Below are positions 1 to 64,000 of a DNA stretch of 64,000 bases, piece after piece. Source of the stretch: Anaerolineales bacterium (GTDB taxonomy: Bacteria > Chloroflexota > Anaerolineae > Anaerolineales > Villigracilaceae); NCBI GenBank assembly GCA_036524055.1, contig DATDCZ010000029.1:1042-65041 (forward strand), in the 5' to 3' direction. The translations under genes and the position numbers were made by a program. The notes below the pieces were generated by a model, which saw only the letters and a list, made by a program, of their open reading frames with translations, searched no databases and was not told the origin of the DNA. Position 1 is the first letter of the stretch. The number at the start of each line of letters is the position of its first letter.

Positions 1-903
1 GCCATAGGCTGTCGCGCGGAGAGGTCGGCTTGGGTGAATGGCCGCGAAGAGCGGGTTGGCTACATCGGCCAGATCCGCGTCGCCGAGGGCTTTCGCGGAA
101 CGTGGCTCGTGCAGCAGGGGGCACAATGGTACTGCGAAGCCGGCGGCCGCGATCTTCTCTACTTCGGCGTGATCGCGAGCGAGAATCCGCGCGCCCGCAA
201 ACTTCTGACTGGAGGCCGGCTCCCTGGGGGGGTATATGTGCGGCGGTTATGCGGCATGACAACCTATGCCATTGCCCTTGGGCGCCAGCGTCAGCCTCGG
301 GTGCAAGGCATTCGCATTGGCGCCGGATCAACGGAGGGATTGGGCGCGATCGTGGACTTCGTCCACCGGCACGGGGCTCGACGCCAGCTCTTCCCTGCTT
401 ACACCGAGGAAGACTTCATCGGTGGAGTGAGGTTGCGCGGATTGAGTCCCCAGGACATTATGGTGGCGAGCAGGGACGGAGCGATCTGCGGCGTGATGGC
501 GGTGTGGAACCAGGCAGCCTACAAGCAGGACGTAGTGGATTCCTACAGTCCGACACTTCGCCGCATTCAGCCGTTCTACGACGTTGGGGCGCGGTTGCTC
601 GGGTTCGCACCACTAACAGCACCCGGACAGGCGATTCCCCTTTCGTTCGCAGCTTGCATCTGCGTCGCCAACGACGATCTGGAAGTGATGCGAGCCTTGC
701 TGCGCGTATCTGAGGAGCATGCGCGCCAGAACGGCAAGGCATTTTTCATGCTCGGACTTGCCGACAAGGATCCGCTTCTGGCAGCTGCCTCCACCACGAT
801 CCATATCACTTATCGAAGCGACCTGTATGCCGCAGCGTGGTCGCCTGACCGGCTAAAGCAGCTAGATGATCGAGTCCCATACATCGAGATCGCCACGCTG
901 TGA
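1..903 (+). CDS. GNAT-like acetyltransferase family protein, 5' end cut by window edge
   Basis: Frame 1 is open from base 1 to TGA 901-903. IGQIRVAEGFRGTW resembles the GNAT acetyl-CoA binding motif (Q/R-x-x-G-x-G/A). Function weakly supported. Confidence 0.45.
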   Translation, partial: AIGCRAERSAWVNGREERVGYIGQIRVAEGFRGTWLVQQGAQWYCEAGGRDLLYFGVIASENPRARKLLTGGRLPGGVYVRRLCGMTTYAIALGRQRQPRVQGIRIGAGSTEGLGAIVDFVHRHGARRQLFPAYTEEDFIGGVRLRGLSPQDIMVASRDGAICGVMAVWNQAAYKQDVVDSYSPTLRRIQPFYDVGARLLGFAPLTAPGQAIPLSFAACICVANDDLEVMRALLRVSEEHARQNGKAFFMLGLADKDPLLAAASTTIHITYRSDLYAAAWSPDRLKQLDDRVPYIEIATL

Positions 904-2087
904 ACAAGCCGGGCGATGACAGGACGGATCGCATGCATTCACATCGCTTGACACGCTGGGAAGCTACCTCGCTGATGGTGGGTGCCGGAGTTGGCGCCGG
1001 CATCATGGCCGTGCCGTTTCTTGCACAGCATGTGGGCCTCATCGGACTGGCCATCATCCTTCCGGTCGCATGGGCGGTCAGCGCTCTCATCCACTTGATG
1101 CTGGCGGAGGTGCTGTTTCGCACCGGCAAGGACATGCAGATCGTGGAACTGATGCGGCTATACGTGCTTCGAGGCCGCGTCGGCCAGTGGTTGCTGTGGG
1201 CAGTCTTCGCCCTGTTGAGTGTTGCCTTCCTGGCCAACCTTGCGGCGTACGTATCTGGTGCGGGTGAGATCGTTGCGAATCTTACCGGGCTCAACACGCT
1301 GGTGGCAGACATCGTCATCTACGTCATCTCTGCCGGCGTGGTGTTCTACGGGCTGAAGGCGGTCGGCGTTGCGGAGCGATTTGGCGCGCTGGCGCTATTG
1401 GGTCTCATTGCCGCCATCAGTGTGGGCGCGGTTTCCATGCCGTTCAAGCTACCGCTTTGGTCCCCGGGCTCGGCAACCCAATGGCTCGCCCTCTACGGTA
1501 TGGTGATGTATGCACTATGGACGTTTTACAGCGTGCCGCAAGTAGTCCAGGGCTTGGGAACCGACCGCCTGGGGGCCGTGCGGGCCATCACGATCGGCCT
1601 TGGCATCAACGGTGTGTTGACAGCGATTGTGGCGCTCATCGCCCTGGGCATCTCCAACCCAGTCACTGAGGTCGCCATCATCGGCATCAGCGAACGTCTT
1701 GGTACTTGGGCTGGCGTAGTCGGTTCGCTTTTCATCGTGTTCGCCCTGATCACAAGTTATTGGTCGGTCTCGCTGGCGTTGGCGGACATCCTCCGCCAGA
1801 GGACAAACATGTCCGGGAAGCTCGCCTGGTTGTTGGCGACGCTCCCATCACTGCTCATCCTGTGGATCGGAGCCTGGCAGTTTCTGCAATGGCTGCGGCT
1901 GGCCGCGGGCGCTACCGCCCTCGTGGTTGCACTTATCACTCTGCCGATGTATCGGCAGGCGCATCGCACAGGCGCGGTCAGCGACCCGGGTTGGTCTCTC
2001 GGTCGGTGGGGAAAGCCTTGGATGCTTTTCCTAATGCTGTTGGCGTTGATCCTGATGGCGGTGGGATCCTTGGTCGCGGTGGACTAA
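900..2087 (+). CDS. Amino-acid permease-like polytopic membrane transporter (Trp/Tyr-permease-like family)
   Basis: 395-aa ORF, strongly hydrophobic with many predicted helices. N-terminal SLMVGAGVGAGIMAVPF resembles the IGAG-hL-x-hP signature of aromatic/hydroxy amino-acid permeases. GTG 900 overlaps the upstream stop; alternative ATG at 933. Confidence 0.6.
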   Translation: MNKPGDDRTDRMHSHRLTRWEATSLMVGAGVGAGIMAVPFLAQHVGLIGLAIILPVAWAVSALIHLMLAEVLFRTGKDMQIVELMRLYVLRGRVGQWLLWAVFALLSVAFLANLAAYVSGAGEIVANLTGLNTLVADIVIYVISAGVVFYGLKAVGVAERFGALALLGLIAAISVGAVSMPFKLPLWSPGSATQWLALYGMVMYALWTFYSVPQVVQGLGTDRLGAVRAITIGLGINGVLTAIVALIALGISNPVTEVAIIGISERLGTWAGVVGSLFIVFALITSYWSVSLALADILRQRTNMSGKLAWLLATLPSLLILWIGAWQFLQWLRLAAGATALVVALITLPMYRQAHRTGAVSDPGWSLGRWGKPWMLFLMLLALILMAVGSLVAVD

Positions 2088-2111
2088 TGCACCGGGTAAT
2101 CCTATCCGATC

Positions 2112-2906
2112 TCAGGCATTCAGACGATTGACGAGCTCAGGAAGTAGGCCGAGGTGGCCGATCTCGAAGTAGCCATGGTTCGGCGCATCGACGTGTTCGT
2201 GAGACCAGGTGTGCTCATAGGGCACAAAGACTGCGCGGCCGTCAATTTCGATCACAGGCAGGATGTCCGACTTCAGTGAATTCCCGACCATGATGAACTT
2301 GTCGATCGGAATGCCATGCCGCTGCAAGAGCGAACGGTAGCTCTCCGCGGTCTTATCCTGAATGATCTCTACGTATTTGAAGAGGGGTGTCAGGCCGGAC
2401 CGCTTGAGCTTCTCACTCTGCTCCAGCAGGTCGCCTTTGGTGATCAGCATGAGGTCGTGGTCGCGCGCGAGAGCAGTCAGGGCGGAGGCGGCGTGCTCAA
2501 AGAGCATCACATCGGCGGCCAGCATGTCGCGTCCCAACTGCAATATGGAATCGATCACGGCGCCGCTAACCTTGCCGCCCGTGATAGCCACGGCAGCCTC
2601 GATCATGGACAGCGTGTAGCTTTTGATGCCATAGCCGTACCAGCCGATATTGCGCACCTCGATCTCTCCGAGGGCCTTCTCGATCGCATCCGGTCCGGCA
2701 AAGTCCTGCAGGAGCTGCTTGAACGCGCCTCCCGCCCGCTGATAGTGGGTCTCGTTGTGCCACAGTGTGTCGTCAGCATCGAAAGCGATGAAGAGTCGCC
2801 GTGCGGTTGGTAGCTGGGTGCCGGAAGGTGTTGTCACAGCGTGGTCTTCTCCCCGATCTGACGAACTGGCATTCGGTTTTTGAGACCGGTATGGAGATAC
2901 TGACAT
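2112..2906 (-). CDS. HAD-superfamily hydrolase
   Basis: DxDxT motif in FIAFDADDTLW, later ITKGD and VGNSLKSD motifs typical of HAD motifs III/IV. Confidence 0.75.
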   Translation of the reverse strand: MSVSPYRSQKPNASSSDRGEDHAVTTPSGTQLPTARRLFIAFDADDTLWHNETHYQRAGGAFKQLLQDFAGPDAIEKALGEIEVRNIGWYGYGIKSYTLSMIEAAVAITGGKVSGAVIDSILQLGRDMLAADVMLFEHAASALTALARDHDLMLITKGDLLEQSEKLKRSGLTPLFKYVEIIQDKTAESYRSLLQRHGIPIDKFIMVGNSLKSDILPVIEIDGRAVFVPYEHTWSHEHVDAPNHGYFEIGHLGLLPELVNRLNA

Positions 2907-3125
2907 TCAGATTATCGCACGGGCCCGGTCGGATTTCAATAGCGTGCCCGATCTTCATACCGTGACACATACTCGCGCCGTGCAGCGCATGCCTCCGTCC
3001 CGGAATGGCCCGAAATCTGGTGACGTTTGTCCATTAGGTGAGTCGACTTGGGACCGTATCATGTTAGAATGCGCATCCGACGTGCGGCGGCTACACTTGG
3101 CAACATACCTCTGGAGCGGCCTTCC

Positions 3126-3845
3126 ATGAAGTTAAGCGGCGCATCGTCCGCAGAGGTACTCGAATTCCTGCGCGTCGTCCCCCTATTCTCGAAGATCAAT
3201 GGCTCCACGGCCAGAAACCTGGCCACCCAGTGCCACTTTCGCCATTTCGACAAGGGCGAACGGATCTTCCACGAATCCGACATGGCCGAGTGCGCCTTCC
3301 TGGTGCGTTCCGGGAAGATCTCCATCATCCTTAACAGCACCGATGGCCGTGAGCTGGTTATCGACGAAATGCGCCCCGGCGACATTCTGGGGGAGGTCGG
3401 TCTCTTAACTCGGACAAGCCACACCGCCAGCGCCGTTGCGCGTACACATTGCGAAGTTCTCGCTCTTCCCCGCGAGCTTTTCCTCCGCATGATCGATGAC
3501 GAGCCGGTCCTTGCACGCCGGATTCTGGATGTCACGGCCCATCGCCTGCAGCGGAGCGCCGTCCGCGAGACCGCCCTGGCATTCCTGGACGCCCAGGCCC
3601 GCCTCGCCCGCTACCTCCTTGCCTTGGAGGCCGAAGAGCATGACAAGGGCTATGTGACCGCCTCGCAGGAGGATCTGGCTCGGGGAACGGGCCTCATTCG
3701 CCAAACGGTCGCCAAGGTGCTGGGCAGGTGGCGTCGCGACGGCTGGCTTCTGACGGGCAGGGGAAGGGTTCTGCTCCTCAACCGTAAGGCTTTGGAGCAG
3801 ATCGAGAGAGGCGATATTTCGGTCTCGCTTGTGTCGCCGAGGTGA
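3126..3845 (+). CDS. Crp/Fnr-family transcriptional regulator (cNMP-binding domain + C-terminal HTH)
   Basis: VPLFSKINGSTARNLA...FDKGERIF.E.D...FLVRSGKISI is a cNMP-binding beta-roll. C-terminal ASQEDLARGTGLIRQTVAKVL is an HTH. ATG 3126 chosen over TTG 3048 because family members start about 10-15 aa before the VPLF motif. Confidence 0.85.
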   Translation: MKLSGASSAEVLEFLRVVPLFSKINGSTARNLATQCHFRHFDKGERIFHESDMAECAFLVRSGKISIILNSTDGRELVIDEMRPGDILGEVGLLTRTSHTASAVARTHCEVLALPRELFLRMIDDEPVLARRILDVTAHRLQRSAVRETALAFLDAQARLARYLLALEAEEHDKGYVTASQEDLARGTGLIRQTVAKVLGRWRRDGWLLTGRGRVLLLNRKALEQIERGDISVSLVSPR

Positions 3846-3916
3846 CAGACAGCCGGCGAACACTGACCTATACTGCGGGTAACGTTGAGACCGGAATGAC
3901 CAAAAAGGAGCCCGCA

Positions 3917-4903
3917 ATGAAGGTCGCGAAGAAGGTCCTGAAGAAGCTCTCCGCAGTTCGGGCCGTCCTGCCCAACGACGAGCGCGAAGTTCTCGACGCT
4001 ATCGTCCTTGGGGAGGTTCACGCCCACAAGTTCGGCAAGGTCGGTAAAGCGGGAAAAGCCAGCAAGGCTGGCAAAACCCAGGTCAAGGCGCACAAATTCG
4101 GCAAGTCCGTCGGCAAAGCCGCGAAGGCAGGCGGCAAGACACAGGTGAGGGCACACATGTTTGGTAAGGTCGGCAAGGTTGGGAAGGCCGCCAAGGCGGA
4201 TAAGACCCAGGTCAAGGCTCACATGTTCGGCAAGGTCGGCAAGGTTGGCAAGGCCGCCAAGGCGGATAAGACCCAGGTCAAGGCTCACATGTTCGGCAAG
4301 GTCGGCAAGGTTGGCAAAGCCGCCAAGGCGGACAAAACCCAAGTGAAGGCCCACAAGTTTGGCAAAGTTGGTAAGGTCGGCAAGGCTGACAAGACCGCCA
4401 AGCAGGTGAAGGCTCACAAGTTTGGCAAGGTCGGCAAGATCGGAAAAGCCGATAAGACCGCCAAGCAGGTGAAGGCTCACAAGTTTGGCAAGGTTGGCAA
4501 GGTCGGCAAGGCTGACAAGACCGCCAAGCAGGTGAAGGCTCACAAGTTTGGCAAAGTCGGCAAGGTCGGCAAGGCCGACAAGACCGCCAAGCAGGTGAAT
4601 GCTCACAAGTTTGGCAAGGTCAGCAAAGCCGGCAAGGCTGGTAAAGCCGGCAAGCAGGTCAAGGCCCACAAGGTTGGCAAGGTTGGTAAGGTCGGCAAGG
4701 TTGGTAAGGCCGGCAAGCAGGTCAAGGCCCACAAGCTGGGCAAGGTTGGGAAAGTTGGTAAGGTTGGCAAGGCTGGCAAGCAGGTCAACGCACACAAACT
4801 GGCCAAGACTAACCAGGCTCCGGCCAAGCTGATCCCTGCCACAACACTCCCTCCGATCGAGTTCGATCCGAATTCTGAGGAGTATCACCCGGTCCAGCAA
4901 TAA
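3917..4903 (+). CDS. Polycationic tandem-repeat protein: 34-aa N-terminal region, 12 x 21/22-aa Lys-rich units (consensus KAH[KM]FGKVGKVGKA(A)K(A)DKT(A)(K)QV), 38-aa Pro-rich/acidic tail
   Basis: ATG 3917 is preceded by AGGAG at 7-nt spacing. The repeat period is kept in frame (63 or 66 bp) over 768 bp, and wobble-position differences between units preserve the peptide. No family recognised. Confidence 0.7.
   Translation: MKVAKKVLKKLSAVRAVLPNDEREVLDAIVLGEVHAHKFGKVGKAGKASKAGKTQVKAHKFGKSVGKAAKAGGKTQVRAHMFGKVGKVGKAAKADKTQVKAHMFGKVGKVGKAAKADKTQVKAHMFGKVGKVGKAAKADKTQVKAHKFGKVGKVGKADKTAKQVKAHKFGKVGKIGKADKTAKQVKAHKFGKVGKVGKADKTAKQVKAHKFGKVGKVGKADKTAKQVNAHKFGKVSKAGKAGKAGKQVKAHKVGKVGKVGKVGKAGKQVKAHKLGKVGKVGKVGKAGKQVNAHKLAKTNQAPAKLIPATTLPPIEFDPNSEEYHPVQQ
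4019..4786 (+). repeat. 12 tandem in-frame DNA repeats (five 66-bp units and seven 63-bp units) inside the Lys-rich ORF
   Basis: Direct reading: units 4 and 5 (about 4204-4335) are almost identical at the DNA level, and units 6-9 (about 4336-4587) are near-identical 63-mers. A degenerate 13th unit starts at 4787. Confidence 0.9.
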
Positions 4904-4995
4904 CCTCTTAGCTCCCGGCAGTAGCGAACCTGGACCCTGCCGGAGGGGCACGGAGACTCCAGGACCTCAAAGCAAAATCAGACCTTCGAACGGGC

Positions 4996-5044
4996 AAACG
5001 TGGATTTTCTGCGGACAAGATTGATGCAGAGAATCCACGTTTTA
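4996..5044 (+). terminator. Rho-independent terminator-like hairpin after the repeat-protein gene
   Basis: AAACGTGGATTTTCTGC-loop-GCAGAGAATCCACGTTT forms a stem of about 17 bp followed by a T-run (cgTTTTatc). Confidence 0.65.
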
Positions 5045-5070
5045 TCTTATACTCGGGCAGGGTGGGCTAT

Positions 5071-5859
5071 ATGGACTCAGACCAGATTGCTCGTGAAGAA
5101 AAGCTCTCGGAGCAACTCAAGCGGCTGATCGTTTCGATCGGTGCCGGCGGACAGACCGTCCTTTTGGGCTCAAGCGACGAGCTGCTGAATTCCATCGTGG
5201 TGGCCGCCGCACGCATATTTGGCGCCGGTGCCGCCTCGATCCTGCTCGTCAATGAGGACGAGCAGGTTCTCGAATTCAAGGTCGCCTACGGCCCGGCCGG
5301 AAAGAAGCTGGTCGGAACCAAGTATCCGCTCGACAAAGGCATCGCCGGCTACGTCGTGATGACCGGCCAGCCCATCGCTACCTCCCAGGTCAGCAAGGAC
5401 GCGCGCTGGGACAAGGAATTCGCCCAGAGCACGGGGTATGTCCCGGAATCGATCCTTGCCACGCCGCTGCTTTCCGGGGACCGCATCATCGGCGTCATGG
5501 AAGTCCTCGACAAGATCAATGCAGCATCCTTCGGCATCCAGGACATGGAACTTCTGGGCATGTTCGCACGGCAGGCCGCCCTGGCAATTGATCAGGCTCA
5601 GCAGCTCAGCAAGATCGAAGGGGCGCTCGTCTTGGGGTTGAAGCGACTCGCGACCGCCGATCCATCCAAGGATTCCTCGGAGATCCTTTCCGTGCTTGAG
5701 ACAGCCAGGAATGACCAGGGCGAGATTTCTGATCTACTGGAGATCGCGCGCCTGCTGGGGGATATCAGTGCGTTGGGCGAGGCCGAACGTCGCGCCTGCC
5801 TGCAGATTCTGGAGGTCTTCGCCAGCCTCAAACGCTCCGCGCCGCGCAGGTTCGGGTAA
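5071..5859 (+). CDS. GAF domain-containing protein with helical C-terminal extension
   Basis: GAF-like core: SILLVNEDEQVLEFKVAYG...GIAGYVVMTGQPI...ILATPLLSGDRIIGVMEVLDK. No output domain seen. Alternative GTG start at 5062. Confidence 0.8.
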   Translation: MDSDQIAREEKLSEQLKRLIVSIGAGGQTVLLGSSDELLNSIVVAAARIFGAGAASILLVNEDEQVLEFKVAYGPAGKKLVGTKYPLDKGIAGYVVMTGQPIATSQVSKDARWDKEFAQSTGYVPESILATPLLSGDRIIGVMEVLDKINAASFGIQDMELLGMFARQAALAIDQAQQLSKIEGALVLGLKRLATADPSKDSSEILSVLETARNDQGEISDLLEIARLLGDISALGEAERRACLQILEVFASLKRSAPRRFG

Positions 5860-5862
5860 GGT

Positions 5863-6711
5863 ATGTCCGCAGAAGAAGAGGAACTGCGCCCCGCGTGGTC
5901 TCAAAGCTTCACGCCGGAGGCCATTCAGCAACTCAACGCTGTTGGCCCGTTCTCCGACATCACGCCCGCCTGGGCCTGGGGTCGTAGCAAAGGTAAGGGC
6001 ATACGTGTGGCAGTGGTCGACAGCGGTGTTGAGCATGACCATCCGGCTGTCGGCAAGAGTGTGAAGGGCGGAGTGATTGTGGAATACGACTCCCGCGCGA
6101 AAGATTCTTACCGCATCCGCCCGGACGATGAACCCATGGATGTCTCCGGCCACGGGACGGCCTGCGCCGGGATCATCCACGCGCTCGCCCCGGAGGCCGA
6201 GATCTACAGTGTAAGGGTGCTCGGCCGCAATATGGCCGGTCGTGCCATTCAGTTTGCCGCCGGGCTGGATTGGGCCATTGAACATGACATGCACGTGGTC
6301 AATCTCAGCTTGAGCACATCTCTGGAGGAATTCTTCGGGATCTTTCATGACCTCGCCGACCAGGCATACTTCAAGAACATGAATCTGGTTTCGGCGGTCA
6401 ACAACATACCTGAGCCGAGCTTCCCATCGCTCTATTCGTCCGTGATCTCCGTGGCCGCCCATGATGGGCATGATCCGTTCACCTACTATTACAATCCCAA
6501 GCCGCCGGTTGAATTCGGCGCGCCGGGGATCGACGTGGAAGTGGCCTGGAACCAAAAGCAGTACCTCGTGTGCACGGGTAACAGCTTCGCTGCTCCTCAC
6601 ATCGCTGGCATCACAACCCTGATTCGTTCCAAACACCCTGATCTGACGCCCTTTCAAGTCAAGACGGTCCTGATGGCTTGCGCGGCCAATATGCGCCATC
6701 GGGCAAACTAG
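5863..6711 (+). CDS. S8 (subtilisin-like) serine peptidase, small, no signal peptide
   Basis: Catalytic triad motifs in order: VAVVDSGV (Asp), SGHGTACAGII (His), GNSFAAPHIAGI (Ser). The N-terminus is acidic and not hydrophobic. Starts 3 nt after the GAF gene stop. Confidence 0.85.
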   Translation: MSAEEEELRPAWSQSFTPEAIQQLNAVGPFSDITPAWAWGRSKGKGIRVAVVDSGVEHDHPAVGKSVKGGVIVEYDSRAKDSYRIRPDDEPMDVSGHGTACAGIIHALAPEAEIYSVRVLGRNMAGRAIQFAAGLDWAIEHDMHVVNLSLSTSLEEFFGIFHDLADQAYFKNMNLVSAVNNIPEPSFPSLYSSVISVAAHDGHDPFTYYYNPKPPVEFGAPGIDVEVAWNQKQYLVCTGNSFAAPHIAGITTLIRSKHPDLTPFQVKTVLMACAANMRHRAN

Positions 6712-6730
6712 ATCAACAGAGAGGAAACAC

Positions 6731-8500
6731 ATGGGGCAATTCGATAAACCATCCGGATGGTCTCTTGCAGATTTGTTGCCGGCGCCAGTCGAGAAATCGC
6801 TGGAGGAAACCCTGGCCCAGCTGGAGCGGACGGTCTCCGGGTTTGAGGCCATGCGCGAACGGCTGACAGAGACTGTCGCAATTGACGATTTCAACAAGGC
6901 GCTCGCGGCGCTGGAAAAGATCTCCACCATCAAGAGCAAGATCGAGGCATATGCGGATCTTGCTTTCTCCGAAAACACACAGAGTCCCGAGGCGCTCAAT
7001 TTGCGGGACCGCGTCGATCAGGTCCTGACCGATATCGGCAACCGTTGCCTCTTCTTCGAGCTTTGGTTCAAGGCGCTTCCGGATGAGGCCGCCAATCGCC
7101 TGATCTCCAAAACCGGTGATCAGCGATATTTCTTGGAGACCATGCGGCGTTTCAAGCCGTTCACTCTGACCGAGCCCGAAGAGAAGGCCATCAACATCAA
7201 GGATGTCAATGGCATCGACGCCATCGTCAACTTGTACGAGATGATCACCAACGGCTTCGAGTTCGAGCTGGAGGTGGATGGCGAGAAGAAGACGCTCACG
7301 CGCGACGAGCTGGCAAGTTACTACCAGAATCCTTCACCGGATTTGCGCGCCGCCGCGTACCAGGAGCTGTTTCGGGTATTCGGCGAGAATTCCACGGTGC
7401 TGGCCCAGATGTACATCCACCGGGCGCGCGACTGGCACGCCGAGGGAGTGGAGTTGCGGGGCTTCCCGTCCCCGGTATTCGCACGCAACCTGGAAAATGA
7501 TCTCCCCGAAGCGGTTGTGAATACGCTGTTGTCCGTCTGCCGGAAGAATGCCAGCTTGTTTCAGAAGTACTTCAAGCTGAAGGCCAAGTGGCTGGGGCTC
7601 GACAAGCTGCGGCGGTATGACGTTTACGCGCCCCTGGCTCCTTCCGACAAGAAATTCGCGTATGCTGAGGCCACCCAAATGGTGATGGACAGCTATACGG
7701 CCTTTTCGTCCGACGTGGCGGCGCTTGCCAGGCGCGTGTTCGATGACGACCATCTGGACTCTGAAGTTCGTGCCGGCAAACGCGGCGGCGCTTTTTGTTA
7801 CACCGTGTCCCCGGAGCTCACGCCCTGGGTTATGGTCAACTACAACCAGCAGGCCCGCGACATCGCCACGCTGGCACACGAACTGGGGCATGCGATCCAT
7901 TCGATGCTTGCCAGTCGCCATTCCATACTGACCCAGCTGCCTTCCCTGCCGTTGGCCGAAACGGCCTCAGTGTTCGGCGAGATGCTGCTGACCGACCGAT
8001 TGCTGAAGCAGGAGCAGGACCCGCGCGTCCGGCGAGAGCTTCTGGCGAACGCCCTGGACGACGCCTATATCACGGTCATGCGCCAGGCCTACTTCACCAT
8101 CTTCGAGAAGGACGCCCATGACATGATCGCCGACGGCAAGACGATAGACGAGTTGGCCGACCACTACCTGGCAAATCTCAGGGAACAGTTCAGTGATGCC
8201 GTGGATGTCAGCGAGGACTTCAAGTGGGAGTGGGTCAGCGTGCCTCACATGATCCAGTGGCCCTTCTATACCTATGCCTATAGCTTCGGCCAATTGCTGG
8301 TCCTTGCGCTGTATCAACAGTACCGGCTCGAGGGCGATGCCTTCCTACCCAGGTATCTGCGCATCCTCTCGCACGGTGGCTCAACGCCGCCGCTGAAGGT
8401 GCTCACGGAGGCCGGCCTCGACGTCACGCAGGCCGCCTTCTGGCAGGGTGGCTTCGATTTCCTCGCGAAAATGCTGGCCGAACTCGAGCAATTGTCTTAA
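6731..8500 (+). CDS. pepF: M3-family oligoendopeptidase (PepF-like)
   Basis: 589 aa with zinc motif HELGHAIH and downstream E in AETASVFGE; length typical of the M3B family. Confidence 0.85.
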   Translation: MGQFDKPSGWSLADLLPAPVEKSLEETLAQLERTVSGFEAMRERLTETVAIDDFNKALAALEKISTIKSKIEAYADLAFSENTQSPEALNLRDRVDQVLTDIGNRCLFFELWFKALPDEAANRLISKTGDQRYFLETMRRFKPFTLTEPEEKAINIKDVNGIDAIVNLYEMITNGFEFELEVDGEKKTLTRDELASYYQNPSPDLRAAAYQELFRVFGENSTVLAQMYIHRARDWHAEGVELRGFPSPVFARNLENDLPEAVVNTLLSVCRKNASLFQKYFKLKAKWLGLDKLRRYDVYAPLAPSDKKFAYAEATQMVMDSYTAFSSDVAALARRVFDDDHLDSEVRAGKRGGAFCYTVSPELTPWVMVNYNQQARDIATLAHELGHAIHSMLASRHSILTQLPSLPLAETASVFGEMLLTDRLLKQEQDPRVRRELLANALDDAYITVMRQAYFTIFEKDAHDMIADGKTIDELADHYLANLREQFSDAVDVSEDFKWEWVSVPHMIQWPFYTYAYSFGQLLVLALYQQYRLEGDAFLPRYLRILSHGGSTPPLKVLTEAGLDVTQAAFWQGGFDFLAKMLAELEQLS

Positions 8501-8512
8501 GGAGCGTTGGGC

Positions 8513-10297
8513 ATGGCTGAAACCGCTAAAGCTTCCACCTCACCATTCTCGGTCTTCCGCAATCGCAATTTCTCACTGATGTGGTCGGGCCAACTGGTTT
8601 CGACCATGGGCTCTGCCTTGACGTCGCTGGCGGCCTCCATCTATGTCTTCCGGCTGACGAACTCAGCCTTGAGCGTGGGCCTGATGTTGATGGCCACGGC
8701 AGCACCCAGCCTGCTCGTCGGACTGTTCGCAGGCGTGTTCGTGGATCGCTACGACCGGAAGAAGATCATGATTATCTGCGATCTTCTCCGGGCGGTGTTG
8801 GTGTTCCTGGTCCCCTTCCTTGTAGGTCATGGCGTCGTGTGGCTGTATGTCATCGTGATGCTGACCAGCGCCATCGGTCAGTTTTTCGATCCCGCTCATG
8901 AGAGTGTGCTGCCGGAAGTTGCCTCGGATGAGGAGCTGGCTGCGGCGAACTCACTCATCGCCATCAGCTCATTTGGCTCGACGGCCATCGGCTTCGCCGC
9001 CTCAGGTTTGATCGCCGCCGCGGCGGACATCAGTTGGGCGTTCTATCTGGATGCCGTGACTTTCCTTGTTTCGGCACTTTGCATTTACTTGATTCGCATC
9101 AAGGCTTTCACGTCAGACGAGAAGACCAGCGCCTCGATTGTCATCAGCAACCTGCGCGCCGGGGTGCAGCAGCTGTTCAAGACTCCGATACTGCGATCGC
9201 TCTTCACTGCGCAGGTGCCTGTGCTGATGGCGTTCGGCCTGGTCAACGCCTTGTTGCTGCCTTTTGCCATACGCGCTCTCGGTGCGACCGAGTTTGAGTA
9301 CGGCTTGCAGGAGGGACTCACTTCCATCGGTTTCGTCATCGGCAGCCTGCTCATGGCGGGCATATTCGACCGCATGCGCGAGGGTGCGTGGATCGGCATC
9401 AGTTTCTTCGGTATGGCCATCGCCGGGATCGTGTATTCCTTCCTTCACTCCATCCCGCTCGCCATATTGGTGGTGACCATCTCGGGCTTCTTCAACGCGC
9501 CTTCCGCTATCGGGCGCAGGTTGGTGGTGCAGCGCAACACACCGCGGGAAATGCGCGGTCGGGTAAATAGTGTCTTTTTCGTGTCTCGCGACGTGCTTTT
9601 CCTGGTCGGTATGGCGGCCGCCGGGCTTGCCGATACGATTGATGTCCGCGTGATGTACCTGGCTGGCTCGCTGATCATCCTTGTCGGTGCAGTCCTGGTC
9701 ATGACGCTGCCCGGGCTGCGGCAGGAAGGGGCGGAATGGCAACAAGCGCTCGGCTTCCTGAGGGCCTCTGCAACGGCCCCGGGGCTCGGCAAAGGCCGGG
9801 CCGCTGTGCCGGCAGATGTGGATCTACTCGTGGGCCTCGTTCCAACTCTCTCGGTTCTCACGGTCAAGGAGCGCGCCAATCTCGCCCGTTCGGCCAGGGT
9901 TGTTGAAGTGCCGGCTGCCACCGCAGTCCTGCGACGTGGCGATGCAGGGGACGCGGCGTTCTTCATTCTGGAAGGCCGCGTGGCAGCCGGGCTGACGACG
10001 GCGGGAGGCGATTACAAGTCGCTTGAGTCTATGACCGTGGGAGATCTCTTCGGTGAGATCGCCGCCCTGACGGGTTCGACACGCCGGGCAGATGTGGTCG
10101 CCACTGATGCCTCGAAGCTGTTCCAGATCCCGGCAGAAACCTTGCGGGGATTAATGAGCCAGCCTGCAATGAGTGCCATGGTCCTGTCCAAGATGACCGA
10201 GCGACTTAGTATATCCAGCCAGTATGAGCTGCCGCGCTTCGCCGGAGTCGATCAACAGGCGATGCGCGAATTGCGCACCGCGCCGGCAGAGTCCTGA
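8513..10297 (+). CDS. MFS transporter fused to a C-terminal cyclic-nucleotide-binding domain
   Basis: About 400 aa of 12-helix MFS-like sequence (FVDRYDRKK loop motif), then VLRRGDAGDAAFFILEGRVA...GDLFGEIAALTGSTRRADVVA, a cNMP-binding beta-roll. ATG 8513 has AGGAG 8 nt upstream. Confidence 0.8.
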   Translation: MAETAKASTSPFSVFRNRNFSLMWSGQLVSTMGSALTSLAASIYVFRLTNSALSVGLMLMATAAPSLLVGLFAGVFVDRYDRKKIMIICDLLRAVLVFLVPFLVGHGVVWLYVIVMLTSAIGQFFDPAHESVLPEVASDEELAAANSLIAISSFGSTAIGFAASGLIAAAADISWAFYLDAVTFLVSALCIYLIRIKAFTSDEKTSASIVISNLRAGVQQLFKTPILRSLFTAQVPVLMAFGLVNALLLPFAIRALGATEFEYGLQEGLTSIGFVIGSLLMAGIFDRMREGAWIGISFFGMAIAGIVYSFLHSIPLAILVVTISGFFNAPSAIGRRLVVQRNTPREMRGRVNSVFFVSRDVLFLVGMAAAGLADTIDVRVMYLAGSLIILVGAVLVMTLPGLRQEGAEWQQALGFLRASATAPGLGKGRAAVPADVDLLVGLVPTLSVLTVKERANLARSARVVEVPAATAVLRRGDAGDAAFFILEGRVAAGLTTAGGDYKSLESMTVGDLFGEIAALTGSTRRADVVATDASKLFQIPAETLRGLMSQPAMSAMVLSKMTERLSISSQYELPRFAGVDQQAMRELRTAPAES

Positions 10298-10348
10298 GGA
10301 GTTCAGCGCAGCTCGGAGGCTGCCTCGCTTCATCGGAATAGAACTGAC

Positions 10349-10385
10349 AAGAAAGCACCCGCGCGTCGGTGGCGGGTGCTTTCTT
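10349..10385. terminator. Bidirectional terminator-like hairpin between convergent genes
   Basis: AAGAAAGCACCCGC-9 nt-GCGGGTGCTTTCTT; A-run and T-run flanks allow function on both strands. Confidence 0.65.
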
Positions 10386-10424
10386 GTAACCTGGCTTGCG
10401 GTGAGCCGGATACGGATTGCAGAC

Positions 10425-11099
10425 TCAGCTTGGCGCAGACGCGGCGCCTACCGGCTCCACGAACAACGCGGCGGCGAGATCGTATCCCAGTACGTGTTCG
10501 CGCTTGCCGTATTGGATTCGGAGCGGCCCCTTCGATGGCGCGCGATGGCGGAGTTCGAACTCAACCTGTGGGAATAGGCCAAGCTCGGCGAAGTAGCGCA
10601 GTTCATCGGGATTGTGCGTCCGTACCCGGCTGATGCGGCAGCGCGTGCCGGCCGAAAGCTGCACCAGGCTTGTATCCCTTACCTCGGGCATAACGCCCTC
10701 CTTGGATGGGATGGGTTCTCCATGCGGACACCGCGTAGGATGACCGGTGATCTCATCCAACCGGTCCTCGAGATGATCGTTGATTCCCAGCTCGAACTGA
10801 TCTGAAAGATCGTGGGCTTCGTCCCATCCGTATTTCATCACCCGGACGAGGAAAACCTCAACCAGCCGATGCCGCCGTAGCGCCGGCATCGCGATGCGCT
10901 CGCCTTCCCCGGTGAGCCGCACGCCGCGATACAGCTCGTGCTCCAGGTAGCCGAGGTCCTTCAGCCGCGCCACCATGCGCGAGGTGGCCTGCAGGGATGA
11001 GTTGACCGCCTCGGACAGCTCAGAAAGTCCGACCTTCGGCAGATCCTGTTGCAAGCGGTAGATCTCGGCGGCGTAGCGCCGCATGGCGGGGGTGGTCAT
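10425..11099 (-). CDS. DtxR/MntR-family metal-dependent transcriptional regulator with C-terminal FeoA/SH3-like domain
   Basis: N-terminal winged helix (LSEAVNSSLQATSRMVARLKDLGYL), the HRLVEVFL dimerisation helix and metal-site region HLEDRLDEITGHPTRCPHGEPIP. Confidence 0.85.
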   Translation of the reverse strand: MTTPAMRRYAAEIYRLQQDLPKVGLSELSEAVNSSLQATSRMVARLKDLGYLEHELYRGVRLTGEGERIAMPALRRHRLVEVFLVRVMKYGWDEAHDLSDQFELGINDHLEDRLDEITGHPTRCPHGEPIPSKEGVMPEVRDTSLVQLSAGTRCRISRVRTHNPDELRYFAELGLFPQVEFELRHRAPSKGPLRIQYGKREHVLGYDLAAALFVEPVGAASAPS

Positions 11100-11148
11100 T
11101 TTCTTGAAAGCTTGAATATCAGCCCTTCTTGCATGAGATTTATCCGAT

Positions 11149-11165
11149 TTTCACCCAAGGTGAAA
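11149..11165. promoter_or_regulatory. Inverted repeat TTTCACC-CAA-GGTGAAA in the AT-rich divergent promoter region; candidate metalloregulator operator
   Basis: Perfect 7-3-7 palindrome read directly, between the DtxR-family gene (minus) and the FTR1 permease gene (plus). It does not match the classic DtxR box, so the assignment is speculative. Confidence 0.3.
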
Positions 11166-11284
11166 CAGAACATCACCTGAATTTATATCAATTTTATCTT
11201 AAGTATCTGGCTTCTTCCGGACTGGCAGATTATAACAGGGGCAGGTTGCGGCGATTTCGACTACTTCAAGGAGCTCTCTGAAGC

Positions 11285-12115
11285 ATGCTGGCAAGTATTC
11301 TACTGGCACTACGTGAAGGACTGGAAGCGGCGCTCATCGTCGGGATAGTCTTGGGCGCGCTTCGAAAGATGGATCGAGGCGACCTCGCTCCGGCCGTCTG
11401 GCGCGGGACGATTTCCGCGATCTTCGTGAGCCTGGCCGCGGCCATCGGGCTGACAGCACTCGGGCTGAGCCTCGAAGGGCCGGCCGAGCCGATCTTCGAG
11501 GGTGCAGCGATGCTCCTCGCGGCTGCCATCCTCACATGGATGATCTTCTGGATGAACCGTCAATCACGGTACATGAAGCAGGGCTTGGAAACTGGTGTGC
11601 GCCGCGCGGCCCTGTCGACTGGGAAGGGCGCACTGTTTGGTCTGGCTTTCCTGGCCGTGGTGCGCGAGGGCATCGAATTGGCATTGTTTCTGACGGCGGC
11701 TGCGTTTGCTTCCGGCGCGCGCGGTACGATCCTGGGCGGCTTGGTGGGTTTGGCCGCTGCCGCGTTCATTGGTTGGTCGCTTTTTGCCTCGACGATCCGG
11801 CTTGACTTGAAGCGCTTCTTCCAGGTCACGGGCGTGCTTCTTCTGTTATTTGCGGCCGGCTTGGTGGGAAACGGAGTGCATGAGTTCAATGAGGTCGGAT
11901 GGATACCCGCGCTCGTTGAGCATGTGTGGGATCTGAACCCCATACTGAGTGAAAGCTCGGGCGCGGGTGTGGCCCTCAAGGCCCTGGTTGGCTACAATGG
12001 CAACCCCAGCCTGACTGAGGTTATGGCCTACCTCGCGTACGTCGTCGGCGTCCTTCTTGCTCTGAGGCGCACTGATCGCAAGGCCGCGGCGGCCGCGGCG
12101 CAAGTCCCCGCCTAG
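11285..12115 (+). CDS. FTR1/EfeU-family high-affinity iron permease
   Basis: Two REGxE motifs (REGLEAAL, REGIELAL) in a polytopic membrane protein. Confidence 0.85.
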   Translation: MLASILLALREGLEAALIVGIVLGALRKMDRGDLAPAVWRGTISAIFVSLAAAIGLTALGLSLEGPAEPIFEGAAMLLAAAILTWMIFWMNRQSRYMKQGLETGVRRAALSTGKGALFGLAFLAVVREGIELALFLTAAAFASGARGTILGGLVGLAAAAFIGWSLFASTIRLDLKRFFQVTGVLLLLFAAGLVGNGVHEFNEVGWIPALVEHVWDLNPILSESSGAGVALKALVGYNGNPSLTEVMAYLAYVVGVLLALRRTDRKAAAAAAQVPA

Positions 12116-12135
12116 TCCGGATTGGCTGTGAGAGA

Positions 12136-12165
12136 AACAGGCTCCGTGAATTCACGGAGCCTGTT
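12136..12165 (+). terminator. Terminator-like hairpin after the FTR1 gene
   Basis: Perfect palindrome AACAGGCTCCGTGAATTCACGGAGCCTGTT followed by CTTTC. Confidence 0.6.
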
Positions 12166-12285
12166 CTTTCAATGCAATACAATCGGATCTGGGGACCTCA
12201 TCCCACCTGCAGCTACGCTAGAGCGGCATGGCGTGGTAAATCGCAATGGGAGCTTACGGGCCGGCAGCGGGGCCCGGACAACAAT

Positions 12286-13590
12286 ATGTCCACAGAACCA
12301 CAAAGTTCCAATGTCGGAAGTCTCACTCTTGCCATTGATCTCGGAACTTCGCGTCTCAAGCTTGCCGCATTTGACGAAGAACTAGATCAGGCGTACGCCG
12401 TCTCCTCTTCCACACCAACGGGTCGGGCGAGGGGCGAGCTTGAGGCCGGGGATCTCTGGCTCGGGATTCAAGGTTTGGTGAGCAGTGCCGGCGTCGGACT
12501 CGACTTGCGACGGATAACCGCGATCGGCATCACCGGCATGGCCGAATCCGGATGCCTCATCGACAAGCAGGATCGACCGATCACGCCCATGCTGTTGTGG
12601 CACGATCGGCGTGGCATTAGGCAGGCCGCTGCGCTCCGCCGCAGGGCTGGCCCCAGATTCGCGCGGCTCACAGGATTGCGGATGACCAGTGTCCGATCGG
12701 TCGCCAAATGGCGATGGATGATCGACCACGGAGCACCGCGGGCTGCTCGATGGTGTGGCGCGCCGGAGTGGATTGCGCTTTGTTTGACGGGCGCATGGGC
12801 AACGGACTATACGCTCGCGGTTCGGACGGGCGTCTTCGATGTTGCCGGGCGCCGCTATTCGCGCGAGCTGCTTGCGGCTGCCGGCGCGCGGCCGGGGATT
12901 TTTCCACCAACTCGAGGCTCGCCTGCGCCCATTGGCAAGCTCCGTCCCAACGTCGCCGCTGAACTGGGTCTGTCTGGCTCAGCAGAGGTCGTGATAGCCG
13001 GGCACGACGACATTGTCTCAGCCTATGGGGCTGAGGGTCGAGAGGGTGACTTGATCGACTCGGGCGGCACCGCCGAAGGGCTGGTACGGATTCTGGCTTC
13101 GGTCCCGTCGCCGGCCACGACTGCAAAGGCGCGCATGGCCATGACGCCCTTCTATCTGACCGGGACCTTCGCCCTTCTTGCGGGAGCCGGCTCGACGGGC
13201 GCGCTCATGCAAGAGGCGGCCAAGATGCTGGGGCAGTCGCCCGCGGAATTGGACCGCCTTGCAACGCCGAGGCGGCAGTATCCCGAAGGGACCATCAAGG
13301 CTCGACTCACAAAGGAAAGTCTGCCGCGACTGAAGGTCGATTCCAAAGTCGCGGCGCCGCGCGTTTGGAGCGCCGTCCTGGACCTTGTTTGTGATCGGTT
13401 CGAGGCCGCCGCCAGAAGACTGGAGCAGCTGGCCGGGCCACCCCGGCGCCTCGTTCTGATCGGCGGCGCAGCTCAGAGCGACGAGTTGGTGAGGAGAAAG
13501 GCCGAGCGCCTTGGCTTGCCTGCAGTCGTCCTGCATGGAGTGGATACGGCCACGCTCGGCGCGGCCATGCTTGCGAAACGCTCACCCTGA
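12286..13590 (+). CDS. FGGY-family carbohydrate kinase (xylulokinase-like)
   Basis: LAIDLGTSRLK phosphate-1 motif near the N-terminus and GGAAQS near the C-terminus. ATG 12286 chosen because family members start just before the DxGTS motif (ORF track start 12172). Confidence 0.75.
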   Translation: MSTEPQSSNVGSLTLAIDLGTSRLKLAAFDEELDQAYAVSSSTPTGRARGELEAGDLWLGIQGLVSSAGVGLDLRRITAIGITGMAESGCLIDKQDRPITPMLLWHDRRGIRQAAALRRRAGPRFARLTGLRMTSVRSVAKWRWMIDHGAPRAARWCGAPEWIALCLTGAWATDYTLAVRTGVFDVAGRRYSRELLAAAGARPGIFPPTRGSPAPIGKLRPNVAAELGLSGSAEVVIAGHDDIVSAYGAEGREGDLIDSGGTAEGLVRILASVPSPATTAKARMAMTPFYLTGTFALLAGAGSTGALMQEAAKMLGQSPAELDRLATPRRQYPEGTIKARLTKESLPRLKVDSKVAAPRVWSAVLDLVCDRFEAAARRLEQLAGPPRRLVLIGGAAQSDELVRRKAERLGLPAVVLHGVDTATLGAAMLAKRSP

Positions 13591-13630
13591 ATCGGGGGCA
13601 GGATGCGCTCGCCCCGTCCAAAGCGAAACC

Positions 13631-13659
13631 TTGACAACTTAGTACATATGTTCTATAAT
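13631..13659 (+). promoter_or_regulatory. Consensus sigma70-type promoter TTGACA-17-TATAAT with embedded LexA (Cheo-type) box candidate AGTACATATGTTCT (13641-13654)
   Basis: TTGACA 13631-13636, 17-nt spacer, TATAAT 13654-13659. The box matches GAAC-N4-GTTC at 11 of 12 positions, with the ATAT centre of the B. subtilis consensus. Confidence 0.6.
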
Positions 13660-13740
13660 TCATCGGATGCATACTGCCGCTCTTTCTTGGCATACACGGC
13701 CCGGGTCATGGGTTCTTCTGAGGCGAATTAGCCGAATGGC

Positions 13741-13826
13741 ATTCGAACCTCATTCGAACCTCGGTGGAGGCGCTCCTCTGTACCCGTAAGTTGCCCGTAG
13801 CCGGCGCATTCGAATTTTTAAAACGC
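13741..13826 (+). repeat. Copy 1 of a repeat of about 85 nt (three CATTCGAA motifs); probable decayed relic of the 3' end of a paralogue of the 56020-56505 gene
   Basis: ATTCGAACCTCATTCGAACCTC (13741-13762) is identical to the reverse complement of 56048-56069. Downstream TACCCGTA..GCATTCGAA..TTTTTAA also aligns with the reverse complement of 55982-56030. Confidence 0.75.
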
Positions 13827-13911
13827 TCGGCCCTCCATCACACCCTGGAGGGGTGCCGTCCGTGGTGACAATCCGATACAATGCGGGCCTGAACGACGCG
13901 AGGGAGAGTCA

Positions 13912-14799
13912 ATGACGATCAAGGTCCATCTTGTCGACGGCACTTATGAGCTCTTCCGGAACTTCTACGGTGCGCCTCCCAAGAAGGCGAAGGATGGCAG
14001 CGAGGTCGGTGCAACCCTCGGCCTGCTCAGGAGCATGTTGCTGCTTGTCACCAGCCCTGGCGTAACGCACGTAGGTGTGGCGTTCGACCACGTGATCGAG
14101 TCTTTTCGCAACGAGCTCTTTACGGACTACAAGACGGGAGACGGCGTGGATCCCGCCCTCATGGCGCAATTCCCACTCGCAGAAGAGGCGGTCGCAGCCC
14201 TGGGCATCGTCGTTTGGCCAATGGTGAAGTTCGAGGCGGATGACGCTCTTGGCACTGCGGCAAAACGTTTCCGGCAGGACAAGTCTGTGCGGCAGGTCGT
14301 CGTATGCTCCCCGGACAAGGACCTGGCTCAGCTGGTTTCGGGCAAGCGCGTGGTGTGCTGGGATAGGCGCCGCGAGATCGTCATCGACGAAGAGGCCGTG
14401 GTCGAGAAGTACGGCGTCCGGCCCGCTTCGATGCCGGATTGGCTGGCCCTCGTCGGCGATAGCGCGGATGGCTACCCCGGCGTACCCGGTTGGGGAGCGA
14501 AGTCGGCCTCAATGGTCCTGGCCCGCTATAAGCACATCGAGGCCATACCTGAGAAATCCGTGAAGTGGCGCATTTCAACACTCAGCGCCGGACGCGCCGC
14601 AAGCCTGGCTGAAAGCCTGTCTGCACACAGGGCTGAGGTCATGCTGTACAAAACGCTGGCAACGCTGCGATTCGACGTCCCTTTGCGGGAGGGCCTCGAC
14701 GATCTCGAATGGCGAGGCGCCCGTCGCCAGCTGCGCCATTTGTGCGCCGTCATGGGCGACGAAAGAATACCTGAGCGCGTCCCGCGCTGGCGGGCATAG
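13912..14799 (+). CDS. 5'-3' exonuclease / flap endonuclease (Pol I N-terminal-domain-like)
   Basis: VHLVDGTYELFR N-terminus, FDH..ESFRNELFTDYK, and the H3TH region LVGDSADGYPGVPGWGAKSA. SD GGGAGAG upstream of the ATG. Confidence 0.85.
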   Translation: MTIKVHLVDGTYELFRNFYGAPPKKAKDGSEVGATLGLLRSMLLLVTSPGVTHVGVAFDHVIESFRNELFTDYKTGDGVDPALMAQFPLAEEAVAALGIVVWPMVKFEADDALGTAAKRFRQDKSVRQVVVCSPDKDLAQLVSGKRVVCWDRRREIVIDEEAVVEKYGVRPASMPDWLALVGDSADGYPGVPGWGAKSASMVLARYKHIEAIPEKSVKWRISTLSAGRAASLAESLSAHRAEVMLYKTLATLRFDVPLREGLDDLEWRGARRQLRHLCAVMGDERIPERVPRWRA

Positions 14800-14914
14800 A
14801 ATTCGAGTCCTACGCCCATTCGGGCGAGTCTTGGGCGTCGGGCGCAGCATGGAGCACGAAGGCAAAGCCCGGTGACTGTAGAATGATCTTATCGGGAGCG
14901 AGGCAGAGAGACTC

Positions 14915-15886
14915 ATGAATGCCATCCAAGTTTCCAACCTGCGACGAGTTTTTAAGTCCTATGTCGGCGTGATTCGGCGCACTGCCAGGGAAGTGGTCGC
15001 TCTGGAGGATGTGTCCTTCGGCATAGAGCCAGGAGAGCTGTTCGGGCTGCTGGGACCGAACGGGGCAGGCAAGACCACCACAGTCAAGATCCTGACCACG
15101 CTCCTCATCCCCACGGCCGGAACGGCGACCATACAGGGCTTCGACGTGGTCAAGCAAGCCGATGAGATCCGCAAGCGCATCGGCTTCATCTTTGGCGGGG
15201 AGCGCGGCCTGTATTGGCGTCTGTCCGGGATCGATAATCTCAGGTACTTCGCCAGCCTTTACGGCGTCGCCCCCGAGGTCTCAAAGAAGCGTATTCCATA
15301 CCTGCTTGAGCTCGTGGGTCTCAAGGGTCGCGGCGAGGAGAGAGTGGGGGGTTACTCGCGTGGCATGAAGCAGCGCCTGCATGTGGCGCGCACGCTGCTT
15401 CACGATCCGGAGGTGCTATTCCTGGATGAGCCGACCATTGGCCTCGACCCTGTGGGGGCCAGGGAGTTCCGCCAGGTGATTCTCGATCTGCAGTCGGAGA
15501 AGAAGACCATCCTGCTGACGACCCACTACATGTTTGAGGCCGACGCGCTCTGCAATCGCATCGCCGTGATCAACCACGGGCGCATTGTGGCGCTGGACAC
15601 GCCGGTGGGCTTGAAGTCGAAGGTTCGCGACCTAAGTGTTGTGGAGGTTGAGATGTTCGGTCTGCCCCAGGAGATGCTGGAGGGGCTGCGCCGCCTGCCC
15701 TTCGTGGACTCACTCTCCGTGGAGGATCACGAACAGCGCCAGATGCTCATGATTCAGACCGCACGCGGTGCTGAAGCTGTGCCGGATGTCCTGGCCTCGC
15801 TGGCAGGGCTGAAGATTGGTCGCGTGATCGTCCGCGAACCGACGCTTGAAGACGCCTATGTCCGTCTCGTGGAAGGTGCGGCATGA
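14915..15886 (+). CDS. ABC transporter ATP-binding protein (ABC-2/DrrA-like exporter)
   Basis: Walker A GPNGAGKTT, signature-like YSRGMKQRL, Walker B LFLDEPT. Confidence 0.9.
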   Translation: MNAIQVSNLRRVFKSYVGVIRRTAREVVALEDVSFGIEPGELFGLLGPNGAGKTTTVKILTTLLIPTAGTATIQGFDVVKQADEIRKRIGFIFGGERGLYWRLSGIDNLRYFASLYGVAPEVSKKRIPYLLELVGLKGRGEERVGGYSRGMKQRLHVARTLLHDPEVLFLDEPTIGLDPVGAREFRQVILDLQSEKKTILLTTHYMFEADALCNRIAVINHGRIVALDTPVGLKSKVRDLSVVEVEMFGLPQEMLEGLRRLPFVDSLSVEDHEQRQMLMIQTARGAEAVPDVLASLAGLKIGRVIVREPTLEDAYVRLVEGAA

Positions 15887-16680
15887 ACTTCCGGACAATC
15901 GTTCGGTACTGGCGCACGGTTCTGGTCGTCGGCGAGATGAGCCTGCGCATGGGGCTGACCGAGCCGTTCGTGATCTTCACGGTATTCATCCAGCCGATTT
16001 TGATTGCCGCGTTGGGGCTTTGGATGTTGCAGGGCAAGGGTGTTGAGGCGGCCATGTTCGTTGTTGTGGGGAGCGGCCTCACCGGCCTCTGGTCCAGCCT
16101 GCTCTTTATCTCTGGAAACAGCATCAATATCGAACGCTGGATGGGCACGCTGGAAACACTCGTCGGCCTCCCGACGCCCTTCGAGGTGATCGTCTTCGGT
16201 AAGAACCTGGCCAATGTGATCCAGAGTCTGGTAGCGATGGTTTTCGGTTACACCGTTGCGGTACTGTTCTTCGGCTACTCGCTCAGCATTCAGCAGCCGG
16301 TGATGTTCGCCGCATCCATCGTCTTCACCGTCGTCGCCTTTGTGTGCTTCGGGTTGATCATCGCTCCAGCGTTCGTGATGAACCCGGCAGTGCAGGGCTG
16401 GCAGAACGCTATGGAGTTCCCCATCTACGTGCTGTGCGGCTTCATGTTCCCGATCGCCCTGCTGCCCGGCTGGACGACTCCGGTCTCCTATCTGCTGCCG
16501 CCATATTGGGCAGCGGTTGCCCTCCACGGCACGTCCACGGGCGGTGCCACCCTGGCCCAAACCCTGACGGCATGGGGCATGCTGCTGTTGTTCTCTGTGA
16601 TCGACCTGTTCATAGCATCCTGGCTGTTTCGGGCGATGCTGTATAAGGCGCGCGCCGACGCGACGTTGGGCATGGAATGA
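15883..16680 (+). CDS. ABC-2 type transporter permease
   Basis: Six-helix hydrophobic protein. Its start overlaps the ATPase stop by 4 nt (ATGA). Confidence 0.8.
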   Translation: MNFRTIVRYWRTVLVVGEMSLRMGLTEPFVIFTVFIQPILIAALGLWMLQGKGVEAAMFVVVGSGLTGLWSSLLFISGNSINIERWMGTLETLVGLPTPFEVIVFGKNLANVIQSLVAMVFGYTVAVLFFGYSLSIQQPVMFAASIVFTVVAFVCFGLIIAPAFVMNPAVQGWQNAMEFPIYVLCGFMFPIALLPGWTTPVSYLLPPYWAAVALHGTSTGGATLAQTLTAWGMLLLFSVIDLFIASWLFRAMLYKARADATLGME

Positions 16681-16716
16681 TCCAGGTTCAAGTGACCGGG
16701 CACTAGTGAGGCAGGC

Positions 16717-17517
16717 ATGAAGAACTTCTTGAACGGATTCCGTCTATTCTGGCAGGGCGCCATCCTGGGCTATGTAGCCTTGTTCCACTGGCTGCGGCCC
16801 ATACAGTATGCTGCATCGAAGATCGTGATGCCGCTGGCACAGATGTTTTTCTTTGTCTACCTGGGGACCTTCGCCACCGGTCAGGACAATGCGGCCTTCT
16901 ATATCATCGGCAACGCGCTGCAGATCGCTGCCGTCAGCGGTATCTATGGCGTCACCATGTCGATCGGCGGTGAGCGCAATGAGGGGACGCTGCCGTACCT
17001 CTTCGGGGCGCCCGCCAACCGTATGCTGATCTTCCTTGGCCGCGCCTTCATGAACATCATTGACGGGGCCATCGGAGTGGTGATCGCCTTCTTCTGGGGC
17101 GTGGTGCTCATGGGCCTGGATCTTTCGCACACCAACATCGCTGCATTGGCGCTCACGATTGTCATCACTACCCTCAGCACTTGCGGATTCGGCTTGCTGC
17201 TCGGGAGTGTGGCGCTGGTAACAGTCAATGTCATGTTCATCAACAACCTGGTGTACTTCCTCCTGTTGATCTTCTCTGGCGCCAACGTGCCGCTGCAATC
17301 GCTACCTGCGTGGGTGCAGGCAATTTCGAGCGCGCTGCCTCTGACCCGCGGGATCGCCGCGGCGCGCCTGCTCGTTGGCGGCGCCAGCCTTGCAGAAGCC
17401 GGACCACTCCTCCTGGGAGAATTGGGCATCGGCCTGATGTACAGCCTCTTGGGCTATGTGCTCTTTACGGTCTTTGAAGTTGAGGCAAAGAAACGCGGCA
17501 CACTGGAACTTGCCTGA
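16717..17517 (+). CDS. ABC-2 type transporter permease (second subunit)
   Basis: Polytopic membrane protein of about the same size directly downstream of the first permease. Confidence 0.8.
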   Translation: MKNFLNGFRLFWQGAILGYVALFHWLRPIQYAASKIVMPLAQMFFFVYLGTFATGQDNAAFYIIGNALQIAAVSGIYGVTMSIGGERNEGTLPYLFGAPANRMLIFLGRAFMNIIDGAIGVVIAFFWGVVLMGLDLSHTNIAALALTIVITTLSTCGFGLLLGSVALVTVNVMFINNLVYFLLLIFSGANVPLQSLPAWVQAISSALPLTRGIAAARLLVGGASLAEAGPLLLGELGIGLMYSLLGYVLFTVFEVEAKKRGTLELA

Positions 17518-17531
17518 GCCAGTTCCGGTAC

Positions 17532-18026
17532 TTGCCAGGCCATCTCACGCACGCCCGTCCCGCGCCGAGGGGAACACACTGGAGGCCGACTTTGGAAGCT
17601 AGCATCCCGGATGACTGGGTCCAAACCCGAGGCTACCATGGCTCGGGCTTCATGCCACTGGTCGCATTCTCAAGCTGGCGCGTCGCCATCCTTCGACCGG
17701 ACGCGGCCCAATCCCCCGGCCTCGTGACGCAAATGGAAAGACACACTGAAACCGATGAAGTCTTCGTCCTCACGAAGGGCGAGGGTATGCTGCTGTTGGG
17801 TGGGATCGGGCCGTACGTTGAGGGTTTGCAGCCGTGTCGAATGCAGTTGGGGACGATCTACAATGTGCGCAAGAATTCCTGGCACGCCATTCTGCTGAGT
17901 CCGGATGCCAGCGTGCTTATCGTCGAGAACGCCGATACGGGAACCCAAAACACCGAATATGAGGACTTGTCGCCGCAGTTGCGCTCGGCGACGCGGCAGA
18001 TAGCAATCCGCGAGGGGCTGGCGTAG
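17532..18026 (+). CDS. Hypothetical protein, possibly cupin-fold
   Basis: ERHTETDEVFVLTKGEGMLLLG...WHAILLS resembles a cupin-like beta barrel. Start uncertain (TTG 17532 or ATG 17652). Confidence 0.4.
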   Translation: MPGHLTHARPAPRGTHWRPTLEASIPDDWVQTRGYHGSGFMPLVAFSSWRVAILRPDAAQSPGLVTQMERHTETDEVFVLTKGEGMLLLGGIGPYVEGLQPCRMQLGTIYNVRKNSWHAILLSPDASVLIVENADTGTQNTEYEDLSPQLRSATRQIAIREGLA

Positions 18027-18053
18027 CCTTAGGATTCTCAGGACTGCTATCTG

Positions 18054-19505
18054 CTATCTGCGGCGCGTGCCCAGCAGGGCGCCCATGATACCGCGGGCCA
18101 CCTCGCGCCCGATCTGACGGCCGAGGGGGCTGTTGGCAGCTTTGAGGACTTTGTCGAACGCCGTGGGTTCGGGCTTTGTGCGCGCACCGGGAACTCCCGC
18201 CGCAGCGGCTGCGCCCGCGGCCGAGGTCGTCCGGGCCTGCAATTTCTCGTAGGCCGACTCCCGATCCATGACGTTCTCATACTTGCCTGCCAACGTTGAG
18301 CTGCGGATGATCTGTTTGCGCAGCTCGGGCGGAATCGGCCCGATCTGTCCCCGTGGTGGAAGCATGAACGCCCGCTCGACGATGCCGGGCATGCCTTTCG
18401 GGTCCAGCATCGAAACAAGCGCCTCACCAACTCCCAACTGTGTGATGGCCTCGGCTACGTCGAGTTTGGGGTTGGTACGAAAGGTCTGTGCCGCTGACTT
18501 GACTGCTTTCTGATCCAGGGGGGTAAAGGCCCGCAGAGCATGCTGCACCCGATTACCAAGCTGTCCTAACACCGTCATGGGCACATCCATGGGATTCTGC
18601 GTGACGAAGAACACGCCGACGCCCTTGGATCGAATAAGTCGGATAACCTGCTCAACCTTTTCCAGGAGCGCCTTCGGCACATCGGTGAAAAGCAAATGCG
18701 CCTCATCAAAGAAGAAGACCAGCTTCGGTTTCTCGGGATCTCCAACCTCCGGCAAAGTCTCAAAGAGCTCCGAAAGCAGCCAAAGCAGGAAGGCCGTGTA
18801 GGTCTTTGGCGAGAGCATTAGCCTTTCGGAGGCAAAAACGTTGATCATGCCCCGCCCTTCTGAATCCGTGCGCATCATATCGGTCAGGTCCAGGGCGGGT
18901 TCGCCAAAGAACATGTCGGCGCCCTGCTCCTGGATGGTGAGCAGACTTCGCTGGATGGCACCGATGGTTGCGCCGGTAATGTTTCCGTACTTGGTTTGGA
19001 ATTCGTGGGCGTTATTGCCGATGAACTGAAGCATGGCCTGCAGGTCCTTGAGATCCAGCAGATCCATGTCGTTGTCATCTGCGATCTTGAAGACCAGGCT
19101 GAGCACGCCGCTTTGGGTCTCGTTGAGGTCGAATAGTCGTGAAAGGATGAGCGGGCCCATCTCGGAGACCGTGGCCCGTACGGGATGCCCTTGCTCGCCA
19201 AAGATATCCCAGAAGGTGACGGGGTATCCCTCGTAGGAAAAGTCCTTCAGCTTCAGCAGCTCGACGCGCTCTTTCACTTTCTTGTTGAGATCTGAACCCG
19301 GCTGGCTGATGCCGGCCAGGTCACCTTTGACGTCGGCCATGAAGACGGAGACTCCTGCGCGGCTGAGGCCCTCGGCGACGACCTGCAGGCTGACGGTCTT
19401 GCCGGTGCCGGTCGCGCCCGCGATCAGTCCATGCCGGTTGGCCATCTGGGGCAGAAGGGCTATCTCTTCTTTATCATTCTTTGCAACCAGAATTGGTTCA
19501 GCCAT
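18054..19505 (-). CDS. HerA-like P-loop NTPase (DUF853 / YjgR family)
   Basis: Walker A GATGTGKT, Walker B LVFFFDEAHLLF, FFVTQNP motif; size and order match the YjgR family. Confidence 0.85.
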   Translation of the reverse strand: MAEPILVAKNDKEEIALLPQMANRHGLIAGATGTGKTVSLQVVAEGLSRAGVSVFMADVKGDLAGISQPGSDLNKKVKERVELLKLKDFSYEGYPVTFWDIFGEQGHPVRATVSEMGPLILSRLFDLNETQSGVLSLVFKIADDNDMDLLDLKDLQAMLQFIGNNAHEFQTKYGNITGATIGAIQRSLLTIQEQGADMFFGEPALDLTDMMRTDSEGRGMINVFASERLMLSPKTYTAFLLWLLSELFETLPEVGDPEKPKLVFFFDEAHLLFTDVPKALLEKVEQVIRLIRSKGVGVFFVTQNPMDVPMTVLGQLGNRVQHALRAFTPLDQKAVKSAAQTFRTNPKLDVAEAITQLGVGEALVSMLDPKGMPGIVERAFMLPPRGQIGPIPPELRKQIIRSSTLAGKYENVMDRESAYEKLQARTTSAAGAAAAAGVPGARTKPEPTAFDKVLKAANSPLGRQIGREVARGIMGALLGTRRR

Positions 19506-19808
19506 TTGGTCTCCCGGAGAAGTCGATTTTGCAACTCAAGAGGCATGCGCAGCTGCCTCTTGGCATGCGGCATCGCGCAAATCCGAATCATTATAATTGA
19601 TGGGTACTCTGGTTTGTGAGTCTCCCCGCAGGATGTATGAATGCACGATCGTCTTCCCCCTTCATCCTGGACAACTAGATGGCATTGCGCTGCGCCAGAG
19701 CCGGGGCATCCCCGGACGTACCATGACAAATCAGAGGGGAGCACGTAGCGCACTAGGTTGATCCGAGCTGATCAAACCCGGATACGCGCCACCGCCCCCG
19801 GTGAATCT

Positions 19809-19979
19809 TTATAGCCCTTCGAAGAGATTGCCGGCAGCAAGAACCACAAAGCCCACAACCACGAGCCAGACTGCCGATCCTGAAAGACCCGTGCCGGGAA
19901 GAAACGTGACCAGCACGCCAACGACCGCCAGCCCGATAGCGATCCAAAATGTAGTGTTTCTTGGGGGACTCAAGTTCAA
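19809..19979 (-). CDS. Small two-helix membrane protein (hypothetical)
   Basis: Hydrophobic segments FWIAIGLAVVGVLVTF and AVWLVVVGFVVLAAG. TTG 19979 has GGAGG 5 nt upstream; the ORF track gives a longer version from 20051. Confidence 0.4.
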   Translation of the reverse strand: MNLSPPRNTTFWIAIGLAVVGVLVTFLPGTGLSGSAVWLVVVGFVVLAAGNLFEGL

Positions 19980-20101
19980 AACGACCTCCGCAGGACTAGC
20001 CCAAAGGAACCTTCTGGTTCCGCGTGTCAGAAGGGCCGCAGATGGCTGCATTCAGCGCGGAGAGTGGAGTCACTCGGCGCGCGCATCGCTCGGCGTGGAC
20101 T

Positions 20102-20491
20102 CTAGTGTCCCGCGTGGGCCTCGGCGGCCTCTGCCGCGGCCTTATCCTTATGGATCGTACCATCGGGATGGTTGGGCGGAGAGTACACGGTGTATAGCTT
20201 CAACAGCTCCGTCTTTGACGTGTTGATCACGTTGTGAAACGTGCCAGCCGGAATGATGACGGCATCGGTGCTGTGGGCGACGTACTTCTCTGTGTCGTTG
20301 AGGATGAAAGTCGCTTCACCCTGCTCGAGTCGGAAGAATTGATCGACCTCGGGATGCATCTCGCGCCCAATTTCCTCCCCCGGCTTCAGGCACATCACCA
20401 CGAGCTGACAGAACTTGCCGGTGAAGAGCACCTGTCGGAAGTACGAATTCTTCAGGGTGAGATCTTCTATGGATCCGAAGAAGCCTTTCAT
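20102..20491 (-). CDS. Cupin domain protein
   Basis: GEEIGREMHPEVDQFFRLEQGEA...IIPAGTFHNV are cupin motifs 1 and 2. ATG 20491 has GGAGG upstream (ORF track start 20635). Confidence 0.75.
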   Translation of the reverse strand: MKGFFGSIEDLTLKNSYFRQVLFTGKFCQLVVMCLKPGEEIGREMHPEVDQFFRLEQGEATFILNDTEKYVAHSTDAVIIPAGTFHNVINTSKTELLKLYTVYSPPNHPDGTIHKDKAAAEAAEAHAGH

Positions 20492-20532
20492 TAGCAGCCT
20501 CCTTCTCGCAACATGCTTCCGTGGAGAAAATG

Positions 20533-20568
20533 ATTCTGACCCCGTTCCATCTGGAACGGGGTCAGAAT
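20533..20568 (-). terminator. Terminator hairpin downstream of the DUF4332-like gene
   Basis: ATTCTGACCCCGTTCC-ATCT-GGAACGGGGTCAGAAT, a 16-bp perfect stem. A T-run (cattttctc) follows on the minus strand. Confidence 0.7.
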
Positions 20569-20589
20569 GGACATACTGGCTACCGTGGA

Positions 20590-20997
20590 CTAGTACTTGA
20601 CGATTCGGGGTAGGCGCTTGGCCTGGGCGACCCATTTGCCGACCTGCTTACGTGCCGGCATCTGGTTCACCAGGTTCTTCTTGGCGTTGATCGCAAGCAT
20701 CTTTTCGTAGAGTTTTTTTGGATCGCGCTTGGCCAGTTCGACAACCGTATCAACGCCGGCTTCCTCCAGCAGGTCAGAGTATTCGCTGCCGACACCCTTG
20801 ATGCGATACAGGTCGGCCAGATTGACCCATTCCAGGATCAGCTTCCCGCCGATTCCAGTCTTGGCTGTGATCTCCTTGCGGCCCTTGGGAGTTGCGCCCT
20901 TTGTCAGAAGGCCACCCGTGCCACGAATGCCTACTTTGATGAGTTTGCGAGCATAAACGGGGCCGATGCCTTCGATATCTGCGATTCCCATCGTCAT
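20590..20997 (-). CDS. DUF4332-like helix-hairpin-helix protein
   Basis: IADIEGIGPVYARKL and LYRIKGVGSEYSDLLEEAGVDTV are HhH repeats typical of the DUF4332 family. Confidence 0.7.
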   Translation of the reverse strand: MTMGIADIEGIGPVYARKLIKVGIRGTGGLLTKGATPKGRKEITAKTGIGGKLILEWVNLADLYRIKGVGSEYSDLLEEAGVDTVVELAKRDPKKLYEKMLAINAKKNLVNQMPARKQVGKWVAQAKRLPRIVKY

Positions 20998-21216
20998 CTC
21001 CTTTGATCATGACCACCGCGCGACCCGCATTGGCCCGCAGTGGAATACTGTATCTGCATTGTACAGCATCGCCCTGCAACATTCAATGGGGGTCGCCCGC
21101 GCACCGCATTGCTATTGAAATCGGACTCGCGCACCGCGTTCAATCAACTCGCCGACGCTGAGGCGAGATTCCGGGGAGAGCAGTACTGGGAATCCATGTA
21201 TTCCGCTGCTATGGCC

Positions 21217-22122
21217 TCAGAGCAGCGGCAGCAAATACTCATAAGCGCTGAGCGCGGCCTTGGCTCCTTCTCCCACGGCCACAAGCACCTGCTCTGCGTA
21301 GCCACTTGCCACATCCCCGGCCGCGAATACGCCTGGAACGCTGGTGTGGTTGGCGCCATCCACGATGACGTGGCCGCGCCCGTCGAGCTGGACCAGATCC
21401 TTCACCATGTCGGAGTTGGGCGTCAGGGCCTTCTCAACGAACATGGCATCAGCTTCGTATTTGGTAGTTGTGCCGGCGGCGTCTTTCAGGACGAGCGAGC
21501 GGGCGTACTCGTCACCCTGTACCTCAACCACCTCACGTCCCGGGAGGATCGTGACGTTTGGGGCGCTCTTCAGCTTGTTGCCAAGCGGCGAATCGAACAT
21601 CTTGTCGCTGGCACAAACCATATACAGGTGCTTGGCAACGGTAGCCAATTCGCCGCCCGAGCGGAGGGCCAGATCGTCGTCGCCTATGACGATGCTGGTC
21701 TTGTCGATGAAGAGTGGGGCATAGCTCACCGCCGAGTAGCACAGACCCTTCATCGTGAATTCCTTTTCCCCGGGAACGCCCATGCGGACTTGGCGCGCGC
21801 CGGTCGCAATGATCACGGCCTTGGCCTCAAGACCCTGCCCGCCCTTTGTAGTTATGGCGAAGCCGCCATTCTTGCGCGCCACTTTCTGCACGTCATCCAG
21901 GTGGCGGGCAAAGTCCAGGTACTCAAGCTCGCTGCGGAACTTGTTGACCACCTCCAGTCCCCGCACTACCTGGTACTCATGAATCCACGGAAGAGCCAGA
22001 CGGTAGTTGGTCTTGCCACCGAAGTCCTTGGTGAGCAGGAGGACGTTGATGCGCTTGCGGATCGCGTAGATGGCGGCTGTGAGGCCCGCCGGCCCGCCGC
22101 CGATGATGATCAGGTCGTACAT
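21217..22122 (-). CDS. Thioredoxin-reductase-like FAD/NAD(P)-dependent oxidoreductase (no CxxC redox motif seen)
   Basis: YDLIIIGGGPAGLTAAIYA FAD motif and GVFAAGDV near the C-terminus. GLCYSAVSYAP occupies the position of the TrxB CATC motif. Confidence 0.75.
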   Translation of the reverse strand: MYDLIIIGGGPAGLTAAIYAIRKRINVLLLTKDFGGKTNYRLALPWIHEYQVVRGLEVVNKFRSELEYLDFARHLDDVQKVARKNGGFAITTKGGQGLEAKAVIIATGARQVRMGVPGEKEFTMKGLCYSAVSYAPLFIDKTSIVIGDDDLALRSGGELATVAKHLYMVCASDKMFDSPLGNKLKSAPNVTILPGREVVEVQGDEYARSLVLKDAAGTTTKYEADAMFVEKALTPNSDMVKDLVQLDGRGHVIVDGANHTSVPGVFAAGDVASGYAEQVLVAVGEGAKAALSAYEYLLPLL

Positions 22123-22140
22123 GGCGTCTCCTTTTCGGAA

Positions 22141-23544
22141 TCAATAGGCCGACTTGATGGTTTCGAGGTCCACATCGAGCTTGCCGTCGTCCGGCGGAGG
22201 CTCAAGGATGAAATGCTCTTCCATCATCATGCGCGTGAGGTCACGCGATCGTTTTATGATCTGCGACGCATTGGTAAACTCCGCATCGTAGGTAGTGGGC
22301 TTGGTCGCCAAACCCTGTTCCACAGCCTTCATCGCTACCGCGGCAGCTTCACGCGGGAAAACCTCCCAATCATCCATGTCCGGCAGGATGTGCTCCGGAT
22401 CCAGGCGCTTTCCGACATGATCAGCAAGTGCCTGGGCAGCTGCGAAGCACATTTCGTCGGTAATTGTGCGCGCCCGAACATCTAGTGTGCCGCGAAAGAT
22501 GCCGGGGAAACCCAGCGAGTTGTTCACCTGATTCGGGAAATCCGAACGCCCCGTGGCAACCACAGCCGCGCCAGCCTCCTTGGCCTCCCAAGGCCAGATC
22601 TCCGGGACGGGATTGGCGCAAGCGAAGACGATGCTGTCCTTGGCCATGGCTTTCACCCACTCCGGTAGCAGGACTCCGGGGCCGGACTTGGAAAGGGCGA
22701 TGGTGACATCCGCGCCCTTCATGGCCTCGGCAATATCGCCCTGCCGCCCCTCTGCGTTGGTGATATTGCACAGCTTCCACTTGTCCTTGTACTCAGCTTT
22801 GCGCATTTCAAGATCCTTGCGATGCTTGCCAAGGATGCCCTTGCTATCAACCATGAAACATTTCGCCGGATCGGCGCCCCATCCGAAAATCAGGCGGGAG
22901 CATGCAACATTGGACGCGCCGGACCCTATGAAGGCGATTTTGACTTCGCTCATCTTCTTGCCGACCACTTTCAGAGCGTTGATTAGGCCGGCCAGGGTTA
23001 CCGTGGCAGTTCCCTGTTGATCATCATGCCAGACGGGTATCTCGGCCTTTTCTCGCAGGGTGTCAAGGATATAGAAGCATTTGGGCTGGGCAATATCCTC
23101 GAGGTTTACGCCGCCCGCTCCCGGCTGAAGCATGAGGACGGTATTGATGATGGCATCGGGATCCTTGGTGTCGAGCATGATCGGAAATCCATCGACGCCG
23201 CCAAGGTACTTGTATAGCAGAGCCTTGCCCTCCATGACGGGAAGACCGGCCTTCGGACCAATGTCGCCCAATCCCAGGACGCGTGTGCCGTCACTCACGA
23301 CGATGACGGTATTCCACTTGTTGGTGTACTCGTACACGAGCTCGGGATCAGCCTGGATGGCCTTGCACGGCGCCGCCACACCCGGGGTGTACCAAATGGC
23401 GAAGTCATTGAAGCTGTGAACGGTGCATTTGAGTGTGGTCTCGATCTTCCCCCGATAGAAAGGATGCATTTTCATGGCATCAGCCGAAGGTTTCTTGGCC
23501 TTTGCGAGGAGTTCGTCGACGTTCATGGTGTCCCTATCCTCCAA
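22141..23544 (-). CDS. NAD(P)-dependent malic enzyme
   Basis: FAIWYTPGVAAPC, VVSDGTRVLGLGDIG and FIGSGASNVA dinucleotide motif; 467 aa with no PTA domain. Confidence 0.9.
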   Translation of the reverse strand: MEDRDTMNVDELLAKAKKPSADAMKMHPFYRGKIETTLKCTVHSFNDFAIWYTPGVAAPCKAIQADPELVYEYTNKWNTVIVVSDGTRVLGLGDIGPKAGLPVMEGKALLYKYLGGVDGFPIMLDTKDPDAIINTVLMLQPGAGGVNLEDIAQPKCFYILDTLREKAEIPVWHDDQQGTATVTLAGLINALKVVGKKMSEVKIAFIGSGASNVACSRLIFGWGADPAKCFMVDSKGILGKHRKDLEMRKAEYKDKWKLCNITNAEGRQGDIAEAMKGADVTIALSKSGPGVLLPEWVKAMAKDSIVFACANPVPEIWPWEAKEAGAAVVATGRSDFPNQVNNSLGFPGIFRGTLDVRARTITDEMCFAAAQALADHVGKRLDPEHILPDMDDWEVFPREAAAVAMKAVEQGLATKPTTYDAEFTNASQIIKRSRDLTRMMMEEHFILEPPPDDGKLDVDLETIKSAY

Positions 23545-23720
23545 GTCACCTACCCCAGGTTTCTCAGTTCAGGACCTGCGCCCATGTGCCTTGAGCCAAG
23601 GTATTCAATTGCTTGCCCCCATCCAGTTGCCCCCAGATGCCCACCCTATACACTTCCCAACGACAGCCCCACGATTAAGTAAGGTCAAGGTCCGCGAGTC
23701 TTCTGTGTCTTCCCGTTCTC

Positions 23721-25226
23721 CTAAGCCGGGGAAGCCCATTTCGTCGCCACGCCCGCAGTTTGAGGCGGCACAAATGCCGGCGACAGAAGTCCGGCTTCGG
23801 TTACGAGGCGCGGCACGATCTCCTCCCAGCCGACGGCCATGATATGGAGGCCATTCACGCCTTGGCCCTCGAACTTCCGTATCTGTTCGATCAATTCGAG
23901 CGAGATCTGGAGGCCCTCCTCGGCTGGATTTCCCTGTTTGTCGGCGGTTTCCATACGGTGCATGAGAGAGGACGGCATGACGACACCCGGTATCTCATCC
24001 TTCATGTGGCGTGCCATCCTCAAGCTCTTTAGAGGCGTGACACCAATCAGGATGAAGACCTTGTCCAGAATGCCACGCCGGGCCAGCTCATCAAGCCAGA
24101 TTTCAAGGCGCGCCGCGTCGTACACCAAATTCGTTTGGAAGAATTGTGCACCGGCATTGACTTTCTTGTGCTCGCGCAAAGCCTGGAAGCGAGGCTCGGA
24201 GGCAAAGGGGGAAGCGGCGGCTCCGAGGAAGAAGCGCGGCGGTGCCTTGATCTCCCGACCATCCAGGTAGATTCCCTCATCGCGCATCCGCCGCAGGATC
24301 CAAAGCATCTGCACCGCATCAACGTCGTTGATGTCCATCCGTCCACGGGGCGCCGGCGACATCTTCATGCTGTCGCCGGAAATGCATAGCATGTTGTGGA
24401 TGCCCAGATCAGCCGCGCCCATGACCTCCGACTGCAGGCCGACGCGTGTGCGGTCGCGGGCGGCGATCTGCATCACGGGCTCAGCGCCCTCCCGCAGAGC
24501 CAGAACAGAGCATGCCCAGGATGCCGTCCGAGGCGCCGCGGAGGGGCTGTCGGTGAAGTTGATGGCCGCGACATACGGCTTGATCAGCTCAATGTTTCTC
24601 AGAAGCCTGTCCAGGTTGGTCGAGACAGGCGGTGCAACCTCGGCGGTAATGACGAATTCGCCCGCCTTGAGTCGACGCTCCAGTTCAGACGCGGGCTGAT
24701 CATGAGCCGGAGCATGATATGCACTGTCGCCTCGCCACCAGTCCGGCTGACGCACGGGTCTGAAGATCGAGTCCCAGGTCCGGGCGCGCTTGTTGACATC
24801 ACGGGACAACAGCCCCGCGGCAACTTTTCGGGTGCCAAGCTTCCCGACCTGCCTAGCCACGTCGCCCCAGGTCTCACCTCCGACTTTATCCCAATCCATC
24901 GGCGGGAGGACTTCAAGCAGCATCTCCTGCCGGTTCAGGCGGTAAGCGCGGTCGTAGATGCGATACCAGATGCAGGGCCGGGTCTCGTCCACGTAACAGT
25001 GGTCCTCGGTCGAGCCCCCACATGGCCCGTTGCGAACTCCTTTTGGGCACTCCATCGGGCAGATGAAAGCCGTTTCCTGAAGAAGGCAGTTACCGCACAT
25101 GCGGCAGCCGAAGAGCGGCCCCTTAACCGCGATCTCTACTGCCTGCAGAACGCGCTGGCCGAGTGACTTCCTGGCGAAAGGTGAGTATGGTGGCTGCCAA
25201 CGCCGACCTGGAGTAAACACTGGCAT
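23721..25226 (-). CDS. metF: Methylenetetrahydrofolate reductase fused to an N-terminal Cys-rich MetV-like (MTHFR C-terminal-domain-like) module
   Basis: N-terminus has CRMCGNCLLQETAFICPMECPKGVRNGPCGG. The remainder is a MetF-like TIM barrel (FVITAEV.P...INFTDS...QFFQTNLVYD). ATG 25226 has GGGAGA 6 nt upstream. Confidence 0.8.
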   Translation of the reverse strand: MPVFTPGRRWQPPYSPFARKSLGQRVLQAVEIAVKGPLFGCRMCGNCLLQETAFICPMECPKGVRNGPCGGSTEDHCYVDETRPCIWYRIYDRAYRLNRQEMLLEVLPPMDWDKVGGETWGDVARQVGKLGTRKVAAGLLSRDVNKRARTWDSIFRPVRQPDWWRGDSAYHAPAHDQPASELERRLKAGEFVITAEVAPPVSTNLDRLLRNIELIKPYVAAINFTDSPSAAPRTASWACSVLALREGAEPVMQIAARDRTRVGLQSEVMGAADLGIHNMLCISGDSMKMSPAPRGRMDINDVDAVQMLWILRRMRDEGIYLDGREIKAPPRFFLGAAASPFASEPRFQALREHKKVNAGAQFFQTNLVYDAARLEIWLDELARRGILDKVFILIGVTPLKSLRMARHMKDEIPGVVMPSSLMHRMETADKQGNPAEEGLQISLELIEQIRKFEGQGVNGLHIMAVGWEEIVPRLVTEAGLLSPAFVPPQTAGVATKWASPA

Positions 25227-25609
25227 GCAGGGTCTCCCTACTTGTGCGGCTTCGAATGAGGCCTCCCACCCGACAGCGCCCACTGGCGGGCGTTCCAGCC
25301 CCGATATCTCCCAGCATATACAACTGGAGACTCTCGGCGGTCAATGTCCGAGGAGCCGGCCCGTGTAACATCTTCATTGTAGACAATAGCAGGGGGATAG
25401 CCAGTGTCTTTCGTCTCTATGGCATAGATGACATCAATCTACTCCTCAGGGTGGAACTCGGGAGGTTGGCGAAATTGGCACCGGGCGCCCTTCCGAGAGG
25501 CTTTTCCCCATGCCGTGCCGTCCGGTTGAACCAGCCTGTTCGGCGGCCTCTGCGCCCGCGCCGAATCCACCCCCGGCAGTGCGACCGCCTGCGAGCTGAT
25601 TTCGATATT

Positions 25610-26500
25610 TCAGGAAAGTCGCGTCGCCCGGGCTTCTCGGTGGAACACCTTTAGCTCGCCGCGAACGTGGAGCAGCAGCACAATGAGGAGCATAACCAGG
25701 GTAGTCCCAATGTTCGCAAGCAGCTGATCGCGCAGCTCAGCGAAGTAGGACATGGACTGGGCGGCGTTGTTTATCGCGATGTGGGCAATCGAAACGACAA
25801 AGATGCTCTGAGTCCGAACATACACATATGCCAGGTAGATGAAGGTGCAAATGGAACCGATCGCCAGGACGACGAAATTCAAGAGCGGTACCGTCTGTGC
25901 CGCCTGCGTTTGCGGCACCACGAGCGCAAGGGGCAAGTGCCAGGCGAACCAGATCAGTCCGCCAATGATCAGGCCAACCCATGGCCGGATCCTGAACAGG
26001 AGCGGGAACATGAATCCGCGATGCCCAAACTCTTCCCCAAAACCCGTTATGAGCCCGGGGAGGATATTGAATACGGTCAATCCACCGATGAAATAGACCA
26101 GTAGCATCGTCTGAGCTGTGAAGCCCGGAGGCAGGGACGCGGTCATGTCCTGGCCCGCCGCGGCAAATTGCCCGGCAAGCCTGGCGAGGAAGACGTTTCC
26201 AGTGAAGTCCCAGTGGACCGCCCCCAAGACCGTGTACGTGCTGCTGAAAAGGACGACGATGCCAAGGGAGAACAGCCAGTACCTGACGTAGTCACCCAAT
26301 CGACCGAAACGCAGCGCGGCATCGCTGAATCGCGGCGGATAGAAAAAGAGCCGCGTGATGAGGGCGGCCAGCGCGGGTGTGAGCATGTACACCTGGGCAA
26401 GGTAAGCGCCGTTCTTGCCAAGCTCCAGTGCTCCGACTATCACTGCAGTGCACAGAAAGGTCAGAATTGCGAAGTAGATGGCCAAGGAACGAGAATGCAT
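25610..26500 (-). CDS. CPBP-family (CAAX-type) intramembrane metalloprotease
   Basis: GFGEEFGHRGF (EExxxR motif) and a later SIAHIAINN (FxxxH-type) motif in a polytopic protein. ATG 26500 has GAGG upstream. Confidence 0.8.
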   Translation of the reverse strand: MHSRSLAIYFAILTFLCTAVIVGALELGKNGAYLAQVYMLTPALAALITRLFFYPPRFSDAALRFGRLGDYVRYWLFSLGIVVLFSSTYTVLGAVHWDFTGNVFLARLAGQFAAAGQDMTASLPPGFTAQTMLLVYFIGGLTVFNILPGLITGFGEEFGHRGFMFPLLFRIRPWVGLIIGGLIWFAWHLPLALVVPQTQAAQTVPLLNFVVLAIGSICTFIYLAYVYVRTQSIFVVSIAHIAINNAAQSMSYFAELRDQLLANIGTTLVMLLIVLLLHVRGELKVFHREARATRLS

Positions 26501-26929
26501 GGGTGCCTCAAGGTCTTGACGTGTGGAAGTCCCTACACTCATGGAATGGGAGTCGCGCCCGGCGGCCGCCCGCTGGTATGCAGGGCGAATTGGCAGGACG
26601 GTCCGGCATATCGCGCAGGGCGCCGCCCGTGACACGAAGTTCCGTGCCACAGATTCTCCATTCTAGTCCTAATGCGAGCCCCCAAGCCAGGCGACACGCC
26701 TAGTGGCAATTGCTCCGTTGGTTCGGGGGAGCGGCCAATCCAGTGTGCCGTCCGGCTGCCTCTTTTGGCGTGAGAGGGTTCGCCCCAGCGCAAGGTCCAT
26801 GACGCCCACCGTATCCCCTGCAACGCTGGCGACGTATACTGTAGAAGGCTGGCTGAGGCACCTTTGATCAGTTCTAGATCAAAGAGCGCCGGAGCAGTCG
26901 AGTGGGGCTTCACCAGAAGGGAGGGTCAC

Positions 26930-27922
26930 ATGCAAAGCAAGGAGCGGCTCCCAGGCGCAACGCGGCGCGGCAGAATGAATCGTCCGCCTGCGGTTGGGGT
27001 AGCGGCCGGGGTGCTGCTTATTCTGGCATTTGCCTACTTGGGCATCGGCGGGATCGCAGCCAGCCGGCTTACATTACCCCAAAGGGTCTTTGATCCGGAA
27101 AGGAATCCTGGGGCATACGATCTCGAGTTCGAGGAGCTGCGCATCCCGGCACGAACCGACAAGTTGGAGATCGCAGCGTGGCACATCCCATCGCTGGCGA
27201 ATTCGCGAGTCATCGTCCTGGTCCACGGCAGGGATAACAGCCGCTCAAGTGGCTTTGTCGACCAGTTCGTGCCATTCGCCTCGGCCCTGCACGACGCGGG
27301 TTTCTCGGTTTTCATGATCGACCTTCGAGGCCACGGGCAAAGTGCGGACTCGCGTTACACATTCGGAATCAGAGAACGCCGGGATATTCTGGGCGCGGTG
27401 GATTGGCTGGAGACGCACGGCTACGGTCTGGGAAGTATCGGGGTCCTGGGATACTCATTAGGAGCAGCATCTGTCATAGGGGCCGCTTCCGAGGAAACCG
27501 ACGTAGGCGCCATATGGATCGATAGCGCCTACGCGGACATGCGCTCCGTGATTGAGGGAAGTTGGACCCAAGAGAGCGGCCTGCCCCTGGTGTTTCTGTC
27601 CTCAACCGAATTGATGACGCGGTTGCTGTACGGGTATGATCTCGCAGCCTCACGGCCCGTGGACGAAATCGCCGGGATCGCCCCAAGGCCCATCTATATG
27701 GTGCACTGCAGGGAGGACAGACTGATCCCACTGTCCCATATGGACCGGTTGCTGTCGGTTTCGGCGAATACCCAGACATGGGTAATCCCGAACTGCGATC
27801 AGCACGCGCTGGATCACGACATCGTTCCCGAAAGATACAACAACCATGCCATCGGATATAGCCTTAATTCGGACGAGTATACCGGACGGGTGATTGCCTT
27901 CTTCGATGCGGTCCTGAGGTGA
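26930..27922 (+). CDS. Alpha/beta hydrolase with N-terminal membrane anchor
   Basis: VLVHGRDNS oxyanion region and GYSLGA nucleophile elbow; hydrophobic anchor VAAGVLLILAFAYLGIGG. ATG 26930 has GGAGG upstream. Confidence 0.8.
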   Translation: MQSKERLPGATRRGRMNRPPAVGVAAGVLLILAFAYLGIGGIAASRLTLPQRVFDPERNPGAYDLEFEELRIPARTDKLEIAAWHIPSLANSRVIVLVHGRDNSRSSGFVDQFVPFASALHDAGFSVFMIDLRGHGQSADSRYTFGIRERRDILGAVDWLETHGYGLGSIGVLGYSLGAASVIGAASEETDVGAIWIDSAYADMRSVIEGSWTQESGLPLVFLSSTELMTRLLYGYDLAASRPVDEIAGIAPRPIYMVHCREDRLIPLSHMDRLLSVSANTQTWVIPNCDQHALDHDIVPERYNNHAIGYSLNSDEYTGRVIAFFDAVLR

Positions 27923-27950
27923 TCGAGGGCTTCCGAATATGGGGACGGGA

Positions 27951-27979
27951 CCGGCACCGCCGGAGATCGGTGGTGCCGG
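27951..27979 (+). terminator. GC-rich hairpin after the hydrolase gene (weak terminator candidate, no T-run)
   Basis: CCGGCACCGCCG-GAGAT-CGGTGGTGCCGG. Confidence 0.35.
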
Positions 27980-28489
27980 CCAACAAGGAGGCTCCACCGG
28001 CCAATTCCTATGGGCCATCGCGATTCCATCGCGACTTTCATTGGAATCCACGGAAAGGGTTGCCTGGCGGTCGCAAGGGCACTGACGAAGGGAAAATCGA
28101 GCATTGCCAGCATGCGCCGAACGGCACACTCGGTTGCGCACCATCAATCGCAACCGAAACCACGTATTCCTCGAACCTGGTCAGCCAGCTTGAGAGAGAC
28201 GGCGGTCAAGGGTCACAGCGAACATGCCCAAAAGAGGATGAAGGTCGCAAGCAGGCTCCGGCGGTAAGCGCTTCAACTCCGGAAAACCAATTTCCCACGG
28301 AGCACCGGCGGACTCTGGAATTGAATATGCATTACCCGCTCCTGCTTATCGGAGAGGACCACGTATTGACGGGAGTCGAGCATGAAGCTAAACTGCGACT
28401 CTCGGTGAACGTGGCCCGCGAAGTGTGGGGCGCGCACCAGCCCCGGGGAGAGACTCCGGGGAACCATCTCAGAGTGTGGGAGAGCTGCC

Positions 28490-29428
28490 ATGAGGCTGGT
28501 CACATTTGAGTCCGGCAGTGAATCGCATGCGGGTATTGCCATTGGTGAAAGTGTGGTGGACGCCACAGTGGCCGCGAGGGCGGCGAGCATCCGTGTGGGG
28601 CGCAATTCTGTTGGCAATCGAACGATACTTGGGTGGACAAGGGCGGACCAGGAGCACCTTGGGGCCGTGGCCGCTGAACTCGCTGAAGGTGTCACTAAGA
28701 AACGAGAGGGCATCTATGCGGCGGCGGACGTAAATCTTGGCCCGCCGATCCCGGACCCGGACAAGATCATCTGTCTGGGCCTCAACTATCGCACTCACGC
28801 CGAAGAGGCTGGCCTTGAACTGCCAAAAGTACCGTTGCTATTTGCCAAGTTCCGCAATACTCTCACCGGCCCCACCGGTCCGATCATGCTTCCAGCTCTG
28901 AGCGCCCAGATAGACTATGAGGGCGAACTTGCCCTCGTAGTTGGCCGACGATGTAAGACCGTCACCGTTGAATCTGCCCTAGAGTTCGTAGCGGGCTACA
29001 TGGTCATGAACGACGTAAGTGCGCGGGATATCCAGATGCGCACCAGCCAGTGGCTTTCCGGAAAGACCATGGACACCTTTGCGCCTTGCGGCCCCGCACT
29101 TGTGGTCAATGAGATCCGTGATCCGCAGGACCTAAGAATTGCTACCCGCGTCAACGGGAATACCCTGCAGCAAAGCAACACGAAGGACATGATCTTCTCA
29201 GTCGCCGAGATCGTGGCGTACGTCAGCCAGCTCATGACCCTTGAGCCCGGCGACATCATATCTACAGGCACCCCTGATGGCGTGGGCTATAAGCGGAATC
29301 CACCGGTGTTCCTGCGAGATGGTGACATGGTCGAAGTCGAAATCGAAAGGATCGGACTGCTGCGAAATCCCGTCTTCGGGCCACGCGGTGCAAAATCCAG
29401 GTCCAAAGAGCGAGCGCGCAAGACATAA
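28490..29428 (+). CDS. Fumarylacetoacetate hydrolase (FAH) family protein
   Basis: IICLGLNYRTHAEE, DYEGELALVVG and GDIISTGTPDGVG are hallmark FAH-domain motifs. Confidence 0.85.
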   Translation: MRLVTFESGSESHAGIAIGESVVDATVAARAASIRVGRNSVGNRTILGWTRADQEHLGAVAAELAEGVTKKREGIYAAADVNLGPPIPDPDKIICLGLNYRTHAEEAGLELPKVPLLFAKFRNTLTGPTGPIMLPALSAQIDYEGELALVVGRRCKTVTVESALEFVAGYMVMNDVSARDIQMRTSQWLSGKTMDTFAPCGPALVVNEIRDPQDLRIATRVNGNTLQQSNTKDMIFSVAEIVAYVSQLMTLEPGDIISTGTPDGVGYKRNPPVFLRDGDMVEVEIERIGLLRNPVFGPRGAKSRSKERARKT

Positions 29429-29716
29429 GCCATCAAACGAAGTGAGGCTGCCACGTGCCGGGAATGGTGGATTGTCCAGTGGCGATTTCTGTTCCCGTCC
29501 GAAGCACGTAGCTGCATCACTACCAAGAATCGCGCCGGCCCGCACCGCGGGCCGCTCGAGATGCCTTAAGCCCAGGCGATTTGTGCCATTCCCGGAAGCA
29601 GCGAATTGTGGCCAAGAAGCTATCGGGACCGTGCCGCCGATCAACCACCACCATAACCTCGGCGGCGCGCCACATAGCTCCCGACGAACGGGCGCGACGC
29701 CCCGGCACAGAAAGCG

Positions 29717-29750
29717 AAAGCGGCCTGCCGAGATATCGGCAGGCCGCTTT
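29717..29750. terminator. Bidirectional terminator hairpin between convergent FAH and DUF35 genes
   Basis: AAAGCGGCCTGCCG-AGATAT-CGGCAGGCCGCTTT with A/T-run flanks. Confidence 0.7.
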
Positions 29751-29768
29751 GTGGTTAGTGGTTGGTGG

Positions 29769-30176
29769 CTAGTGGACTCGCGTGAGGCGAGGCCGGAACT
29801 TGTAGCCGTAGACGATCACGCCTCGCTCATCACCGTCGTCGCGCATTCGACGGGTCACCATTTCGACGGCCATGCCAATCTGCACTGGTTTCTCATCCAA
29901 GTCGGTCAATTGGGCGGTGACCATGGGTCCTTCATCGAGCTTCACCAGGGCGACCGTATAGGGCGCATTCGCATCGTACCCGCTCGGCGCCTCATAGATG
30001 GTTGTGTACGAGAACACCTCGCCCTTGCCGCTGAAGGCAAACGGCTGACGCGCCTCGTTGCCACAATTGGGGCAGATGTCCCGCGGGGGAAAGATCTTGT
30101 GGTCGCAGTGGTGGCAGACTTCGCCCACGAGCGAGTACCTCTGCCGTTTTAGTCGCCAGTGCCGGGCAATTTCCAT
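29769..30176 (-). CDS. DUF35 Zn-ribbon/OB-fold protein (scaffold of the archaeal-type thiolase-HMGCS complex)
   Basis: CHHCDHKIFPPRDICPNCG zinc ribbon followed by an OB-fold-like C-terminus; 135 aa. Confidence 0.8.
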   Translation of the reverse strand: MEIARHWRLKRQRYSLVGEVCHHCDHKIFPPRDICPNCGNEARQPFAFSGKGEVFSYTTIYEAPSGYDANAPYTVALVKLDEGPMVTAQLTDLDEKPVQIGMAVEMVTRRMRDDGDERGVIVYGYKFRPRLTRVH

Positions 30177-30498
30177 GTATGCATCCTCTCTGCGAAGCTA
30201 ATTCTATGCTGACCCGCTATCAGGAACTCTCAGCCCCGTTTCCAATACTCGGCTTCGTGTAGCCTGAGTTTCTCATGAGCCGCCGTGCTGAACACTTTTC
30301 CGTCGCGGAGATCAGCGTCGATTTAACGGCATCGACCGCTGGGACGCGCGTTGGGCGCCGTGTATAATGCCGCCGACGGCTGCCATGACTCAGACCGCGT
30401 CGATTGGGTGGGCAAGGCTTCTCAAGCTCGGGCACCTGAGAAATGAATGGCTCTCGGCAAGGCAGTTGCGTTCTGAGAATCCACTTTCCGAGGGGGAA

Positions 30499-31659
30499 TC
30501 AGGATTCTGCTACAAGGACATGTGAGATGGCAGTGGAGGCTGGGCCGCCGACCGATTGAATAAGGCCGCAGGCCGCGTCGGGAATCTGATTCTTCCCGGC
30601 GCGCCTCTGCAGCTGCATGGTGGCCTCCACGGCCTGGTACACGCCTGTGGCGCCACCGGGGAAGCCTCTGGCCTTAAGGCCGCCCATGGTCGCCGTGGGG
30701 ATGCGTCCGCTCAGGGCAATGCCGCCGTCCGCGGCCAGCTTCCAGCCAAGCCCTCTGGTGGAAAACCCTACCGACTCAAGAGCGAGTGCAGCATAGATGC
30801 TGTAGGCATCATGCAACTCAAGGAAGTTGACATCATCCAGCGACTTGTCGGCTTGCCTGAGCGCCTTCTCCGCAGATACGCGGCAGGCTTTAAACTGAAG
30901 GATATCGGGACGATCATGCAGCGACAAGGCATCGACCGTTGAGGCTGATCCCGCAATACGCACGACCGTCCTTGACGCTGCTGATGACAACACTCGCTCG
31001 CTGGTAAGCACGACGGCTGCTGCACCATCTGCATTCGGTGCGATATCAAACTGGCGGAGGGGCTCGTTGACGATGGGAGCACTGCTGTACGCTTCCACCT
31101 TGATGGCCCTGCGAAACATCGCGTTCGGGTTGCCTTCGCCGTTGGCGTGTGCGGTGAGCGCAAAGGGAGCCAGTCCGTCGGGCGGTACGTCGTACTCGTA
31201 CAAGTACCTCTGCATCAGCATCGCAGCTTGAGCCGTCTGGGTAAGTCCCTGCACAGCCTCGAAGTCGCTGTCGGAGCCCGTTGCCACCGCCGCCTCCACA
31301 TTTGCGCCGACGCGGTCGGTAAACTTTTCCACGCCCACGACCAGAGCCACGTCGACCAGCCCGCTGGCCACCGCCAGATAACCCTGGCGGAGGGCTGCCC
31401 CGCCTGAGGCACCGGCTGCTTCCAGCGTGACAGCCTCAATGCCCGCAAGGTTGGCGTAGTCCGCAAGCAGTACTCCCAAGTGTGCCTGGTTTGAAAGATT
31501 CGGCGCCAGCATGTTTCCGACGAAGAGTGCCTGCGGGAGCAGACCACCCGAATCGTGCAAGGCCGCCCGAATTGCATCCAGCGCCAGTTCGCGCAGCGAA
31601 ATCTCCCAATGCTCACCGACCGGGGTCTGCCCGATGCCGGCGACGACTACGGCTGTCAT
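30499..31659 (-). CDS. Thiolase (archaeal-type acetoacetyl-CoA thiolase)
   Basis: 386-aa thiolase-fold protein (LELHDAYS, GGPAST near the C-terminus), adjacent to the HMG-CoA synthase gene. Confidence 0.8.
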   Translation of the reverse strand: MTAVVVAGIGQTPVGEHWEISLRELALDAIRAALHDSGGLLPQALFVGNMLAPNLSNQAHLGVLLADYANLAGIEAVTLEAAGASGGAALRQGYLAVASGLVDVALVVGVEKFTDRVGANVEAAVATGSDSDFEAVQGLTQTAQAAMLMQRYLYEYDVPPDGLAPFALTAHANGEGNPNAMFRRAIKVEAYSSAPIVNEPLRQFDIAPNADGAAAVVLTSERVLSSAASRTVVRIAGSASTVDALSLHDRPDILQFKACRVSAEKALRQADKSLDDVNFLELHDAYSIYAALALESVGFSTRGLGWKLAADGGIALSGRIPTATMGGLKARGFPGGATGVYQAVEATMQLQRRAGKNQIPDAACGLIQSVGGPASTAISHVLVAES

Positions 31660-31712
31660 ATGATGATTCCCTGCGACTTCAAGGTTGATGAGAAGGCAAG
31701 TTGTGCGTGCAA

Positions 31713-32795
31713 TTACCGCATCGCAAGCTTGCCGCGATACCGTACGTACGTGGCGTAGTCGATTTCGGTCCGTCGGGTTATGTAGTCGGTCGTTCGCGGG
31801 GCCAGATCGCGACGCGCCGGGAGCTCGTCGGTGACCACTATGTCAAAGGCATCCGATCCCGCACCGGAGCCAAAGGATACCATCAAGATACGGTCGCCCG
31901 GTGCCGCTATGTCCAGTGTGGCGGTCAGGCCGATGAGCGCGGCGCCGGCGTATGTATTGCCGATCACCGGAACCAGGAGCCCTGGTTCAATCTGTTCCTT
32001 GGAAAAGCCCAACTGAGCCGCGACTCTCTGTGGGAACTTGGTGTTGGGCTGGTGGAAGATCGCCCAACGATAATCCTGCGCAGCTGTCCCCGAGGCCTGC
32101 ATAAGGCGATGAGCCGCTTCAGAGATGTGCTTGAAGTACGCCGGTTCACCCGTAAAGCGCATCCCGTGCTCCGGGTATTTGGCCTCTGGCCGCCGCCAGA
32201 AATCCGGCGTGTCGGTAACGTATGAATACGACGCATTGATCACCGCCACCGACTCCTCGGCCGGGCCGAGAACGTAGGCAGCGCCCCCTGCCCCGGCCGT
32301 ATACTCGAGGGCGTCACCCGGCTTCCCTTGCGCCGTGTCCATTCCCAATGCCATGGCGTAGTGGGCCATGCCGGAGCCAACCAAACCCATGGCCGCGACG
32401 AGGGCCTCAGTGCCTGCCTTGCAGGCAAATTCCCAATCGGCTGCCTGCGTGTGTGGAACGGCACCAATGGCCTCGGCCACGATTGTTGATGTGGGCTTGA
32501 CAGCATAGGGATGGGATTCAGACCCGACCCACACTGCACGAAGCTCCTGGGGATCGATTCGCGCTCGCGCCATGGCATTGCGCGCAGCCTCGATCGACAT
32601 CGTCGCAACGTCCTCGTCGAGGCCGGGTACCGCCTTTTCCTTGATCGGGAGCCCACCTTTGCCGCCCATCCAGATCCGGGCAACTTCCCGGGCGGGAAGT
32701 CGGTATCGGGGTACGTAAGCGCCATAGCCGATGATCCCTACTTCCTTTGAAGGTCTAAGGAGTGATCCCTCAGATTCCGTTTGTGACGTAAGCAT
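31713..32795 (-). CDS. Hydroxymethylglutaryl-CoA synthase (archaeal-type)
   Basis: [12 protein letters not shown]-terminus, active-site region [16 protein letters not shown]; 360 aa. Confidence 0.85.
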
Positions 32796-32821
32796 AGTGT
32801 ACCTACCGTTGCTGGTTCGAA

Positions 32822-34120
32822 TCAGGCATTCGGCTGCGTGTCCGTCAGCTCTCGCAGAATCTGTTGAGCACGGTCGATTCTGACTACTTGTTCGGCCACC
32901 AATCTCTCCGCCACGGCATCGATTGCCGCGCCGGCGGCGCCGGCCGCAATGGCCACTTGGCGCGCGTGGAGTGACATGTGCCCTCGCTGGATACCTTCTG
33001 TCGCGAGGGCTCGGAGGGCGGCCATGTTTTGGGCAAGCCCAACGCTGACAATGATCTCAGCCAGATCGGCAGCGGTATGGACTCCCATGAGTCTTAGGGC
33101 TGCCTGCGCCGATGGATGCACTCTTGTGGCGCCGCCAACGATGCCTACGGCCATGGGCATCTCGAGCTCGCCGATAAGATTCCCTGTGGCATCCGCACTC
33201 CAGGTTGACAAGGAGGTGTAACGGCCGCTGCGCGCTGCGTAAGCGTGCGCGCCTGCCTCTATAGCGCGCCAGTCGTTGCCGGTGCAAATTACCACAGCAT
33301 CGACCCCGTTCATTATGCCTTTGTTGTGGGTGGCGGCGCGGTAAGGATCCGCGGCCGCGAAGGCCCATGCTTCGACGATCCCATCTCGCACCTGCTCGCC
33401 CGAATAACCACCGAACGCCAGCTCTGTGACCGGAATGAGGCACCTGGCTTGAGCCAGACGCCGATCCGCAAGATTCGAGAGGATACGTAAGTGAACGCGA
33501 CCGCCGGTCAGGGATTCGATTCGTGGGGCAAGCCTTTCGCAGGCAGTATTCACGGCGTTGGCGCCCATGGCATCGCGAACATCATAGATGAGATGAACCA
33601 CAACAAAGGCACCGATAGCTGTATCCTGAAGTATGCGGACCTGTAAGTCGCGTGCACCCCCGCCCACTTTCCTAAGCACCGGATCGATCTCATCGGCTTC
33701 GGCAAGCAGCGCGGCCTGGTGCTCAACAATGGCAGCGCGTGCCTGCTCAACGTTGCGCAGACCCAAGACTTGTATTTGCCCGATCATTTCGGGAGCCGAA
33801 CTGGATGCCTGAAAACCCCCTCCCGCTCGCGCGAGTTTGGCCATGAATGACGCTCCGGCAACGACCGACGGCTCTTCGATCGCCATCGGAACGAGGACAT
33901 CCTGACCATTTATCTGGAAGTTGAGTGCGATTCCAAGCGGAAGGGCAAATGTCCCGATCACGTTCTCAATCATGTGATCGGCGGCATCGAGTGATAAAGC
34001 ACCCGGAGAGCCCAAGTCGTCGATGTCCGAGGAGGACGGGATACTCTGCGCGAGCTCCCGACGCCTCTCCTGGAGGCTCAGTCTGTAGAATCCGGTCAAT
34101 CTTGAGGTCCTGTTGGCCAT
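32822..34120 (-). CDS. mvaA: Hydroxymethylglutaryl-CoA reductase, class II
   Basis: [24 protein letters not shown] and [10 protein letters not shown] motifs; 432 aa with no membrane domain. Confidence 0.9.
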
Positions 34121-34210
34121 TTGTGGATCAGCTTCGGATTGTATCGCGAGCGTCCGCCAAAATCTATCAACCTTTGTACGATATAATCAATAAGAGGTGT
34201 CTTTGCGATC

Positions 34211-35887
34211 ATGCTCCTGACCCGAGAGCAGCTTCAGGAAAGGCTTATTGCCCTGCATCAGGCCAGTCTTGAACTGGTGCAGGAAGTATCGGTAGAGCAT
34301 CTCTTGGAGCGAATAGCCACAACCGCCTGCGAACAGGTGGGGGCGCGCTACGCCGCACTTGGCGTATTGGATGGGGCAGGGGGACTGGCCCAGTTCATCA
34401 CCGTAGGTCTGACAGACGACGCCATTAAGCGCATTGGACACACTCCAATCGGCAGGGGGCTAATTGGGGAACTCATGGATTCAAGGACCCCGATACGGGT
34501 TCCCGTAATCCTGGAGCACCCGCATTCGGTCGGGTTCCCAAAACATCATCCCGTCATGGTTTCGTTCCTCGGCGTCCCCATTCGGACGGGCGATCGCCAA
34601 TTAGGCCAAATCTATCTTACCGACAAGATCGGCGAAGCAGAGTTCACGGCGGATGATGAGCGCATCATTCAGATGTTGGCGGGTTATGCGGCCGCGGCAA
34701 TCCAGAATGCAAGGCTGCTGGAGCAAATGCAAGCTCGCGACGCCGCCCTTACCCGGCGGAACGAAGACCTTGCCCTGCTGAACGACATTGCGGGTGTGCT
34801 GACCGCCTCCCTCGAGTCTGAAGAGGTGCTGAACAAAACACTGGCCATTGTCATGAACTACATGAAGGTGGAGGCCGGCGCGATCTTTCTACTTGAGGCC
34901 GACAACCAGGTCCTGCGGATGGTGTTACATCGGGGTCAGGCCGCGGAGGCGTTCTGGACCCGAAATACGTTCCGCATCACGGATGGCTTGCTAGGTGAGG
35001 TGGCTCGCACGGGACGCACGCGCGTCAACGCGAACCCTATGCCTGAAGGGCCTTCTTTGCTGGCTGCAGTGTCAAAGGCGGGCTTCCGCCAGGTGGCCCA
35101 CCTGCCCCTTAAGTCTGGCGACCGCGTCCTGGGTGTCATGAGTGTGGCCTCTCGCAGCGTTGAACCACTAGATGCTCGTGGCTTGCAGCTCCTGGAGGCG
35201 GTGGGCAATTGGGCTGGCCTGGCGCTAGAGAACGCCCATCTGCATCAAAATGCACGCAGGCTGGCAGTCCTTGAGGAACGTGAGCGCATTGGGATGGATC
35301 TCCACGACGGCATTATTCAATCTGTCTATGGGGTGGGATTGGCGCTGGAGCACGTTGGTCTCATCATCGAGGAGGATCCTGCTGCCGCAAGGGCGCAGCT
35401 CAAGGATGCGATCGGTGGTCTGAACCATGCGATCCGGGATATTCGGGCATATATCCTGGACCTTCGGCCGCGGCAGCTGGGAAACGAGGGGTTGCTTGGA
35501 GGATTGCGCCGCCTTGCGACCGAATATCGAGCAAACACATTCTCTGATATCGAGCTGACTGGTCCCGAGAGCGGCCTGGAAGACATGCCGCAGGTGACGG
35601 CTCTGGCCCTCTTCCACATTTGCCAGGAGGCACTTGGGAACGCCGCCAAGCACGCTGTCGCAAAGCGAGTCGCGGTGCACGTGTGGCTGACCGACGAGAG
35701 AGTCTTGCTGGAAGTTCAGGATGATGGCAAGGGCTTTGCGGTGGAGAAAATGAGCTCGACCATCGGTCACGGCCTTTCCAACATGCAAACGCGCGCGCGT
35801 TCTGTGGGCGGAGATGTAGAAATCACCTCGAATCCGGGCGAAGGTACAACCGTTTTGGCTTGGGTGCCGCGTGTTTCCAAGGCATGA
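34211..35887 (+). CDS. GAF-domain sensor histidine kinase (HisKA_3 / NarL-partner type), no adjacent response regulator
   Basis: Two GAF-like regions, H-box ERIGMDLHDGIIQSVY, N-box EALGNAAKHA, G-boxes DDGKGF and GHGLSNM. Confidence 0.85.
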   Translation: MLLTREQLQERLIALHQASLELVQEVSVEHLLERIATTACEQVGARYAALGVLDGAGGLAQFITVGLTDDAIKRIGHTPIGRGLIGELMDSRTPIRVPVILEHPHSVGFPKHHPVMVSFLGVPIRTGDRQLGQIYLTDKIGEAEFTADDERIIQMLAGYAAAAIQNARLLEQMQARDAALTRRNEDLALLNDIAGVLTASLESEEVLNKTLAIVMNYMKVEAGAIFLLEADNQVLRMVLHRGQAAEAFWTRNTFRITDGLLGEVARTGRTRVNANPMPEGPSLLAAVSKAGFRQVAHLPLKSGDRVLGVMSVASRSVEPLDARGLQLLEAVGNWAGLALENAHLHQNARRLAVLEERERIGMDLHDGIIQSVYGVGLALEHVGLIIEEDPAAARAQLKDAIGGLNHAIRDIRAYILDLRPRQLGNEGLLGGLRRLATEYRANTFSDIELTGPESGLEDMPQVTALALFHICQEALGNAAKHAVAKRVAVHVWLTDERVLLEVQDDGKGFAVEKMSSTIGHGLSNMQTRARSVGGDVEITSNPGEGTTVLAWVPRVSKA

Positions 35888-36436
35888 ATCAGCGCAAGTC
35901 GGCATCCTTTAACGTTCTACCGCGTTTTTGTGTGCGCATCACAAGCAAAATGAAGTGGCGTTCGCATTTTCATTCTTTAAGTCGGTGTTCGTCGTGTAGT
36001 TGACGCGGTTGCTCACGCACCCATATGTGGGGGACAAGCCGCCGTGAACGCCTTAGCTGGCTGATACATACGTTCTACTTTGAAACCCGGTCACACTTCT
36101 CTCCAACAGTTTCCTTTAACATTCTTCAACCTTAATAAAGGCGATGTTTTAAACCATGCGTAGGTGAAAAGTGTTGGTGTCGGCGTGATGTTTCTGCTAG
36201 AATGAACTCGATGTTGAGAGAGTGGGATGTGAATCGCCGCCACATCCGTCATGTTCGAGCCTCATCAGTCTGCTCTGCAACTCCGAAATAGGGGTCCACG
36301 ACCGGTGCGTACACGGCTCGTCCGTACGCGGCCCCGGCGCTTGGGCAGGTGCAGGCGACCCTGGGGCCATACCTAGACTGTATACGACTCGCCGGGCTGG
36401 GCAACACACCGAATATTTTTGAACTGAGGACACACG
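35888..36436. other. Candidate oriC / dnaA upstream region
   Basis: 549-bp gene-free stretch, locally AT-richer (36061-36200), directly upstream of dnaA. Gene orientation switches around it. No clean TTATCCACA boxes found, so this is tentative. Confidence 0.3.
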
Positions 36437-37777
36437 ATGAACATCGATCAGGCTTGGGGATCTGTGCTTTCGCAGTTGCAGACTGATTTGCCGAAAGCAT
36501 CGTTCGAAACATGGCTCGGCGAAGCCAGACCCCTGTCCTTTGAGAATGGAGCGTTGACTGTCGGCGTTCCGAACGCGTATGCGCGCGACTGGCTTGAGAG
36601 CCGGCTGGCGAGCACTATCAGCCGCCTTCTCGTGGGAATCTTGAACTCGAACGTGGTGGTTAACTTCGTGGTTGCTCAATCGGAGGAGATGGAGTCGGGG
36701 GAGACGGATCAGCCCGATGCAGAGACCGTCTGGAGCACGCGGATGCGCGTGCACCACTCGCTGAACCCGCGCTACACTTTTGAAAGCTTCGTAGTCGGAT
36801 CGGGGAACCGCCTGGCGCACGCCGCCTGTCAGGCGGTGGCCGAGAAACCCGCGAAAGCCTACAATCCGCTCTTTCTCTATGGAGGCGTCGGCCTGGGAAA
36901 GACGCACCTGCTCCATGCCATAGGCAATGCGTGCTTTGGACGAGGTCTGAACGTACTGTACGTGTCTTCGGAAGAGTTCACGAACGAGATCATTAACGCG
37001 ATCCGAACACACACCACGCAAGCCTTCCGGGATAAGTACCGATCGGCGGATGTGCTGTTGGTCGATGATATCCAGTTCATTGCAGGGAAAGAAAGTACGC
37101 AAGAGGAATTCTTTCATACGTTTAATACGCTCCACGGGCAAGACAAGCAGATCATCGTGTCCTCGGATCGACCGCCAAAATCCCTTGTGACACTTGAAGA
37201 GCGCATGCGCTCGCGCTTCGAATGGGGCCTCGCGGCGGATATCCAGCCGCCGGACCTGGAAACACGGCTGGCCATCTTGCGAGCGAAGGCGGAAAGGACA
37301 GGTAGACATATCCCGGACGAGATCCTGGACTCAGTCGCGAGACGGGTGCAATCGAATATCCGTGAACTGGAAGGCGCACTGAACCGCATCATTGCGTTTG
37401 CGGATCTCAGCGGGCATTCGTTGACCCCGGAACTCGTCGAATCCGCGCTGGCGGATCTACTCCCGCAGCGTCAGAGCGTGCTCCCGGAACGTATCGTTGA
37501 ATTGGTGGCCCGGGAATGGAAAACCACGACGGAGGCCCTGCTTGGCCGGGATCGTTCCCAAAAGATTGCAGAACCCCGTCAGGTGGCTATGTACCTGATG
37601 CGCAAGGAAACGGATGCATCTCTGCCGCAAATTGGCGAGGTACTCGGTGGTCGCGATCACACCACCGTGATGTATGCCATTGATAAGATTGCGAACCAGA
37701 TGGAGACGAAGGCAGACTTGCGCAAGCGGGTGATTAACGTGAAGCAGCAGCTTTACGGGCAAGGCGCAGCCGTCTGA
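36437..37777 (+). CDS. dnaA: Chromosomal replication initiator protein DnaA
   Basis: Walker A GGVGLGKTHLLHAIG, Walker B LLVDDIQF, box VII, and the C-terminal DNA-binding helix GGRDHTTVMYAIDKI. Confidence 0.95.
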   Translation: MNIDQAWGSVLSQLQTDLPKASFETWLGEARPLSFENGALTVGVPNAYARDWLESRLASTISRLLVGILNSNVVVNFVVAQSEEMESGETDQPDAETVWSTRMRVHHSLNPRYTFESFVVGSGNRLAHAACQAVAEKPAKAYNPLFLYGGVGLGKTHLLHAIGNACFGRGLNVLYVSSEEFTNEIINAIRTHTTQAFRDKYRSADVLLVDDIQFIAGKESTQEEFFHTFNTLHGQDKQIIVSSDRPPKSLVTLEERMRSRFEWGLAADIQPPDLETRLAILRAKAERTGRHIPDEILDSVARRVQSNIRELEGALNRIIAFADLSGHSLTPELVESALADLLPQRQSVLPERIVELVAREWKTTTEALLGRDRSQKIAEPRQVAMYLMRKETDASLPQIGEVLGGRDHTTVMYAIDKIANQMETKADLRKRVINVKQQLYGQGAAV

Positions 37778-38007
37778 GTCATTCGTCGTCGGCCTCACGG
37801 TCAAATGCCCGATCCATTGTCTGAAGCATGATATAATCTCGCCGCTCCGCGGGCAAGAAGCCCGCGCGGCCCACATCTTGCCTGGGATGGGCATCAAGCA
37901 TCCCTGAGCGGGTGAGCGTCCTTGCCGGACCCGAACCCCGCTAAACCCATATCGTGCGGCCGACTCCATGTAAGACGACGCCGGCACGACAGAAGTCAAG
38001 GAGAAAA

Positions 38008-38997
38008 ATGGCCGCAATATCCATGAAGGCCCTGCTTGAGAGCGGCGTCCACTTCGGTCACCGCACGAACAAGTGGGATCCTCGAATGAAGCCGTACATC
38101 TTCACAGAGCGTAACGGCATTCATATCATCGACTTGCAGCAGACCGTGAAGCTGCTGAACAACGCTCTTGCCATAGTACGTGATGCCGTGGCCGCGGGTG
38201 GAACCGTACTATTCGTGGGCACGAAGCGGCAGGCGCAGGAGACCATCCGGGACGAGGCTACGCGTGCCGGCATGCCCTATGTGACCGAGCGGTGGCTCGG
38301 CGGCATGTTGACCAACTGGTCAACCATGTATGCTCGCATCCAGGAGCTGGACCGCCTGGAGGGGCTGCGGGACACCGGTGAGATCAGCCGCCTAACCAAG
38401 AAGGAAGGTCTGCTGATCCAACGCGAGATCGATCGGCTCCTGATTCGGCTCTCCGGTGTGCGTAAGATGCGCCGGCTGCCTGAACTTCTTTTCGTCGTGG
38501 ATGTCAGCCGTGAAGAAGCCGCCGTCCACGAGGCGAACCTGTTGGGTGTCCCGGTCGTCGCCCTGGTGGACACCAACTGCAATCCTCAGGGAATAGACTA
38601 CGTCATCCCATCGAACGATGATGCCATCAGGGCTATCAAGCTGCTGGTCGCTAAAGTGGCCGACGCAGCCTTGGAAGGCAAGGCAATGCGCAAAGAGCAG
38701 GAACCCGAGGAGGTGCTTGAGACGGCCCATGAGGGCGCAAGTGCAATGTCTCACCTCAGGAACACCGAGCGGGTAGTGGAGTCTGACGAGGAGGTCGAGG
38801 AGGGCGCCCTTCTGGGCGAGTCGACACTTGCCAAGCTCAGCGCCACGCGGAAACCCGAGGAGGTCGCTCCAATCGGCAGCACAGAAACCGAGTCGATTGA
38901 GGGACCGAAGACTGATGTTGTGGAGCTCGACCAAGCGGCTGCGACGGCTGCCGAGGTCGCCACGCCGAAACCAGAAGCTGGGCCAGAGGGCGCCTGA
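38008..38997 (+). CDS. rpsB: 30S ribosomal protein S2 with long acidic C-terminal extension
   Basis: [22 protein letters not shown]..., [10 protein letters not shown], and DTNCNP. AAGGAG SD before ATG 38008. Confidence 0.95.
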
Positions 38998-39008
38998 CCG
39001 TACAAGGA

Positions 39009-39623
39009 ATGACCATGGAAATCACAGCGGATATGATCAAGGCGCTGCGCGCCGAAACCAATGCCGGTGTCTTGGATTGCCGCAAGGCGCTGCAGGAATC
39101 CAACGGGGATCACCAGAAGGCGGTTGCGTGGCTGCAGGAGAAGGGTATGGCCATGGCTGCCAACCGCTCAGACAGGGCGGCGTCGAATGGCATGATCGAG
39201 ATCTACTCACACGGTGGCGGGCGCGTCGGGGTGATGGTAGAGGTGAACTGCGAAACCGACTTCGTGGCCCGATCAGAGCAATTCCGCACGCTGGCACATG
39301 AGATCGCGCTGCAGGTTGCGGCGAACTCCCCAAGATATGTACGCGTAGATGACATCCCGGCCGCAGAGCTAGACCAAGAGGCCGAGAGGGCAAAAGCGCG
39401 CGGCAAAGACGAGGGGAAGGATGCCGCGATTGTGGACAAAATGGTACAAGGCGCCCTGGACAAATACAAGGATGATGTGGCACTCCTGCGTCAGACATAT
39501 ATTCGGGATGAGAGCATGACGGTGGAGAAGTTGATCATGCAGAACGTTGCCGCAATCGGCGAGAATGTCGTCGTGCGACGTTTTCAGCGATGGGAACTGG
39601 GTGAGAACCGCGACGCCACGTAA
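39009..39623 (+). CDS. tsf: Translation elongation factor Ts (short form)
   Basis: ITADMIKALRAETNAGVLDCRKAL UBA-like N-terminus and VEVNCETDFVAR. The start may be ATG 39015. Confidence 0.9.
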   Translation: MTMEITADMIKALRAETNAGVLDCRKALQESNGDHQKAVAWLQEKGMAMAANRSDRAASNGMIEIYSHGGGRVGVMVEVNCETDFVARSEQFRTLAHEIALQVAANSPRYVRVDDIPAAELDQEAERAKARGKDEGKDAAIVDKMVQGALDKYKDDVALLRQTYIRDESMTVEKLIMQNVAAIGENVVVRRFQRWELGENRDAT

Positions 39624-39731
39624 CCATGAAGAGCCAACCTGAAGGTTGGCTCTTTTCTTGATGCAAGGCTCTAAGTCGCCATGGCCAACAAACGACGACC
39701 CGGGCTGTAGAGCAGAACTTCAGGAGGGCAG

Positions 39732-40448
39732 ATGGCGAACCTAAGGTACAAGAGAATTCTGTTGAAGCTGAGCGGCGAGGCACTGGGTGGAGAATCCGGC
39801 TTTGGCATCGATGTGAACCAGGCCGAGTCGATAGCAAACAGAGTCAAGGCCGTCCACGATACGGGCGTGCAGGTTGCCGTCGTGCTCGGCGCCGGCAACT
39901 TGTGGCGCGGCAAGCAGGGATTGGAACGCGGCATGGATCGCTCCACGGCTGACTACATGGGTATGATGGGAACGATCATGAATTCCATGGTGCTGATGGA
40001 TGCGCTGGAGCGAATTGGCGTGTTGACGCGGGTAATGTCGGCCATCGAAATGCGCGCCGTGGCTGAGCCCTATATCCGTCGGCGCGCCATTCGACATCTG
40101 GAAAAGGGGCGAGTCGTGATCCTTGGAGCAGGGACAGGTAATCCCTTCTTTTCGACGGACACGGCGGCCGCATTGAGGGGATCGGAAATCGATGCCGACG
40201 TTGTTATCAAGGCAACCAAGGTGGATGGTATTTACGACGCCGATCCGCGTAAGTTCCCGAACGCGAAGAAGTTTTCGCGGTTGAGCTATATAGACTATCT
40301 CAATCGCCGATTGGAAGTGATGGACAGCACGGCTGTATCGCTGTGCATGGACAACAAACTGCCGATTCTGGTGCTTAGCCTGTGGGATCCGGAGGCCATC
40401 CTGCGCGCGCTGAGAGGTGAGGAAATTGGCACGTTGGTTACAGGCTGA
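39732..40448 (+). CDS. pyrH: UMP kinase
   Basis: [42 protein letters not shown]. Confidence 0.95.
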
Positions 40449-40597
40449 GTCAGCTTGGCGAACGCTGGTTGTCGATCAGCCACGCTCCTGACCTCCTCGG
40501 CAAGATCGGGGCAAGGTGCGCATCCTGCCGGGCCTGCCGTAGCACTTTTCTCTGTTTTCGAGTATCCTTGCCTTGAATCATCTGCCTGGAGGCCGTA

Positions 40598-41155
40598 TTG
40601 ATCAAAGACCTTCTCAAAGATGCAGAACATCGCATGCACGGGGCCCTCAAGACCCTCATCGATGACCTGGCCGCGATCCGAACCGGCCGGGCGAACCCAG
40701 CGATTGTTGAGAAGCTAAGCGTCAATTACTACGATGCACCTACGCCGCTCCTACAATTGGCGACGATTACGGTGCCAGAACCGCGCTCGTTGACGATCAA
40801 GCCCTTTGACGCTGGAACGCTCAAGGATATCGAGAAAGCGATCCTGGCATCGGATCTGGGACTAACTCCGAATTCTGATGGCAAGGTCATTCATCTCAAC
40901 CTTCCACCCCTCACAGAAGAGCGACGTCGTGACTTGGTCAAGATGGTCCACGGCCGGCTCGAAGAGGCGAGGGTGGCCATCCGCAATATCCGGCGCGACT
41001 CGCACAACGACATGCGCGATTTTGAGAAGGAGAAGCTGATCTCCGAAAATGATCTCAAGATGGGCGAGGAAAGCCTCCAGAAGTTAACCGACAAGTTCAT
41101 TGAGGAAGTCGGGGAGTTGGGACGGAAGAAGGAATCCGAAATAATGGAAGTGTAG
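40598..41155 (+). CDS. frr: Ribosome recycling factor
   Basis: IKDLLKDAEHRMHGALKTL...IRTGRANPAIVE...LPPLTEERRRDL; TTG start. Confidence 0.95.
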   Translation: MIKDLLKDAEHRMHGALKTLIDDLAAIRTGRANPAIVEKLSVNYYDAPTPLLQLATITVPEPRSLTIKPFDAGTLKDIEKAILASDLGLTPNSDGKVIHLNLPPLTEERRRDLVKMVHGRLEEARVAIRNIRRDSHNDMRDFEKEKLISENDLKMGEESLQKLTDKFIEEVGELGRKKESEIMEV

Positions 41156-41228
41156 GCCCACCTGGCGGACGGGATGACCATTGCCAACACCCGGTCATGC
41201 GCCCGCAATCCGAGTTCATACGGTCCTC

Positions 41229-41975
41229 ATGCCTGAAACTGCGAATCCGGTACCGCTCGAGCGAGTTCCCCGCCATGTGGCCATCATTATGGATGGCAAT
41301 GGCCGCTGGGCCATCTCGCGCGGCTTGCCTCGTCTCGCCGGCCATAAGGCCGGCACCGAGAACCTGCGGCGGGTCATCCGTGCCTCGGTAGAGTTCGGCA
41401 TCAAGTACCTCACCATCTACGCGTTTTCGACCGAGAATTGGGGCCGGCCACCTGAAGAGGTGCAGGGTCTGCTGCATATCCTTGAGGATGTAATCGATCG
41501 CGAGCTGGGGGAGTTGCATAAAGAGGGTGTGCAACTTCGCCACATCGGCCGCCTTGAGCGTCTTTCCGCGGCGCTCCAGGACAAGGTGCTTTCGGCGGTT
41601 GAAATGACGCGCAACAACGACCGCCTTGTGCTCAATGTTGCGTTCAATTATGGCGGCCGCGATGAGATCGTCCAGGCCATCCAGCGCATGATGAAGGATG
41701 GCGTTCAACCGGATCACGTGACGGATGAATTGGTCAGCCAGTACCTCTACACGGCGGGCGTTCCGGATCCGGATCTGATCATCCGTACGTCTGGTGAGTT
41801 GCGCGTCAGCAATTTCCTTATCTGGCAGGGGGCATATGCGGAACTCTACAGCACGCCCACCTACTGGCCAGACTTTGACAAGGCAGAGTATCGGCGTGCG
41901 CTGGAAACTTTCGCGCAACGCGATCGGCGTTACGGAGGCGTCTCTGAGGCAGTAGCCAGCAAGAGCAATGCTTAG
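41229..41975 (+). CDS. uppS: Isoprenyl transferase (undecaprenyl-diphosphate synthase)
   Basis: HVAIIMDGNGRWA, FSTENWGRP, IRTSGELRVSNFLIWQ. ATG 41229 preferred to TTG 41181. Confidence 0.9.
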   Translation: MPETANPVPLERVPRHVAIIMDGNGRWAISRGLPRLAGHKAGTENLRRVIRASVEFGIKYLTIYAFSTENWGRPPEEVQGLLHILEDVIDRELGELHKEGVQLRHIGRLERLSAALQDKVLSAVEMTRNNDRLVLNVAFNYGGRDEIVQAIQRMMKDGVQPDHVTDELVSQYLYTAGVPDPDLIIRTSGELRVSNFLIWQGAYAELYSTPTYWPDFDKAEYRRALETFAQRDRRYGGVSEAVASKSNA

Positions 41976-42774
41976 ACGCACGCTGACCGCCGTGCTTTTG
42001 CTCGCCATTGCCTTGCCCGCGGCCTATTTTGGGGGAACTGCCTTATTCGTTCTCCTGCTAGTGTTCATAAACCTCGCCACATTCGAATATGCTCAGATGT
42101 TCAACCTAAGGGGGTATCAGCCGTCGGCGACGATCACACTAGCCTCGGTCACGCTCTTACTGGCCGCCAGGGCGTTTCGGCCTGACCTGGCTCCGCTGGC
42201 GTTGAGTCTGACAATCCTGGCTTGCATGACCTTCCATTTGGTCAAGTACGAATCGGGCCGCGATCTGGCTGCGGTCGACCTGGTCATCTCGCTAGGTGCT
42301 GTTGGATACCTGGGGTGGATCGGTGCGTATTTGTTTGACTTGCGGCAATTGGACAACGGCGGCTGGTGGTTGTTATTGGTCTTTGCCATCGTTTGGTTCT
42401 CGGATTCGGCGGCCTATTTCGTCGGCAGCCGATTCGGCCGCCATAAGATTGCGCCGCGATTGAGCCCCAAAAAATCTTGGGAAGGCTATATTGCGGGCGT
42501 GGTCGGCGGCACGGCTTTTGGAGCAATACTGGCGGTTCTCTTGAACAGGTGGGGGCCATTCGACCTCACCCTCTCCCAGGGCATCGCACTGGGTGCCGCA
42601 CTTAGCACGCTGACCACTCTGGGCGACCTCGGAGAAAGTCTCTTTAAGCGCTTCGCAGGTGTGAAAGACTCAGGTAATCTGTTACCCGGTCATGGCGGAG
42701 CATTCGATCGTATCGATTCACTGATTTGGGCGGGTGTGCTCGGGTATTACTGGATCCGATACTTCATCATCTGA
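41968..42774 (+). CDS. cdsA: Phosphatidate cytidylyltransferase
   Basis: C-terminal signature SLFKRFAGVKDSGNLLPGHGGAFDRIDS; the start overlaps the uppS stop. Confidence 0.85.
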   Translation: MLRRTLTAVLLLAIALPAAYFGGTALFVLLLVFINLATFEYAQMFNLRGYQPSATITLASVTLLLAARAFRPDLAPLALSLTILACMTFHLVKYESGRDLAAVDLVISLGAVGYLGWIGAYLFDLRQLDNGGWWLLLVFAIVWFSDSAAYFVGSRFGRHKIAPRLSPKKSWEGYIAGVVGGTAFGAILAVLLNRWGPFDLTLSQGIALGAALSTLTTLGDLGESLFKRFAGVKDSGNLLPGHGGAFDRIDSLIWAGVLGYYWIRYFII

Positions 42775-42785
42775 AGGGAGGGCGC

Positions 42786-43772
42786 ATGAGGCAAGCTGCG
42801 CCTACTCGCAATCTTGCACTTGATCTGGCACGGGTTACGGAGGCGGCTGCCCTGGCGGCGGGCCGCTACATGGGCCGCGGCGACAAAGACGCAGCCGATG
42901 GCGCCGCAGTCCACGCGATGCGCCTGGTGCTGCAGACGATAGACATCCAGGGGCTGATCATCATCGGTGAAGGTGAGAAGGACAACGCCCCGATGCTTTT
43001 CAACGGGGAGAGTGTGGGGAGCGGCTCTGGCCCCGCTGTGGACGTGGCCGTGGATCCCATCGACGGAACGCGGCCGCTGGCATTTGGCCGCACCAACTCG
43101 CTGGCAACAGTGGCCATTGCTCCGCGCGGATCGATGTTTGATCCGGGCCCCTTCGTCTACATGAACAAACTGGCTGTCGGTCCGGCTGCCAAGGGCAAGA
43201 TCGACATCGAGAGATCGATCACCGAGAACTTGAAGGCGATTGCCAAGGCCAAGGGCACGGAAGTGGACGACTTGACGACCATCATCCTTGATCGGCCGCG
43301 GCACGAGGAAATGATTGCCGAGATCCGCAAGGCTGGTGCGCGCATCCGCATCATTCCCGATGGTGACGTGGGCGCGGCCCTGATGACCGCCTGGCCCGAC
43401 TCAGGAGTGGATGTCTTATTTGGAATTGGCGGCACGCCAGAAGGTGTGTTGGCGGCCTGTGCTCTCAGGGCCATGGGAGGCGAGATCCAAGGGAAGCTTT
43501 ATGCACGAGATGAGGATGAGCTTCGCCGAGGACGTGAGGCGGGCTTCGATTTTGAGAAGGTGCTGACGATGGATGACCTGGTGTCATCCGAGGATGTATT
43601 CTTCGCGGCCACCGGGATTACTGATGGGGAGCTGCTCACAGGAGTACGCTACTTCCATAACGGAGCCAGCACGGATTCCATTGTGGTCCGCGGCTTGACA
43701 GGGACAGTTCGTCAGATCTCTGCCACGCATAGACTTGACAAGCTTGAGGAACTAAGCACCTTCAAGTACTAA
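42786..43772 (+). CDS. glpX: Class II fructose-1,6-bisphosphatase (GlpX-type)
   Basis: LALDLARVTEAAALAA..., VAVDPIDGT, GGTPEGVLAA. ATG 42786 has GGAGG upstream. Confidence 0.9.
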   Translation: MRQAAPTRNLALDLARVTEAAALAAGRYMGRGDKDAADGAAVHAMRLVLQTIDIQGLIIIGEGEKDNAPMLFNGESVGSGSGPAVDVAVDPIDGTRPLAFGRTNSLATVAIAPRGSMFDPGPFVYMNKLAVGPAAKGKIDIERSITENLKAIAKAKGTEVDDLTTIILDRPRHEEMIAEIRKAGARIRIIPDGDVGAALMTAWPDSGVDVLFGIGGTPEGVLAACALRAMGGEIQGKLYARDEDELRRGREAGFDFEKVLTMDDLVSSEDVFFAATGITDGELLTGVRYFHNGASTDSIVVRGLTGTVRQISATHRLDKLEELSTFKY

Positions 43773-43820
43773 GGCTTTAAGCGAGTCGAGGTTACCGCGC
43801 ACCGACTGCGGGGTAGTTTC

Positions 43821-43849
43821 TTGACACTCCTCCGCTATGTACGTATAAT
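43821..43849 (+). promoter_or_regulatory. Consensus promoter TTGACA-17-TATAAT driving tRNA-Asn
   Basis: TTGACA 43821-43826 and TATAAT 43844-43849; the tRNA 5' end lies 11 nt downstream. Confidence 0.7.
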
Positions 43850-43860
43850 CCCGCTCGCCT

Positions 43861-43933
43861 TCCTCGCTAGCTCAATTGGCAGAGCGGGCGGCTGTTAACC
43901 GCTAGGTTCGAGGTTCAAGTCCTCGGCGAGGAG
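43861..43933 (+). tRNA. tRNA-Asn (anticodon GTT)
   Basis: Acceptor stem TCCTCGC/GCGAGGA, D-arm AGCTCAATTGGCAGAGC, anticodon loop CTGTTAA, T-arm CGAGGTTCAAGTCCTCG. No encoded CCA. Confidence 0.9.
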
Positions 43934-43948
43934 CTTTGCAGGCTGATC

Positions 43949-43980
43949 AAATCCGCCTCGATCGATGTGAGGCGGATTTT
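43949..43980 (+). terminator. Rho-independent terminator after tRNA-Asn
   Basis: AAATCCGCCTC-GATCGATGT-GAGGCGGATTT followed by a T-run. Confidence 0.75.
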
Positions 43981-44127
43981 GCGTAAGGTGATGAGAGGGT
44001 CCTCGGTACGACGGCGTCGGCTGGCATTGACGGTTCTTCGGATACGGGTTTCCCCCAGTGCAACCTTGGACCGGAATCTGTGTTAATCTGACCGCAGAGA
44101 CAAAACACGGAGAGAGGAGAATGTGAC

Positions 44128-44514
44128 GTGAAGAAGTACGCTTTATTGATACTCGTGGTGGTGGGAAGCTTGCTGCTTGTGGCCTGCGGTGGGGGTGGTG
44201 CTGCTGCAGGAGGAACGGGAGCGGGCGCCTCCAGGACGGACTTTCCGATGCCAGGCTCGGTGAGCAATCTCACCGATACCGGCGGCGGCTCCATAAACTT
44301 CCAGACTCAAATGACCGTCGAGGAGACAGTCTCGTTTTACAGAGATGCCTTCACCAAGGCTGGCTTAACTGAGCGCACCATCAACACTGCCATTACGGAC
44401 ACGACATTCAGTCTGGTGTTTGATGGTGATGCAAGCGGCAAGGCCGTCGTTGTCCAGGGGGTAGACCTCGGCAACGGTACCGCGAACGTCAACATACGCT
44501 ATGAGGATGTGTAA
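44128..44514 (+). CDS. Small lipoprotein (hypothetical)
   Basis: Signal peptide with lipobox: MKKYALLILVVVGSLLLVAC followed by a Gly/Ala linker; GTG start. Confidence 0.6.
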   Translation: MKKYALLILVVVGSLLLVACGGGGAAAGGTGAGASRTDFPMPGSVSNLTDTGGGSINFQTQMTVEETVSFYRDAFTKAGLTERTINTAITDTTFSLVFDGDASGKAVVVQGVDLGNGTANVNIRYEDV

Positions 44515-44637
44515 GAAGAAGCCGCGAACAGGCGTCCACTGGGGAAACCCCAGGTCCGGCGGGCCGCGTGGCATGTAATACACTGGTCGAGCGGCCGCAG
44601 CCTTCGCGTTGGGAGAAACCGCCAACAGAGGAGCAAA

Positions 44638-45906
44638 ATGGCCGACTTTAGCAAAGTCGCCCGTAAGATCACTATTGTCCTTTTCGCCGAACAGGGTCTG
44701 GCCTCGGCAGCTTTCATTGCTGCCTCGACCCTCAATGGGATCGTCGCGGCAGATCTCGCCGGGAGCTCAGGCTGGGCAGGCGTGCCAGCGGCGACGTACC
44801 TCCTGGCGGGAGCATTGGCGGCATTTGGCTGGGGGATATTGAACGATACGATGGGGCGCCGACGGGCCCTGGTGTTAGGTTTGGCGATCGGGGCAGTGGG
44901 TTCGGCGGTAGCATTCTTCGCCATTTCCGCGCGCTCATTCGGCATCTTTCTCGGCGGCATGCTCCTCATGGGCATCGCTAACTCGGCGGTGCAGCTAGCG
45001 CGCTTCATTGCAGCGGAGGTCAATCTTCCGGCGGCGCGGGGCAGGGCAATTTCCCTGGTTGTTCTGGGTGGCACCGTCGGTTCAGTGGTTGGTCCATTGG
45101 TTGCGGGACCCGCTGGCGCCTACTTCAAAGCATTTGCCGGGAGCGAGCTGGCTGGCGCCTACGCCATCAGTTCCCTGCTTTTCGTGCTGGGTGCCTTGGC
45201 AATCTTTCTCGGACTCACGCCAGATCCGCGCAAGATCGGGCAGGCGCTGACTGCAAGCATTGCGGCAGACGCTCTGCTATCAGGCCAAGTGCCAGTCGAA
45301 CGCGCCAAAGAAGCGCGAACTGCTCGCGAAATTTTCGCTCAGCCCGAGTCGGTTGTTGCCCTGACGTCGATGCTGGTCGGTCAGCTGGTGATGGTGATGG
45401 TAATGGTGATTACGTCACTTCACATGAAGGACCATCAGCATGCGCTCCACGACATCTCAATCGTGATCGCATCGCACACCTTCGGCATGTACGTGTTTTC
45501 AGTCTTTTCAGGACAGTTGGCAGATCGCTGGGGACGAAAACCCGTGATCATCGTGGGCGCAGCCACGCTTGTGCTGGCGTGCGTGGCAGCAACACTCTCA
45601 CCCGATGTGGTTCCCCTGGGAGTGGCCCTATTTTTCCTTGGACTCGGCTGGAATTTCTGTTACGTTGGTGGCTCAACGCTCCTAGCCGATCAACTCACCC
45701 CTCGGGAGCGGGCGAGAACCCAGGGGCTTAACGATCTCATGGTTGGCTTAGCATCAGCGACGGGCAGTCTGTCCAGTGGACTGATCTTCTCCGCCTTGGG
45801 ATATTCGGTCATGGCATACGTGAGTGCAGGATTGGCGCTGGTTCCGCTCTTGGTGGCCTCGATGCTCTACCGTCGGCCTGTGAATCAGGCCGCGGCAGTC
45901 TCTTGA
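44638..45906 (+). CDS. MFS transporter
   Basis: 12 hydrophobic segments and the loop motif NDTMGRRRAL (MFS D-R/K-x-G-R-R/K). Confidence 0.85.
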   Translation: MADFSKVARKITIVLFAEQGLASAAFIAASTLNGIVAADLAGSSGWAGVPAATYLLAGALAAFGWGILNDTMGRRRALVLGLAIGAVGSAVAFFAISARSFGIFLGGMLLMGIANSAVQLARFIAAEVNLPAARGRAISLVVLGGTVGSVVGPLVAGPAGAYFKAFAGSELAGAYAISSLLFVLGALAIFLGLTPDPRKIGQALTASIAADALLSGQVPVERAKEARTAREIFAQPESVVALTSMLVGQLVMVMVMVITSLHMKDHQHALHDISIVIASHTFGMYVFSVFSGQLADRWGRKPVIIVGAATLVLACVAATLSPDVVPLGVALFFLGLGWNFCYVGGSTLLADQLTPRERARTQGLNDLMVGLASATGSLSSGLIFSALGYSVMAYVSAGLALVPLLVASMLYRRPVNQAAAVS

Positions 45907-45909
45907 CTC

Positions 45910-45945
45910 AAAAGACAACGCCGGTGATCACCGGCGTTGTCTTTT
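45910..45945. terminator. Bidirectional terminator between convergent genes
   Basis: AAAAGACAACGCCGGTGATCACCGGCGTTGTCTTTT, a perfect palindrome with A-run and T-run flanks. Confidence 0.8.
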
Positions 45946-45972
45946 CACTTTGGGTTGCTTCCGTATCCGCAC

Positions 45973-46254
45973 TTAATCCGATTTCTCAGTGGATGAGGCC
46001 TCGTTTGAGATCTTTGCGGGCTTGCTCTCGTCCTTTTTTTCGGCCTTCGGGGCGGGAGATGAACTCGCGGCAGACGGTCGATGATCCGTCGAGTAGAATC
46101 CCGATCCCTTAAATACTACTCGAACCGGCGAGATCACCTTCTTGAGAGATTTCTTGCGGCACTCAGGGCACACCTGCAGCGGTGCATCGGTAAAGGCTTG
46201 TTGGCGCTCAAACTGCACCCCACAGGATCCGCACCGGTATGTATAGACTGGCAT
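45973..46254 (-). CDS. FmdB-family zinc-ribbon protein
   Basis: MPVYTYRCGSCGVQFE...CPEC...GSGFY, the canonical CxxC...CxxC FmdB N-terminus. Confidence 0.8.
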   Translation of the reverse strand: MPVYTYRCGSCGVQFERQQAFTDAPLQVCPECRKKSLKKVISPVRVVFKGSGFYSTDHRPSAASSSPAPKAEKKDESKPAKISNEASSTEKSD

Positions 46255-46443
46255 TACCTGCTCCTTGCTATTCCTACTTGCTATCGACCGTATTATAGCC
46301 CGTCGAGGGGTCTACGTATAGGCTCCGATGCCCGGTGATACAATTCTCTTACATTTGGCACGGTTGGGTCCGGAGGCCGGGTAGCAGGCGGCGATGCGGG
46401 TGCCTCATGGCCAAGGGAGCAGCGTTCTGAAATGGGAGGGCTC

Positions 46444-46686
46444 ATGCTCAGGATCGAGATCGTTTACTGCGCTGTTTGACACTACACCGACCGGGCCGTG
46501 AGCCTGGCAGGTGAACTCCTGAAGCAATTTGAGCACCTTGTTGAGGCCATCGTCCTGGTACCGTCGGACGGGGGCCGATTCGAGGTGACGGTGAACGGGA
46601 AACTGGTCTATTCCAAACTCAAGACGAACCGACATGCCCAGCCGGGCGAAGTAATCGGTTTGATCAGTGAGATCGTGGAAGGTTGA
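46444..46686 (+). CDS. SelW/Rdx-family thioredoxin-fold protein, candidate selenoprotein (in-frame TGA 46477-46479 in a C-A-V-U motif)
   Basis: ATG 46444 (SD GGGAGGG) reads MLRIEIVYCAV-TGA-HYTDRAVSLAGELL..., in frame with the 62-aa ORF called from GTG 46498. This matches the Rdx pattern IEY-C-x-x-C/U...RA..LA.ELL. A hairpin at 46485-46513 follows. Confidence 0.6.
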
Positions 46687-46689
46687 AGG

Positions 46690-47676
46690 ATGCCTAAGAA
46701 GGGAAGAGTCTTTTCCGGGGCGCGTCCAACCGGGCGACAGCACCTGGGCAACTACCTGGGCGCTATCAAGAACTACGTGGCGCTGCAGGACGAATACGAC
46801 TGCGTTTATTGCATCGTGGATCTGCACGCGCTTACGACTGTGGAAGACACCGAGAATCTCAAGCAGAATACGCACGAGATGGCGCTTGACTTTCTCGCGG
46901 CAGGGATCCGACCGCAGGAATCCATCGTGTTTGTCCAATCGCACGTGCCAGAAGTGACCGAATTGCATACCATCCTCTCGATGGTCACGCCTCTCGGGAA
47001 ACTGACGGATCTGCCCACCTTCAAGGACAAGGTACGCCAGCATCCAGACAACGTGAACTACGGGCTGGTGGGTTATCCCGTATTGATGACCGCGGATATC
47101 GTGCTCTACAAGGCGAATATCGTGCCAGTCGGAATCGACCAGGCACCTCATCTGGAATTTGCCAGGGAGATCGTGCGCAGCTTCAATCATCGATACGGCA
47201 CGAAGGTGCTCATCGAGCCGCAAATCAAGACCACCGAGTATCCCAAGGTGCTGGGGATAGACGGCAGGGAGAAGATGAGCAAGAGCCTTAATAATCACAT
47301 CGAGCTGGCTGCCACGCCAGCGGAGACCAAGAAGCGAGTCCTCGAAATGGTCACGGATCCGGCAAGAATCAAGCGGACCGATCCGGGAAATCCTGATATC
47401 TGCAATGTCTTCACGATGCACAAGGTGTTTTCGCCTCAGGCCGATATCGAAATGGTCAATATCGAGTGCCGCCGAGCAGGGATTGGTTGCGTTGACTGCA
47501 AGTCCCTTTTTGCCAAGAATCTCAACCAGCACCTTGAGCCGTTCCGGGCAAGACGCGCCGAGATCGCATCCAGGCCCGACAATGTAAACGACGTGCTCAA
47601 TGACGGCGCTAAGCGTGCCCGTACGATCGCTCAGAAGACAATGGAAGACGTGCGCGCCGCCGTGGGCCTGCCCTGA
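46690..47676 (+). CDS. trpS: Tryptophan--tRNA ligase
   Basis: SGARPTGRQHLGNYLG (HIGH-type motif), KMSKS, and the class Ic size of 328 aa. Confidence 0.95.
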   Translation: MPKKGRVFSGARPTGRQHLGNYLGAIKNYVALQDEYDCVYCIVDLHALTTVEDTENLKQNTHEMALDFLAAGIRPQESIVFVQSHVPEVTELHTILSMVTPLGKLTDLPTFKDKVRQHPDNVNYGLVGYPVLMTADIVLYKANIVPVGIDQAPHLEFAREIVRSFNHRYGTKVLIEPQIKTTEYPKVLGIDGREKMSKSLNNHIELAATPAETKKRVLEMVTDPARIKRTDPGNPDICNVFTMHKVFSPQADIEMVNIECRRAGIGCVDCKSLFAKNLNQHLEPFRARRAEIASRPDNVNDVLNDGAKRARTIAQKTMEDVRAAVGLP

Positions 47677-47708
47677 GGCGCTAAAGCCCCGCCAAGTCTG
47701 TCAATGAC

Positions 47709-48146
47709 ATGCGCGTAATTTTGCAACGAGTGAGCGAAGCCAGCGTTAGCGTGGCGGAACGGCGCATCGCGCATATTTCGCGCGGTTTACTGATCCTCCT
47801 GGGGATTGGACACGAGGATGCGCAAGAACAGGCACGCTTCCTGGCCGAGAAGATCGCGAACCTGCGCGTGTTTGAGGATATCGAGGGGAAGACCAATCTG
47901 TCGATCAAAGATGTCGGCGGGGAAGCAATCGTCGTCTCGCAGTTCACCCTCTATGCGGATGTAAGTAAAGGGCGTCGGCCGTCCTTCACCGAGGCTGCGG
48001 CGCCTTCTTCAGCAGAACCCCTGGTTGAGAAGTTCATACAACTGCTCAGAGACCAAGGCGTCCCCACGCAGACCGGAGCCTTTGGGCAACATATGCAAGT
48101 GGAGATCCACAACGACGGTCCGGTTACGATCTGGCTCGAACGCTGA
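47709..48146 (+). CDS. dtd: D-aminoacyl-tRNA deacylase
   Basis: MRVILQRV...SQFTLYAD...NDGPVT, the canonical Dtd motifs. Confidence 0.9.
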   Translation: MRVILQRVSEASVSVAERRIAHISRGLLILLGIGHEDAQEQARFLAEKIANLRVFEDIEGKTNLSIKDVGGEAIVVSQFTLYADVSKGRRPSFTEAAAPSSAEPLVEKFIQLLRDQGVPTQTGAFGQHMQVEIHNDGPVTIWLER

Positions 48147-48246
48147 GTCCGCGAAATTGACCCCAACCAAGGCTTGACTTAATAAGGGGATACAGGTACA
48201 TTTGGGGCCTGTAGGATGCAAGTAGGTTTTCGTTGGGAATGGTGAC

Positions 48247-48278
48247 GACGGCTCAAAGCAGAACTGCTTTGAGCCGTC
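48247..48278 (+). promoter_or_regulatory. 15-bp perfect hairpin in the long csp leader (candidate attenuator or thermosensor)
   Basis: GACGGCTCAAAGCAG-AA-CTGCTTTGAGCCGTC followed by TTGATT. It lies between the candidate promoter TTGACT-17-TACATT (48172-48200) and the csp ATG at 48342. Confidence 0.4.
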
Positions 48279-48341
48279 TTGATTGACCGCCGATGAAACA
48301 CATACTACATCACTCAATCTAATTTGCCATAAGGAGGCAAA

Positions 48342-48554
48342 ATGTCAGAACGTGTTGTCGGTACGGTCAAGTGGTTCAATGGTGAAAAGGGCTACGGTTT
48401 CCTCGCTCGCGAGGGTGGACCGGACGTCTTTGTTCACTACAGCTCGATCGAGGGCGAAGGTTTCCGAAACCTGCAGGAGGGCCAGAAGGTGGAATTCACC
48501 ATCGAGAAGGGCCCCAAGGGTTTGCAGGCAGCCGCCGTCCGCGTCGTCGCCTAA
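48342..48554 (+). CDS. cspA: Cold-shock protein (CspA family)
   Basis: RNP1 KGYGFL and RNP2 VFVHYS; 70 aa. Confidence 0.95.
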
Positions 48555-48569
48555 AGACCGGACACAAGG

Positions 48570-48606
48570 GAAGAGCCTCGTCATGCGACGAGGCTCTTCT
48601 TTTTTT
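48570..48606 (+). terminator. Rho-independent terminator after csp
   Basis: GAAGAGCCTCGTC-ATGC-GACGAGGCTCTTC followed by TTTTTTT. The stop codon of the convergent minus-strand gene lies in the loop. Confidence 0.85.
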
Positions 48607-49342
48607 GGGTAGGAAGCCAGAGCAGTGCATCCACCTCAACCGCCATTGCCCCCGCCTCAAGCATGAGGTGTGCGCTGGCATCGGAGAAGATGCCATTGGA
48701 GCCTATCAGCGGGAGTCCCAACTTCGTGGCAGCTTGCACCGATTGAAGCGACAATGGAAAGAGGGAAGGTCCCAACAACCTCCCGCTAACGACGACGCCG
48801 GCGTGGTCCAAGGCTCCGCGTGGCGCCGCCAGACTACAGGCGATTGCCCCAGTCTCCAGGACTCTGGGGCCAAGGCGCAGCAACTGCCCGGCGGCCAGGT
48901 TGACGATCACCGGAAGTTCGCCGATGCCCATCTCGACGGCAAGCAAGATCAGGTCATCAGCAAGCAGGGGCGCAAAACCCAGTTCGACGGCGAGAACATT
49001 GTCCACTCCCTCGAGGGCCGCGACCATTTGCCGGGTTTCATCGGGCCGGTCCGCCATGAGATGGACAATGATTGGAAGGCGCGCCTGGCTCCATGCGCGT
49101 GAGAAGTGATTCAGGCAACTACGAAAACCCGGATTGGGGAGACCGGTGTGGAGCAAGAACCCTCCGGGGAATTCGACAAGCTGGGGCGTCTCTGCGGGAA
49201 AGCGCGGCCGCATGGAAATGGGGTTGGTAATGAAGGCGCCCAGTTCCTCCCAAAGGATTGGCATGCGTGAGTCAGGGGCAAAGCCGAGAGTGCCCGCGGC
49301 ATTTAGTATTGGTTTGACGAAGTCGAGGTCTCGTTTTGGCAT
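48581..49342 (-). CDS. Dihydroorotate-dehydrogenase-like TIM-barrel protein (divergent, short)
   Basis: ILNAAGTLGF...TGLPNPG...IIVHL...GSNGI pattern resembles class 1 DHOD-family proteins, but canonical GNP.PR and catalytic motifs are altered. Confidence 0.5.
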   Translation of the reverse strand: MPKRDLDFVKPILNAAGTLGFAPDSRMPILWEELGAFITNPISMRPRFPAETPQLVEFPGGFLLHTGLPNPGFRSCLNHFSRAWSQARLPIIVHLMADRPDETRQMVAALEGVDNVLAVELGFAPLLADDLILLAVEMGIGELPVIVNLAAGQLLRLGPRVLETGAIACSLAAPRGALDHAGVVVSGRLLGPSLFPLSLQSVQAATKLGLPLIGSNGIFSDASAHLMLEAGAMAVEVDALLWLPTQKKKSLVA

Positions 49343-49458
49343 ATCACCCCGCTCGCAGGTGGGATAACAACGAAGGGCAATGTGCCGCCGTGAGGCGGGC
49401 CCCTAGCCATGGGCGCAAGGTCAGGCCCGACTCTGTGAACGCGGTCGCAGACTGAATC

Positions 49459-50799
49459 TTAACCGGGGACAGCCGCCGCCTCAATGGCCTGCAGCATCTC
49501 ATCGTTTGTTGCGAACTTGAATTCCGGAAGACCGCGCTTGGCAGCCTCTGCCTGCTCAACGGCCTCAAGCTTCTTGAGCTCATCCAGGGTGATCACGGTC
49601 TTGGGTAGGGAGCGCATCTTTGCGGCCAGCGCCGAAAGATCAGGCGTGGCAGCGGGGAGGGACTCGAGGTATTGAGAGACTGCTTTGGCTGCGTTTGTGC
49701 CGTCCTTGCGGGCAAGGCCCACCAGGCCATTGCTCGCTTTCCGCGACCAGCCGCCATAGAAGACATCGACAATCGGGGAGCCGGTGCCTGGTTCGAAGGC
49801 TTCGTACGAGTTGCCGTCAACAGGGTAGCGAGGGACAGGGGCTTTGACGAATTCGCTTGCGTCCACAGGCAGGCCGAATGAGGCATCAACTTGATCGCCA
49901 ATGGCAAAGATCACCGTGTCTACATCAAGCAGGCGTTTGTGACCAGTGCCACGCGGCCTGACCGCGCCATCCTTGAGAACCAGCTCATTATCCTCCACCT
50001 CGAGTTGAGCCAGGTTGCCATCCTGGCCCAGCATGCGGGAGGGGGAGGCAAGGAACTCGAATCGGAAACGCGTGTCGGCCATCTTGGGATCGGCCTTGGG
50101 CATGGCCTCCAGAATCTTCTGGCGACCGATATCGACATCCTCGTTGATTGCCTGAAGGGCGGGACGGACGCGCTGCAACTCGGCCTCGAAGGCCTCGAGA
50201 TCGAGATTGGCGATGATGTGTTTCATCTCTTCCTTGGTGAAATTCACCTCGGCAGGGCCGCGTCGAACGACGCAGATGATCTCATCCACCTTCATTTCGC
50301 GAATAAGATAGCGCGAGACATCCACCATCACGTTACCGGCACCAATGATGGCGCAGCGCTTTCCGATCCTGAACTGCCACTCGCTGTAGGGTGGCAGTTT
50401 GTTGTAGTGATAGACAAGATCCTTGGCATGATAGACGCCTTTGAGGTCCTCCCCAGGCAACCCCAACCACTTGGTCCCTTGCGCGCCGGCCGTCACAAGA
50501 ATCGCCTGGAAGCCGAGATCGCGCAGGTCATCCAACGTCAAGTCCCCGTGCTGCCCGATGGTGATGTTGCCGTAGTAAGTGATGCCGAGATTCCCGAGGA
50601 CCTGCTCGAACTGCTTGCGCAAGCCGCCCTTCATCGTGAGTTTCTCCGGGTAGATGCCGTATTCGGCGAGGCCCCCGGGCTTGATGTCACGGTTAAACAG
50701 GACGACCTGGTTACCTGCCAGAGCAAGCTCACGTGCTCCGAACAGTCCAGCCGGCCCTGCACCGATCACAGCGATGTAGTGAGACTTCTGATCTGACAA
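49459..50799 (-). CDS. FAD/NAD(P)-binding oxidoreductase (FprA/adrenodoxin-reductase- or GltD-like)
   Basis: IAVIGAGPAGLFGAREL, PGGLAEYGI and a second Rossmann motif CAIIGAGNVMVDV. Confidence 0.7.
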   Translation of the reverse strand: MSDQKSHYIAVIGAGPAGLFGARELALAGNQVVLFNRDIKPGGLAEYGIYPEKLTMKGGLRKQFEQVLGNLGITYYGNITIGQHGDLTLDDLRDLGFQAILVTAGAQGTKWLGLPGEDLKGVYHAKDLVYHYNKLPPYSEWQFRIGKRCAIIGAGNVMVDVSRYLIREMKVDEIICVVRRGPAEVNFTKEEMKHIIANLDLEAFEAELQRVRPALQAINEDVDIGRQKILEAMPKADPKMADTRFRFEFLASPSRMLGQDGNLAQLEVEDNELVLKDGAVRPRGTGHKRLLDVDTVIFAIGDQVDASFGLPVDASEFVKAPVPRYPVDGNSYEAFEPGTGSPIVDVFYGGWSRKASNGLVGLARKDGTNAAKAVSQYLESLPAATPDLSALAAKMRSLPKTVITLDELKKLEAVEQAEAAKRGLPEFKFATNDEMLQAIEAAAVPG

Positions 50800-51058
50800 T
50801 CTTCCTCCCGATCCTGTGCGGACAAAACGGGCAGATTATATTTGAAATGAGGGGCCTGCACAAGTGCACCGGATAAGCGTGCACTTATTGTAGTCGTGGA
50901 TAGGCACGGCCGGTTACGGCGCAGATGACATAAATGCGAGCCAGAGGGCGCGGTGCGAGCGGCCTCCCGCCGATTTTCGCGTGGGCATTTACAAATCGAG
51001 CGTGCGCTCAACTGAGATGCCTGTGTTAAGATTGACAACGAGGCACTAAGGAGGACGT

Positions 51059-51814
51059 ATGACGCTCCCCGACGATAAGCGACGAGGGACGCCGCGGGAC
51101 CGATTCCGTGAGATTATCGCCGCGGAAAAGGAGGAGGCATCCGCACCCGAGCCGCGAAAACCGGTTGTGGTGAACCTACCGAAGATTGGCGCAGTCGCAG
51201 AAGAACCCTCCCCGTCCACGGCGCCCGAAGCCGCAAGCCGGTCAAGCCTGGCTGGAAAACTCTCGGCTGCGCGCCCCGGCCCAACCTTCTGGACTGCAGG
51301 GGCGATCCTTTCCATCTTTGCCAACCTAGTGCTTTTCATCATGCTGATCAGCGCCTGGCGGGGATTGAGTGCAGTGAACCCCGGCGGCGGCGGACTGCTG
51401 GCGCTCTATACGAGCCTCGAACAGATGGACCAAGCGCATGTTCGGACGACGATCCCGGTGACGACTACGGTGGCGGTGGATGCCAGCATCCCAGTGAAGT
51501 CATCCACCAACATCACCCTGGCTCGCGATGTGCTGATCCAAGGCGCGCACGTGACTATCAACACGGGTCTTTTCAACATCGACGCGCCGGCTGCCGTGAC
51601 TCTGCCTGCAGGCACCTCGCTGGATGTGGACCTGGACATGACTCTCCCGATGAAAACCAACTTGCCGATCTCAGTGAGTGTGCCCGTCGACATCGCGATT
51701 CAGGATACCGAACTGCATGCAGCCATCCAGGGATTGAAAAACGCCCTGCGGCCGCTCATTTGCGCCTCTACGCCGGGGGCGATGCTTGCTGACGGTTCCC
51801 TGGTTTGCCACTGA
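51059..51814 (+). CDS. Hypothetical single-pass membrane protein
   Basis: Charged N-terminus, one transmembrane segment (AGAILSIFANLVLFIMLISAW), Thr/Val-rich C-terminal domain. AAGGAGG SD upstream. No family recognised. Confidence 0.5.
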   Translation: MTLPDDKRRGTPRDRFREIIAAEKEEASAPEPRKPVVVNLPKIGAVAEEPSPSTAPEAASRSSLAGKLSAARPGPTFWTAGAILSIFANLVLFIMLISAWRGLSAVNPGGGGLLALYTSLEQMDQAHVRTTIPVTTTVAVDASIPVKSSTNITLARDVLIQGAHVTINTGLFNIDAPAAVTLPAGTSLDVDLDMTLPMKTNLPISVSVPVDIAIQDTELHAAIQGLKNALRPLICASTPGAMLADGSLVCH

Positions 51815-51861
51815 GCCCAATCGGTGCGGTGAAAGAGCCGCGGCAGGTATAATGCCGCCCT

Positions 51862-53154
51862 ATGCCCAAAACCCATACGAAGACCAAACTGGCCAACGGC
51901 CTGAGCGTACTGCTGAAAGAAATCCACACAACACCGCTGATATCGCTGTGGGTCTGGTACCGCGTGGGCTCGCGAGACGAGGTTCCGCCGATCACCGGCA
52001 TCTCGCACCTGGTAGAGCACATGCAGTTCAAGGGCACGCGACGATTTCCGGCCGAGGTCATGGACAAGGCTGTGGCGCGCGAGGGCGGTACGCGCAATGC
52101 CTTCACATTCCTGGATTGGACCACGTACTTTGAGACCATGCCGGCCAACAAGATCGACCTGGCGCTGCGGCTCGAAGCCGACCGGATGGTGCACAGCCTG
52201 TTCGATGCGGGCGAGCTGGCTTCCGAACGGACCGTGGTGATATCCGAGCGGGAGGGGCATGAGAACGAACCGATGTTCCTGCTCAGCGAGGCAGTGCAGC
52301 ATGCCGCATTCCGCGTACATCCATATCACCATGAGATCATCGGCGATATGGCGGACTTGCGAACGATGCAGCGCGAGGACCTGTACCGGCATTACAAGTC
52401 CTATTACGTCCCGAACAATGCGATCATCAGCGTGGCCGGCGATTTCGATGCCGCGACCATGCTTGAGAAGATCCGCAAAGTCTTCGAGCCCATTCCTGCA
52501 GGAAACATCCCGCCGCGCCTGAGTCGGCTGGAACCGGAGCCGAGGGGCGAAACGCGGGTGACGGTGGAGGGCCCGGGCGAAACAGCCTATGTCCAGGCGG
52601 CATACCGCTTCCCACCGGCATCGCACCCGGATTTTTTCGCGCTATCCGTTCTGGACAGCCTGCTGGCGGGACCGAGCAACCTGAACATGTTCGGGGGCGG
52701 CGGCATCTCGAACAAGACATCGCGCCTGTACCGCGCGCTGGTGGATAAGCAATTCGCCGTGGGCTTTTCGGGCGGATCCAACTTGACGGTGGACCCATTC
52801 CTATACTCGATCTCGATCACCATGCATCCAAAACGAAAGCCGGAGGAGGCGCTGGCCGCGCTGGACCGCGAGATAAGCCGGATACAGAACGAGGCAGTTG
52901 CGCCGGGCGAGGTCGCCCGGGCCATCAAGCAGGCCAAGGCGAACTTTGCGTACGGAACTGAGAACATTAGCAACCAGGCTTTCTGGCTGGGGTACGCCGA
53001 GATGTTTGCCACCTATGCGTGGTTCGAGACGTACATTGACAAGCTGGCGGCAGTGACGCGGCACGAGATCCGTGAAGCGGCACAGAAGTATCTGCAACCC
53101 CGCTCGCGAGTCGTGGGAATCTATGTTCCGACCGGCAATGGTGCGGCGAAATGA
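51862..53154 (+). CDS. M16-family zinc peptidase (catalytic subunit)
   Basis: Inverted zinc motif HLVEHMQFKG (HxxEH) near the N-terminus; 430 aa. Confidence 0.9.
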   Translation: MPKTHTKTKLANGLSVLLKEIHTTPLISLWVWYRVGSRDEVPPITGISHLVEHMQFKGTRRFPAEVMDKAVAREGGTRNAFTFLDWTTYFETMPANKIDLALRLEADRMVHSLFDAGELASERTVVISEREGHENEPMFLLSEAVQHAAFRVHPYHHEIIGDMADLRTMQREDLYRHYKSYYVPNNAIISVAGDFDAATMLEKIRKVFEPIPAGNIPPRLSRLEPEPRGETRVTVEGPGETAYVQAAYRFPPASHPDFFALSVLDSLLAGPSNLNMFGGGGISNKTSRLYRALVDKQFAVGFSGGSNLTVDPFLYSISITMHPKRKPEEALAALDREISRIQNEAVAPGEVARAIKQAKANFAYGTENISNQAFWLGYAEMFATYAWFETYIDKLAAVTRHEIREAAQKYLQPRSRVVGIYVPTGNGAAK

Positions 53155-54443
53155 GCGGCCGAAGCGGCGTGCGCGATGATTGGAAGAAATCACTTCCCGG
53201 ACCGGAGAATATCCACCGCGAAGTGCTGAGCAACGGCATCACAATATTGGCGCGATCGAACTTCAGCAGCCCCTCTGTCACTATCAGCGGCTTCGTGAAG
53301 AGCGGAAGCATGCTGGATCCAGAAGCCAAGCTGGGGCTGGCCGATTTCACGACATCGGCGCTGATGCGGGGCACGCAGAAGCACAGCTTCGACGCTCTGT
53401 ACAGCGCGCTCGAATCGGTCGGGGCGAGCCTGGGACTTGACTCAGGCATGAACACGACGGGTTTCCACGGCCACGCGCTTTCAGAGGACCTGCCACTGTT
53501 GATCCGATTGCTCTCGGAGGTGCTGCGCGAGCCAACGTTCCCTGCAAAGGAAATCGAGAAGCTGCGGCACAATCTTCTTACCGGATTGGCCATACGCGCC
53601 CAGGACACGGCGGACATGGCAGACCTGAGCTTTGACAGCATCCTGTACCGCGGACATCCGTATGCGCGGCCGGAGGATGGATATCCCAAGACCATCAAAG
53701 CCATCCGACGCGAGGACCTGGTGCGCTTCCACAAGGCAAGTTTCGGTCCGAAGGGCATGGTCATGGTAGTGGTGGGCGCAGTCGATCCGAAGAAGGCAGC
53801 CGAGGTTGTGCACCGGGCGCTGGGGTCATGGAAGAACGCGGCGCAAGTCGTGTGCGAGCCGCCAGGAGATCCGCGGCCACTCCGGCAAACCACCAGGCGT
53901 CATCATAAGATCGCTGGAAAGGCGCAGGCAGACCTGATCGTCGGCACGAATGGGCCGAGGCGTACTGATCCGTTGTGGCTGCCGGCCTCACTGGGCAACT
54001 CCGTGCTGGGGCAGTTCGGGATGATGGGACGTATCGGGAAATCGGTGCGGGAAGAATCCGGATTGGCATACTACGCGTACTCCAGCGTGAGCTCGGGCCT
54101 GGGACCCGGCGCATGGACCGTGAGCGCGGGCGTGAACCCGACGAACGTTGAGAAGGCGACGGAACTGATCACGCGCGAACTACGCGGCTTTGTTGCAAGG
54201 GGCGTGACGCCGGAGGAGCTGGCTGACAACAAGGCCAACTTTGTGGGCAGGCTGCCGCTTTCGCTGGAATCCAACGCGGGCGTGGCCAGTGCGCTGCTCA
54301 ACATCGAGCGGTACCAACTGGGCATGGATTACTACCAGCGCTATGCCAGCCGCATCCGCGGCATCACGCGCGAGCAGGTGCAAGAGGCGGCGCGCAAGTT
54401 CATCGACCCCGACCGGCTGGTCATCGCGTCCGCGGGTCCGTAG
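53151..54443 (+). CDS. M16-family peptidase, non-catalytic partner subunit
   Basis: Same size and fold pattern, but the HxxEH position reads LADFTTSALMRG. The start overlaps the upstream stop (ATGA). Confidence 0.85.
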   Translation: MSGRSGVRDDWKKSLPGPENIHREVLSNGITILARSNFSSPSVTISGFVKSGSMLDPEAKLGLADFTTSALMRGTQKHSFDALYSALESVGASLGLDSGMNTTGFHGHALSEDLPLLIRLLSEVLREPTFPAKEIEKLRHNLLTGLAIRAQDTADMADLSFDSILYRGHPYARPEDGYPKTIKAIRREDLVRFHKASFGPKGMVMVVVGAVDPKKAAEVVHRALGSWKNAAQVVCEPPGDPRPLRQTTRRHHKIAGKAQADLIVGTNGPRRTDPLWLPASLGNSVLGQFGMMGRIGKSVREESGLAYYAYSSVSSGLGPGAWTVSAGVNPTNVEKATELITRELRGFVARGVTPEELADNKANFVGRLPLSLESNAGVASALLNIERYQLGMDYYQRYASRIRGITREQVQEAARKFIDPDRLVIASAGP

Positions 54444-54466
54444 AGAGGGTGGGGCAGGGCAGCGTG

Positions 54467-54838
54467 ATGCTGAGAACGGGCGTTGACCTGATCGAGATAG
54501 ACCGCGTGCAGGAAGTCCTGCGGCGCCACGGAGAACGCTACCTCGAGCGCGTCTACACCGAGGCAGAGCTCGCGCAGGGCCACAACAATGCCCAGTATCT
54601 GGCAGGGCGCTTCGCCGCCAAAGAAGCCGTTGCAAAGGCGCTGGGGACCGGGATCGGCATGGTCGCGTGGCAAGAGATCGAGGTGCTGGGTGACGACCAG
54701 AACGCACCGATTCTGAAGCTCTCGGGGGCGGCACGCAAACGAGCGGAAGAGCTTGGCTTGACCGAATGGTCTTTGAGCATCAGTCACAGCATGACACATG
54801 CAGTGGCGGTTGCGGTGGCGATGGGCGAGAAGAAGTAG
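54467..54838 (+). CDS. acpS: Holo-[acyl-carrier-protein] synthase
   Basis: MLRTGVDLIEIDRV...FAAKEAVAKALGTG...SISHS, the canonical AcpS pattern. Confidence 0.85.
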   Translation: MLRTGVDLIEIDRVQEVLRRHGERYLERVYTEAELAQGHNNAQYLAGRFAAKEAVAKALGTGIGMVAWQEIEVLGDDQNAPILKLSGAARKRAEELGLTEWSLSISHSMTHAVAVAVAMGEKK

Positions 54839-54841
54839 AAG

Positions 54842-55174
54842 CTAAGGCCGAGAGGACCGACGTGCCCGTCTTGCGACGGGCTGGAAGAGCAGCCGGCGGG
54901 AAAAAGTGGCGGGCCTGGTTTCGGCACGTGCGTACAAGCTCAGGGGGCGATCAACGTCGATACCAATCCACAAATGATGCGGCGGAAGGGCCGCGTATTC
55001 CCGGAGCGCAACGCCGCCCACGCGTGAGCCATCTCTCGGAATTGCGCCGGGAGGAACGAGGCATAGCGTGGGCTCGCGGTGAAAGCGGCTCCGGTAGTAA
55101 GCGGTGGCGCGGGCGACGGCATTTTGAAGGCCCAGCTGCGGACCATCATCAAGCCAGAAGATCCCAGTAAGCAT
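54842..55174 (-). CDS. Hypothetical protein (third gene of the SOS-box cassette)
   Basis: 110-aa ORF. GAGGTG SD 5 nt upstream overlaps the stop of the preceding gene (translational coupling). No motif recognised. Confidence 0.45.
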   Translation of the reverse strand: MLTGIFWLDDGPQLGLQNAVARATAYYRSRFHREPTLCLVPPGAIPRDGSRVGGVALREYAALPPHHLWIGIDVDRPLSLYARAETRPATFSRRLLFQPVARRARRSSRP

Positions 55175-55183
55175 CAGAGCACC

Positions 55184-55951
55184 TCAATCCAAATCGGGGA
55201 GCCAGAAGGGCAACCAATGGTCGGCCTCCCAGACCGCAAACTGCGATGGCGGCTGCAACGTACCAGCGGGAAGTGTCGTGGACCGATGCAGGATTGCAGC
55301 GGACTGCGCTTCACGAATGTAGCCGAACAGACGGAAGCGGAATGGCGCGAGGAAGGGGGCCACATCGGGTGCAGGCGTCATATTCAGAGTAATGAACGGC
55401 CAAAGGCCCGGCGGTGTTCTGTGCATCAGCTCGTGCGCCGCGCCGCGGAGATCAGCATCGGAAGCCAGGGCTTCGAAGCCATCGATGAGGAGAACGAGGG
55501 AGGATGAGCGAGGATCCGTCGTCCGTTGGACGGCCGAAGCCAGATACCCCGTGGTGAGGGCATGATGAAAAGCCAGCACAGCCTCGCAGTTGTCCGAGCC
55601 TTCGAAGGCCGCCCATTCGCGCGGGTGTTCTGTGAGGACGACATAGCGAGCCCGCCCTGGATCATGGGTGAGTTCGAGGGCACGCGCGATGGTCTGCAGG
55701 AGGCGAGTCTTGCCGGCGCCGGCGTCGGCGGCGACAAGGACAGGTGAGGGCGATGGATCGGCCAGGTTGAGAAGCACCGGCCGCTGATCATCGGCAAGCC
55801 CGATGAAGAGGGCAATGGACGGCAGCGGCCCCATGGATGCAAGCGCGGCCGTGAGTGACCGGCTCCCGGAATCCGGATGACGGGTGAGGCTCGTTCGTCG
55901 AGAAGTCTGCAAGGAGAGCGGCGGTGGGGTGGAATTCGTAAGCGGGTTCAT
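55184..55951 (-). CDS. Minimal FtsK/SpoIIIE-like P-loop ATPase domain protein
   Basis: Pattern GLADDQRPVLLNL...VLVAADAGAGKT (Walker A), LVLLIDGFEAL (Walker B), then RFRLFGYIREAQSAAIL. This follows the order of FtsK/SpoIIIE motor domains. 255 aa with no transmembrane or gamma domain. GGGAG SD upstream. Confidence 0.55.
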   Translation of the reverse strand: MNPLTNSTPPPLSLQTSRRTSLTRHPDSGSRSLTAALASMGPLPSIALFIGLADDQRPVLLNLADPSPSPVLVAADAGAGKTRLLQTIARALELTHDPGRARYVVLTEHPREWAAFEGSDNCEAVLAFHHALTTGYLASAVQRTTDPRSSSLVLLIDGFEALASDADLRGAAHELMHRTPPGLWPFITLNMTPAPDVAPFLAPFRFRLFGYIREAQSAAILHRSTTLPAGTLQPPSQFAVWEADHWLPFWLPDLD

Positions 55952-55981
55952 GTCTGCTCCCTGGGAATTGAATTTGCAGCG

Positions 55982-56069
55982 GCGATTAAAAAAGTTCGAA
56001 TGCGGCCCGTACGGCTGGTCTACGGGTAAATTCCGAGGTCTGAGTCGGAGGTTCGAATGAGGTTCGAAT
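55982..56069 (-). repeat. Copy 2 of the repeat of about 85 nt (covers the last codons and 3' flank of the 56020-56505 gene)
   Basis: The reverse complement of 56048-56069 is identical to 13741-13762, and the remainder aligns with indels to 13781-13826. Confidence 0.75.
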
Positions 56070-56505
56070 CGTCCGGATGGAGATCAGGAAGCAATTCGCG
56101 GGCGTGGCGAAGACTCCGAAGAATTCGAAACAGCTCCGGATCGCGGCGTTTGCGGCGGGCAGCTGAATTGATCAGCGAAATGATCAGCCCCAGGTAGTTC
56201 ATGATGGCGCGTTCATAGGCGAGCCAATCCTTCTCCGGCGCGGCCTTCTGGGCGTCGAGCAGGCGAGCGAGATGGACGCGCGCCAGGCCGATCTCAAAGT
56301 CCGGATCCAGGGTGGAACGCGGATTCTGCAACGCGGCGAGCTCTCGCGGCAGGCGGCGGGAGTAAAGTCCATGAACGAGGCGGTTTGTGTTGCCCTGCTG
56401 GCCGCCTCGCCGCCTGGACTTGGAGGAAGGCGTTGGAGGGGGCATTTCAACGGGGAGGTTCTGCCGGTCCGTTGACGACGGAGGGTCTGAGGGTGTCGGT
56501 TGCAT
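56020..56505 (-). CDS. Hypothetical protein: Pro/Ser-rich N-terminus, basic RRRGGQQGNTNRLVHGLYSRR motif, helical C-terminus
   Basis: ATG 56505 has GAGGA 5 nt upstream and lies downstream of the promoter at 56554-56581. The 213-aa ORF-track version (start 56661) would contain its own promoter. Confidence 0.55.
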   Translation of the reverse strand: MQPTPSDPPSSTDRQNLPVEMPPPTPSSKSRRRGGQQGNTNRLVHGLYSRRLPRELAALQNPRSTLDPDFEIGLARVHLARLLDAQKAAPEKDWLAYERAIMNYLGLIISLINSAARRKRRDPELFRILRSLRHARELLPDLHPDDSNLIRTSDSDLGIYP

Positions 56506-56538
56506 GGGTATCCTCGCTTTGGCAAAAGGGACGGAATC

Positions 56539-56581
56539 CAGAACAGATGTTCTAATTATAGGTGGAAGCCCGATTTTGTCA
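56539..56581 (-). promoter_or_regulatory. Near-consensus promoter TTGACA-16-TATAAT followed at once by LexA (Cheo-type) box AGAACATCTGTTCT
   Basis: Read on the minus strand: TTGACA (56581-56576), TATAAT (56559-56554), and a 14-bp palindrome at 56552-56539 matching GAAC-N4-GTTC exactly and overlapping the expected transcription start. Confidence 0.6.
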
Positions 56582-57193
56582 AGGGCAGGGAGGCGGGCAA
56601 TCCGGGTCGCGCAGCGCCGATCGGGGAACCCACGTTTTGTCGGCGCCCGCGCGAGGAACACCTCGAGCGCACCACTTCATGAGCCCAGCCAGGCGGTTTG
56701 TACGTCAGTCTGCCACGCGAGTTGGTCGAGCATCATCGACGGGCATCAGGGGAGGCCCCGAAAAGAACGGGACCTTCGACAGCTTGAAGGCGCTGAGAGG
56801 GACGGGCTCGGTTCCAGGGTTCTCTGAAAGTAGGCAGGACGCAGCGACACAATGCCCAGAGGCTTACGACAAAGGAGGCCCCAAGGCAGACTTGTCCGTA
56901 CGGGAGGCCATGAGCCGTGATCGAACGGAGATCGAATTCGCGATTGAGGGGCTGACGCAAGTCGTCCAAGGTGTGCGTAGCGCGTGAAAAGGAAATTACC
57001 AGTGAGAATCCGGGAATTGGGCTGGGGCGCCCGCGCGAGAATGGGCATAGGGTGCGGTTCTCGCATATAATTGGCACACAGACGAGGGGGAGGAGCGAGA
57101 CGTGCCGCACGTGAGAGGAGGTGAGGAGCCGCGCGACAAGTCCACGTCCAAAGAAATCTGAGCATCACTTTCTTTTCTCAAATGGAGGAGTAC

Positions 57194-58309
57194 ATGCGAA
57201 AGCTCACTACGGCTCTTGCGATCAGCATCCTTTTTGGACTTCTGGCCGCGGCGTGTGCGCCGTCAGGGGCACCAGTCGTGCAGACGGTGGTCGTGACCGC
57301 ACCAGCAGGAACGCCGCAAGTCAAAGTGCAGGTGGCCCAGGCCCCAGGCTTTGGCGAAACGCTCACGGCGGTGAAAGCCAGAGGGAATTTGATCTGCGGC
57401 GTAAACGGCCAACTCCCGGCATTCTCGTTCCTTGATCCAAATGGCGAGATGAAGGGGTTTGATGCCGATTTCTGTCGCGCGCTAGCTGCCGCGATCTTCG
57501 GTGATGCCACCAAGGTTGAATTCCGCCCCTTGACGACCCAGGAGCGCTTCACCGCGCTGCAGACCGGAGAGATCGACGTCCTGATGCGCAATACCACCTG
57601 GTCGCTCGTGCGTGATACGGAGTTGGGGCTCAACTTCACAGTGACGACCTTCTACGATGGGCAAGGCATTATGGTGCCGGTCGCCAGCGGGTTCAAGTCA
57701 CTCAAGGACCTCGAAGGTGGAACGGTCTGTGTCCAGAAGGGCACGACCACAGAACTGAACCTGGCCGATGCCATGGCCGTCAACGGGGTGACCTATACAC
57801 CGGCCACATTCGATGATGTCAATGCGACCTACGGTGCGTACGCCGAGGGCCGCTGCGATGCGGTGACATCCGACAAGTCACAGCTGTCGTCCGTGGCCAA
57901 GGGCGTGCTGCCCAATCCGAATGAGCACGTGATCATGGACGTCACCCTCTCGAAAGAGCCCCTGGGACCTGTGGTGCGACACGGAGACGACCAGTGGTTC
58001 GACATCGTGAGGTGGACGATCTTTGCGACCATCGCAGGCGAGGAGTACGGCGTCAACTCGACGAACGTCGATGAGCAGCTGGCGAATGCGACCAACCCCG
58101 AGATCCGACGGCTTCTGGGCGCGGAAGGCGAGCTGGGCTCCAAGCTGGGCCTGGGCAACGACTGGGCCTTCAACGTGATCAAGCTGGTGGGCAACTACGA
58201 GGAGATCTACAACCGCAACCTCGGGGAAAGCACTCCCACCTTCATACCGCGCGGTTACAACGCCCTGTATTCCAAGGGCGGACTGCTTTACTCACCACCG
58301 TTCCGCTAG
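57194..58309 (+). CDS. Amino-acid ABC transporter substrate-binding lipoprotein (AapJ/BztA-like)
   Basis: Lipobox LLAAAC, then the family-3 SBP pattern (LICGVNG..PAFSF, FRPLTTQERFTALQTGEIDVLMRNTTW). GGAGG SD before ATG 57194. Confidence 0.85.
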   Translation: MRKLTTALAISILFGLLAAACAPSGAPVVQTVVVTAPAGTPQVKVQVAQAPGFGETLTAVKARGNLICGVNGQLPAFSFLDPNGEMKGFDADFCRALAAAIFGDATKVEFRPLTTQERFTALQTGEIDVLMRNTTWSLVRDTELGLNFTVTTFYDGQGIMVPVASGFKSLKDLEGGTVCVQKGTTTELNLADAMAVNGVTYTPATFDDVNATYGAYAEGRCDAVTSDKSQLSSVAKGVLPNPNEHVIMDVTLSKEPLGPVVRHGDDQWFDIVRWTIFATIAGEEYGVNSTNVDEQLANATNPEIRRLLGAEGELGSKLGLGNDWAFNVIKLVGNYEEIYNRNLGESTPTFIPRGYNALYSKGGLLYSPPFR

Positions 58310-58339
58310 ACCAATTACGAAGAATGGGGAAGGGCAGCT

Positions 58340-59551
58340 ATGCTGCCCTTCCCCATACAACATTTCGGCCAGATGACCGTTCAACAGCCTCATCGCTCGA
58401 TACCGCTCTGGCGCGACGTGCGCGTTCTGCGCGTATTCGCGCAGGTGGCGTTCCTGGTCCTGCTGGCGCTCCTGCTCGGGTATCTTTTCCGGAACATGCT
58501 GGCTGCACTCCGGCAACAGGGCCTGGGGCTGGGCTTTTCGTTCCTGCGGCTGACGGCGGGCTTTGACATCGGGGAATACCTGATCCCGTTCAGCCGCGCG
58601 TCTTCCTATGGATCGGCGTTCATTGTGGGCCTGCTGAATACTGCCCTGGTGAGTGTATTGGGAATCATTCTGGCAACGATCCTGGGCGTGATCGTCGGTG
58701 TGGCGCGGCTCTCCAAGAACATACTTGTGCAGGGCCTGGCGCGGGCCTACATAGAGGCGCTCCGCAACGTCCCACTGCTGGTTATGTTGATCTTCTGGTA
58801 CTCAGGTCTCTTCCTGAAGCTGCCACGCGTTAATCAAGCCACGCCGGGCCCGGGCGGCGTGCTGTTCACGAACCGGGGCATTGCGATTCCGTGGGGGATC
58901 CCAACGGAGACATACCCAACGTATCTGGTGATCCTGACCGTCGGCCTGTTGGTCGCAATCATCACCGCGGCCGTGTGCATCTGGATCGGCAGAAGGACCG
59001 GACGGGGTCCGCTAGCCTGGGCGTGGTCATTGTTCGCGTTCGTGCTGGTGGCCGTGATCGGATGGATCGCGCTGCCGAGCGCGCCCTTGCTGGTGGATGC
59101 GCCGGCGCTGCAGGGTTTGCGTATCGCCGGCGGAAAGCAATTATCTCCGGAGTTCATGGCACTACTTTCAGGACTGGCCATCTATACGTCGGCATTTATC
59201 GCGGACGTGGTCAGGGCAGGCATCCAGGCAGTGCCGAAAGGGCAAGTTGAGGCGGCCAAGGCAATCGGACTGAAGGATGCCGCTGTGCTGAGATTGGTGG
59301 TGTTCCCCCAGGCCCTCAGGGTGATCATCCCGCCATTGACGGGCCATTACCTCAACCTCACGAAGAACTCATCGCTGGCAGTGGCCATCGGGTATCCCGA
59401 CCTGTTTTCCGTTGGGGGCACGGTGCTGAACCAGAGCGGGCGAGCCGTGGAGGTCATCAGCCTGGTCATGGCCGTATATCTCACCTTGAGCCTGCTGACG
59501 TCACTCCTGATGAACTGGTACAACCGCAGGCTCAAATTCGTCGAGCGATAG
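58340..59551 (+). CDS. Amino-acid ABC transporter permease (AapQ-like)
   Basis: Polytopic protein with EAA-loop EAAKAIGLKDAAVLRLVVFPQALR. Confidence 0.9.
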   Translation: MLPFPIQHFGQMTVQQPHRSIPLWRDVRVLRVFAQVAFLVLLALLLGYLFRNMLAALRQQGLGLGFSFLRLTAGFDIGEYLIPFSRASSYGSAFIVGLLNTALVSVLGIILATILGVIVGVARLSKNILVQGLARAYIEALRNVPLLVMLIFWYSGLFLKLPRVNQATPGPGGVLFTNRGIAIPWGIPTETYPTYLVILTVGLLVAIITAAVCIWIGRRTGRGPLAWAWSLFAFVLVAVIGWIALPSAPLLVDAPALQGLRIAGGKQLSPEFMALLSGLAIYTSAFIADVVRAGIQAVPKGQVEAAKAIGLKDAAVLRLVVFPQALRVIIPPLTGHYLNLTKNSSLAVAIGYPDLFSVGGTVLNQSGRAVEVISLVMAVYLTLSLLTSLLMNWYNRRLKFVER

Positions 59552-60763
59552 ATGATCGAAGCCCAAGCGCCGCGACCGCAAGACGTTCTGCCGCCGCCCG
59601 TGGAAAGGTACACGATCCTGGGGTGGATGTACCGGAACCTGTTCAGCAGCTGGTTCAATGCCCTGCTGACCTTTGCCGCGGTCGCGCTGGTGTATGCCAT
59701 CGGAAAGCCGCTGCTCACGTGGACATTCTCCCAGGCGCGATGGGAAGTTGTGTCGGTCAATATCCGGCTGTTGATGGCGGGGCAGTATCCAGTTGCAGAA
59801 CTGTGGCGTGTATGGCTGTGCGTCCATCTGCTGGCGGTGCTGGGGGGCCTGTCCTGGGGCGTTTGGGTGAGGGGTTATCGACTGGTGGGATTGATCGTGC
59901 TGGCGGCACCGCTGGGCCTGGCGGCAGCCTTGCAGGGCGGGCCGGCGCGCATTCACCTGGTCGCAGCCGCCATCGTTGCGCTGGTGGCTTACGTGCTTGG
60001 GCGGGTAGCGGGGCGCAGGATCCAGCGGACATTGATCACGCTGTGGATCGTATACCTGCCGCTGGTGCTGTTGATCGTGAATGGAATCGGCCGCGAGACC
60101 GATCCCCTGCGCCTGGTGTCCTCGAATCTGTGGGGCGGACTGCTGCTGACGCTGCTGCTCACGGCGGTTGGCATACTGGTTTCGTTCCCGCTGGGAATCC
60201 TGCTGGCGCTGGGGCGGCGTTCTCAACTGCCCATCATCCGCTGGTCGAGCATCGCGTACATTGAACTGGTGCGAGGGGTGCCGCTGGTCACGATCCTCTT
60301 CATGGCACAGATCATGCTGCCGCTGTTCCTGCCGGCGGAAATCAAGATCGACCGCGTGGTGCGCGCCATGGTGGGCATCATCCTGTTCACGGCGGCGTAC
60401 CAGGCGGAAAACATCCGGGGCGGCTTGCAAGCCATCCCCCCGGGTCAATTCGATGCGGCGAAAGCCATTGGCCTAAGCGGCATCCAAAGCATGGTGCTGA
60501 TCATCATGCCGCAGGCGCTGCGCAACGTGATCCCAGTGCTGGTGGGACAGTTCATCGCGTTGTACAAGGACACGTCGCTCGTGGCGATCGTGGGATTACT
60601 GGATCTGCTGGGAATCGCCAAGAGCATCGTGTCGCAGCCGCAATTCATCGGACTGCAGCGCGAGGCCTACCTGTTCGTAACCCTGATCTACTGGTTCCTG
60701 AGCTACTTCATGGCCCACCTCAGCCAGCGGCTGGAGGTTGCGTTGGGCGTGGGCGAGCGCTAG
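59552..60763 (+). CDS. Amino-acid ABC transporter permease (AapM-like)
   Basis: Polytopic protein with EAA-loop [24 protein letters not shown]. The ATG directly follows the upstream TAG. Confidence 0.9.
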
Positions 60764-60779
60764 CCTGCAAAAGAGGACG

Positions 60780-61544
60780 ATGCATATGGCCGTCGAAACC
60801 CCCCGAGCCGCCCCGATGATCGTGTGTCGCGACGTCCACAAGTGGTACGGGCACTTTCATGCGCTGCGCGGTGTGGATATGGAGGTGAACAAAGGCGAGG
60901 TGATCGTCATCTTCGGGCCATCCGGCTCGGGAAAGTCCACCTTCATCCGTACACTCAACCGGTTGGAGGAACATCAGCGCGGGCAGATCCTGGTGGACGG
61001 CGTGGAGCTGAGCAACGACGTACGCAACATCGAGCGCGTGCGGATGGAAACGGGGATGGTGTTCCAGCAATTCAATCTCTTTCCACACCTGACGGTGATG
61101 CAGAACGTCACGCTGGCGCCGTTGTGGGTGCGGCATTGGCCAAAAGCACGTGCCGAGAAGACGGCAGTGGAGCTACTGGCGCGCGTCGGAATCCCGGAGC
61201 AGGCGGACAAGTACCCCGGCCAGCTCTCAGGCGGGCAGCAACAACGCGTGGCGATCGCCCGGGCGCTCGCCATGCAGCCGAAGATCATGCTTTTCGACGA
61301 GCCGACCTCGGCGCTGGACCCGGAGATGATTAAAGAGGTGCTGGAGTCGATGATCGCGCTGGCGAAGTCCGGGATGACGATGCTAGTGGTGACGCACGAA
61401 ATGGGATTCGCAAGGGCGGTGGCTGACCGCATGTACTTCTTCGACGAAGGGGTGATCGTGGAGAGCGGAACGCCAAAGGAAATCTTCGAGGCTCCCAAGG
61501 AAGCTCGGACGCGTTTGTTCCTGTCGCAGATATTGACGCATTGA
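60780..61544 (+). CDS. Amino-acid ABC transporter ATP-binding protein (AapP/GlnQ-like)
   Basis: Walker [10 protein letters not shown], signature [15 protein letters not shown], Walker [14 protein letters not shown] 60780 has AGAGGA upstream. Confidence 0.95.
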
Positions 61545-61615
61545 GGCGTTTGGAGGAGGGGGAATCCACGGTGGATCAACGTGCGGGCGCGATGTCAGGG
61601 GGGCACCGATTATCG

Positions 61616-61635
61616 TGGGCACGATATATCGTGCC
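61616..61635. promoter_or_regulatory. Perfect 20-bp palindrome GGGCACGATATATCGTGCCC (terminator or operator) between the ABC operon and the glycosidase gene
   Basis: Read directly. No T-run follows, and a related half-site GCACCGATTATCGTG lies immediately upstream. Confidence 0.4.
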
Positions 61636-61736
61636 CCAACATATGACGGGCAGCCCGGGCGTAGCGCTCCGGGATAGAGTACGATATACACACCGCGGCA
61701 CCCTGTGCGCCGGCGATTATTCCCAAGGCTAAACTC

Positions 61737-63512
61737 GTGAGCTTCCAATCTCCGTTGCTTGAACTTCTCAAGAACCGAATCAATCTCAGGCAGAGTCCGT
61801 TCAGCACGCGCGCCTCGAGACTCATGGTGTTTCGATCCAACGAGCACTTCACGATACGGCTGGCGGAGCGCTGGTTCAAGCTCGCAGGGCAGCTCTCTGC
61901 TTACCGGCAGCGCGCGCCTTTGATCGACCGCTGGGCACTGACTGACGGGCAAGGCAATCCACTTGAGCTGAGAGTCACGACCTACCCGCATCGAATCGAG
62001 TGCTCGACGCGGGCAGGCGAGTTCGTCCTGTGTTTTGTCGATCCTGAGACGCTGCTGCTTTCACTGCCGGCAGGGCCGTGCGGGATACGGTTCGAGGCGA
62101 ACCTGGACAAGGCGCAGACAGATCGTCGCGGGGGCATCCTGCGACTTACAGGCGACATCCGGCGAAACGTCGCCTACACGACGAATGCGCGCATCGTACG
62201 ACACGCGGCGACCGCACTCCCTACGGCGAATCAGTCGGTTGAATTGCTGCTGGATGGTTCGGAGGGCAACTGCAGCTTCCTGTTGAACATTACGCCGCGG
62301 CTGGGCTTCAACCGCTACATACCGGATGTCGAGGCGGCGCTGGAGGCGACGGCCAGGCGCTGGCACGACTGGTTTGCAGCCGCACCCGAGGTGGATGAGC
62401 AATACCGGGCGCAGTACTACTATGCGTGGTGGGTGATGCGGGCGGGATTGATCTCGACGCGGTTCTACACGACGCGCGAGGCAATGACGCCATCCATGAT
62501 GCACTACGTGGGCGTATGGCAATGGGACGCATACTTCCATGCACTGGCCTATCGACACGTCGAGAAGCGACTGGCGCAGGACCAGATCCGCATCATGCTG
62601 GATCACCAGCGGGACGACGGCATGATTCCCGACGCGATCCACGACGAGGGCACGGTGACGCACCTGGAGACCCCCGTAGATGCGGATGTCACCAAACCGC
62701 CGCTGCTGGCGTGGTCGGCGTGGAAGCTGTATGAGCTGGACGGCGATCGCGAGTTCCTGAGCGAGATCTACGAGCCGATTGTCAGGGTCAATCGATGGTG
62801 GTTTGAAAAGAACGATCTCGATGGAAACGGGCTGTGCGAATACCAGCATCCTTTTTCGTCGGGGCTGGATGACAGTCCGCTGTGGGATGATGGGATGCCC
62901 GTGGAGTCGCCGGACCTGAATACGTATCTTTTTCTGCAACAAGAAGCGCTCGGGCGGATGGCGGAGGTGTTGGGGGAGCACGCCGATGCAAAGATGTGGC
63001 AGGAGCGCGCCCGAGAGATGGTGCAACGCCTGCTCCAGCACAGCTGGGATGCTAAGAGTGGATACTTCTGGGCGAAGCGGAATGGAGTGCGAGTTGACGT
63101 CAGAACGCCGTTCAACCTCTTCCCGCTGCTCACGGGGCAGCTCCCGACGGAAGTATCGAAGCGATTGGTGGAACACCTGGTGGACGCGCGCAAGTTCTGG
63201 TCGCGTTTCCCCGTGCCGAGCGTGGCGATGGATGACCCCAAGTACGACCCGAACCAGATGTGGCGCGGGCCGACGTGGGTGAACATTAACTACCTGCTAA
63301 TCGAGGGGCTTAGGAAATCAGGCTATGGTGAACTGGCAAGCGATCTGCAGCGCAGGACGCTGGACTTGATCTGCTGCCGGGATGATATCTACGAGTACTA
63401 CCACCCGGAAACGGGAGAGAATCCGCCGATGGCCGCGGCGACATTCGGCTGGTCGTCAGCGGTGTTTATAGACCTGGCGATACAGGCAGCACACGAGAAT
63501 CCGCCCCGCTGA
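61737..63512 (+). CDS. (alpha/alpha)6-barrel glycoside hydrolase, GH63 / MGH1-like (glucosyl- or mannosylglycerate hydrolase- or trehalase-like)
   Basis: WQWDAYFHALA, DGMIPD, TKPPLLAW, GLDDSPLWD, RGPTWVNINYLLIEGL and FGWSSAVF match the GH63/GH37-clan pattern; GTG start. Confidence 0.7.
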   Translation: MSFQSPLLELLKNRINLRQSPFSTRASRLMVFRSNEHFTIRLAERWFKLAGQLSAYRQRAPLIDRWALTDGQGNPLELRVTTYPHRIECSTRAGEFVLCFVDPETLLLSLPAGPCGIRFEANLDKAQTDRRGGILRLTGDIRRNVAYTTNARIVRHAATALPTANQSVELLLDGSEGNCSFLLNITPRLGFNRYIPDVEAALEATARRWHDWFAAAPEVDEQYRAQYYYAWWVMRAGLISTRFYTTREAMTPSMMHYVGVWQWDAYFHALAYRHVEKRLAQDQIRIMLDHQRDDGMIPDAIHDEGTVTHLETPVDADVTKPPLLAWSAWKLYELDGDREFLSEIYEPIVRVNRWWFEKNDLDGNGLCEYQHPFSSGLDDSPLWDDGMPVESPDLNTYLFLQQEALGRMAEVLGEHADAKMWQERAREMVQRLLQHSWDAKSGYFWAKRNGVRVDVRTPFNLFPLLTGQLPTEVSKRLVEHLVDARKFWSRFPVPSVAMDDPKYDPNQMWRGPTWVNINYLLIEGLRKSGYGELASDLQRRTLDLICCRDDIYEYYHPETGENPPMAAATFGWSSAVFIDLAIQAAHENPPR

Positions 63513-63606
63513 TGCGGGGCGGATATGTTCCGGGCGGGATTGCTGCTGGTGCACACGAAAGCCGCGTTTGCCAGCACGCGATGATGTTGTCGTTCGCGAT
63601 GTTGCT

Positions 63607-64000
63607 TTAGCCGCCGAGACTTGTGGGACCGGGTAGGTCTGCATCGGGAGGCGGGAGCGAATTGCCCTCGACCGCCGTGGGTGCGTTACCGGCGCCGCCC
63701 AGTTGATTTGGCCCGGGATTTGATTCGACGGCGGAGGGGGAGTTGCCTGCGCCGCCGAACGTATTATGGCCCAACATGTTGTCGCCGGGGATGGCGCTAT
63801 TGTCAGTTCCGCCACTGTGGTCGATATTTGGGAGCTCCTTGCCGAAGGTTTCGGCCCCGCCCCACTGGGGATTTTCAATCTTGTCAAACCTGTCATTGCC
63901 GCCGAGCATATTATCGCCGGGGATCCAGCCCATGTTGTCGCCGGGGATGGCGCTGTTGTCAGTTCCACCGCTGTGCGTGCCTCCACTGTGCTGGAACCGA
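63607..64000 (-). CDS. Gly/Asn/Asp-rich repeat protein, C-terminal part only (gene continues beyond the window)
   Basis: The minus-strand frame stays open to the window edge. It contains the repeated unit HSGGTDNSAIPGDNM(L/G). No family recognised; coding status moderate. Confidence 0.4.
   Translation of the reverse strand, partial: RFQHSGGTHSGGTDNSAIPGDNMGWIPGDNMLGGNDRFDKIENPQWGGAETFGKELPNIDHSGGTDNSAIPGDNMLGHNTFGGAGNSPSAVESNPGPNQLGGAGNAPTAVEGNSLPPPDADLPGPTSLGG

Follow-up and report, generated by a model that had tools for sequence, protein, structure and literature searches.

The window, a 64-kb stretch of DNA that was analysed as a whole, carries on its minus strand a cassette of three open reading frames, A, B and C, behind a near-consensus promoter and a candidate LexA operator. 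A conserved nucleotide element lies at the junction of A and B, and a second copy of it follows a second SOS-type promoter on the plus strand. The features are as follows.

56577..56582, minus strand: -35 hexamer TTGACA
56555..56560, minus strand: -10 hexamer TATAAT, with a 16-nt spacer from the -35 hexamer
56540..56553: candidate LexA (Cheo-type) operator AGAACATCTGTTCT, a 14-bp palindrome
56020..56505, minus strand: ORF A, 161 aa, carrying GNTNRLVHGLYSRR
55985..56069, minus strand: conserved nucleotide element, covering the final codons of A and spacer sequence between A and B
55184..55951, minus strand: ORF B, 255 aa, with DAGAGKT (Walker A) and LLIDGFE (Walker B)
54842..55174, minus strand: ORF C, 110 aa; residues 1-75 form a conserved core, and the tail is basic and variable
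13622..13660, plus strand: second SOS-type promoter TTGACA-acttaGTACATATGTTC-TATAAT, with a one-mismatch box between -35 and -10
13741-13825, plus strand: second copy of the element; the two copies share an exact repeat of 22 nt, where 0 are expected by chance

The two hexamers of the cassette promoter together score 12/12 consensus positions in the promoter scan, and this promoter is one of two promoter-like sites found between 54500 and 57300, where 0.5 would be expected. A single T separates the -10 hexamer from the palindrome, which covers the expected transcription start of the cassette. Promoter, palindrome and the three minus-strand reading frames of 161, 255 and 110 aa are all present as the original prediction had them, apart from its coordinates, every one of which was 1 base too low. 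In Gram-positive bacteria, GAAC-N4-GTTC is established as the binding site of LexA (PMC3323433). There are two copies in the window, one at 56541-56552 and one at 52267, the latter within an M16 peptidase gene. Shuffled versions of the window contained a mean of 0.82 copies, in line with the earlier estimate of about one chance match per 64 kb, and two or more copies were present in 19 of 100 shuffles. The box is thus not significant by itself; its weight comes from its position and its conservation.

The conservation was followed in lexA promoters of the order and in loci carrying B and C. The lexA gene of this genome lies outside the window, and the nearest evidence on a lexA operator comes from a relative in the clade that has A (L083/L212). 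In 80/80 Anaerolineales lexA loci fetched, the lexA promoter has GAAC-N4-GTTC placed between its -35 and -10; as the motif sits in lexA's own promoters, lexA appears to be autoregulated through it in this order. Seventeen distinct B-C loci preserve the arrangement TTGACA-N16/17-TAtAAT-T-AGAAC-N4-GTTCT, and around the promoter their DNA diverges. This layout persists down to 34-37% identity in protein B and in two genomic contexts, either beside acpS and the M16 genes or beside holA. The -35 reads TTGACA or TTGACT in all orthologous cassette promoters, and the -10, always at the same place, reads TATAAT, TACAAT, GATAAT, TATTAT or TAAAAT. An additional B-C locus, L090, has a one-mismatch box placed between -35 and -10. 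Ten loci have B-C at ~6 kb from lexA, and in these the lexA and cassette boxes are the sole exact matches in ~20 kb. The GC3 gene-map heuristic served only to flag intergenic boxes; it missed B and C and chose an antisense ORF. Taken together, the predicted SOS (LexA) control of the cassette, as originally proposed, is strongly supported by the 80 lexA promoters and the 17 B-C loci, a one-mismatch box within the TTGACA/TATAAT promoter of a 5'-3' exonuclease gene elsewhere in the window counts in its favour, and we infer LexA binding at AGAACATCTGTTCT and induction by damage from the motif, its position and its conservation.

B consists of a disordered N-terminus of ~30 aa followed by one P-loop NTPase domain (~220 aa) of the FtsK/EccC fold, with no membrane, alpha or gamma (KOPS) domain. 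Its AlphaFold model has a pLDDT of 86 and a pTM of 0.84, and Foldseek searches with the model returned EccC (4nh0/4n1a, E 7e-11), the FtsK motor (1e-9), EssC and TcpA at the top, with E values of ~1e-11 to 1e-6 and TM scores of 0.6-0.7 across this set. Among PDB sequences, the B family profile found EccC at 2e-13. In Pfam, B of the window has no PF01580 (FtsK_SpoIIIE) match and gives only sub-threshold NACHT and AAA_16 matches; its distant relatives P0241 (37.2 bits), P0187 and P0207 do clear the FtsK_SpoIIIE cut-off. The EccCb model of NCBIfam matched B at E 0.006, with 14.9 bits against a cut-off of 346. The FtsK/SpoIIIE-like fold first proposed from the motif order was thus recovered by structure prediction and profile search alike. 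Pfam, NCBIfam and PADLOC assign none of the three proteins, for which the original prediction had likewise named no family with confidence.

The B family has 369 clusters at 50% identity (E <1e-30) and is common in environmental metagenomes. Its Walker A is of the form xDxxxGKT and its Walker B region of the form hhhhD(G/D)hE, as in EccC D3. In 185 family sequences the nucleotide-binding residues are well kept (K81 of Walker A in 95%, T82 in 91%, D157 of Walker B in 96%), and residue 158, immediately after the Walker B Asp, is G in 50%, D in 39% and N in 5%, and never a conserved Glu. No Arg reaches 80% conservation in these sequences. In alignment with FtsK, the best of them, R207 (76%), falls in the RIAF region and may be an Arg finger; the Asp-Asp at Walker B in 39% of the members might support slow hydrolysis. 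ATPase or translocase activity of B is therefore conceivable. The family is acidic, with a median pI of 5.3. The missing catalytic Glu, the lack of a strictly conserved Arg and the acidic character make a DNA pump doubtful, and the DNA-pumping idea that had accompanied the original prediction is weakened accordingly. Judged by these residues, B seems closest to the non-catalytic or regulatory type of EccC D2/D3 domain.

Several other assignments were considered for B and set aside. PADLOC reported a local mad8 match (E 1.9e-6) over the P-loop region only, residues 47-108; no further MADS genes lie beside it, and the locus does not correspond to a known anti-phage defence system. An ImuA/SulA-like identity found no profile match, and there is no imuB or dnaE2 nearby. 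NCBIfam presumably includes an ImuA model, and B gave no such match there. A toxin-antitoxin reading was also dropped, as the one Zeta-toxin match is faint (E 0.014) and B has an FtsK-type fold.

In every B locus seen, C was found next to B. Between the B stop codon and the ATG of C there are 9 nt, and the GAGGTG Shine-Dalgarno sequence of C overlaps the stop codon; this close spacing is in keeping with the translational coupling that had been claimed for the 110-aa protein. C has no Pfam or PDB relative; PDB sequence-profile matches of C and A, such as antibody light chains and gp41, are chance. Its AlphaFold model, built from 17 sequences, is poor (pLDDT 50). B and C are both free of hydrophobic segments. 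From these loci, B-C is the conserved core of the cassette, with A outside it, and the invariable adjacency of the two genes suggests that their products may interact.

Only 16 homologues of A were found, and A is absent from loci of the L001/L003/L087-L090 type. A is, by this distribution, a clade-restricted accessory gene, presumably a late addition outside the core. The basic motif noted earlier in the 161-aa protein is present as GNTNRLVHGLYSRR, and the family motif reads RRGGQxGNTNRLVHGLYS, with helices after it. In the alignment the homologues all begin at the position of Met21, and the true start of A may therefore be at 56445, giving a protein of 141 aa. A has no Pfam family, and its PDB sequence-profile search gave chance matches only. 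Among the PHROGs, phrog_19659 (function unassigned) is matched by 13/16 members of the family (best E 5.8e-6), and there are faint matches to the small-terminase families phrog_509 (E 0.028) and phrog_1889 (E 0.047). No tblastn match to A was found in 50,697 phage genomes.

The element at the A-B junction is built of TCGAAC direct repeats, so that its other strand reads GTTC-N7-GTTC. It runs in the order ATTCGAACCTC ATTCGAACCTC, variable hairpins, TTACCCGTA and GCATTCGAAC, with a T-run at the end. In L098 the element is located 3' of the stop codon of A, and the constraint on it must therefore be at the nucleotide level. The second copy in the window is found downstream of the 13622..13660 promoter and is followed by a 5'-3' exonuclease gene at 13912-14799 (Pfam 5_3_exonuc_N, E 7.6e-36; 5_3_exonuc, E 3.6e-21). 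The element is thus common to two SOS-type transcripts of this genome and may be an additional regulatory signal. A metagenome scan with the pattern TCGAWCCTCAWTCGAAC matched at least 120 stretches, nearly all of those listed being chance; the real copies among the matches listed are those of L098, L103 and L178 only.

What kind of signal the element might be was considered in two ways. As an RNA structure it was unconvincing, with a folding z of only -1 to -2.2 and one compensatory change against several uncompensated ones, and an Rfam search of the promoter, A and spacer region returned noise only. Its antisense strand resembles the 3' half of tRNA-Tyr, with z ~5 in two copies. A tRNA origin was rejected, as the local alignment to tRNA-Tyr is significant in just 2/6 copies; neither ARAGORN nor Rfam calls a tRNA at the element.

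acpS and a pair of M16 peptidase genes usually neighbour B-C, and the conserved synteny also includes a Pyr_redox_2 gene. Across the B-C loci the neighbours are acpS, M16 peptidases, a glycosidase, tRNA genes or holA; the cassette of the L001 clade is directly preceded by three tRNA genes. The chromosomal neighbourhood of B-C is conserved down to relatives of 34-37% identity. The module can also be lost: B is gone and A remains in L211, and both B and C are gone and A remains in L212. From these losses we conclude that the B-C module is dispensable and its parts separable. No integrase, relaxase, capsid gene or att repeats were found around the cassette in any locus, and none of the B-C loci has WXG100, EccB/D/E or EssA/B genes. 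A profile scan of 2.9 million viral contigs gave 37 pattern matches to B, of which 0 were confirmed. The earlier suggestion of a mobile or conjugative remnant does not fit these observations for B-C, which, to judge from its conserved synteny and its absence from viral contigs, would not belong to a mobile element.

We consider it reasonably probable that the cassette is a LexA-regulon operon of Anaerolineales-type Chloroflexota, chromosomal and vertically inherited, in which B acts as a switch together with C. In the undamaged cell, a LexA dimer would sit on AGAAC-N4-GTTCT, abutting the -10 of the near-consensus sigma-70-type promoter, and block initiation. Upon DNA damage, RecA-stimulated self-cleavage of LexA would free the promoter, and A, B and C would be made. 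B, having kept its nucleotide-binding residues (the GKT and the Walker B Asp), could serve in switching or assembly as an ATP-binding protein, either working alongside the small protein C or being loaded by it. Given that it has neither the catalytic Glu nor a strictly conserved Arg finger, such a role is the most likely one for B, rather than that of a processive DNA pump. Their target might be a DNA-damage checkpoint or a DNA-transaction step, such as segregation or division control or a repair complex, which is a guess held with low confidence. A would be a clade-specific basic helical protein, and the TCGAAC element a second cis element. The B-C operon very probably encodes an undescribed DNA-damage-response function of this bacterial group.

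The alternatives differ mostly in what they make of B. It could translocate DNA as a true hexamer, a minimal ring of FtsK beta domains that damage induces so that DNA is moved, cleared or segregated, C being its loader or specificity factor. Motor domains of FtsK rank with the best structural matches to B (TM ~0.65-0.71), phage FtsK-like translocases match it equally well, the family keeps Walker A and the Walker B Asp, R207 stands at the FtsK RIAF position, and DNA work would suit an SOS setting. However, no sizeable part of the family has a Glu after the Walker B Asp, no Arg is strictly conserved, the acidic family lacks the alpha domain and the KOPS-reading gamma domain, and the nearest relatives in sequence and structure, EccC D2/D3, do not handle DNA; we regard this reading as unlikely. 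B-C might instead be the lineage-specific SOS checkpoint of division or segregation in these filamentous bacteria, binding FtsK or divisome proteins as a functional counterpart of SulA, YneA, SosA or ChiZ. SOS regulons usually hold a lineage-specific, non-homologous division inhibitor (PMC6851548, PMC4211646), no other candidate was seen near lexA, the module is dispensable, and an FtsK-like domain without catalytic residues could conceivably poison or titrate FtsK-type rings. Against this stand the known Gram-positive inhibitors, which are small membrane proteins whereas B and C have no hydrophobic segment, the identity of B to FtsK of only ~13-16%, and the fact that no locus links B-C to division genes, so that we find the checkpoint rather unlikely.

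Two further explanations question the setting instead of the biochemistry. The cassette could be what is left, domesticated or in decay, of a mobile element under SOS induction, whether a prophage, a PICI-like island or a conjugative element of the actinomycete type; A would then be a DNA-binding protein like the small terminases, the TCGAAC repeats its pac-like site and B an FtsK-type packaging or transfer ATPase. The repeat element is found at the 3' end of A, a location in which pac sites are often situated. The PHROG matches of A, the antisense likeness to tRNA-Tyr, the tRNA genes directly upstream in the L001 clade, the gene loss in the A clade and the existence of packaging ATPases with the FtsK fold all point the same way. 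On the other hand, the small-terminase matches reach only E ~0.03, A is late, clade-restricted and outside the core, mobile-element hallmarks flank the cassette in no locus, phage genomes yielded no tblastn match to A and viral contigs no relative of B, and B-C keeps its chromosomal position in its most distant relatives. This origin is quite improbable. It is also conceivable that the palindrome arose by chance or serves a regulator other than LexA, which would leave the operon unconnected with DNA damage; 64 kb should contain 1-2 exact matches at random. This is highly improbable in view of the identical motif in all 80 lexA promoters and in the 17 cassette promoters, fixed relative to the -10, and of the ten 20-kb loci with no exact matches besides the two boxes.

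Returning to the LexA-regulated switch, its parts can be drawn together into a single, more daring picture. B would be an EccC-D3-like receptor ATPase that has been released from the secretion machine and, on being switched by its partner of 75 aa, halts or diverts chromosome segregation or septation when the DNA of multicellular Chloroflexota filaments is damaged; B-C would thereby represent a new class of SOS effector. One clade would have added protein A, acting on the TCGAAC element, also present in the leader of the SOS exonuclease, as a post-LexA layer of control common to several SOS transcripts. As a whole we regard this picture as improbable.

The SOS response of the Chloroflexota has hardly been studied, and our literature search found neither a described LexA regulon of the Anaerolineae nor an SOS-controlled FtsK/EccC-like protein. 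A very clean phylogenetic footprint now links a two-gene module to LexA, and B-C offers a handle on how these abundant filamentous bacteria react to DNA damage. B would also be a stand-alone, probably non-catalytic EccC/FtsK-type domain recruited outside secretion and classical DNA pumping, and the TCGAAC element, in two SOS-type transcripts, may add a further regulatory signal.

Among known systems, the EccC/EssC ATPases of type VII secretion (D2/D3; PDB 4nh0, 4n1a, 6j19, 9jv8, 4lya) are the best structural and sequence matches of B. EccC and B have in common the lead-in motif (I/L)G(L)xxDG(L)PVxL(N/D), the Asp at the second position of Walker A (GDTECGKS in EccC D3, ADAGAGKT in B) and, for D2/D3, a Walker B of the form hhhhD(D/G/N)xE without a catalytic Glu right after the Asp. 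EccC/EssC carry three tandem domains on a membrane anchor, whereas B is a single free-standing soluble domain of ~220 aa, under predicted LexA control, paired with a protein of 75-aa core and with no T7SS genes nearby. The FtsK/SpoIIIE motor (PDB 2ius, 2iut, 6t8b) shares with B the RecA-like beta-domain fold (TM 0.63-0.71) and a Walker A. Its N-terminal membrane, alpha and gamma domains and its DE catalytic pair are all missing from B, which differs further in its Arg finger, not strictly conserved, in its acidic family and in the lack of a PF01580 match for B of the window.

Like SulA, YneA, SosA, ChiZ, DinI and ImuA, the cassette module is predicted to be LexA-repressed; it shares with them a small size, confinement to a single lineage and dispensability. 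SulA and ImuA also have a RecA fold and lack full ATPase function. None of these proteins has sequence or profile similarity to the cassette proteins, which moreover lack a membrane segment and adjoin no imuB or dnaE2. The palindrome in the cassette operator is identical to that of the Cheo-box LexA operators (GAAC-N4-GTTC) of Firmicutes, Actinobacteria and Dehalococcoides, and it overlaps the core promoter as Cheo boxes do in classic SOS genes. In comparison with such sites the operator itself is nothing unusual; the novelty lies in the set of genes behind it.

Reading of the minus strand placed the three cassette ORFs, here called A, B and C, behind a promoter and a palindrome:

56582-56577, minus strand: -35 hexamer TTGACA, preceded by c
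between the hexamers, minus strand: spacer aaatcgggcttccacc
56560-56555, minus strand: -10 hexamer TATAAT, followed by a single t
56553-56540, minus strand: palindrome AGAACATCTGTTCT, the candidate LexA box
56020-56505, minus strand: ORF A, 161 aa
55184-55951, minus strand: ORF B, 255 aa
54842-55174, minus strand: ORF C, 110 aa

The original prediction had recognized both promoter and palindrome, with every coordinate one base too low. ORF C starts 9 nt past the stop codon of B, which its Shine-Dalgarno sequence overlaps, and its 3' end comes within three bases of acpS, a convergent gene. GAAC-N4-GTTC is an established LexA site in Gram-positive bacteria (PMC3323433). The 64-kb window contains two exact matches against 0.82 expected, the other being located within an M16 peptidase gene, and therefore the box by itself proves nothing. 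The cassette promoter scored 12/12 in a promoter scan that picked out only 2 promoter-like sites between 54500 and 57300 (expectation 0.5).

Evidence for LexA control comes from related loci. With the C-terminal half of the LexA encoded beside the distant cassette L001 as query, 80 lexA loci were sampled from Anaerolineales and Chloroflexota genomes. All 80 carry an exact GAAC-N4-GTTC, most commonly as GAACAGGCGTTC, between a TTGACA -35 and the -10 of the lexA promoter, which is the classic geometry of autoregulation. The LexA of Dehalococcoides also uses this site. In 10 of the 80 loci, a B-C pair is found ~6 kb downstream of lexA, and across these stretches (~20 kb each) exact boxes occur only at lexA and before B. 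The same arrangement, TTGACA or TTGACT, 16-17 nt, a TATAAT-like hexamer, T and AGAAC-N4-GTTCT, was found at 17 distinct B-C loci: the window, L001, L003, L004, L006, nine other lexA-linked loci, L087, L088 and L089 (the tenth lexA-linked locus is L001's own genome and was counted under L001). The box of L088 lies 13 nt farther downstream than in the other layouts, and in L090 the stretch separating the -35 from the -10 contains GAACATATGTGC. Loci with the promoter and box reach B identities as low as 34-37% and occur in two neighbourhoods, acpS with M16 peptidases or holA, and the DNA flanking the promoter elements has diverged among B-C loci. Loci retaining A alone or A with C also keep the box, exactly in L098, L103 and L211. 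On this comparison, it is very probable that the cassette is LexA-repressed. The comparison strongly suggests that LexA, on a box abutting the -10 and covering the expected start site, would keep the cassette shut, and that LexA cleavage after DNA damage would release its transcription.

Two features of the lexA and lexA-linked loci can be added. Villigracilis-type lexA leaders all share a conserved TAGCACAAATGAGCGAAGAATGCT block just 3' of the -10, ~20-45 nt past the lexA box (e.g. L008 9640-9665; also L026 and other lexA loci), the L085 version being the more palindromic AGCACAAATGTTTGC; the block could serve as another, degenerate site for LexA, or it could form an RNA structure in the leader. 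In L001 (5985-6003) and the nine other lexA-linked loci, the B start codon lies 5 nt past the box (TAATATG) and has no Shine-Dalgarno sequence. If transcription begins within the box, the B mRNA of the L001 clade would be nearly leaderless.

A second SOS-type promoter is found elsewhere in the window, and a non-coding element is shared between the two transcripts:

13622-13660, plus strand: promoter TTGACA-acttaGTACATATGTTC-TATAAT, whose -35 and -10 enclose a LexA box with one mismatch
13741-13825, plus strand: second copy of the element, with a 22-nt exact repeat (0 expected by chance)
13912-14799, plus strand: 5'-3' exonuclease gene, 295 aa (Pfam 5_3_exonuc_N, E 7.6e-36)
56069-55985, minus strand: element of ~85 nt, running from the final codons of A into the spacer between A and B

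The promoter lies ~250 nt upstream of the exonuclease gene, which is likely a further SOS gene of the same genome. In both transcripts the element stands between the SOS-type promoter and the main gene. Its order is ATTCGAACCTC ATTCGAACCTC, ~20 variable nt, TTACCCGTA, more sequence, GCATTCGAAC and TTTTTT; it contains two TCGAACCTC repeats with an 11-bp period, which read GTTC-N7-GTTC on the opposite strand, and, past TTACCCGTA, a third ATTCGAAC before the T-run. Further copies were located in L004 (3518), L006 (3797), L098 (1319), L103 (1035), L178 (172), L211 (~6370) and L212 (~6390); those of L004, L006, L103, L211 and L212 are in orthologous cassettes. The element overlaps the end of ORF A in the window and lies past the A stop codon in L098, which argues that the constraint acts on nucleotides. 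In RNA folding, the second and third TTCGAA pair around two hairpins ahead of the U-run, which looks like a terminator or attenuator, with weak z-scores and scant covariation. Read on the antisense strand, two copies look like the 3' half of tRNA-Tyr. The element is a candidate attenuator or protein-binding site, or may be a relic derived from tRNA-Tyr.

The cassette is flanked by acpS, two M16 peptidase genes, a gene for a 250-aa protein and a Pyr_redox_2 gene. Synteny, proposed originally as a check, is conserved: the acpS/M16 setting recurs in the window, L001, L003-L006, L088, L090, L211, L212 and the contig carrying the B relative P0209, and a holA-adjacent site is the second conserved position of B-C. 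None of the examined cassette loci showed an integrase, a relaxase or structural genes, and the B profile had no confirmed match among 2.9 million viral contigs. Shared neighbourhoods without mobile-element genes or viral relatives thus point to B-C as a vertically inherited chromosomal module, and argue against the suggested remnant of a mobile or conjugative element. The module is dispensable: L211 has lost B, so that A leads directly into C, and in L212, A is the sole remaining cassette gene, behind a box with one mismatch.

L211 (3986-3997) and L212 (3909-3920) also have a lone GAACGCATGTTC / GAACGCCTGTTC box at a distance of ~80 nt from tRNA-Thr(tgt), with a decayed TTGACA ahead of it. 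It looks like a relic of the ancestral cassette promoter, apparently left near the tRNA genes after the cassette had been cut off from them by a glycosidase gene and by A, which has a new promoter. Beside the distant B-C pair of L087, positions 1-4793 encode a 1090-aa SIR2-STAND-FGE-sulfatase protein, a reverse transcriptase and an Avd-like protein; the flank resembles a diversity-generating retroelement or defence island and is probably unrelated to B-C.

Close homologues of protein B number 65 and are 250-265 aa long. An exhaustive profile search gave 369 clusters at E <= 1e-30 and 1041 at E <= 1e-10, nearly all free-standing proteins of 220-330 aa. The window's B has only sub-threshold P-loop matches (NACHT, AAA_16 and EccCb, E 0.006), and three more distant relatives pass the Pfam FtsK_SpoIIIE cut-off. 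The AlphaFold model of B is confident (pLDDT 86, pTM 0.84), with ~30 disordered N-terminal residues. Its top PDB matches are EccC (4nh0 and 4n1a, E ~1e-10), along with the FtsK motor, single-domain EccC D2/D3 structures, EssC and TcpA; HerA, RecA and Rho rank far lower. The family profile also matches the EccC sequence (E 2e-13), and phage FtsK-like proteins are equally good matches to the fold. The label FtsK/SpoIIIE-like is therefore correct at the fold level, while in its details B is nearer to the regulatory EccC type. Among 185 aligned members, conservation is 91-96% for GKT and 96% for the Walker B Asp; the position after this Asp is occupied by Gly in 50%, Asp in 39% and Asn in 5%, rather than by Glu, and no Arg reaches 80% (highest R207, 76%). 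The median pI is 5.3. Modelling and alignment show B as a one-domain EccC/FtsK-fold protein that keeps the nucleotide-binding residues and is missing the canonical catalytic ones. A few members have long N-terminal extensions (180-430 aa), namely P0207 (433 aa), P0209 (581 aa) and P0220 (678 aa). P0209 and P0220 are without any Pfam domain, and the Pfam matches of P0207 are confined to the ATPase domain; the extensions might hint at partners or function.

Protein C follows B in every B-C locus, distant ones included, and the two are inseparable in most genomes. Its conserved core of 75 residues reads M.xG(I/M)(F/L)W(L/F)D..P...L......A..YY...(F/Y)...P.LC.V.P......R....P.H.W(I/L)G. C has no hydrophobic segment and matched no family or solved structure, and structure modelling gave no usable model. 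Protein A is 100% identical to VIU38_02065 of Anaerolineales bacterium, which places the window in a metagenome-assembled genome of Anaerolineales. It has only 16 homologues, all within the window's clade. Its basic motif RRRGG.PGN.N.L.HG.YS is invariant and followed by helices; 13 of the 16 members match phrog_19659 (function unknown), and matches to small-terminase PHROGs are faint.

We infer that B would act with C as an ATP-dependent switch or scaffold, and that a processive DNA pump is the less likely role for B. The cellular target could be a repair complex, or the control of segregation or division. Neither an SOS-controlled FtsK/EccC-like protein nor the Anaerolineae SOS regulon was found described in the searchable literature. 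Alignment shows that both Walker features of the B family, Asp second in Walker A and a Walker B region of the form hhhhD(G/D)hE, are shared with EccC D3 (GDTECGKS and VVDDYE). The operator and regulatory logic of the cassette are textbook, but its gene content is not: it appears to be a new SOS regulon module that joins a stand-alone EccC-type domain to an orphan partner protein.
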